Assembly: GCA_030537655.1 (NCBI GenBank)
Contig: JAUNVN010000001.1
Coordinates: forward strand, 1 to 35,984
Origin: Bowdeniella nasicola
GTDB taxonomy: Bacteria > Actinomycetota > Actinomycetes > Actinomycetales > Actinomycetaceae
Reading direction: 5' to 3'
DNA length: 35,984 nucleotides
How positions within the stretch are numbered: the stretch's first letter is position 1; each line of letters begins with the position of its first letter. The notes under the pieces were generated by a model, which ran no database searches, was not told where the DNA came from, and saw only the letters and a program-made list of their open reading frames with translations. Below are positions 1 to 35,984 of the stretch, one piece after another. Made by a program: the position numbers and the translations under genes.

Positions 1-252
1 CGTGATCTCTGCCAATTGTTCTTCTGGCATCGGATCCATCTCGTGACCGGCAATGGTGATATCAGCAATGATCGCGTCCATATCGTGGTCATAATTCGCT
101 TCACTACTCGCACTCGCACTCGCAGTGCTGGTGGTAGCCTCACTGGTCGGTGCGACCGGCGTTGGGTCTTGGCTATCGCCGCAACCGGCGAGCGCGAGTG
201 CCGCGGTGCAGGCCAGGGCCGCACCTGCGCGGCGCCAAGTGAAAGTGGTCAT
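1..252 (-). CDS. Lipoprotein of unknown function, 3' end truncated by the window edge (not in ORF track)
   Basis: ATG at 252 after a GGAG RBS. Translates MTTFTWRRAGAALACTAALALAGC-GDSQDPTPVAPTSEATTSTASASAS...: basic N-region, hydrophobic core, lipobox LAGC, then a S/T/A/P-rich linker. Open to position 1. Confidence 0.8.
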   Translation of the reverse strand, partial: MTTFTWRRAGAALACTAALALAGCGDSQDPTPVAPTSEATTSTASASASSEANYDHDMDAIIADITIAGHEMDPMPEEQLAEIT

Positions 253-381
253 GGGAAACTCCTTACCCAAAATTGGTGGCCAACTGGGTGCTGACCTGCG
301 GTGTGTTCTCAGTACACCACGGATTGGGCGGTTGGAAACGCGTGATATGGCAGTTGTTATCGGTCTGTAATATCCACGGCG

Positions 382-1947
382 CTAACATTCCACGACGTTG
401 ACCGCAAGACCCCCTCGTGAGGTTTCTTTATATTTTGAGAGCATATCTTCGCCGGTTTGCCGCATTGTTTCAATGACGGTATCCAGGCTGACCGTATGAC
501 GTCCGTCGCCCCACAGTGCCATCCGCGCGGCGTTAATGGATTTCATTGCCCCGATCGCATTGCGTTCGATACACGGGATCTGCACCAGGCCCCCCACCGG
601 ATCGCAGGTAAGTCCGAGATTGTGTTCCATCGCGATTTCAGCGGCATTTTCGACCTGCAGGGGGGTGCCCCCCAACGCCTCGCACAGCCCCGCGGCCGCC
701 ATGGCACTGGCAGAGCCAACTTCCCCCTGGCAACCAACTTCGGCACCAGCAATGGAGGCATTTGTTTTAATCAGTGCGCCAATTGCGGTAGCGGCCAGGA
801 GGAATCGGCGCACACCAGCGCGGTCCGCCTGGGGAATAAAGACGGTGTAATACTTGATCACAGCCGGCACAATTCCAGCCGCCCCGTTGGTTGGGGCGGT
901 CACAACGCGATGACCAGCAGCGTTTTCTTCATTGACCGCCAACGCGTAGAGATTCACCCAGTCAACTGCGCGAAGTGGGTCATCCCCGTGCCCCATCGAA
1001 CCCACCGGTGCCTCACGCGCAAGTTCGTCGTGCAACCGTTTGGCGCGGCGAGGCACCAGCAGTCCTCCCGGTAAAATCCCATCGGTAGCGCACCCGGAGG
1101 CAATGCACTCATCCATCGCATCCCAAATGGCGTCAAGGTGCTTATTGACCTGGTGCCGATCGGCTGCACTTTCTTCATTAGCGCGCACCAGCTCCGAAAT
1201 ACGCAGCTCATGCGTGCGACACAATTCAAGGAGCTCATCGGCGCTGGCAAACGGATAGGGTGCGGGTTCTATGACCTGCAGCTCTTCCGTTTCGTGTTCT
1301 AGTGGCCGCACGTGGGTGACATGATCGCGCTGTTGGCTGGCAGAGAGCTCCTGCGCGGGAACTTCTTCCACCACGAACCCGCCGCCGACCGAGTAGTAGG
1401 TGCGCTGAAGGAGTGGTCCACTTGCACCCAGCAACGTGAAGGTGAGGGCGTTGACGTGATAATCCAATACGGTCTCGGCCTTGAGTAACACATCAGCCTC
1501 AGGATCAAACGCAACGGGGATTTCACCACCGAGATAAAGGGGCGCACCGCTGCGGATGCGCGGCACGAGCTGGTGGACCACATCCATCGGCACATCACTG
1601 GGATTGAACCCGGCCAGCCCCCACACCACAGCCCGATCGGTGGCGTGTCCACGACCGGTGGCACCAAGGGAACCGAACAGCTCAACGCGCACGCCTGTGC
1701 TCTCGCGCACCTGCGGGTGGGTTAGGCAGGTATCGGCAAAGGCTTTGCCCGCTTTCATCGGACCGACTGTATGGGAAGAGGAAGGACCGAGCCCGATGGA
1801 GAACAAATCCGTTACCGACAGGGGTCTGGGTGCCTCACTGGGTGCGGTTGCTCCGGCGTACAGCGTTGCGGCACTGCCCCCTTGGTCGACGCGTGCCGGT
1901 CCGGGCATCACCGTGGTGTTCTCGGCGCTTTCGTCGTTCTCCATCAC
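382..1947 (-). CDS. sdaA: L-serine ammonia-lyase (Fe-S dependent, single chain)
   Basis: Motifs GLGPSSSHTVGPM, GSLGATGRGHATD, VTAPTNGAAG, GAEVGCQGEVG, LGLTCDPVGGLVQIPCIERNA and KYKETSRGGLA. AAGGA RBS; start is GTG 1947 or the adjacent ATG 1944. Confidence 0.95.
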   Translation of the reverse strand: MMENDESAENTTVMPGPARVDQGGSAATLYAGATAPSEAPRPLSVTDLFSIGLGPSSSHTVGPMKAGKAFADTCLTHPQVRESTGVRVELFGSLGATGRGHATDRAVVWGLAGFNPSDVPMDVVHQLVPRIRSGAPLYLGGEIPVAFDPEADVLLKAETVLDYHVNALTFTLLGASGPLLQRTYYSVGGGFVVEEVPAQELSASQQRDHVTHVRPLEHETEELQVIEPAPYPFASADELLELCRTHELRISELVRANEESAADRHQVNKHLDAIWDAMDECIASGCATDGILPGGLLVPRRAKRLHDELAREAPVGSMGHGDDPLRAVDWVNLYALAVNEENAAGHRVVTAPTNGAAGIVPAVIKYYTVFIPQADRAGVRRFLLAATAIGALIKTNASIAGAEVGCQGEVGSASAMAAAGLCEALGGTPLQVENAAEIAMEHNLGLTCDPVGGLVQIPCIERNAIGAMKSINAARMALWGDGRHTVSLDTVIETMRQTGEDMLSKYKETSRGGLAVNVVEC

Positions 1948-2129
1948 CGATCCTTACTCATCAAACACCTTGGTATCGTCACACAGATTACCTTCCTCAA
2001 GCAATTGTCACTGATCACAGCGTCATCACCCCCGACGGCCCGCCGTGCCCGCTAGCATGAGAAAAAATGCCGCATCGGCCAGCGGCCATCTCCCATGGTC
2101 CCACGTGGTGTGGCTGAGAAAGGAGTGCG

Positions 2130-2795
2130 ATGAGCAGGCGGGTATTGGTGCTGTGCGCGATGGCTGAAGAGGCCGCTGCATTTCATAGCGGTGACACCCC
2201 CGTGAGTTGGCGAGTGGTGACCACCGGGATCGGTACGGTCAACGCTGCGATAAGCGCCACCGAACACATCTTGGAATACGATCCCACATTGGTGATTTCT
2301 GCCGGTAGTGCCGGCGGGTTGGGTGCCGGGGTAGCCATCGGTGATGTGGTGGTGGGTTCTGCCTATCGCTATCACAGTGCCGATGCGAGCGCATTTGGTT
2401 ACGAACCCGGACAGATCCCGCAGATGCCCAGCTGCTATGGCGCAACGCATGAAATCCTCACGCGGGCCCGCAACCACCAGCACGAGACAACGCCCGGTGG
2501 GCCGCGGCTGCATATCGGGGAGATTGTCTCCGGTGATGCCTTTGTTACCGCCGACCAGGTCGATCGGGTGCGGGAAACCTTTCCCCTAGCGCTTGCCACC
2601 GATATGGAATCGGCAGCAATTGCCCAGACCTGTCACCGCCTGGAGGTTCCCTTTGTGTCAATCCGTGCGATTTCAGATCTGTGTGATGGTTCAGCTTCCA
2701 CCTCATTTCATCTGACGTTGGAAGAAGTGGCGGTGCGTGCAGCCCAGTGGACCCTCACGCTCGCCAATCCGCAGCCGATGGACCAAGTAGTGTAA
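2130..2795 (+). CDS. mtnN: 5'-methylthioadenosine/S-adenosylhomocysteine nucleosidase
   Basis: Motifs AMAEEA, TGIGTVNAA, SAGSAGG, IGDVVVG, SGDAFV, DMESAAIAQ and IRAISD. GAAAGGAG RBS. Confidence 0.92.
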   Translation: MSRRVLVLCAMAEEAAAFHSGDTPVSWRVVTTGIGTVNAAISATEHILEYDPTLVISAGSAGGLGAGVAIGDVVVGSAYRYHSADASAFGYEPGQIPQMPSCYGATHEILTRARNHQHETTPGGPRLHIGEIVSGDAFVTADQVDRVRETFPLALATDMESAAIAQTCHRLEVPFVSIRAISDLCDGSASTSFHLTLEEVAVRAAQWTLTLANPQPMDQVV

Positions 2796-2804
2796 TTCGC
2801 CAAA

Positions 2805-2834
2805 CCAGCGGCTGGCACGCATGCCAGCCGCTGG
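2805..2834. terminator. Hairpin between convergent genes, probable bidirectional terminator
   Basis: Perfect 13-bp stem CCAGCGGCTGGCA-cgca-TGCCAGCCGCTGG between the stops of mtnN and the ABC permease. Confidence 0.75.
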
Positions 2835-2839
2835 CTGAT

Positions 2840-5335
2840 TTAGTCCGTAACGAGCGCTTGAACCGGGGTGGCTTTTGCCGCGCGGCGCGCTGGGAAGCGT
2901 GAGGCGAGGATCGCGGCGAGCAGTGCCCCGCCGATGATGGAGATCACCCAGCCCCACGGGATGGAAAGCGGCATCGCAACCTCCATTTCTCCGCCCACGG
3001 CGCGCGCTCCGGCCCAGGCTTCAAAGATCCCAAGTGCCAAGCCGATGATGAGGGCGCTGGTCGCAATCAAGATTGCCTCCCAGGTGAGCATCCGTTTCAT
3101 ATCCCGGCGCGTGAATCCAAGTGCCCGGAGCAATCCGGATTCTTGGCGGCGTTCCATCACCGATAGCGACAGCGTATTGGATACCCCAACCACGGCGATC
3201 ACCACCGAGGCGGCAAGCAGCGCGAGGATGAAGTACATCAAATTGGTGAGCACATAGGTGTAGGTGATGCGGTCCCCAGCCTGCGCAATAACGTTGAATT
3301 CGCCATTGACCTGTTCAATCTTGTTGATCAACCGGGTGAATTCTGTTGGGTTGAGATCGTCACTAATCTGGACCACCACCGCACTGTCTGCCAGTGGCAG
3401 ATCGGCAAGATCATCAGGGTGCATCCACACGGTCCCCTCGGTGATACCGCGGTGCACAATCGTGTCGCATTCGAGGTGTCCACCAGCAGGGGTCGAAAAT
3501 GTCAGGTGGGTGTTGGGCTCATATTCCGCACTGAGACACGCTCCGGGGGCAACCGCGGTGAGCTGGCCGCGAATATGGTTGTTCACATCCGGGTCGTATG
3601 CCAGCACCATCATATTGAATTCGCTGGCCTCATCCTCGCTCATCTCGTTGTGCATCGCGATTCCGCGCACCGGCCACACCCCGGTGACATCGTCAATAGC
3701 CGCGATTTTTTCGCGCTCAGCGGCACTAATCTCACTGGCAAAGACACTCACATCGATCGGGCGGGCGTGGTCCATCTCGGCGAGGATTCCCGTTTCAATG
3801 GATTGTTTACCAACCGCGACGGTGGAGACCAGTCCGATGCCAAGGACCAGTGCCATCACGGTCGAGGCGGTCCGACGCGGGTTGCGAGCAAGATTGGAGA
3901 CCGCCATTTCGGCGGGGGCACTGCCGCCCAGCAGCCGGCCGAGCCCGCGAATGAGGGGCGGGCAGATCACGCTGACAAACAGCAGCACGCCAACAAAGAA
4001 GACAATGCCGGAAAGCATCGCGATAAATACCTCAGTTTGTGCGAGACCGTAGCCAAGTCCTGCCAGGCCGAGCACCATGATGACAATGGCAAGGCCGGTA
4101 CGAACTTTTCCAGCCCGCTCGCGAATCGAAGTAAGTTCTGCCGGGCGAAGTGCTTCCAGGGGAGCGACCTTGGTGGCGCGCCGGCTCGGTGCCCACGCGC
4201 TGATCAGCGTCACCAATAGTCCAACAATAATACCGACGATCACCGGGATGGCCAGCAGGTCAACACTCGCGGTGACATTCAGCAGCGGCAGGGCGAAGAT
4301 CGCGATAATGACGGCAATGATCGCACCGATCACCGAGGCGATCAGGCCAAGCAGTAATGCTTCGAAGAGCACGAGGCGTTTAATTTGGCGCGTGGTCGCA
4401 CCGATACAGCGCAGCATCGCGAGTTCGCGGGTGCGTTGGACCACCAACACCTGGAAGGTGAGGGCAATGACGATTCCTGCGACAATCACGGCAATCGCAG
4501 CGAAAATGCCGATCACGGCGGTCAGCACGGTGCTGCCGGCTTTGAACTCTTCGACCGCGGTTTCGAGTTCTTCATCAACGGTGTGCACCTGCAGCGCAGC
4601 AGGATCGGCATTGCCGATGAGGTGAGCGTCCGTAATCGCCGATTGTGCGTCGGTTGCACTCACGCCATTCGCTTTGATGAGGATTTTCGTCCCCACCCCC
4701 CAGTAGCTCGCCCAGTCGCCAGCCTTGGCGGGGGTGACACTGGCATCAAACAGATCGGAAGACTGCGTGATACCGGTGACGGTGAGCGTGTCATCGTGGG
4801 GCGCTTCGGTTCCCATCCGCACCCCCGGTACCACCACCGAATCACCGACCGTGACCTTCAACGCCTCGGCTGTCACCTCGCTCAGGGCAATATCGTTGGC
4901 ACCACGGGGCATCGAACCTGCTGCCAACACACGATATTCAAGCTCGGATGGCAGGGCGGAACCAATTTGGGCCTGCACCTGATTGTCGCCATGTTTTAAG
5001 TCCACTACGCCGGTTTCATACACACTGGCGAGCGAGATTTCTGGCAGCTGAGCAATCTCATCTGCAATATCGATGCAAATCTGGTCGAGATCTGCTTCGC
5101 TCATCTCCATCCGCTCACTCTCACCGCGGTTTGCTGCAATATTCCAGCTGTCACAGGTGGCGACCACGTCGGCGTTTTTCATTGTCGCCGCCAGCGTGTT
5201 GACCACCGCGACATTCATGGCGCGCCCGAAGCCGAGCGTGAGGACCACGAAAATGGTGGAGATGATGATCGCAATCATGGTGGCGATCATCCGCCCGGGT
5301 TTGTGGCGCAATTGTGCAAATAGGACGTCATTCAT
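2840..5335 (-). CDS. ABC transporter permease, FtsX/MacB-like with two repeats
   Basis: Two FtsX-type motifs (QRTRELAMLRCIGAT and ERRQESGLLRALGFT) and C-terminal PARRAAKATPVQAL. Start moved to ATG 5335, just past the ATPase stop; the ORF track extends it to 5425. Confidence 0.88.
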   Translation of the reverse strand: MNDVLFAQLRHKPGRMIATMIAIIISTIFVVLTLGFGRAMNVAVVNTLAATMKNADVVATCDSWNIAANRGESERMEMSEADLDQICIDIADEIAQLPEISLASVYETGVVDLKHGDNQVQAQIGSALPSELEYRVLAAGSMPRGANDIALSEVTAEALKVTVGDSVVVPGVRMGTEAPHDDTLTVTGITQSSDLFDASVTPAKAGDWASYWGVGTKILIKANGVSATDAQSAITDAHLIGNADPAALQVHTVDEELETAVEEFKAGSTVLTAVIGIFAAIAVIVAGIVIALTFQVLVVQRTRELAMLRCIGATTRQIKRLVLFEALLLGLIASVIGAIIAVIIAIFALPLLNVTASVDLLAIPVIVGIIVGLLVTLISAWAPSRRATKVAPLEALRPAELTSIRERAGKVRTGLAIVIMVLGLAGLGYGLAQTEVFIAMLSGIVFFVGVLLFVSVICPPLIRGLGRLLGGSAPAEMAVSNLARNPRRTASTVMALVLGIGLVSTVAVGKQSIETGILAEMDHARPIDVSVFASEISAAEREKIAAIDDVTGVWPVRGIAMHNEMSEDEASEFNMMVLAYDPDVNNHIRGQLTAVAPGACLSAEYEPNTHLTFSTPAGGHLECDTIVHRGITEGTVWMHPDDLADLPLADSAVVVQISDDLNPTEFTRLINKIEQVNGEFNVIAQAGDRITYTYVLTNLMYFILALLAASVVIAVVGVSNTLSLSVMERRQESGLLRALGFTRRDMKRMLTWEAILIATSALIIGLALGIFEAWAGARAVGGEMEVAMPLSIPWGWVISIIGGALLAAILASRFPARRAAKATPVQALVTD

Positions 5336-5339
5336 GATG

Positions 5340-6050
5340 TTAGGCCCCCTTGAGAGCACTGTCGGCGATAATGCGACCATCTTGCATTTCGATGATGCGA
5401 TCGCCGTATGCGGCAGCTTCATCATCGTGGGTGACCATCACGACCGTTTGGCCGAGGTTACGCACCGCATCGCGCAGCAGACCCAGGACTTCCGCTGAGG
5501 CTTTTGTATCGAGATTGCCGGTTGGTTCGTCGGCGATCAGCACCGCGGGACGGTTCAGCAGTGCGCGCGCCACGGCGACGCGCTGTTGTTGCCCACCCGA
5601 CATTTCATAGGGACGGTGGGAGAGGCGATCACTGAGGCCGAGCGCGCCAGTGAGGTCGTTAAACCACTGCCGGTCCACTTTGCCGCCGGCCATTTTTGTT
5701 GGCAGCAAAATATTTTGTTCCGCAGTCATAGTTGGCAGGAGGTTAAAGGCTTGGAAAACAAATCCAATATGATCCCGACGGAAATGTGACAGGGTTTTGT
5801 CATCCATCTCGGTGATTGTTTCTCCCGCGACGACCACCTCACCCGACGTTGCGGAATCCAGGCCAGCGATCAGGTGGAGCAGCGTGGATTTACCCGAACC
5901 ACTTGGGCCCATCACACAGGTAAATTGGCCGCCGTATATCTGTACGGACACCTCATTTACGGCGGTCACCTGTGCGGAACCGGTGCCATACACTTTCGTC
6001 ACGCCCATCGTTTCAATTGCAGCGCGGTGGTCAGTCATCTGTGTTGTCAT
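5340..6050 (-). CDS. ABC transporter ATP-binding protein, LolD/MacB-like
   Basis: Walker A GPSGSGKST, signature MSGGQQQRV, ADEPTGNLD and MVTHD. GGAGGT RBS before ATG 6050. Confidence 0.92.
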   Translation of the reverse strand: MTTQMTDHRAAIETMGVTKVYGTGSAQVTAVNEVSVQIYGGQFTCVMGPSGSGKSTLLHLIAGLDSATSGEVVVAGETITEMDDKTLSHFRRDHIGFVFQAFNLLPTMTAEQNILLPTKMAGGKVDRQWFNDLTGALGLSDRLSHRPYEMSGGQQQRVAVARALLNRPAVLIADEPTGNLDTKASAEVLGLLRDAVRNLGQTVVMVTHDDEAAAYGDRIIEMQDGRIIADSALKGA

Positions 6051-6193
6051 ACCTCCACTATGAAGGTGTCGCACACCTCGTGCATCGGCCCCATGCACCA
6101 GCGGTGGGTGACGGTCGTGCTACTTGCGGAGGAGAGTTTCTCCCTCAATCTGCTCACGATAGGATCGGGCCAGATCCACGATCAGGAGATGTT

Positions 6194-6988
6194 ATGACCG
6201 CGCCGCAAAACCCCGATTCGTCCCCCGTGCCCGCCCCGGCTCGCTCACCGTTGGTGATCGTCTTGCTGGTGCTCCTTGGGATGTTACTGGTAGGAGTGGG
6301 CTTTTTTATCGGCCGTCTTGCCTCCACTGGCTCTCAGACGGCCACTCCCACCCCAGCTGTGACCACCTCGAATGATCCGGGCGCTGACAGCGGTCACGAG
6401 GGCCCTGCACCGGAGACGAGTCTCGATCCGGAAATTCTCGAGCTGGTTCGCGCCCAGGTGAAACGAGATCCGGATGATCCCTTCGCGCGCGGCGAGGTGG
6501 ATGCGCCGGTGGTAATGGTGGAGTATTCCGACTTTTCCTGCCCCTTTTGCGCCCAGTTCGCCACCCAGACAATGCCCGAGCTAGAACCCTATATTGCCGA
6601 GGGTACCCTGCGGGTTGAGTGGCGGGACTTGGCGCTCTTCCCGGAGGGGCAACACAGCGCCGCCGCCGCGCACGCCGCGGCCCAACAGGGAAAATTTTGG
6701 GAGTTTCACGATCTTATTTTCGCTGACCACTCCGGTCAGGGACATCCCAGCTATGACGTTGATGCATACGTTGAATTTGCGCGTCAGGCTGGCGTGAGCG
6801 ACCTGGAGGCCTTTCGCGCCGATGTGCAAGACGACACCTACCTTGACGATGTGCGAGCCGCGACCGATACGACCATGATGTCCTTAGGGCTGCGCGGCAC
6901 CCCCGCATTCATTATCAACGACCAGGTCATCTCAGGGGCCCAACCACTGGAAGTCTTCATCGATGCAATCGAAAGTCAAAAACCCTAA
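6194..6988 (+). CDS. Membrane-anchored DsbA-family thiol-disulfide oxidoreductase
   Basis: AGGAG RBS before ATG 6194. N-terminal TM helix, EYSDFSCPFC active site, KFWEFHD, GTPAF cis-Pro loop and GAQP. Confidence 0.88.
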   Translation: MTAPQNPDSSPVPAPARSPLVIVLLVLLGMLLVGVGFFIGRLASTGSQTATPTPAVTTSNDPGADSGHEGPAPETSLDPEILELVRAQVKRDPDDPFARGEVDAPVVMVEYSDFSCPFCAQFATQTMPELEPYIAEGTLRVEWRDLALFPEGQHSAAAAHAAAQQGKFWEFHDLIFADHSGQGHPSYDVDAYVEFARQAGVSDLEAFRADVQDDTYLDDVRAATDTTMMSLGLRGTPAFIINDQVISGAQPLEVFIDAIESQKP

Positions 6989-7464
6989 CCGGTGACATAC
7001 CTAGCCACCATCGGCACGGCAAGGATGAGATAGAAACGCAACCAGCGGCCGGCAAATGAGGCGGTGGCAAATTCCCACCAACGCTGGCCCACACTCGGGG
7101 CAACCAGCGGCATGAGCGCATAGGGCGGTAGGGAAATAGCCGCGGCGGAAAAACTGATCACCCACCCGGTTGGGCCACGGAGATATGTCACCAGCGGGGA
7201 ATTATTCCACCGCCGTGCCCGCGCGCGCGTTGCGGCGCTCACTCGGGCGGTAAGCCAGGCGTGTAACCGCCGATTTGTGATCAATCCGGCCGCCAGCGCG
7301 TAGTGCCCACCTTTGCCGAGTGTATGGGTGGCCGCGCAGATCGCAGCCAGTGCCCACGCGGGAACCTCCGCCAGGCCGCCACCGGCCAGCAGTACGACTT
7401 CGATAGGAAGGAACACCACGAGCGCAGCAAGCAGGGAGGTGACGGCCAGCGTTGCGGTAATCAC
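6985..7464 (-). CDS. Small membrane protein, possibly DedA/VTT (YqaA-like)
   Basis: Hydrophobic throughout, with FLPIE, TLGK, SLPP and FATASFAGRWLRF segments reminiscent of VTT proteins. GTGA start/stop overlap with modBC. Confidence 0.6.
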   Translation of the reverse strand: MITATLAVTSLLAALVVFLPIEVVLLAGGGLAEVPAWALAAICAATHTLGKGGHYALAAGLITNRRLHAWLTARVSAATRARARRWNNSPLVTYLRGPTGWVISFSAAAISLPPYALMPLVAPSVGQRWWEFATASFAGRWLRFYLILAVPMVARYVTG

Positions 7465-9428
7465 GGGCGGGCAACCACGCTCACCTCAGCGGCTTTGATC
7501 ACCGCATGCATCCACACACCAATATCGATCCCGAGTTTTTGGACCGATCCGACGGTGAGATCCGCAGACATGAAAATGTCGGTGTCGCGGATACGAAGTG
7601 AGACGCGAACGAGTTGACCGGCTTGTTCAACTCCCATCACCCGTACCGCAAAGACATTTCGAGGTGAGCCCTGTGGGGTTTGGTCTTGGGGGTAGAGCGA
7701 CACGGCTGCGGGCGCGAAGAGTGCAACCGCACCGGTACCGTCCGCCAGTGGTTCTGCCGCCACTCCCACCAGCTCTGCTGCACCGCACCGAATTGCAACC
7801 AGCTCATCGGCGGTGATGTCACTGACCTGACCAACCGCCATATTCATCCCGGCAAGCGCTGCGGCGAAGGGGGTACGTGGGCGAGAAAGAACCTCGTGGG
7901 TTTCCCCCTCTTCAACCACTTTGCCCTCATCGAGAACCACCACGCGGGTGGCCAGGCGTGCCACATCCAAGAGATTATGGGTGACAATCACCGCGGTAGT
8001 TGCCCCGTTGGCAAACCGCGCCGCGAGGACGCGGCGCATATGAGCGGCGGCATCAACATCGAGGGCGGCCATGGGTTCATCGAGGAAGACCACGTGCGGA
8101 TTGGTGGCCAGCGCACGTGCGAGGGCAACGCGCGCTGCCTGTCCTCCCGACAGTTGCGCTGGTCGGCGATCAGCAAGGTGGGCGGCACCAACCGCGGCGA
8201 GTTCATCGTCCGCGCGGGCCCGTGCCTGCGCTTTTGCCATCCCGCGAGAACGTAACCCAAAGGCCACATTGTCACGTGCTGACAGATGCGGGAAGAGCAG
8301 TGGTTTTTGGGCGAGTAAGGCAATATTGCGTGCGTGTGGCGCAAGATTTGTCTCCTCACCTTGCAGCTGACGCCCACCGACGGTGACCTGCGAGCCGGGT
8401 GCGTTGAGCAGCCCGGTCATAATTTGCACACTGGTGGACTTACCGGAGCCATTTGGACCAAGCAGTGCCACCACTTCACCCGCGGGGATCTGCAGGTCAA
8501 CATCGAGGTGACGTTCGGCTAATGTCAGGTTGGCGGTAATCGCTTCGGCCGGTGGTTTTCCACCTGGTAGCACGGGGCGGTCCGGCGCGGGAGTGGGGGT
8601 GCGTTCATCGGATTCACACGGTTCAATGCGCCGGGGTGGGCGCGCTCCCTGATACTGCCAGGCGGTGACGGCCACCACCATGATGGCAACCACGATGAGC
8701 ACGGCCGCCAGTGCGAGCGCGATCTGCGGATCGGTTTCCCGCCGGAGGTAAATTTCCAACGGCATCGTGCGGGTGACACCTGACAGGGAACCCGCAAAGG
8801 TGAGGGTCGCTCCGAATTCACCGAGGGAGCGTGCCAGTGCCAGGGCGGTGCCCTGGGCGATCGCCGGCCAGACGAGCGGGAGAGTAACCCGGGTGAAAAT
8901 CCGGGTGGGCCGCGCCCCTAACGTGGCGGCGATGGCTTCATAACCGGCTTCACGTACCCGCAGTGCCCCCTGGAGTGCGACGATCAGAAATGGCATCGAC
9001 ACGAAGGTTTGCGCCATGATCACCGCGGTGGTGGTGAATCCAACCTCAATACCAATGTGACTGAGCCATGTCCCAACCAGGCCACGTCTTCCAAAGGTTT
9101 GCAAGAGGGCAAGACCGGCAACCACTGGCGGTAGTGCCATCGGCAGGAGCACGATGACGCGCGCAATTTTCACGCCGCGCCAAGTGCCCGCCAGCAACGT
9201 TGCGGTCGGAATTCCCAACAGGACCGCTAAGGCGGTGGAAATGAGGCAGGTTTTGAGTGACAGCCACAGGGCGGCTCGCGCATCTTCTTGGCTCATCAGC
9301 TGCGGGATTTCAGCGAAGGGCACGCGTGTGCCCAACCCGATCAGCGGAATAAGCAGCGCGAGCAGCCCCGCGACAGCCAGCAGGTAAATCCAGGCCGGGA
9401 GTCGGCCACGATACGTTGTCGTATCCAT
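7461..9428 (-). CDS. modBC: Fused molybdate ABC permease + ATPase + TOBE domains
   Basis: ModB motifs LPMALPPVVAG and ARSLGEFGATLTFAG. ATPase motifs GPNGSGKST, LSGGQ and LDEPMAALD. TOBE signature SPRNVF...IKA. Directly follows modA. Confidence 0.9.
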   Translation of the reverse strand: MDTTTYRGRLPAWIYLLAVAGLLALLIPLIGLGTRVPFAEIPQLMSQEDARAALWLSLKTCLISTALAVLLGIPTATLLAGTWRGVKIARVIVLLPMALPPVVAGLALLQTFGRRGLVGTWLSHIGIEVGFTTTAVIMAQTFVSMPFLIVALQGALRVREAGYEAIAATLGARPTRIFTRVTLPLVWPAIAQGTALALARSLGEFGATLTFAGSLSGVTRTMPLEIYLRRETDPQIALALAAVLIVVAIMVVAVTAWQYQGARPPRRIEPCESDERTPTPAPDRPVLPGGKPPAEAITANLTLAERHLDVDLQIPAGEVVALLGPNGSGKSTSVQIMTGLLNAPGSQVTVGGRQLQGEETNLAPHARNIALLAQKPLLFPHLSARDNVAFGLRSRGMAKAQARARADDELAAVGAAHLADRRPAQLSGGQAARVALARALATNPHVVFLDEPMAALDVDAAAHMRRVLAARFANGATTAVIVTHNLLDVARLATRVVVLDEGKVVEEGETHEVLSRPRTPFAAALAGMNMAVGQVSDITADELVAIRCGAAELVGVAAEPLADGTGAVALFAPAAVSLYPQDQTPQGSPRNVFAVRVMGVEQAGQLVRVSLRIRDTDIFMSADLTVGSVQKLGIDIGVWMHAVIKAAEVSVVARP

Positions 9429-9434
9429 GGTTGT

Positions 9435-9458
9435 TGGGGCAGGCTCCCGCCTGCCCCA
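9435..9458 (-). other. Intercistronic stem-loop between modA and modBC
   Basis: 10-bp perfect stem TGGGGCAGGC/GCCTGCCCCA with a GGGA loop on the mRNA strand. No U-tract. Confidence 0.7.
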
Positions 9459-9464
9459 CCGGAC

Positions 9465-10253
9465 CTAGTTGGCGTCCGCGCCGGGGCCGAAGCCGTAGGA
9501 CGCGAGGATTTCTTGACCGCGCTCTGACAGCACCCAGGTCACGAATGCTTGCGCAGCGGCGTTATCCGCACCGGTTTTAGTGACCGCAATCGGGTAGCGG
9601 TTGACGACTTCATCAGCGCCGGGCACCTCGATCACCTCAACCGCATCACCGGCGGCTTTCGCATCGGTGGTGTATACCAGGCCGGCATCGGCTTCACCTG
9701 CTTCAACCTTGCCGCGCACGTCGGTGACTTTTTGTTCTTCCGACACGGGATTCAATTCGATGCCGAGGTTATCGGCAAGAGTTTCGGTCGCATTACCGCA
9801 CGGGACACCCGGGGCACATACCACCAGGCGGGCATCATCGAGGGAGTCATCCAGCCCCGTGATCTTAGCCGGGTTTCCCGCCGGCACGATCAGGGTGAGG
9901 ACATTGGTTGCGAATTCTTGAGATTCACCAACCAGCTCCTCCTGACTGGCGCGGGTCATATTTTTCTCATCCGCACTTGCAAAGACATCGGCGGGAGCGC
10001 CCTCTGCCATCTGGTCAACCAGTGTGGAGGAGCCTTCAAAAGAGAAGTTCACCGATACATTCGGATTGTCTTGTTCAAATTCTGCGGCAATGTCACTAAA
10101 GGCTTTGTTTAGTGAGGCGGCCGCAAAGACGGTCAGCTCAGTTTTCTCGCCGCCCTGATCGCTGGCCTGATTGTTATCGGCACTGCCGCAGCCGGTAAGG
10201 GCGAGCGCGCTGGCAGCGATCATGACTCCAGCGAGTTTGCGAAATTTCTTCAT
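9465..10253 (-). CDS. modA: Molybdate ABC transporter substrate-binding lipoprotein
   Basis: Lipobox LTGC; motifs VFAAASL, GSSTL, GAPADVFASAD, VPCG and GEADAGLVYTTD. GAAAGGA RBS. Confidence 0.93.
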   Translation of the reverse strand: MKKFRKLAGVMIAASALALTGCGSADNNQASDQGGEKTELTVFAAASLNKAFSDIAAEFEQDNPNVSVNFSFEGSSTLVDQMAEGAPADVFASADEKNMTRASQEELVGESQEFATNVLTLIVPAGNPAKITGLDDSLDDARLVVCAPGVPCGNATETLADNLGIELNPVSEEQKVTDVRGKVEAGEADAGLVYTTDAKAAGDAVEVIEVPGADEVVNRYPIAVTKTGADNAAAQAFVTWVLSERGQEILASYGFGPGADAN

Positions 10254-10415
10254 GAACGTAGGTCCTTTCGTATCGGTACTGCCACTCCAACCAACGCATC
10301 CTCGTGCATCGGAGTGTCAGGCAGGCATTCCCTCTTTGGTAGGGATCATTGCGCCCTCAACCCTAGCGAGTTTCACTCAGAAATGCTCACCGGCCTCAGT
10401 CAGTATTTGGGTAGC

Positions 10416-10453
10416 AAAAACGGGTGGGGTGGCCCACTGGCCACCCCACCCGT
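10416..10453 (-). terminator. Intrinsic terminator of the pnt operon
   Basis: 15-bp stem ACGGGTGGGGTGGCC/GGCCACCCCACCCGT followed by a T run on the minus strand, 12 nt after the pntB stop. Confidence 0.85.
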
Positions 10454-10465
10454 GTGTCTTGCTGT

Positions 10466-11854
10466 CTACACTTCTTTCAGGGCCGCGACGATCGCGCCGA
10501 GGGATTCCTTCGCATCGCCAAATAGCAGCTGGGTACGTTCGGAAAAGAGCAGTTCATTTTCGATACCGGCAAATCCCGGACGCATCGAGCGTTTCAAGAA
10601 GAACACCTGCCCGGCCTCATCGGCGTTAATGATCGGCATCCCGTAAATCGGGGCGCTCGGATCGGTGCGGGCAGCGGGATTGACGACATCATTTGCGCCC
10701 ACAACCAGCACCACGTCAGTTGCTGGCATTGCCGCGTTCACATCGTCAGCTTCCACCAGCAGTTCGTAGGCAACATTGGCTTCGGCAAGGAGCACGTTCA
10801 TATGCCCGGGCATCCGTCCGGCCACCGGGTGGATCCCATAGAGAGCATCGACGCCGCGTTCACGCAGTTCACTGACCAGTTCGGCACAGGTGTGCTGGGC
10901 CTGGGCCACCGCGAGACCGTAGCCGGGAACCACCACTACGCGCTGGGCATAGGCCAGGGCAATGGCGACATCGTCGGGTTGGGCGCGCCTGACCGGTCGG
11001 TCAGATTCCTGGGTGGAGCCGGCTGTTGACCCACCTTTTAGTGCACCGAAGAGAATCCCGGAGACGGACCGACCCATCGCGGTTGCCATCGCGATTGTCA
11101 AGATCGTCCCGGAGGCACCCACCAGGGTTCCCGAGACGAGCAAGAGGGTATTGACCATCGCGAATCCAGCTGCCGCAACGGTCAGACCTGTGAAGGCGTT
11201 CAAAAGCGAGATCACAATCGGAACGTCTGCGCCGCCAACCGGGAGGACCAGCAGCACGCCGAAGGCGAATCCGACAGCCAGAAGTGCGACCCCCACCCAG
11301 ACGTTGCCGGTGATGGCGGTGGCGACCGCCAGGGCGATTCCAGCGACCATTACCGCGATCATGACAATGGCTGCTTGGGGAACGACAATTGGGCGCGATC
11401 CGATCAATCCTTGGAGTTTCGCGAAGGTGATCATCGAGCCGGCAAAGGATGTGGCACCAATGAGGATGGCAAAGGCGGTGGCACTTTGACTAAACGTGGT
11501 GGCCGCACCTCCCCATTCGGTCAGTTCCATAATGCCGACCACGGCGGCTGCGCCGCCGCCCACACCGTTAAAGATTGCGACCAGTTGGGGCAGGTCAGTC
11601 ATCTTCACGATCCGTGCCCACGGGACAGCAATGACGGTACCGAGGATCACCGCAATCAACGTCACGATCAGGTTCGGACCGAGGAAATCAATTGAGAGGA
11701 ATGCGGTAAGGACCGCAATCGCCGCGCCGATCGCTCCCAGGAGGTTGCCATGGCGGGCCGTGCGCGGTGATGAGAGTCCCTTCAGGGCGAGAATGAAACA
11801 GATCGCGGCGATCAGATAGAGAAAATCGGGGGTTGCTCCGGTCAGCAGTTTCAT
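10466..11854 (-). CDS. pntB: NAD(P)+ transhydrogenase subunit beta
   Basis: Motifs GLSSPRTA, GGADVPIVISLLN, VPGYGLAVAQAQH, IHPVAGRMPGHMNVLLAEA, GANDVVNPAA and KRSM. Confidence 0.96.
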   Translation of the reverse strand: MKLLTGATPDFLYLIAAICFILALKGLSSPRTARHGNLLGAIGAAIAVLTAFLSIDFLGPNLIVTLIAVILGTVIAVPWARIVKMTDLPQLVAIFNGVGGGAAAVVGIMELTEWGGAATTFSQSATAFAILIGATSFAGSMITFAKLQGLIGSRPIVVPQAAIVMIAVMVAGIALAVATAITGNVWVGVALLAVGFAFGVLLVLPVGGADVPIVISLLNAFTGLTVAAAGFAMVNTLLLVSGTLVGASGTILTIAMATAMGRSVSGILFGALKGGSTAGSTQESDRPVRRAQPDDVAIALAYAQRVVVVPGYGLAVAQAQHTCAELVSELRERGVDALYGIHPVAGRMPGHMNVLLAEANVAYELLVEADDVNAAMPATDVVLVVGANDVVNPAARTDPSAPIYGMPIINADEAGQVFFLKRSMRPGFAGIENELLFSERTQLLFGDAKESLGAIVAALKEV

Positions 11855-12156
11855 GCGGCGGTCACCTCATCGCTACGTTTGGGTGCCTTTTTTGCAGCAA
11901 ACATTTCCAGCATCCGGTCGGTGATCACAAACCCACCCACCAGGTTGATGGTGGCGAGCAGTACCGCAAGGAAGCCGAGCACGGTAATGATCCACGCCGG
12001 TGAGTGAGCGGTCACGAGGATCGCACCGACCAGGATGATGCCGTGGATCGCGTTGGCACCACTCATCAGTGGTGTGTGCAAGGTGGAGGATACTTTGGAA
12101 ACAACTTCAACGCCCACGAAAGCCGCGAGCACGAAGATGGTGAGCGCAAATATCAC
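11851..12156 (-). CDS. pntAB: NAD(P)+ transhydrogenase subunit alpha, membrane part
   Basis: Motifs LHTPLMSGANAIHG and NLVGGFVITDRMLEMF. Overlapping start/stop codons on both sides. Confidence 0.93.
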   Translation of the reverse strand: MIFALTIFVLAAFVGVEVVSKVSSTLHTPLMSGANAIHGIILVGAILVTAHSPAWIITVLGFLAVLLATINLVGGFVITDRMLEMFAAKKAPKRSDEVTAA

Positions 12157-13313
12157 TGTGCGTCTCCTTTCGGTGGCGTTGATGCCGGCGATGGTTCCTC
12201 TAGGCGGGAACTTCCCTGGTGGGTGATGGCAGCGCCAGCGAGGATATCGTCGTCAAAATCCACCTGGACTTCATTATCGACAATGAGCAGGTTGATCATA
12301 TTTTGCATGTTTTTCGCATACAGTCGGCTCGCGTCGGCAGCCAACTGTGCCGGTGGGGTGTCAAGTCCAACGATCGTAATGTGGCCTTGGCCGCGCGCGG
12401 ACGGAAGCTGAACATCGCTGCCCGCAACACTGCCTTCCACATTGCCGCCTGAGGCCGCAAGCATATCGACCACGACACTGCCCGGGCGCATCGCGGCAAT
12501 CATGTCGCTGGTCGCAAGGCGCGGTGCCGCCTTGCCGGGCACACCCGCAGTGGTAATGAGCACGTCGGCATCGGCGATATGCGGGGCGAGCGCCTGTTGT
12601 TGGCGACTGGCCGCATCGGCGCCAAGACTGCGCGCGTAACCGCCTTTGCCCGTTCCTTCAGCGCTGTCGAGTCCCACGTCGATAAAGGTCGCACCTACCG
12701 AACGTGCCTCTTCGGCCGATGAGGGGCGAATATCGTTGGCCGCCACTGTCGCACCCAGACGCTTTGCCGTGGCGATGGCCTGCAGCCCCGCCACGCCAAT
12801 GCCCAGCACCACGACTTTTGCCGGTGGCACGGTTCCCGCTGCGGTCATTGCCAGTGGGAAGAAACGCGGCAGACGGATTGCTGCTTCAAGGACGCACCGA
12901 TATCCAGCAGCCAGTGCCTGACTAGACAGGACGTCCATTGCTTGGGCACGTGAGGTGCGCGGGATTTTTTCACATGCGAGCGCGGTCACGCGCGCCGCGG
13001 TGAGCGCTGCGATGCGCTCATCGGTAAAGGGGGCCATCAATCCAATCGTTACCGCCCCTTCGCCCAGCCGGCTAATGGCCGATGCGGGCAGCGGGGTGAC
13101 ATGCGTGAGGATTGAGACCTCCGCTAGGGGAATACCATCAACGACGTCAGCGCCCGCCTTGCGATAGTCCTCATCACTGTGTCCGGCAGCAATACCGGCG
13201 GCAGTTTCAATCAGGACCCGATGTCCGGCACGGGTAAGTGCCATCACCGTTTCGGGAACGAGCGCCACTCGCGTTTCTGGTTCTGGTTCGCGAGGTGCAG
13301 CTATAGTGATCAC
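12153..13313 (-). CDS. pntAA: NAD(P)+ transhydrogenase subunit alpha, NAD(H)-binding domain I
   Basis: Motifs ETRVALVPE, PRTSRAQAMDVLSSQ, GIGVAGLQAIATAKRLGA and GGNVEGS. Confidence 0.93.
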   Translation of the reverse strand: MITIAAPREPEPETRVALVPETVMALTRAGHRVLIETAAGIAAGHSDEDYRKAGADVVDGIPLAEVSILTHVTPLPASAISRLGEGAVTIGLMAPFTDERIAALTAARVTALACEKIPRTSRAQAMDVLSSQALAAGYRCVLEAAIRLPRFFPLAMTAAGTVPPAKVVVLGIGVAGLQAIATAKRLGATVAANDIRPSSAEEARSVGATFIDVGLDSAEGTGKGGYARSLGADAASRQQQALAPHIADADVLITTAGVPGKAAPRLATSDMIAAMRPGSVVVDMLAASGGNVEGSVAGSDVQLPSARGQGHITIVGLDTPPAQLAADASRLYAKNMQNMINLLIVDNEVQVDFDDDILAGAAITHQGSSRLEEPSPASTPPKGDAQ

Positions 13314-13387
13314 GCCTTACAGCTTAGGCGGTAGCGACAAAAAGATGTGGGACTTCTGGACCGTGCCGTAGATGTGCGTGTTATTCA

Positions 13388-14494
13388 CTACACGAAGAAC
13401 ACCACACACAAAATTGACACGATAGCGCTGACCACCGCGGCAATCGCCCCGAGCAGCATGGCCCGTCCACCGGTGGCAATCAAGCGCTTAATTCGCACGC
13501 CACTACCCATCGCCACCATTGCGGCAGTCAACAAAATCGTGGCGGCAAGTTCGGCTCCCGAAATCACCTGGGTGGGTAACGGGATGAAACTACGCACCAG
13601 CACCATCACGAGAAAGCCGACGACAAACAACGGCATAATCGGTGGTTTGACCTGCTGAACAACCTCGTGCGGGACGGGTTTTCCAGCCACGACCGCGGCG
13701 GCTTCAGCAGCGGCAATTTCACGTTCGGCCGCAGCAAACCGGCGGCGCGATTCGATTGCCCCCACGATGGCCACCAGTGGCGCCAACATCGCGACGCGAC
13801 CAAGTTTTGTCACCACGGCGGTATCGGTCAGGGTTGTTGCCCCCTGGCCGGTGAGCTGATCGGCGGCAATTCCAGCGCCGGCAACCACTTGCCCAACTTC
13901 GTGTACCGCCGCGCCAATCCACGCACCGGCCTGGGTGGGATCCAAACCGATGGTGCGCACCAATACCGGCAGGAGTAGCAGCGCGAGCGTACCGAAGAGC
14001 GTCACCGCTGCAACCGCGGTGGCTGCCGCTTCATCAACGCTAGCGCGCGGATTTTTTGCGCGGCGATCACCCGGTAGGACCGCACTCATGGCAGCAACTG
14101 CCGCCGCACCGCAAATTGCGGTACCGGTGGCCGTCAGGACGACGGTGGCGTGGTTAATTTTCAGCCACCGCCCCGCAGCGATGGTCACCAGGTAGGTGGC
14201 CGCTACGGTCACAATGATGGTGACCACCACCCCCGGGCCCAGCGCAATAATCGCAGGGATGGACAGTCGTAATCCGAGCAGCACAACACCCAGACGCAAA
14301 ATGGTGCGATTGACGAAAGCGAATCCCGGTTCACACACCTGGGGTATCAACCCGAGGTTACGCATGATCATTCCAATGATCAGAGCGATCAGCAGGGCGG
14401 AAAGCAGGGGAATCACAGTGTTCAAGCCGAAAGCAACGGCCGCGGCAAGTGCCGCAAGCCCAATGCCGGGTGCCAGGGTACGCAAGGTGGTCAT
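13388..14494 (-). CDS. YeiH / putative sulfate exporter family membrane protein
   Basis: Motifs LRLGVVLLG, GTAICGAAAV, GAAVHEVGQVV and TKLGRV. Divergent from a LysR. Start placed at ATG 14494. Confidence 0.88.
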   Translation of the reverse strand: MTTLRTLAPGIGLAALAAAVAFGLNTVIPLLSALLIALIIGMIMRNLGLIPQVCEPGFAFVNRTILRLGVVLLGLRLSIPAIIALGPGVVVTIIVTVAATYLVTIAAGRWLKINHATVVLTATGTAICGAAAVAAMSAVLPGDRRAKNPRASVDEAAATAVAAVTLFGTLALLLLPVLVRTIGLDPTQAGAWIGAAVHEVGQVVAGAGIAADQLTGQGATTLTDTAVVTKLGRVAMLAPLVAIVGAIESRRRFAAAEREIAAAEAAAVVAGKPVPHEVVQQVKPPIMPLFVVGFLVMVLVRSFIPLPTQVISGAELAATILLTAAMVAMGSGVRIKRLIATGGRAMLLGAIAAVVSAIVSILCVVFFV

Positions 14495-14549
14495 AGAGGC
14501 ATTGTGTGGGGCCACGCACTCGCAAGCGATAAGTGCCACGATCGATGCG

Positions 14550-14564
14550 ATAAGCTGCGCTTAT
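14550..14564. promoter_or_regulatory. LysR recognition box (T-N11-A) in the divergent promoter
   Basis: Palindrome ATAAGC-tgc-GCTTAT. The half-site GCGATAAG (14547-14554) recurs 21 bp away at 14526-14533. Confidence 0.7.
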
Positions 14565-14583
14565 AGCTTAGGGAGGGGATGCG

Positions 14584-15492
14584 ATGCGTGAACTCGATAT
14601 CGGTGATGCCCTTGTTCTTGAGCTGCTTGATCACCAGCCGTCCCTGTCGGCAATCGCTCGCGAATTAGCGGTGAGCCAATCTGCAATTTCCCAACGTCTC
14701 GCCCGCTTGGAAGCCCGCTGCGGCAGCCCCCTGGTGGTGCGCTCGAGTGGCGGGATCACCCCGCTGCCGCTGGCATTCCAACTTGCCCACCATGCGCGCG
14801 CTGCGCTGGTGCAACTCGACCATGTTGATGCGCTCTTAACTACGCCCCGTGCCGCCAGCGGACCGCGCACCGTGATTGCGGCCTCGCTGACCATTGCCGA
14901 CCACTATTTGGGTTCCTGGCTTGCCAGGCTGAATACCGCGAGCCAGATCGATATCGCCGTTGGCAATTCCGCGCGCACCATCGCGCGAGTGCGCGCCGGA
15001 AAAGCCGATATTGGATTTGTGGAAGGCCCGCATGCTCCCCCGGGACTGGTGAGTTGGGAATTGGGACACGATGCCCTGGTGGTCGCAACAACGCCCACCA
15101 CCGCTGCGCGTCTTGCCACCCCCCTGACCCCGCGGGGCCTGTGTGAGACCAATCCGGTGGTGCGTGAGGTCGGCTCGGGCACCCGCGCGGTGTTGGATGC
15201 GGCGCTGGCGCGCGCTGGGCTGCGGCTGCCGGTCGGGTGCGCGGTAGCCAACTCCACGACCGCGCTGCTGGATGCGGCTGCACGCGGTGCGGTGGTGGTG
15301 GTAGCGGAAGTTGCCGCCGTCCAACAAGCGCCCGTGCGAGAGCTCACCTGCATTCCCACCACCTTCGCCATGCCGCGCACCTTGCGGATGGTCACCCGTC
15401 CAGGTGCGCAACTCGGTGTAGTTGCCACCCGTTTCACCCGCCTGGTACGCGCAATTACCGCGAGCGCACCGCTTGGGACCCAAACGTCGTAG
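14584..15492 (+). CDS. LysR-family regulator (YeiE/CysL-like)
   Basis: HTH SLSAIARELAVSQSAISQRLARLE; AASLTIADHYL, DIGFVEG and REVGSGTR. GGGAGG RBS. Confidence 0.9.
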   Translation: MRELDIGDALVLELLDHQPSLSAIARELAVSQSAISQRLARLEARCGSPLVVRSSGGITPLPLAFQLAHHARAALVQLDHVDALLTTPRAASGPRTVIAASLTIADHYLGSWLARLNTASQIDIAVGNSARTIARVRAGKADIGFVEGPHAPPGLVSWELGHDALVVATTPTTAARLATPLTPRGLCETNPVVREVGSGTRAVLDAALARAGLRLPVGCAVANSTTALLDAAARGAVVVVAEVAAVQQAPVRELTCIPTTFAMPRTLRMVTRPGAQLGVVATRFTRLVRAITASAPLGTQTS

Positions 15493-15501
15493 AGTGTGGT
15501 T

Positions 15502-15981
15502 ATGGAAGCTCGCGAAATTCTCACCTGGCCTGATTTCGGGATGGCAAGTCGCGCACTTGCCCAGCAGATCGTCAATGACGGATTCTTTCCCGACCTGGTG
15601 GTTGCCGTTGCGCGCGGCGGCCTGTTACCCGCCGGCGCCGTCTCCTATGCGCTCGGCGTCAAGGCGATGGGCACGATGAATGTCGAGTTTTATACCGATA
15701 TTGCTAAAACCCTTGCCGAACCGGTCGTCCTTGATCCCCTGATGGACACCTCCACGCTGCCTGGCAAACGGGTACTCGTTGTCGATGACGTCGCCGATTC
15801 GGGAAAAACACTGGCGAAAGTATTGGAAATCTTTAGGGAATTCAATGTCGCTGATGTGCGGGCAGCGGTGATTTATACCAAACCCCGCTCACTCGTACAG
15901 CCGCACTACACCTGGCGTGAAACCGACCGCTGGATTACCTTCCCCTGGTCCGCAAAACCGCCTGTCACCGCCGACAACTAA
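15502..15981 (+). CDS. Type I phosphoribosyltransferase
   Basis: ARGGL, PRPP-binding motif VLVVDDVADSGKT and WITFPW. Confidence 0.88.
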   Translation: MEAREILTWPDFGMASRALAQQIVNDGFFPDLVVAVARGGLLPAGAVSYALGVKAMGTMNVEFYTDIAKTLAEPVVLDPLMDTSTLPGKRVLVVDDVADSGKTLAKVLEIFREFNVADVRAAVIYTKPRSLVQPHYTWRETDRWITFPWSAKPPVTADN

Positions 15982-16131
15982 CCCCCGCGTCTCATGTCGC
16001 AGTGATTCTTTCAATAATTCACACTGAATTGTGTTGTGATGCTCGCTTCACTGCGTGAGGTATGACTAAGCTAGAGCAATACCACACTTATTCACGCGAC
16101 CGCTGAATTGGGAGGAAGAGGGTAGGTCACC

Positions 16132-17829
16132 ATGAATTCGATTGTGTTGGCCATCGTGGGCGTCGCTATGATGCTCGCCGGCTATTTTTTGTATTCAAAA
16201 GTGTTGGGAACACGGCTGTTTAAACTCAATGCCGCATTTACCACCCCGGCACATGAACTCAACGACGGAATTGACTACGTCCCCACCAACCGGCTGGTGC
16301 TCTGGGGTCACCACTTCACCTCAGTGGCCGGCGCCGCACCGATTGTGGGTCCCGCTATCGCCGTGATTTGGGGTTGGCTCCCCGCCTTTTTATGGGTCAC
16401 TCTCGGCACGATTTTCTTCGCCGGAATGCACGATATGGGCGTGCTGTGGGCATCGGTGCGCAACCGGGGCCGATCAATCGGGGCGCTATCGGGCAAATAT
16501 ATTGGCTCCGGTGGGCGCGGATTGTTCTTGATCGTCATTTTCTTACTGCTGCTGATGGTCAACCTCGCCTTTGCCGTGGTGATCGCCGGTTTGCTGACCT
16601 CCACCCCCTCGGCTGTGATCCCCACCTGGGGAGCCCTGGTCGTTGCGGTGCTGGTCGGCCAGGCCATCTACCGGCTGAAGTGGTCGTTGCCGCTGGTATC
16701 GGTGGTGGGCGTTGTGGCGCTATATGCGCTGATTGTGCTCGGCGATCAGATGCCAATCGAACTGCCCGAGACGGTCTTGGGATTAAGTGCGAAAGCCTTC
16801 TGGATTGTGGTGCTGTTCATCTACGCCGGGATTGCCTCAATGCTGCCGGTGTGGGTGCTGTTGCAACCGCGTGACTATATCAACGGCCTGCAGCTGTTCG
16901 TCGGTCTGGCGCTGCTCTACCTTTCGGTGCTGGTCTCCAATCCGACGGTGGTTGCTCCCTCAATGAACGAGCAGGTCCCCGAGGGCACACCCTCGATGGT
17001 TCCGCTGCTCTTTGTCACCATTGCCTGCGGGGCGGTCTCTGGCTTCCACGGCATGGTCGCCTCCGGTACCAGCTCCAAACAGCTCGATAAAGAAACCGAT
17101 GCCCGTTTCGTTGGCTACTTCGGTGCGGTCGGGGAAGGGCTGCTGGCGCTGGGCGCAATTATCGCCACCACCGCCGGGTTTAAATCGCTGGCGGACTGGC
17201 AGGAAGTGTATTCCGGCTTTGGTGAAGGTGGCGTGGGGGCATTCGTCAATGGCGGCGGCGCCATCCTGAACAGCGCCCTGCACATTCCGCAGTCACTATC
17301 AGCCACCATTTTGGCCACCATGGCGGTCCTGTTTGCCGCCACCACAATGGATACCGGCGTGCGGTTACAGCGGTTCGTCGTCCAAGAAGCCTTCGAATTG
17401 GCCGGCAAGAAGATCAACCACATCGTCTCGACCATCATCGTGATCGTCATCTGTTTGGCCCTGTCCTTCTCGACGGGTGCTTCCGGTGAAGGCGGAATGA
17501 CGATCTGGCCGCTGTTTGGTACCACCAACCAGCTGATGGCTTCACTATCGCTGGCCATTATTGCGGTGATCTTGCTGCGCAAGCGGCGCGCCCCGTGGGC
17601 AGCGGTGATCCCCTTCGCGCTGATCTTGTCAATGGCGCTCTACGCGCTGGTGGTGCAGCTGTCTGGCTTCTACAACGACGGCGACTACCTGCTGCTGGTC
17701 TTGGATATCATCATCCTGATCGCCGCGGTCATCGTTGCGGTGATGGCAATTGGGGCGATGTTTAAAGCCCGCACGCAGCCGGCAGAAATTGATGCCAATG
17801 ACGAGACAGCCACCGCCTCACAGCGTTAA
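16132..17829 (+). CDS. cstA: Carbon starvation protein A family transporter
   Basis: Motifs TPAHELNDGIDYVP, GHHFTSVAGAAPIVGP, LLQPRDYIN, LFVTIACGAVSGFH and WPLFGTTNQL. Confidence 0.94.
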   Translation: MNSIVLAIVGVAMMLAGYFLYSKVLGTRLFKLNAAFTTPAHELNDGIDYVPTNRLVLWGHHFTSVAGAAPIVGPAIAVIWGWLPAFLWVTLGTIFFAGMHDMGVLWASVRNRGRSIGALSGKYIGSGGRGLFLIVIFLLLLMVNLAFAVVIAGLLTSTPSAVIPTWGALVVAVLVGQAIYRLKWSLPLVSVVGVVALYALIVLGDQMPIELPETVLGLSAKAFWIVVLFIYAGIASMLPVWVLLQPRDYINGLQLFVGLALLYLSVLVSNPTVVAPSMNEQVPEGTPSMVPLLFVTIACGAVSGFHGMVASGTSSKQLDKETDARFVGYFGAVGEGLLALGAIIATTAGFKSLADWQEVYSGFGEGGVGAFVNGGGAILNSALHIPQSLSATILATMAVLFAATTMDTGVRLQRFVVQEAFELAGKKINHIVSTIIVIVICLALSFSTGASGEGGMTIWPLFGTTNQLMASLSLAIIAVILLRKRRAPWAAVIPFALILSMALYALVVQLSGFYNDGDYLLLVLDIIILIAAVIVAVMAIGAMFKARTQPAEIDANDETATASQR

Positions 17830-17835
17830 GCACCC

Positions 17836-18087
17836 GTGAGCTGGCAGTCATTTTCCCGTGCGCTGCGCGAGTTTTACTTCGCCCCCTACCGGCGAACCCT
17901 AGCTCGCGCAGCGCGGGAGGAAGACGATTTTTTCTTGCTCATCCTGCTTGGTGAAGCCCTGGGGGTCCCCAACCCGCTCGCCTACGAAACCCTCGAATTG
18001 TGGCCGCATCTACGTGCCGACCTGCACGCGTGGCACACGCGGATGGGAATGGAACGCTCCCCCTTTGACCACATTGGGTGTTGCTGA
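17836..18087 (+). CDS. Small CstA-associated protein ending in Cys-Cys-stop (cory-CC-star-like)
   Basis: 83 aa: EFYFAPYRR, EEDDFFLLILLGEALGVPNP, WHTRMG and terminal GCC*. Starts 6 nt after cstA; its TGA overlaps the next ATG. Confidence 0.8.
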   Translation: MSWQSFSRALREFYFAPYRRTLARAAREEDDFFLLILLGEALGVPNPLAYETLELWPHLRADLHAWHTRMGMERSPFDHIGCC

Positions 18088-19058
18088 TGGCCGCACCCTT
18101 GCACCGGCTGGCCATGGGCCACAACGTCCTGTTCTTTTCCGGCAAAGGTGGAGTGGGCAAGACGACCCTCGCTGCTGCCACGGCCCTTGCCGTCGCTCAC
18201 AGCGGACGCGACGTTCACCTGTATTCCACCGACCCGGCACATAATCTCGGCCATCTGTGGCATCGCGAGGTGGGTCCGACCCTAACTCCGCTGTGGCCCA
18301 GCGCGCACCACCGACCCGAGGTGGGCCGGGTACTGGGCTGTGAGCTCGATGCGAATCAGCTGGCCGGAGACCATATCGACCAGGTTGCGCGCACTCTGCG
18401 TACCGCGATCTCGCCAGAACTACGCCACCACTTAGATCGCTACCTCACCCTTGTGCGCACCGCGCCGGGCACCAGCGAATCGGCGCTGGCGGAAAAAATC
18501 GCGGAGCTGTGCACCCAAACGCACGCTGATGGTCCGCTGCTGATTTTTGATACCGCTCCGACCGGCCACACCGCGCGGTTGATGCACCTGCCGGAAACCA
18601 TGACGGCCTACACCACCGCACTGCTGCGCCGGCGCCAACGCGCGGACCGGCTGGCCGCGGCCACCGCAGCCCTGGGGGGAAAAACGGAAGGGGCCAATAC
18701 CGAATTGGCGGCGGCACTGGCCCGGCGGAAGAATTTATACGCATCCTTTCGTGACCTGCTGCAAAACCCCGCGCATTCGGCCTTTGTGCTCGTCCTTACC
18801 GCCGAGCGAATGCCGGTAGCGGAAACGATTAGCTTCGCTCAGGAACTTGCGCAGCTGCGCATCACGACTGCTGCACTGATCACCAATCGGCGCACCCCAC
18901 CTTCCTTCGCGGCCCGCGCCGCGATGGAGGAGCGCTATGCCGCTGATCTTCGCAACGCCCTGCCGAACATTCCGCTCTTTGCGTTGCCGCTGCTGGCCGG
19001 GGAGCCCACCGGAATTACCGCCCTGCAAGAACTCGCGGAGATTTTATCTGCTGCGTAA
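18087..19058 (+). CDS. Single-domain ArsA/Get3-family ATPase
   Basis: Deviant Walker A GKGGVGKTT, STDPAHNL and DTAPTGHT signature. TGATG coupling to the Cys-Cys protein. Confidence 0.9.
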   Translation: MAAPLHRLAMGHNVLFFSGKGGVGKTTLAAATALAVAHSGRDVHLYSTDPAHNLGHLWHREVGPTLTPLWPSAHHRPEVGRVLGCELDANQLAGDHIDQVARTLRTAISPELRHHLDRYLTLVRTAPGTSESALAEKIAELCTQTHADGPLLIFDTAPTGHTARLMHLPETMTAYTTALLRRRQRADRLAAATAALGGKTEGANTELAAALARRKNLYASFRDLLQNPAHSAFVLVLTAERMPVAETISFAQELAQLRITTAALITNRRTPPSFAARAAMEERYAADLRNALPNIPLFALPLLAGEPTGITALQELAEILSAA

Positions 19059-19088
19059 GGCCCTGGAAGTGATTAACTGAACAGTAAC

Positions 19089-21599
19089 ATGATTGACATT
19101 ACCGACGAATTCGCCACCGCATTGGATCTAGCTGCCCGCGGCGAGCACCTGGTCATCCTGGGTGATCCGCACACCGGAAAATCCACGTTTATCGAGCACC
19201 TCGCCAAGGTGACGCGCAAGAATGTGTTGGTGACGGCGCCAACCCCGCTTTCTGCCAACCGGCGCGGTTACTACTGCCTGACGCAGTTTTTTGATTTTTC
19301 CGCGCCCACCACACAGCCCAATACGGCCGCATTCGCCGATATTTTGCCGCACCTGGACATGTTGATTATCGGTTGGGCCAACCTTTTGCGTGCCGATCAG
19401 CTCGATCTCATCGCCGCGCGGCTGCGCGAGGTGGGAAAAGATCCCGACGCCCCTTTCGGTGGGGTGCAAATCGTCCTCGTCGCGGACTTGCACGCCCCAC
19501 CCCCGGCGGTCGAATCCGATGAGGCCGATACCTTCCATGCGCGCTATCAGCAGCCGTATTTCACCGCGGCCGAAGTCTTTGGCGCCGCCGACTTTCACGC
19601 CGTGGGCCTCACCCGTGTGTTTGCGCGCAACGATTCCTCAACGCGCGTAAAGCTGCGCCGCGCGCTTGCGACGGGCCATTACACCCACCATGTGCTCGCA
19701 CACCTCAACCGCAAGATGGAGAGAAATATCGATTGTCCGCGCAGCTACAAAGCCGCTTCGGTGTGGGCGACACCCAAGCGCGCGCAACAATTCCGCGAGC
19801 GCATCTTGGCCTCGTGTGAAGAGCGCGTGCAGACTTCTGCAGCGCATGGCCGTGGTGATACGGATCCGTTTTGTTCTCCCATCCCCGATCCGCTCCTCTT
19901 TGCGGCGGGTGTCTCAGTGATGATCGTGCATTCCAATCGGAAAGGTTTCCCGTATTCGGGATTTGTTTGCCAGATCGATCACAGCTCGCACACAACGGAT
20001 GAAACCGGCAGGCAAGCACACGTCGTGGCGATCGCATTTGATCGACTCTCGAATCAGCCGTTGCACCCGGCGGCCTTGAATGTGACCCGCCCGCGTGTTG
20101 GTGAGCGCGGGATTGAACACGAGAAGATTGGCCACTACGTGCAATTACCCTTCGTGCTTTCTGAAGGGTTGAGCCTGCAGGATGCGACGGAACTGTTTGA
20201 CGTGTCGACTGTGTTCGATTTTTCTGGTGCCCCGCGCTATCCCGGACAGCTCACCGGTGCCCTCACCAACCGCCTCACTTGGCGCTACGATAGTGCGTTC
20301 ACCGAGCCAATCACGTGGGAGCAGGCACGTGCTGAAGGTGAATTGAGTGCGCTCACCCACACGTTACTCACCGGTGAGGCGCAGCGGCTGTGCGCGATCG
20401 AATGCCTCACCGCACCAACGCCGAGCGGGGCGATCCCCGTGGAGATTGCGCTCGCCTTTCCCGACGGCACCCGCATCTCCACTCTCATCGCGCCATCTGC
20501 CGACCAGCTGGATGGCGCGCCAGCTGTGGGAATATCGACCGAGCGGATGCAGCTGGCACCCACGCTCACCCAGGCGTGGGCGATGGTGATGCAAGAAGCG
20601 TCCGGTTACGCACTGATCAGCTCCGATGTGGCAGCAGTGCACTGTGCGATGCGCGATCTGGATCCCGCTTTGTGCCCGACGACGATTGCCGAGGTAGCGG
20701 TTGCAACAGATGTGCACGCGGTGGCCGCTGATCGCGCCGCAGCGAGTTTAAATGCGGCGGAACACCGTGAAATCGCAACCGAGATTTTTCGCGTTGACGG
20801 TGGGCATCACTGCGGCTATACGCTCAATCGTGACGGCGAGATCATGGTGTACGGCCTAGCAAAAGACGTCTCACAACTCCTCACCGAGCGTCTCGGCGAT
20901 GAGCGTCCCAACGACGAGAGTGACCTGTCGCTGCTCGCCTTTGAAGAAACCTACGACGTGCGCGTCACCCGTCAGCTACCCGTCGCTTTCCCTCCAATTG
21001 CCGAGGTGTTACGTCCCGGGACGCACGTGTGCTTTTTCCAACCGAAATTTCAGTTTTCCAAATCCTCCTTTTCTTCAACCCTGCAGGCAATGGCCACTTC
21101 TCACTATTTGTGGCCGATTGTCGGGGACCCTGATGCGCTCAGCGAGATCCTCATCGCCGATGGCGCCTCCCGTGGATGGCGCGAAGCGAAAGCGCGCTGC
21201 AACTGGGATAAACCAGTCTATGACGAGCGTGAATTCGTGCAGTGGGTGGAACAACAGGAGCAGAACTCCCGCACTGAGACACCTGGCGATGAGGAACAGG
21301 CACGTCCGGCCCGTGACGAGCTTGCCAAACGCCGATACCTCGCGGCGCGCCCAGCAATTGCCGATGTATTGGTCAGGGGCACCGATGTGACGGTGGAGAG
21401 ATCACCGCGCTTCGATGAAATTTATAACCGCGCTCGTGAGCGTGGGTTCAGGGTCACCGCCTCCGCGCTGCGTCTTAAAACCCGCGCCGTCATTGCCGAT
21501 TACCAATCCTCAGAATTATGCGTCATCCGTGCACGCAGAGAGGGGATTCCGATTTATTCCGCCAGCGAATTTTTCGCCTGGTATGAGTCGACCCAGTAA
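19089..21599 (+). CDS. Catalytically degenerate paralogue of the downstream Pif1-like helicase (helicase fold + DnaQ-like + 2 BRCT-like)
   Basis: Colinear with 22275-24995 (MIDITDEFA/MIEITDEFA, APFGGVQ, TRPRVGE, APTLTQAW). Walker B DE is replaced by GW and motifs III-VI are eroded. ORF is intact for 836 aa. Confidence 0.82.
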   Translation: MIDITDEFATALDLAARGEHLVILGDPHTGKSTFIEHLAKVTRKNVLVTAPTPLSANRRGYYCLTQFFDFSAPTTQPNTAAFADILPHLDMLIIGWANLLRADQLDLIAARLREVGKDPDAPFGGVQIVLVADLHAPPPAVESDEADTFHARYQQPYFTAAEVFGAADFHAVGLTRVFARNDSSTRVKLRRALATGHYTHHVLAHLNRKMERNIDCPRSYKAASVWATPKRAQQFRERILASCEERVQTSAAHGRGDTDPFCSPIPDPLLFAAGVSVMIVHSNRKGFPYSGFVCQIDHSSHTTDETGRQAHVVAIAFDRLSNQPLHPAALNVTRPRVGERGIEHEKIGHYVQLPFVLSEGLSLQDATELFDVSTVFDFSGAPRYPGQLTGALTNRLTWRYDSAFTEPITWEQARAEGELSALTHTLLTGEAQRLCAIECLTAPTPSGAIPVEIALAFPDGTRISTLIAPSADQLDGAPAVGISTERMQLAPTLTQAWAMVMQEASGYALISSDVAAVHCAMRDLDPALCPTTIAEVAVATDVHAVAADRAAASLNAAEHREIATEIFRVDGGHHCGYTLNRDGEIMVYGLAKDVSQLLTERLGDERPNDESDLSLLAFEETYDVRVTRQLPVAFPPIAEVLRPGTHVCFFQPKFQFSKSSFSSTLQAMATSHYLWPIVGDPDALSEILIADGASRGWREAKARCNWDKPVYDEREFVQWVEQQEQNSRTETPGDEEQARPARDELAKRRYLAARPAIADVLVRGTDVTVERSPRFDEIYNRARERGFRVTASALRLKTRAVIADYQSSELCVIRARREGIPIYSASEFFAWYESTQ

Positions 21600-21674
21600 G
21601 TGCGGGGACGGCTCCCGCACACGCGTGTCGATCGCCATTTGCGTGGCCGGTGACCCGCGCGAAAGGCGATCGAC
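21600..21674 (+). terminator. Two tandem hairpins right after the degenerate helicase stop, probable terminator
   Basis: GTGCGGG/CCCGCAC (21600-21620), then a ~19-bp stem GTCGATCGCC-a-TTTGCGTGG...CCGCGCGAA-a-GGCGATCGAC (21627-21674), followed by TCCCTTT. Confidence 0.55.
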
Positions 21675-22274
21675 TCCCTTTCCGAACATCAGGTGCGAGG
21701 AGTAATGCGGGAAGCTGACAGCGGCTGCTGGCCGATCGGGAATCACTTTTGTTAACCTGCGAAAAACTGCGCCGGAATCGCCCCTATTTTTTGCACAGAT
21801 CCCAAAAACTGAACGTGGTGCGCCCCTAGACCGCTGCCCTGACGGCACGCTGCGATTTTTCATCAGACCCATACCTTTTTGCCATAGCCCGGAATGACGG
21901 CGCGTTTGACTCGGGTGGTGGTGGGCGCTTTCAATGACCGTTTCAGCGAGGGTTTGCGCATTCCAAACCTCATAGTCTCGCGCCTCAATCAGCGGTCTTC
22001 ATGCTGCACGAACGCGAGGTGCCGGGTAAGGGAGGAATGTGTGGATGCGCGCTGGCAGTGATCAACAGATTGCTGACAGTTGACGCGCGTGCGATGCGGT
22101 CAGCAGATAGTGGCCAGGTGGCAAAGAGTGCAGCCGCAACGCGTCAGATACGATCACCATCGTGCACAGACCGCCATCATTTGGCGCGGGTGACAAAACG
22201 TCTAATGTGCACGCAGCTCACCGCTATCCACAGTGGTACAGATTCACGAAAATATGGGTTAATCTGAGCGAATA

Positions 22275-24995
22275 ATGATTGAGATTACCGACGAGTTCGC
22301 CGCCGCGTTGCACCGCTTGCACACCGGCGAGAACCTGTTGCTCACCGGGCGGGCCGGTACCGGGAAAACCACGCTCATCCAACATTTTTTGGCCTCCACC
22401 ACGAAACGGGTGGTGCTGGCCGCACCCACCGGGGTCGCGGCGCTGAACCTGGGTGGCTACACCCTGCACCGGCTGTTTTCCTTTCCCACCACCATCACTC
22501 CCGAGGCGGTGCGAACCGGCAAGGTGACAGCCGGGCGGTATGCGAAGCTGCTTTCCCAGCTCGATACGCTCGTGATTGACGAAATCTCGATGGTGCGCGC
22601 CGACCTGTTTGATGCGGTTGTGGCGGCGCTGGAGGCCTACGGCCCGAAGCCCGGCGCGCCCTTTGGTGGGGTGCAGCTGGTACTGGTTGGTGATCTCTAC
22701 CAGCTCCCCCCGGTAGTGCAGCGACGTGAGGCCGAGTATTTTTCCAGCCACTACTCAACGCCCTATTTTTTCTCCGCCAAAAGCTACCGCTCATCGGCGT
22801 TTTCCTGTCTGCACCTGCGCCGCGTGTTTCGTCAGCAAAACGATGCGAAACTTGCAGCGATGCTCGATGCACTGCGTGCCGGGCGGATCACCGAGACCAT
22901 TGCGACCCAGCTGAACGCCCAGGTGGATGCTGATTTTACACCGCCACCAGAAGAGGTGTGGGTGACGTTAGCGACCACGAACCGCGCAGCCAAGCGCCGC
23001 AACGACGCCGAATTGGCGCGCCTGGCCAGTGATCTTCACGAGTTTCACGCGCAAATTTCAGGCGAGTTGGACGGCTTTCGCCCACCTACCGATGCGCAGC
23101 TCAAATTGAAAATCGGCGCGCAGGTGATGCTGGTGAATAACGATGCTGCCGGGCGCTGGGTAAACGGCAGCCTCGCGGTGGTGCTCGCGATTGAAGCTGA
23201 GGACGAGACGAAACCCGCCGTGCTGCTGGAGCTGCTCGATGGCACCGTTGTGCGCGTGAAGGCGCACGAATGGAAGATCACCAGGCCGCGGATCGGCGAG
23301 CAGGGCTTGGTGCACGAGACGATTGGTACCTTCACCCAGCTGCCGATCAAGCTCGCCTGGGCGATCACAATCCACAAGGCGCAGGGTCTGACCTTGCCGC
23401 GCGTGATTGTTGATTTGCGTGGTGGCGTACATTTTCCGGGCCAACTCTACGTTGCGCTCTCGCGCTGTACCTCGCTTGCCGGACTGGTGCTCACCCGCGC
23501 GGTGAAACCACGCGATGTGCGCGTTGATTCGCGGGTGCGCGAGTTTGTTGCCACCGATGCTTTCGGTGGCGATGCGCAGCAGTATTGCGCCTTGGAAGCG
23601 CTGTTTGTTGGTGAGGGAGACAAGCATCCGCGTGCGATCGAATTGGCACTCGCCCTACCGGAGGGCACGATCGTTGAAAGTGTCATCAACCCGCAGCGCG
23701 ACCTTGATCTGGCGCCGGTGCGCTATGGCATTGACGCGCAGTTGGCGCAAATCGCGCCGACGCTTGCCCAAGCCTGGCCAGCATTCGCAGCCGAAATGGA
23801 GCACCTGGGGATCGCTTCGCTGCTCGGGCGCAGACTGGTGGACCTGCTCAACAACGAACTCACACGGCTGGGGACTTTCGCGCCGTTAGAAGAGATAGGG
23901 CAGCTCCGAGGGCCGATCACACCGATTGACGCTCCGGTCAGCGCGCTCAATCCGAGCGGTGCGCGCAGTGCCACCGATGCGGCCGCGCACACGCTCTCGC
24001 TGCTTAGTGATCACGGCATCGTCGTGCCGGCCGCTGCCTTCGAGCTGTTCGAGGAGATCAAACCGGGGTTTTTGTGTACGCGCACAGGTGAGATTATCCC
24101 GTTTGGCTCACCCCAGGAGGTCACCACCATGCTCGCTGCCAACCTTGCCGGTGCGCAGGTGAGTGAAGAAAGTGAAGTGGCGTTGCGTGCATTTGAGCGT
24201 CGCTACCACGTCACGGTACCGCGGCCGACACCTCAAAGCGCCCCACCGATTCGTCACGTGTTACAGCCCGGGACGCGGGTGTGTTTCACGGGCACCCTGG
24301 TTGATCACGAGCGGGAGTGGCAACGCGGGGAACTGGTGGATTTAGCTGCGGACTGCGGCTTAAAACCGGTGCGAAAGGTCACGAAAACCCGCTGCGATGT
24401 GCTGTTTTGTGCCGATCTTGCTTCCCAGTCGGGAAAGATGCGCCAAGCGCGCAGCTGGCAGATCCCGATCTATCCAATCAGCGAGTTTGTGCACTGGGCC
24501 ACGCACCGCGCTGGTTCTTCGGTACACTTCCTGCCGAGACCACCCGAGTCTGGCGCCGGACCGTCAGCTGATGAAAATCCGCATCTGATCGGGCAGGTTG
24601 AGCGTACGCTACACGATGACCGCGTTCCGCAGTCCGCCGATATCCTCGCGCCCGATCAGTCGCCTATTCATCTGGTTCCCCAGGTGATTGACGCGCCCTA
24701 TGCGGGCCGACCCGGCATTACCGATGTGCTCGTGGCTGGAGCGCGCATTTGTTTTACCGGCCGCGCAGTGTTTCACCGGCGCATCTGGCCGCTCGCCGAG
24801 TTGCGCGATATTGCGCGTATCTACGATTTAGCGCCGCTGCGCCAAGTGGTGAAGGTTGGCTGTGACGCGCTCGTTACTGCCGATCCGCTCGCCAATACGC
24901 ACGCCTGTCAGCTGGCGCGGCAATACGATATCCCAATCTTCTCCACGGCGGAGTTTCTCATCTGGGCTGGATGGTCGAGCGAAGAACCAACCTAG
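22275..24995 (+). CDS. Pif1/RecD-like SF1B DNA helicase fused to a degenerate DnaQ-like exonuclease domain and two BRCT domains
   Basis: Helicase motifs GRAGTGKT, APTGVAA, TLHRLF, VIDEISMV, GDLYQLPPV, FRQ, WAITIHKAQG and GQLYVALSR. BRCT signatures RVCFTG...SGKMRQARSWQIPI...EF..W and RICFTG...ARQYDIPIFSTAEF..W. Confidence 0.9.
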   Translation: MIEITDEFAAALHRLHTGENLLLTGRAGTGKTTLIQHFLASTTKRVVLAAPTGVAALNLGGYTLHRLFSFPTTITPEAVRTGKVTAGRYAKLLSQLDTLVIDEISMVRADLFDAVVAALEAYGPKPGAPFGGVQLVLVGDLYQLPPVVQRREAEYFSSHYSTPYFFSAKSYRSSAFSCLHLRRVFRQQNDAKLAAMLDALRAGRITETIATQLNAQVDADFTPPPEEVWVTLATTNRAAKRRNDAELARLASDLHEFHAQISGELDGFRPPTDAQLKLKIGAQVMLVNNDAAGRWVNGSLAVVLAIEAEDETKPAVLLELLDGTVVRVKAHEWKITRPRIGEQGLVHETIGTFTQLPIKLAWAITIHKAQGLTLPRVIVDLRGGVHFPGQLYVALSRCTSLAGLVLTRAVKPRDVRVDSRVREFVATDAFGGDAQQYCALEALFVGEGDKHPRAIELALALPEGTIVESVINPQRDLDLAPVRYGIDAQLAQIAPTLAQAWPAFAAEMEHLGIASLLGRRLVDLLNNELTRLGTFAPLEEIGQLRGPITPIDAPVSALNPSGARSATDAAAHTLSLLSDHGIVVPAAAFELFEEIKPGFLCTRTGEIIPFGSPQEVTTMLAANLAGAQVSEESEVALRAFERRYHVTVPRPTPQSAPPIRHVLQPGTRVCFTGTLVDHEREWQRGELVDLAADCGLKPVRKVTKTRCDVLFCADLASQSGKMRQARSWQIPIYPISEFVHWATHRAGSSVHFLPRPPESGAGPSADENPHLIGQVERTLHDDRVPQSADILAPDQSPIHLVPQVIDAPYAGRPGITDVLVAGARICFTGRAVFHRRIWPLAELRDIARIYDLAPLRQVVKVGCDALVTADPLANTHACQLARQYDIPIFSTAEFLIWAGWSSEEPT

Positions 24996-25233
24996 GCGCT
25001 CCGGCAAGTTCCCAATACGCCCTTCGCACATGCGACATGTGCCACCCACGGGTGGAACATCTCGATCCACGCGGTGACAATGACTGCGGCAATAATCAAG
25101 AGCACCAGCCCGATGACAGTGTTCGCGCTGTCGCGGGCACATCCAAGGCCAGCAAGGCGACAAATCGCCGGTGGTGGAAACCGTTTTGCTCACTTGCGCT
25201 CACCAAGCCGACTGCTGGTGGCGTCACTTTCAC

Positions 25234-25770
25234 CTAAAAAAGCGTTGGTGACGCGCTGTCCACATCGGCGCTGACGAGCGTGTCAACTGCCGCCAACGAG
25301 GGCTGGTGGCCGGGATAGCCCGGCCCGGTTTCGACCTCGCTGCCGTTTTGGATTGCCGTTGCGGCAGCATTTGCGCGCCGATCGGCCGCTTCATTCAGGG
25401 CATGTCCCGCATGTCCGCGCACCCAGGTGAACTGCAGCTCACGGCCGGCCATCGCCGTATCAAGGGCCCGCATCAGTTCGGCGTTCGCCACCGGTTTTTT
25501 ATTTGCGCGTTTCCACCCGCGTCGCTTCCACCCCGGCAACCATTCGGTCAGCGAGCGGATCACGTACTGCGAGTCGCACAAAATGTGCAGCCGCTCATCG
25601 GTATGCGCGGTGGCGTGCAGCAGTTGCAAGACGGCCAGTAGCTCACCGACATTATTGGTGGCACGTGCCAGTCCGCCAGCCTGCCAGGTCTCGTCGTTGA
25701 TTACCCATGCCCATCCAGCTGGGCCCGGGTTGCCAAGACACGACCCGTCACATGCGGCAGTGATCGTCAT
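25234..25770 (-). CDS. rnhA: Ribonuclease HI
   Basis: Motifs ACDGSCLGNPG, TNNVGEL, DSQYV, WKRRGW and WVRGHAGHALNEAAD. All acidic catalytic residues present. Confidence 0.93.
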   Translation of the reverse strand: MTITAACDGSCLGNPGPAGWAWVINDETWQAGGLARATNNVGELLAVLQLLHATAHTDERLHILCDSQYVIRSLTEWLPGWKRRGWKRANKKPVANAELMRALDTAMAGRELQFTWVRGHAGHALNEAADRRANAAATAIQNGSEVETGPGYPGHQPSLAAVDTLVSADVDSASPTLF

Positions 25771-25779
25771 CGGCTCGTC

Positions 25780-26259
25780 CTACCGTTTAATTGCCGCATC
25801 AAGGACCGCATCGACAGTGCGTTCGACCACGGCGAGGGTATCGAGAAAATCTTCGTGACCGCCATACCACGGGTCGGGCACATCCAGGTCCTCAGCGGCG
25901 GTGGTTTCCGGGTCGAATTCACGCCACATATACACGTTGTCGCTGCCCTGTCCATCGAGTTCAGCACGGCGGCGCAACGCGCGGAGATGTCGATCGGTCA
26001 TCGCTAAGACGAGTGAATAGGAAGCGATTTCTCCTTCGTGGACCTGTCGGGCGCTATGGGCGGGGATTGGATAACCCGCCTCGCGCAGCACGCGTTTGGC
26101 ACGCGGGTCGATATCATTGCCGGCCTCCTCATCGGAGATTCCCGCAGAGTCAACCACAATGTCCAATCCGCGTTCAGCTGCGCGTGCCCGCAAGATCACA
26201 TCGGCCATTGCCGAGCGGCAAATATTTCCCGTACAGACAACTAAAATTGATGCGCTCAT
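25780..26259 (-). CDS. Low molecular weight protein-tyrosine phosphatase
   Basis: P-loop VCTGNICRS, DSAG and DVPDPWYG. Confidence 0.92.
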   Translation of the reverse strand: MSASILVVCTGNICRSAMADVILRARAAERGLDIVVDSAGISDEEAGNDIDPRAKRVLREAGYPIPAHSARQVHEGEIASYSLVLAMTDRHLRALRRRAELDGQGSDNVYMWREFDPETTAAEDLDVPDPWYGGHEDFLDTLAVVERTVDAVLDAAIKR

Positions 26260-26302
26260 GGTGCAAGTGTCTCAAAATTTATTTCTCCAGGTTTTCCCCC
26301 GC

Positions 26303-28303
26303 TCAGTGCGTGTTGGCTTCAGTGTCACTTTCGGTGATCATCGGGCCGGCAAACTGCGCCTGATACAACTTCCAATAGGCACCGCGTTTGGCCAGTAGCT
26401 GATCGTGGTTGCCCTGTTCAACGATCCGCCCCGCATCCATCACCACGATCTGATCAGCATCGCGGATCGTTGATAGCCGGTGGGCAATCACGAAGGACGT
26501 GCGGTTTTGGCGTAAATCTGCCATCGCCTGTTGGATGAGCACTTCGGTGCGGGTATCAACCGAACTGGTGGCCTCATCCAAGATGAGGATCCGCGGGTTG
26601 GCGAGGAAGGCCCGTGCAATCGTGATGAGCTGACGTTCCCCGGCAGAGACACTCTCCCCCTCTTCGGCGCACACCGTGTCATACCCCTGGGGCAGGTGGC
26701 TGACGAACCGGTCCACGTAAGCGGCCTTCGCGGCAGCGCGCACCTCTGCGTCACTCGCATCGGGACGTCCGTAGCGGATATTGTCCGCAATAGTGCCGGC
26801 AAACAGCCAGGTGTCCTGCAGCACCATCCCGGTGCGGGAGCGTAAATCGTGGCGGGTGAGTTCGCGGATATCAACCGCATCGGACCCATCGGGGGCACAT
26901 CCCAGGGTGATCACGCCGTCATCGATCTCATAAAACCGCATGATCAGGTTTACCAGCGTGGTTTTACCCGCGCCGGTTGCGCCCACGATCGCGGTGGTCG
27001 AGCCGGGTGTTGCGATCAGGTTGAGATGTTCGATTAGCGGCGTATCGGCCTGGTAGCGGAAGGACACGTCACGAAATTCGATCCGGCCCGCCTCGGCTGG
27101 CAGCTGGGTGGGCGCAGCGTGATCGGGGGTTTGTTCTTCTTCATCTAACAGCTCAAAGACCCGTTCGGCACTCGCAACTCCCGATTGCAGCAGGTTTGCC
27201 ATCGAACCGAGTTGACCGAGCGGCTGAGTGAACTGGCGGGAGTATTGGATGAAGGCCTGCACTGAGCCAATCGAGAGCTGACCCGATGCCACCTGCAGCC
27301 CACCGACGACAGCGATCGCGACATAGACGAGGTTACCGATAAAGGTCATCGCCGGCATGATCACTCCGGAAATGAACTGGGCCGCAAAGCTGGCGTGGTA
27401 CACCCGCGCATTTTCGCTCGCAAAATCCTCTTTCACTCGTGCTTGATGGCCATAAACCTTCACGAGGGCGTGGCCGCTGTAGGTTTCTTCAATCCGGGAG
27501 TTCAACACGCCCGTTTCTTTCCACTGCGCTACGAATTGGGGTTGCGAGCGCTTGGCCACCACTGTGGTGACGAGCACCGTCAGGGGGATCGTTACGAATG
27601 CGACGAGGGATAGCAGCGGTGAGATACTCACCATCATCGCCAGTACGCCAATCACGGTCAGCAGTGAGGTGATTACCTGCGAGAGGGTTTGTTGTAACGT
27701 CTGGCCGATATTGTCAACGTCATTGGTCACGCGGGAAAGGAGTTCACCGCGCTGCACCGAATCGGTATAGCGCAGCGGCAGGCGCGCAAGTTTATCTTCC
27801 ACCTGCATGCGCAACCGGTGCATGGCACCTTGGACCACCACGTTCAGGAGCCGTGATTGCACGAGCGCGAACAGCGATGCAACCACATAGACCGCCAAGA
27901 CGATCGCCAGCAGGGTGGCAAGGCGATGAAAATCGATGCCACTGCCGGGAATGAAATCCATCCGTTCGAGCATTTGCGCCCGATCGGTTTGCCCAGCAGC
28001 ATTGAGTTGATCAACCAGCTGTGCTTTACTCACGGTGGCGGGAACCTGCCGGGAAATGAACCCGGCGAAGACCACGTTGGTTGCTTCCCCAAGGATTTTT
28101 GGCCCCGCGACGGTTAACCCGACGCTGATCACCCCGAGCAGCACCACCACGGAAATACGCAGCGCATCGTCTTTCAGGGTGCCGAGCAATCGGCGTGCGG
28201 AGGGGAGAAAATTTTGCGCTTTTTCTCCCGGCATGCCGCGGCGCCGGCGGCCGCGTTGACCGCCGAGTGCGGGCCCGGCGTTTTCTGACTTCGTCTTACT
28301 CAT
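26303..28303 (-). CDS. Heterodimeric ABC exporter, subunit B (TMD + NBD, consensus catalytic Glu/His)
   Basis: GATGAGKTT, degenerate signature SAGERQ, ILDEATSSVD and IAHRLSTI. ATGA overlap with subunit A; start at ATG 28303. Confidence 0.92.
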   Translation of the reverse strand: MSKTKSENAGPALGGQRGRRRRGMPGEKAQNFLPSARRLLGTLKDDALRISVVVLLGVISVGLTVAGPKILGEATNVVFAGFISRQVPATVSKAQLVDQLNAAGQTDRAQMLERMDFIPGSGIDFHRLATLLAIVLAVYVVASLFALVQSRLLNVVVQGAMHRLRMQVEDKLARLPLRYTDSVQRGELLSRVTNDVDNIGQTLQQTLSQVITSLLTVIGVLAMMVSISPLLSLVAFVTIPLTVLVTTVVAKRSQPQFVAQWKETGVLNSRIEETYSGHALVKVYGHQARVKEDFASENARVYHASFAAQFISGVIMPAMTFIGNLVYVAIAVVGGLQVASGQLSIGSVQAFIQYSRQFTQPLGQLGSMANLLQSGVASAERVFELLDEEEQTPDHAAPTQLPAEAGRIEFRDVSFRYQADTPLIEHLNLIATPGSTTAIVGATGAGKTTLVNLIMRFYEIDDGVITLGCAPDGSDAVDIRELTRHDLRSRTGMVLQDTWLFAGTIADNIRYGRPDASDAEVRAAAKAAYVDRFVSHLPQGYDTVCAEEGESVSAGERQLITIARAFLANPRILILDEATSSVDTRTEVLIQQAMADLRQNRTSFVIAHRLSTIRDADQIVVMDAGRIVEQGNHDQLLAKRGAYWKLYQAQFAGPMITESDTEANTH

Positions 28304-30039
28304 GCTCCCACCTGCGCATGTTGTTGTGAGGCGAGAATTTCGCGATATGTCGCGCACTGCGCCACCAATTGGTCATGACTGCCGCATCCGACAATCGTGC
28401 CGCCATCGAGTACCACAATTTGTTCCGCATCGCGGATCGAGCTGATGCGCTGCGCGACAATCAGTCGACTCGCGTTCGGGTGGTGCGCGCGTAAGGCGGC
28501 TTGCAGCGCCGCGTCGGTTGCCATGTCGAGGGCGGAAAAGGCGTCATCAAAAATGTACAGGCTCGGGTTTTTCACCAGTGCACGCGCAATGGCAAGCCGT
28601 TGGCGTTGCCCACCCGAAACGTTTGTTCCGCCCTGGTTAATACCAGCATCAAGCTGGCCGGGCAGCGCGGCAACAAAGTCGGCTGCCTGCGCAACCTCGA
28701 GTGCCTGCCACAGTTCTGCATCACTCGCATCGAGATTGCCATAGCGCAAATTTGTCGCAATCGTGCCTGAAAAGAGGAAGGCGCGTTGGGGTACGAGCCC
28801 AATGTGGTCCCACAGGGTGTCTGGGTCCAGCTGACGAATATCACGCCCCGCGAAGGTGATCTGTCCTCCAGTGGCATCAAATAGCCGCGCAACCAACCCG
28901 ACAAGCGTGGTTTTGCCCGCACCGGTCGCTCCAATAATCGCGGTGGTCTTGCCGGGGGTGATGGTAAAGGAGATGTCATGCAGCACCGGGTGGGCAGCGC
29001 CGGGATAGGCAAATTCCACCTGGTGAAAACACACCTCGCCGCGGTCACTTAGCTGCGTGATCGCCCGTGTGGGCGCACTGACGGTTGGCTCGGTTTTCAG
29101 GACATCGCGGATCCGCGCGGCGCACACGGCCGCGCGCGGGATCATCACGAACATGAAGGAGGCGAGCATCACGCCAATGAGGATTTGCAACAGGTATTGC
29201 AAAAAGGCGAACAGCGTGCCGATCTGGGTGGCGCCAGTATCGATCAGGCGGCCACCAAACCAGATCACCGCAACTGACGACACGTTCATCACCAGCATGA
29301 TCGCCGGGAACATGAACGCCATAATGTTGCCTGCCCGCACCCCCACGTCGGCAACCTCACTGCTGGCGCGGTAAAAGCGCGCATATTCGTTTTCTTCGCG
29401 CACAAAGGCACGGATCACCCGCAGGCCCGCGAGCTGTTCGCGCATGATTTGGTTGAGTCGATCAATACGGCGTTGCATCACTTTGTAGGCGGGCACCATT
29501 TTGATCACGATCGCGCTCACGCACACGAGCATCACCGGGATCGTCACGAGCAGCAGCCAGGACAGCTGTGCATCTTGGCGCAGCGCCATCACCACCCCGC
29601 CGATGGCGAGCATTGGGGCGGATACCATCAAGGTGGAGGATGCTTGCACCAGCATTTGCACCTGCTGCACGTCATTGGTGTTGCGTGTAATCAGGGATGC
29701 GGCACCAAATTCGCTCACTTCTTGCTGGGAGAAGTCCACGACGTGGTGAAAGAGTGCAGCGCGCAGATCACGTCCGATCCCCATCGCGAGCCTCGCGCCG
29801 AAGTAGGCGGCCGTGATCGCGCAGCTTACCTGGATGAGGGTGACCGCCAACATCACGCCGCCCATTTTCCAAATGTAAGGGATGTCGCCGACCACGACGC
29901 CCTGGTCGATAATGTCGGCATTCAAAGTGGGCAGCAGCAGCGAGGCGAAGGACTGCGCGAGTTGGAAGATAATCACGCCGACAACCAGCGCCGAGGCCTC
30001 ACGGATGTAGGGTCGCAGCAGTTGGTGCAAAACTTTCAC
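28300..30039 (-). CDS. Heterodimeric ABC exporter, subunit A (TMD + NBD, degenerate site)
   Basis: GATGAGKTT, VSGGQRQR, Walker B IFDDAFSALD (Asp for the catalytic Glu) and H-loop AQR. This is the TM287/288-type pattern. Confidence 0.92.
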   Translation of the reverse strand: MKVLHQLLRPYIREASALVVGVIIFQLAQSFASLLLPTLNADIIDQGVVVGDIPYIWKMGGVMLAVTLIQVSCAITAAYFGARLAMGIGRDLRAALFHHVVDFSQQEVSEFGAASLITRNTNDVQQVQMLVQASSTLMVSAPMLAIGGVVMALRQDAQLSWLLLVTIPVMLVCVSAIVIKMVPAYKVMQRRIDRLNQIMREQLAGLRVIRAFVREENEYARFYRASSEVADVGVRAGNIMAFMFPAIMLVMNVSSVAVIWFGGRLIDTGATQIGTLFAFLQYLLQILIGVMLASFMFVMIPRAAVCAARIRDVLKTEPTVSAPTRAITQLSDRGEVCFHQVEFAYPGAAHPVLHDISFTITPGKTTAIIGATGAGKTTLVGLVARLFDATGGQITFAGRDIRQLDPDTLWDHIGLVPQRAFLFSGTIATNLRYGNLDASDAELWQALEVAQAADFVAALPGQLDAGINQGGTNVSGGQRQRLAIARALVKNPSLYIFDDAFSALDMATDAALQAALRAHHPNASRLIVAQRISSIRDAEQIVVLDGGTIVGCGSHDQLVAQCATYREILASQQHAQVGA

Positions 30040-30650
30040 TGTGACCCTCCCGCCAGTGCTTGGGGTTGTTTTCCAATAAATCCGTGGAGCGCAAAATTGA
30101 CCAGTTCGTCATCACTGAGCGCCCCCTCACCGTGGTGGTGCGGGGCTGAGGCAGCCACCGCGAGCATGCGGATCAGCAACGCCACCCGTTCGGGCGGCAA
30201 ATTGAGCTGATCGCCATCGCCGGCAAATACCTGTGCGATCGCATCGGTGACGGCCGTGCTGTACTGCCGACGCACCAGTGTGCACGCATCGTCATGATCG
30301 AGTAAGGACAGCATGGTAAAAGCTCCCTGTGCGCTGTGGCGCGCCTGGGTGATGACCTCTCGCAGCCGGTTTTCCAAGGTGAGGTGCCCATCGAAATCAA
30401 TCGCCGCAAGCTGGTTGCGTGCCTGGTTGTAATACGTCTCAACCACGGCATGTAACAGCGTGCGCTTATCACCGAACGCTCGGAAAATTGTCCCTTCGGC
30501 AATGCCCAATTCATCGGCAAGCTGTCTGGTCGACAGCGTGTTGCCATAGCGTAAGAACAGCGGAATAGCGGACGTTGCAATCATCTTCCGGCGGTCGTCG
30601 CCAGACATCGGTCGAGCGCGCGAGCCGCCATCTTGGGGTTGGCCAAACAC
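30036..30650 (-). CDS. TetR/AcrR family regulator
   Basis: HTH STRQLADELGIAEGTIFRAFGDK. GTGA overlap with the exporter. Start GTG 30650, alternatively ATG 30608. Confidence 0.88.
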   Translation of the reverse strand: MFGQPQDGGSRARPMSGDDRRKMIATSAIPLFLRYGNTLSTRQLADELGIAEGTIFRAFGDKRTLLHAVVETYYNQARNQLAAIDFDGHLTLENRLREVITQARHSAQGAFTMLSLLDHDDACTLVRRQYSTAVTDAIAQVFAGDGDQLNLPPERVALLIRMLAVAASAPHHHGEGALSDDELVNFALHGFIGKQPQALAGGSQ

Positions 30651-30665
30651 GGAGTCAAGAATAAT

Positions 30666-30681
30666 GAGTGAGCACTCACTC
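30666..30681. promoter_or_regulatory. Probable TetR operator
   Basis: Inverted repeat GAGTGAG-ca-CTCACTC immediately upstream of the minus-strand -10 TATTCT (30658-30663) of tetR. Confidence 0.7.
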
Positions 30682-30795
30682 CGCCACTCAGGTCGACCTT
30701 TCCTCCCCCCTTGTCACCGCCACAGTGCTCACCACTGGTGACGTGCCGCAGCCCGCAGGGGTGTACGTGAGGCATCAGCCCAATCGGTTACGCCC

Positions 30796-31599
30796 TTAAC
30801 TGCGCATATCCCGCACCGTGAGAATCTGTTCGGCTCTGCCAAAGGGGCCATCAAGATCGTGCAGCACCGTTGAGGTCACTCCGATACCGTCGGCGCCGAC
30901 CGATTGGCGCACATCAAAGCCGATCCACTCTCCTTGCGGCAACCGGTAGAGATGGACGGTGAAATCCACATTGGGAAACATCCACTGGTCTTTATCACCG
31001 CGCGGCATCACCCCGTTGGTGGTATCGGCCATGGACAGAGCTTTAGCCAGGCTACTGGGTTTTTCCCCGGCGAGGACATCAACGTCGGTGGTCATCCATA
31101 CAACACCGCATCCTGGACGGGCACCGGGCGCGCGCCGATAGGTGGTCGCTCGCATATATCCGCCCGGCCATTTCCGCATTTCCGGATAGGGTTCACACTG
31201 ATCGGGCGGAGGAATAGGTGGGTCTTCAATTCCGGCTATTGGTGTCGCATCGGAGGTCATCAGCCGCCAGGCCCGCACCGACAATACTGCCTGCTCGCCG
31301 TGAATCATCGTGGCGCGCAACAGTTCAATCGTGCGTCCCGCACGCAGTGTTTCCACCGTAATTCGGAAACGACCGGCATGAATTTTTCCGAGAATCTCAA
31401 AGCACAGCCGCGCAAAACGTTTTGGAGCCCCTGCCGGCTGGTCCGCATCGCTCGCAGCGCTATAGCGTTCCAGTTCACGGGTGAGCAAACCGCAGGCAGC
31501 GGCCATGTGCTGGGCAGTAATATCCCACGCACCTTCCGCCAGTGCCGTCGACTCGAAGTAGCCGTTTCCTAAACTGCGATAGTAACTTTGTCGGCCCAT
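30796..31599 (-). CDS. Double-hotdog acyl-CoA thioesterase-like protein
   Basis: Motifs EGAWDITAQH, LRAGRTIEL, MADTTNG, FPNVDFTVHLYRLPQGEWIG and GPFGRAEQIL. Start placed at ATG 31599. Confidence 0.8.
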   Translation of the reverse strand: MGRQSYYRSLGNGYFESTALAEGAWDITAQHMAAACGLLTRELERYSAASDADQPAGAPKRFARLCFEILGKIHAGRFRITVETLRAGRTIELLRATMIHGEQAVLSVRAWRLMTSDATPIAGIEDPPIPPPDQCEPYPEMRKWPGGYMRATTYRRAPGARPGCGVVWMTTDVDVLAGEKPSSLAKALSMADTTNGVMPRGDKDQWMFPNVDFTVHLYRLPQGEWIGFDVRQSVGADGIGVTSTVLHDLDGPFGRAEQILTVRDMRS

Positions 31600-31671
31600 G
31601 GCCCGATCATCACCACCGGGTGATATCGCTGCAAGACCTTGTGCCACCAGCTAGTTACATCAAAGTGGAGA

Positions 31672-33024
31672 TCATTTGCGTTCACGGCTAAGCGCGTCGA
31701 TGGCCAGGACCACATTCGCCGCCGACCATGCAAGCGGCGCCACCGCTGCGGGCTGTCCACCGGGTCCAACCTTTTCCGGGATTGCCCCCACCGCGGTGCT
31801 ATGAGCGGCAATCCACTGCAATATGTCGATCGCACGTTGGCGCTCGCCCTGCGACTCGGCGCTATGACTGCCAGCCCATTCGGCAGCTACCCAGGCGTGC
31901 AACGTGGTTTCGGGGGTCCACGAGATCCCGTCATCTTTCCACCCGGCCCCCGGTGCATATCCGCCTGAAGCCGGCACATATTGACGCGCCAAAGATTCGC
32001 GCCAGGCTTTTCGCGCACCGGGCAGAGCACGGTCTTGGAAGGGCGGCAAAAGGAATGCAATGGCCGCATCGGGGGCGGTGCCATGGCCGTAGCGACCGTA
32101 GGAGGGGCCGAAATATTCGATGATCTGCTCACGCAGGCGCGCACTACGCTTGGCGGCAGCAGCGATCAGCTCACTTTCGTTTTCTACAAGCACACCAAGC
32201 TCTCGACCAAGTTGCGCAATTGCCGACAGTCCCGCCAGGGTTAAGGCAGCGGTAGCGAGCGTGAGCTCAGTTTCCTGACGTTCCCAATAGTCCGATGATG
32301 GCGGAGGTAACCCCGCGGCGGTAGCGGCCAATAGCTGCTCACCAGCAGCGACGATTGAGGGGCCAAATTCCTCCCACAGTTGCGCGTGCCAGACACTGTG
32401 TCCATCGGCTGCCAGCGCCTGCAGCAGTTGGGTAAAACCCCAGGCGTACCAACCGATGGCTTCAAACTGGTCGGGCCGCGAATCGGGGGGATGTCCATCC
32501 GGAGCGATCCGAGGCGCGAACGAACCATCGGGACGCTGGGCGTCACGCAGGGAACGGTAGAGCGCAACGGCACGCTGGCTATCACCGCCGCGGGCAAATG
32601 CCACCGCGACACTCACGCCATCACGCGGCCACTGGTAGCGCCATGCAGGCGCCCATCCAGCCAGTGCGAAGCGGGTGGTTGGCCGCTGGTTAACGAGCGG
32701 GGTGAGGGTGCGTAAATCACGCTACGCAGCTTGGCGCAGCTGCGCTAAGGAGCTGGTGGCATCCAAGGCAATCGCCTGCCAGGTGTCCTGACATGGGGAG
32801 TGTGCGGCGAAACGGTCATCATATTGAACTGGGATTTCAGTAATCAGCTCCCGCAGCGGCCGCTTACCCGATCCCTCCAAGGAATGCGCAGCGGTGCGCG
32901 CGGGGCACACACCTGCCTGAAAGAGCGGTTGACTAGACGGATAGATCCGGGCACTGCCCGCAAGTGTGAGCACGGCGGTAACCACGGCAACGGCCGTGAG
33001 CGCCGAGGAATCTCGGTGCCTCAC
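31672..33024 (-). pseudogene. Exported/anchored glycoside hydrolase family 15-like gene interrupted by one in-frame TAG at 32722-32724
   Basis: The ORFs 32722-33024 and 31672-32616 are in the same frame. The 105-nt gap translates openly as RDLRTL...AGWAPAWRYQWPRDG, containing the GH15-type WPRD motif. DYWE, IPEK and PLAWS follow. N-terminal hydrophobic helix; AAAGGA RBS before GTG 33024. Confidence 0.8.
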
Positions 33025-33053
33025 GGCCGTTCCTTTAGGGATGCGACAACGGA

Positions 33054-34103
<1,050 letters not shown>

Positions 34104-35390
34104 TCACACGTGCCGGAAATTTCCGAGCTTGATCAACCGGTCTAACACTTTTCCAGCCGAAGCTCGCAGTCCGTCGTGTTGATACGCGTCTGTCTGCCAC
34201 ACCTTCGCGCCCATCAGTTCGGCCGTTTGCAGGGAATATGTGGTGGGGACAAACATATCGTTGGTATACACCGCCGCGACAACGGGGACCTGGTTGGTCG
34301 CTAACACCTGCAAATCGTACAGGGGCGGAAAATCGATGTCATGGGCAAGAGCGTGGGCTTCGGCCCGCAGCGGAATCAGTGCGGGGTCTTCTTCAAATTG
34401 CCACGGATAAATATGTTCTCCGGTCAGGTAGTGGCCCTGGGCACCGAATTCTGGGAACTCCGCGCGCACCCGCTCGGCGGCCCACGCGGTGGGGATACCG
34501 GCAAGTCCAGCACTCCTGCCGGCATAGATCGTCTCGTGCATCAGCGCATAGAGCGGCCGGTCAGCGAAACTGAGTTGGGCGCCGATTCGGGTCAGGAAGG
34601 ACTGCGAAAGTCGCCTGTGTCCGCGCACGGTACAAAACGGGGATTCGAGGAGGAAATGCAGGGCATCGTAGCCGGTATCGGTACCTAAATTAATTCCGAT
34701 TGTCCGAAATCGCCTGGAGGAGAGCACCTCTCCGGTGGGCAGACGCTCCTGGTGGGTATCAAGGTGGCGGATAATGTCACGCACGGTTTGTTCGTCCGGA
34801 AATTGCGCAAAATACTCACGATTGCGCTCGATTGTTTGGCGGTAGGTTGCCCGATAGTTATCTTCTAACGCCACCTCCAGTCCCGGCAGTCCACCGGTGA
34901 TGTAGGCGCCGGCGACCCCTTCAGGATGGGTTGACAGGTAGGTGGTGATACAAAATCCGCCATATGACTGTCCCAGGATGTACCACGGCGGGGCATTCAG
35001 CGCGGCGCGGAGGGTCTCACAGTCACCAACGATGGCATCGGCGCGAAAATCTTTCAGATATGCAACGCGCTCGGCACTACTTCCGAAATTCTCCAGTGTC
35101 GCCGCATCGATCCGAGTGGAGCGACCGGTGCCGCGCTGGTCGAGGAGCACGACGCGATAGTCCTGCAGGGCCCGTCCGATCCACCCGGTTGTCGGGTTTC
35201 CCTGCCTGGGTGCGGGTGAACCGGGCCCGCCCTGTAAGAAGAGGAGGTAGGGTTTGGACTGATCATCGCCAATGATGCGGGCAAAGAGTTTAATCGTTGC
35301 CCCATCGCTCGGGCGCGAATAATTGTGCGGTACGTCAAGGGTAATTTCTTGGACACTGTGTCCATAAACACGGTAGCTCGTCACATCCAT
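34104..35390 (-). CDS. Proline iminopeptidase-like alpha/beta hydrolase (peptidase S33)
   Basis: Motifs FLQGGPG, DQRGTGRS, nucleophile GQSYGG, DMFVP and HDGLR. Confidence 0.87.
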   Translation of the reverse strand: MDVTSYRVYGHSVQEITLDVPHNYSRPSDGATIKLFARIIGDDQSKPYLLFLQGGPGSPAPRQGNPTTGWIGRALQDYRVVLLDQRGTGRSTRIDAATLENFGSSAERVAYLKDFRADAIVGDCETLRAALNAPPWYILGQSYGGFCITTYLSTHPEGVAGAYITGGLPGLEVALEDNYRATYRQTIERNREYFAQFPDEQTVRDIIRHLDTHQERLPTGEVLSSRRFRTIGINLGTDTGYDALHFLLESPFCTVRGHRRLSQSFLTRIGAQLSFADRPLYALMHETIYAGRSAGLAGIPTAWAAERVRAEFPEFGAQGHYLTGEHIYPWQFEEDPALIPLRAEAHALAHDIDFPPLYDLQVLATNQVPVVAAVYTNDMFVPTTYSLQTAELMGAKVWQTDAYQHDGLRASAGKVLDRLIKLGNFRHV

Positions 35391-35512
35391 GCTGCTAATC
35401 TACGTTGCTGCCCAATTACGGGGAAAATTACGTGTCGCGATTAACCGCTACCGCCATTGTTGAGTGATGTTGGAGTATCTCTCCCCGGAAACTACCGGCG
35501 CGCTATCGCACC

Positions 35513-35531
35513 CTAGGGTTGAGTTCCCTAT
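35513..35531. promoter_or_regulatory. DtxR/IdeR-like palindrome in the ferritin promoter
   Basis: cTAGGgTtGagTtcCCTAt has the TAGG-N9-CCTA core and matches TTAGGTTAGSCTAACCTAA at about 11/19 positions. Overlaps the -10 TATGAT. Confidence 0.4.
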
Positions 35532-35541
35532 GATGACCAAT

Positions 35542-35984
35542 ATGGATATCCCCAACGAACTCCTGCAGCCCTACAACGACCAGATCACCCTTGAATTGAC
35601 TGCCGAGACGGTCTACCGTCAACTGGCCATTGAACTTGATGTGTTGGATCTTCCCGGGATGGCATCGTGGATGCGCATCCAAGCTGATGAAGAAGTCACC
35701 CACGCAAACCGATTTATTAACCATGTCCTCGATCGTGACGGTCACCCAAAAATCGGCACGGTGAAAGTTGAGGGGATTGAGGTGAACTCGCCGGTGGATG
35801 CCTTCAAATTAGCGCTCGCACACGAACAGAAAGTCTCCGCATCAATTCGCGCACTCTACCGCGTGGCCCGCGACCTTGACGATATTGACTCAATGCCCCT
35901 GTTGCACGCATTCTTAGAAGAACAGATCGAAGAAGAATCCAGCGTGTCTGAGATTATCGGTCGCATTGAAATGATTAAGGATGA
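35542..35984 (+). CDS. ftn: Bacterial non-heme ferritin, truncated by the window end (not in ORF track)
   Basis: MDIPNELLQPYNDQITLE...VYRQL...QADEEVTHA...AHEQKV...FLEEQIEEE, with ferroxidase ligands present. In-frame ATGs at 35530, 35533 and 35542; the last lies 7 nt after TATGAT. Confidence 0.9.
   Translation, partial: MDIPNELLQPYNDQITLELTAETVYRQLAIELDVLDLPGMASWMRIQADEEVTHANRFINHVLDRDGHPKIGTVKVEGIEVNSPVDAFKLALAHEQKVSASIRALYRVARDLDDIDSMPLLHAFLEEQIEEESSVSEIIGRIEMIKD

What the first reader, a model, noticed from the sequence alone, without database searches (positions are those of the whole stretch)
19089..24995. Tandem active + catalytically dead Pif1-like helicase paralogues: candidate pseudoenzyme-partner DNA-processing system
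Seen: two large same-strand ORFs alignable end to end. Copy 2 (22275) has all SF1B motifs. Copy 1 (19089) keeps a Walker A-like GDPHTGKS, but the later catalytic motifs are replaced. Walker B IDEIS becomes IGWAN (nt 19371-19376). Motif III GDLYQLPP becomes ADLHAPPP and motif IV FRQ becomes FAR. Motif V AITIHKAQG becomes GLSLQDATE, and motif VI GQLYVALSR becomes GQLTGALTN, losing the Arg finger. Non-catalytic segments survive (RAD, APFGGVQ, PYF, TRPR.GE.G..HE.IG...QLP). The 2.5-kb frame has no stop or frameshift despite heavy divergence. Established: helicase folds without motor activity serve as partners in RecBCD (RecC) and AddAB (AddB). Inference: copy 1 is a selected pseudo-helicase that heterodimerises with, loads or regulates copy 2 in repair, R-loop/G4 processing or defence. 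I do not recall such a pair being described for bacterial Pif1.
Basis: partly seen in the sequence, partly recalled or inferred. Interest (0 to 1): 0.85.

Follow-up and report, generated by a model that had tools for sequence, protein, structure and literature searches.

The report
Dead Pif1 helicase copy, kept intact
Beside an intact Pif1 DNA-unwinding gene, this actinobacterium carries a duplicate that has lost the motifs for burning ATP and gripping DNA yet remains a long open gene in three related lineages, so it is likely a selected pseudo-helicase that would work by binding other proteins, possibly restraining its intact twin.

Summary
Observation confirmed. 19089-21599 (836 aa) and 22275-24995 (906 aa) are 29% identical end to end; both are Pif1 core + exonuclease-like fold + two BRCT-like repeats. 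The first keeps the Walker A lysine and Pif1 signature but has lost motifs II-VI, the ssDNA-binding residues and part of the 1B wedge. It is not a strain quirk: degenerate orthologues exist in two more lineages (40-42% identical, one lacking the last repeat), with 94 shared new residues; neutral drift to that distance predicts about 11 stops per lineage. It evolves at least 6 times faster than the intact copy (86%). Distribution is narrow: no other of 301 family genomes searched has two full copies. A strong hairpin pair follows the dead gene, which sits 30 bases behind the cstA-arsA operon, so the two copies are likely transcribed apart. Verdict: likely a selected Pif1 pseudo-helicase (about 0.85); that it acts on its intact neighbour is untested (about 0.4 overall). 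A second, apparently independent degenerate relative exists (P0172). New variant of a known kind (RecC/AddB, Deinococcus PriA).

The parts
19089..21599 (+). Degenerate Pif1 paralogue (predicted pseudo-helicase), 836 aa
   Evidence: model pLDDT 86.9; orthologues
19089..20372 (+). Pif1-fold core of the degenerate copy (domains 1A, shortened 1B, 2A, 2B)
   Evidence: Foldseek 8bns_A E 7e-29, TM by target 0.79; VIA Z 32.5 to 5fhh, rmsd 4.6, 382 aligned; Atlas's own model TM 0.77-0.80 to PIF1 clusters
19161..19187 (+). Walker A remnant; G25, G30, K31, T33 kept in all three degenerate lineages
19305..19319 (+). Site of a 7-residue deletion in domain 1B (wedge), shared by all three degenerate lineages
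   Evidence: helix 76-80 present in the intact model, absent and pLDDT under 50 in the degenerate model
19371..19376 (+). Walker B DE replaced by GW (ED in the two other lineages)
19482..19505 (+). Motif III with Gln replaced by Ala (Ala in all three lineages)
19617..19628 (+). Motif IV: Arg lost in all three, aromatic kept in two of three
20166..20192 (+). Motif V replaced (TIHK lost in all three)
20226..20336 (+). Motif VI replaced, with new motifs shared by the three degenerate lineages (GAP.YPGQ.T, ITW..ARAE)
20373..20783 (+). DEDDh exonuclease-like fold, predicted inactive in both copies and across the family
   Evidence: VIA Z 10.4 (9ii8, rmsd 2.9, 130 aligned), 10.3 (1w0h, rmsd 2.6, 136), 10.2 (1wlj, rmsd 2.7, 128); no Pfam hit; first acidic motif not intact, residue register inferred
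20985..21272 (+). BRCT-like repeat 1; family TG and K residues lost; the region whose rate is least raised relative to the intact copy
   Evidence: BRCT label from relatives (P0106 PF00533 E 1e-7; NF004719 C-terminal part)
21345..21596 (+). BRCT-like repeat 2; present in P0002/P0137, missing from P0145/P0292
21600..21674 (+). Two tandem hairpins directly after the stop codon (likely terminator)
   Evidence: -52.4 kcal/mol for 21597-21700, z -4.24, 0 of 200 shuffles as stable; inverted repeat I10
21675..22274 (.). Spacer before the intact gene, unique in the genome; likely holds that gene's promoter (none found by the sigma-70 scan)
22275..24995 (+). Intact Pif1-family helicase with exonuclease-like fold and two BRCT-like repeats, 906 aa
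16132..19058 (+). Context: cstA, cory-CC-star gene, ArsA/GET3-like ATPase; ends 30 bases before the degenerate gene
25234..25770 (-). Context: RNase H gene, convergent on the intact helicase

Best explanation
The upstream gene is a motif-degenerate duplicate of a Pif1 helicase that stays a long open frame in three lineages and is likely a selected pseudo-helicase, which would act by protein contact, most likely as a brake or adaptor on the intact copy next door. Shown: same domain layout as the neighbour; loss of motifs II-VI, of the ssDNA-binding residues and of part of the 1B wedge in all three lineages; retention of the P-loop Gly-Lys, the N-terminal tail, the Pif1 signature and structural residues; a predicted intact Pif1 fold. 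Inferred: (1) it cannot hydrolyse ATP productively, translocate or grip ssDNA in the normal channel; (2) it may still bind a nucleotide, as B. subtilis AddB is proposed to; (3) its kept function lies in domain 1A, the remodelled end of 2A and the linker/BRCT1 region; (4) because Pif1 dimers are self-inhibitory in Thermus and Bacteroides, a motor-less sibling would damp the intact enzyme; (5) it is read as the last gene of the cstA-arsA operon, apart from the intact gene, so it would be a conditional rather than an obligate subunit. Odds: selected pseudo-enzyme about 0.85; acting on the intact copy, given that, a little under half.
For: Orthologues: P0002/P0137 40% and P0145/P0292 42% identical to the window's copy, 59% to each other, all 28-32% to intact copies; monophyletic 100/100 with the window's lineage branching first, as for the intact copies and as ArsA identities suggest. 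A profile search of 1.84 billion representatives gives 1534 and 1008 bits for the two degenerate clusters, then 348. Neutral substitution to 39-44% identity gives about 11 stops per lineage; 0 of 800 simulated pairs (four levels of 200) kept both frames open. Of 178 columns at least 95% conserved in 78 intact relatives, 59 are kept in all three degenerate lineages, 77 lost in all, 42 mixed; structural residues kept 46 of 110, polar 13 of 68, p 0.002. 94 residues are invariant in the three lineages and differ from both the neighbour and the family consensus; invariant columns cluster, p 0.0004. Constraint is uneven (chi-square p 0.011); rate ratio to the intact copy 2.3 in BRCT1, 3.7 in the linker, 15-28 in domain 2A. 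Fold. Codon use ordinary, 53rd percentile of 498 long ORFs, a rough reference. Same layout likely in relatives: the three closest ArsA proteins have longest contigs of 78840, 3687 and 58812 bases, equal to those of degenerate P0002 and intact P0018 (78840), degenerate P0145 (3687) and intact P0019 (58812). Dimer self-inhibition: passages of PMC8053095. AddB precedent: passages of PMC3064778.
Against: No expression, biochemical or genetic data exist. It evolves much faster than the intact copy and than ArsA (40%, 86%, 67% to the same lineage), unusual for a tightly fitted subunit whose partner changes slowly. P0145/P0292 lack the second BRCT-like repeat (real loss or assembly effect not known). 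Co-occurrence with an intact copy is shown once (window) and inferred once (equal contig length); no degenerate copy was retrieved for the 58812 lineage and no intact copy for the 3687 lineage. Intact relatives live without such a partner: 31 other of 301 family genomes have a single gene, and 95 of 95 other loci hold one Pif1-like frame (15 had only 1.5-kb flanks, many are distant Pif1s). The hairpins between the genes argue against co-transcription. The Thermus dimer forms on ssDNA and its interface is not conserved across bacteria, whereas this protein appears to have lost ssDNA contacts. Within-species changes avoid conserved columns only weakly (6 of 23, expected 42%, p 0.09). Origin from the neighbour's own stem is not resolved (18 against 22 shared residues; AU p 0.17; open fork). 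P-loop retention is a few residues against a 42% background in domain 1A and is not significant on its own.
Confidence: 0.4

Rival explanations
1. It is a selected pseudo-enzyme whose job no longer involves the intact copy: a decoy or sensor for a foreign (for example phage) protein that attacks the helicase, or a scaffold or nucleotide sensor serving the cstA-arsA operon it is attached to.
For: Fast change with an open frame and new shared motifs fits an arms race or a new role; 10 and 14 amino-acid differences between members of single 90% clusters; fixed position behind arsA, likely separate from the intact gene.
Against: No PADLOC match for either degenerate protein, only partial-domain matches for the intact one; neighbours of 11 intact relatives are varied and mostly metabolic, with 2 clear defence-model hits among 54 ORFs besides ABC and exonuclease cross-matches; the window holds no defence genes among the 25 ORFs scanned; arsA operons exist without it.
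Confidence: 0.33
2. It is a functionless duplicate decaying slowly; it is still translated as the tail of an operon, so selection removes only toxic misfolded or truncated forms.
For: Fastest gene of the three compared; catalytic, DNA-binding and BRCT pocket residues all gone; one lineage lacks the last repeat; very narrow range; structural residues kept more than functional ones is also what anti-misfolding selection gives.
Against: A useless 2.5-kb gene would be expected to be deleted or broken over a distance at which ArsA falls to 67% (deletion bias in bacteria: recalled); 0 of 800 neutral simulations keep both frames; clustered new invariant motifs.
Confidence: 0.2
3. The protein is still an ATPase or helicase using non-canonical residues.
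For: Walker A lysine kept in all three lineages; two lineages have Glu-Asp at the Walker B position.
Against: The window's copy has Gly-Trp there; motif III Gln, motif IV Arg, motif V and the motif VI pattern are lost in all three; 0 of 6 motif patterns in the five degenerate sequences against 6 of 6 in 236 of 285 proteins examined.
Confidence: 0.04
4. Assembly or annotation artefact.
For: The genome is a 76%-complete assembly in 264 contigs.
Against: Orthologues from independent assemblies; DNA similarity between the two copies is too low for a collapse or chimera; a contig of another run matches inside the gene.
Confidence: 0.01

Closest known systems
Bacterial Pif1 helicases (SsPif1 8BNS, DdPif1 8BNV/8BNX, Bacteroides Pif1 5FHD/5FTB, Thermus oshimai Pif1 6S3E)
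   Same: Core fold and Pif1 signature in both copies; all motifs in the intact copy.
   Different: Both copies carry an exonuclease-like fold and two BRCT-like repeats instead of a WYL domain or nothing; the upstream copy lacks motifs II-VI, ssDNA contacts and part of the wedge.
AddB of B. subtilis AddAB and RecC of RecBCD
   Same: Helicase fold without motor motifs encoded beside an active helicase; AddB likewise keeps only Walker A (passages of PMC3064778).
   Different: Those derive from SF1A (UvrD-like) motors, are ancient and widespread, scan DNA for Chi, and sit in a proven stable complex; this one is SF1B, recent, confined to a few lineages, fast-evolving, has apparently lost ssDNA contacts, and no complex is known.
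AdnA of mycobacterial AdnAB
   Same: Actinobacterial partner with a motor-like domain that binds ATP without shown motor activity (passages of PMC13000450).
   Different: AdnA keeps a seemingly intact set of ATPase motifs and an active nuclease; SF1A.
Deinococcus radiodurans PriA pseudohelicase; Utp25
   Same: Helicase descendants with decayed motifs, kept for binding roles (abstract of PMC4504706; first part of PMC9539457).
   Different: SF2; PriA is the sole copy and keeps DNA binding; here an intact paralogue remains next door.

Membership tests
Pif1 helicase (intact copy, 22275-24995) | SF1 motifs I, Ia, II-VI | tested here: met
Pif1 helicase (intact copy, 22275-24995) | Pif1 signature between motifs II and III; Pfam PIF1 above cut-off | tested here: met
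   PFGGVQ end of the signature present (signature as given in PMC3113762); 95.5 bits against 25.9
Pif1 helicase (intact copy, 22275-24995) | 5'-to-3' ATP-dependent unwinding | not testable with these tools
   needs an assay
Pif1 helicase (degenerate copy, 19089-21599) | Pif1 fold (1A, 1B, 2A, SH3-like 2B) | tested here: met
   1B shortened by 7 residues
Pif1 helicase (degenerate copy, 19089-21599) | Pif1 signature | tested here: met
   RAD...PFGGVQ kept
Pif1 helicase (degenerate copy, 19089-21599) | Catalytic motifs II-VI | tested here: not met
   Pfam 16.5 bits, under the cut-off
Pseudo-helicase (pseudoenzyme) | Helicase fold with catalytic residues lost | tested here: met
Pseudo-helicase (pseudoenzyme) | Maintained by selection | tested here: met
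   open frames at 40-42% identity, 0 of 800 neutral simulations; no dN/dS available
Pseudo-helicase (pseudoenzyme) | Expressed, and lacking ATPase/helicase activity by assay | not testable with these tools
   needs transcript, protein and enzyme data
RecC/AddB-type inactive partner subunit | SF1A (UvrD-like) descent with a RecB-family nuclease domain | tested here: not met
   SF1B Pif1 fold with DEDDh-like and BRCT-like domains
RecC/AddB-type inactive partner subunit | Encoded next to the active helicase | tested here: met
   window; inferred for one more lineage from equal contig lengths
RecC/AddB-type inactive partner subunit | Co-transcribed with the active helicase | tested here: inconclusive
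   675-base spacer and strong hairpins argue against; no transcript data
RecC/AddB-type inactive partner subunit | Active subunit generally accompanied by the partner | tested here: not met
   single gene in 31 other of 301 family genomes and 95 of 95 loci
RecC/AddB-type inactive partner subunit | Stable complex with the active subunit | not testable with these tools
   needs co-purification
Classical pseudogene | Stops, frameshifts, strain-restricted | tested here: not met
   one lineage lacks the last repeat
Known anti-phage system (PADLOC 2.0) | Full-length model match and defence neighbourhood | tested here: not met
   library dates from 2023

The most novel reading that the evidence does not exclude
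The first Pif1 (SF1B) pseudo-helicase: a nucleotide-binding, DNA-blind twin that pairs with its intact sibling and switches it off, exploiting Pif1's dimer self-inhibition, wired to the cstA operon so that the brake is applied on a nutritional cue; and motor-dead Pif1 derivatives have arisen at least twice in this actinobacterial Pif1-exonuclease-BRCT family (this clade and P0172).
Probability: 0.2. Interest if true: 0.8.

Novelty: new variant of a known kind. Interest (0 to 1): 0.55.

Why it matters
What bacterial Pif1 helicases do and how they are controlled is open (PMC3113762, PMC9964779). A motor-dead twin kept by selection marks which surfaces of the protein matter apart from unwinding, and offers a natural reagent to test whether dimer self-inhibition, seen so far only in vitro, is used in cells. 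It would also be a recent, datable case of the route by which RecC/AddB-like subunits are thought to arise. The limit is its range: three unnamed lineages of one small clade, known from assemblies only.

Tried and rejected
Complex prediction of the C-terminal halves (intact 428-900 with degenerate 425-836, with alignments): verdict 'no answer', score 0.00, mark 0.32; the helicase cores and full-length proteins were not folded together. DNA of the orthologues: none found in GTDB contigs or JGI metagenomes, so no dN/dS and no direct synteny. Sequencing runs: one DNA run with a small share, no RNA holder listed; laying it gave three 200-base contigs. Sigma-70 promoter scan: 0 found, 3.0 expected; it also did not list the hairpin pair, which lacks a long T run. 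Trees could not place the degenerate clade: long-branch joins, open fork (P0159 and P0172 left out there). Shared-residue count for origin from the neighbour: 18 against 22. Polymorphism test p 0.09. P0172 has no close match in 338 family genomes (best 34%), so its context is unknown. Atlas feature searches gave only sub-threshold hits. Pfam found nothing on the isolated exonuclease-like and BRCT-like stretches. Defence reading: not supported. Mobile-element reading: G+C of both genes matches the window, no long flanking repeats. Literature searches that found no Pif1 pseudo-helicase: (open-access library only; supplements not read). Earlier scan notes: eight listed by sequence, none on this theme; none by place or words.
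Full report
1. Observation. The window has two same-strand ORFs, 19089-21599 (836 aa) and 22275-24995 (906 aa), 675 bases apart. They align over their whole length at 29% identity, E 1e-91. No third copy is in the assembly, which is 76% complete. The closest named relatives of the neighbouring ArsA are labelled Actinomycetaceae bacterium and Bowdeniella nasicola (48-53%), so the organism is likely an Actinomycetaceae near that genus.

2. Anatomy. AlphaFold2 models of both proteins are confident (pLDDT 86.9 and 85.1). The model of the degenerate copy was built on an alignment of mostly intact relatives (84 rows), which biases it towards the family fold; the Atlas's own model of the same sequence also matches PIF1 clusters at TM 0.77-0.80 over residues 1-428. 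Residues 1-428 match Pif1 structures (Foldseek E 7e-29 to 8BNS; Z 32.5 to 5FHH). Residues 430-565 match DEDDh exonuclease folds (Z 10.2-10.4, rmsd 2.6-2.9, 128-136 aligned); the first acidic motif is not intact in either copy or in the family consensus, so this domain is predicted inactive throughout the family (register inferred). Two C-terminal repeats are BRCT-like by way of relatives. The closest single-copy relatives (50%) have one repeat; both copies here have two.

3. What is lost and kept. In all three degenerate lineages the Walker B DE, motif III Gln, motif IV Arg, the TxH of motif Ib, the Asn of the TN motif, TIHK of motif V, YVALSR of motif VI and the TG and Lys of BRCT1 are replaced, and seven residues of domain 1B are deleted. 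That these residues serve hydrolysis, coupling and ssDNA binding is recalled knowledge of SF1B helicases; 1B as wedge, and adenine binding by the N-terminal tail and the motif IV aromatic with phosphates held by motif I, are from PMC9964779 (parts 1-2 of 5 read). Kept in all three: the N-terminal tail, G25, G30, K31, T33, APT of motif Ia, the Pif1 signature, QLP and GQ; the motif IV aromatic in two of three. So nucleotide binding may survive while the motor cannot run. This is a hint only: domain 1A is 42% invariant overall.

4. Is it maintained? A search with the degenerate protein found P0002 (860 aa, 40%), its cluster mate P0137; a profile search of 1.84 billion representatives added P0145 (769 aa) and its mate P0292, then fell from 1008 to 348 bits. 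Of 285 proteins checked, these five are the only ones with 0 of 6 motif patterns; 236 have all six, 30 five, 11 four, 2 three, and P0172 two. The degenerate proteins are one clade (100/100). Simulated neutral substitution to 39-44% identity gives about 11 stops per lineage, and 0 of 800 pairs stayed open, without counting indels. Structural residues are kept more than polar ones (46 of 110 against 13 of 68, p 0.002), and 94 positions are invariant and new, in clusters (p 0.0004). Against this: it is the fastest gene compared. To the lineage with the 78840-base contig, identity is 40% (degenerate), 67% (ArsA), 86% (intact): at least 6-fold by simple distance, about 9-fold under LG+G. P0145/P0292 lack the last repeat, and the polymorphism test is not significant (6 of 23, p 0.09). 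Relative rates differ by domain: 2.3 in BRCT1, 3.7 in the linker, about 7 in 1A and the exonuclease-like fold, 8.5 in 2B, 13 in BRCT2, 15-28 in 2A. Constraint was released from the motor and least from the linker/BRCT1.

5. Distribution and context. Four same-genus genomes (94-100% complete) have no Pif1; in G003 and G004 arsA runs straight into the phosphatase gene, and in G001 the RNase H and phosphatase genes have no helicase beside them. So the helicase genes entered this spot in the window's lineage. In 301 family genomes, 32 have the gene and only the window's genome has two full-length places (at most three candidates per genome were scored); a second query over 338 genomes agrees. 95 of 95 other loci hold one Pif1-like frame (15 with 1.5-kb flanks, many distant Pif1s, some short contigs). 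The three closest ArsA proteins have longest contigs of 78840, 3687 and 58812 bases, the same figures as for degenerate P0002 and intact P0018, degenerate P0145, and intact P0019. I infer four lineages: pair shown in the window, inferred in one, arsA plus degenerate gene in one, arsA plus intact gene in one, where the missing partner may simply not have been retrieved. Whether the degenerate gene arose from the neighbour's own stem is plausible (adjacent, both with two repeats; AU p 0.17) but unresolved. Neighbours of 11 intact actinobacterial relatives (54 of 109 listed ORFs scanned, the nearest ones) are varied, with no conserved partner and few defence hits.

6. Transcription. The degenerate gene starts 30 bases after the stop of the cstA, cory-CC-star, arsA cluster and is followed at once by two hairpins (z -4.24). 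It is likely the last gene of that operon, and the intact gene likely has its own promoter. No expression data bear on this.

7. Mechanism. The evidence makes a selected, catalytically dead protein likely (about 0.85). Having lost DNA-gripping as well as catalytic residues, it most plausibly works through protein contacts. The intact twin is the most economical partner: in Thermus oshimai and Bacteroides, Pif1 dimerisation limits unwinding (passages of PMC8053095), so a motor-less twin under separate control would be a brake. That paper also says the interface is not conserved and that the dimer forms on ssDNA, and the fast evolution fits a decoy or a new partner as well. Hence 0.40 for the brake or adaptor on the twin, 0.33 for an independent role, 0.20 for slow decay, 0.04 for residual activity.

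8. Comparison and novelty. It works like AddB or RecC in outline, and like B. subtilis AddB keeps only Walker A (passages of PMC3064778); it is not a member of those systems (SF1B, no RecB-type nuclease, intact relatives live alone). Other described pseudo-helicases are SF2 (abstract of PMC4504706; part 1 of 4 of PMC9539457); AdnA keeps its motifs (passages of PMC13000450). A review of prokaryotic Pif1 notes multiple copies in some genomes but the word 'inactive' does not occur (passages of PMC3113762). Eight searches of the open-access library (listings only for the other papers; no supplements read) showed no Pif1 pseudo-helicase. P0172 is a further degenerate member lacking this clade's new motifs and deletion, so likely an independent case; in the LG+G tree it joins the clade only by a flagged long-branch join.

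9. Verdict. Real, maintained, narrow. New variant of a known kind; interest 0.55.

Noticed in passing
protein P0172 (771 aa; no locus available): Another member of the Pif1-exonuclease-BRCT family with Walker B Glu to Gln and motifs IV, V and VI lost, but BRCT residues kept; lacks the new motifs of the window's degenerate clade, so likely an independent dead copy. No close match in 338 family genomes.
   Followed up: partly
window:22275-24995 and relatives P0003-P0136: A widespread, patchy actinobacterial Pif1 subfamily with a C-terminal exonuclease-like fold that Pfam does not see and one or two BRCT-like repeats; some members add an N-terminal RNase_T exonuclease and an Lsr2 DNA-binding domain. 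Not found described in the searches made.
   Followed up: partly
window:16132-19058: cstA, cory-CC-star gene (NF041419) and ArsA/GET3-like ATPase cluster; the ATPase likely starts at 18087.
   Followed up: partly
window:17860-17914: 24-base inverted repeat (79%) forming a hairpin inside the cory-CC-star gene (I2).
   Followed up: no
window:25234-25770 and L024:1525-3099: The RNase H gene beside the phosphatase gene has a 74% match in G001 only; G003 and G004 have just 34-36% matches elsewhere and G002 none.
   Followed up: partly
proteins P0145/P0292: Both end shortly after the start of the second BRCT-like repeat; real truncation or assembly effect unknown.
   Followed up: no
G060:C3, G104:C7, G291:C1: The single Pif1-type gene matches in two pieces, possibly frameshifted or split.
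   Followed up: no
L035:4813-5613 and 6560-8770: A DEDDh exonuclease-BRCT gene lies just upstream of the Pif1-exonuclease-BRCT gene on the same strand.
   Followed up: no
window:31672-32616: 314-aa ORF without Pfam match, conserved at 58% in G004.
   Followed up: no
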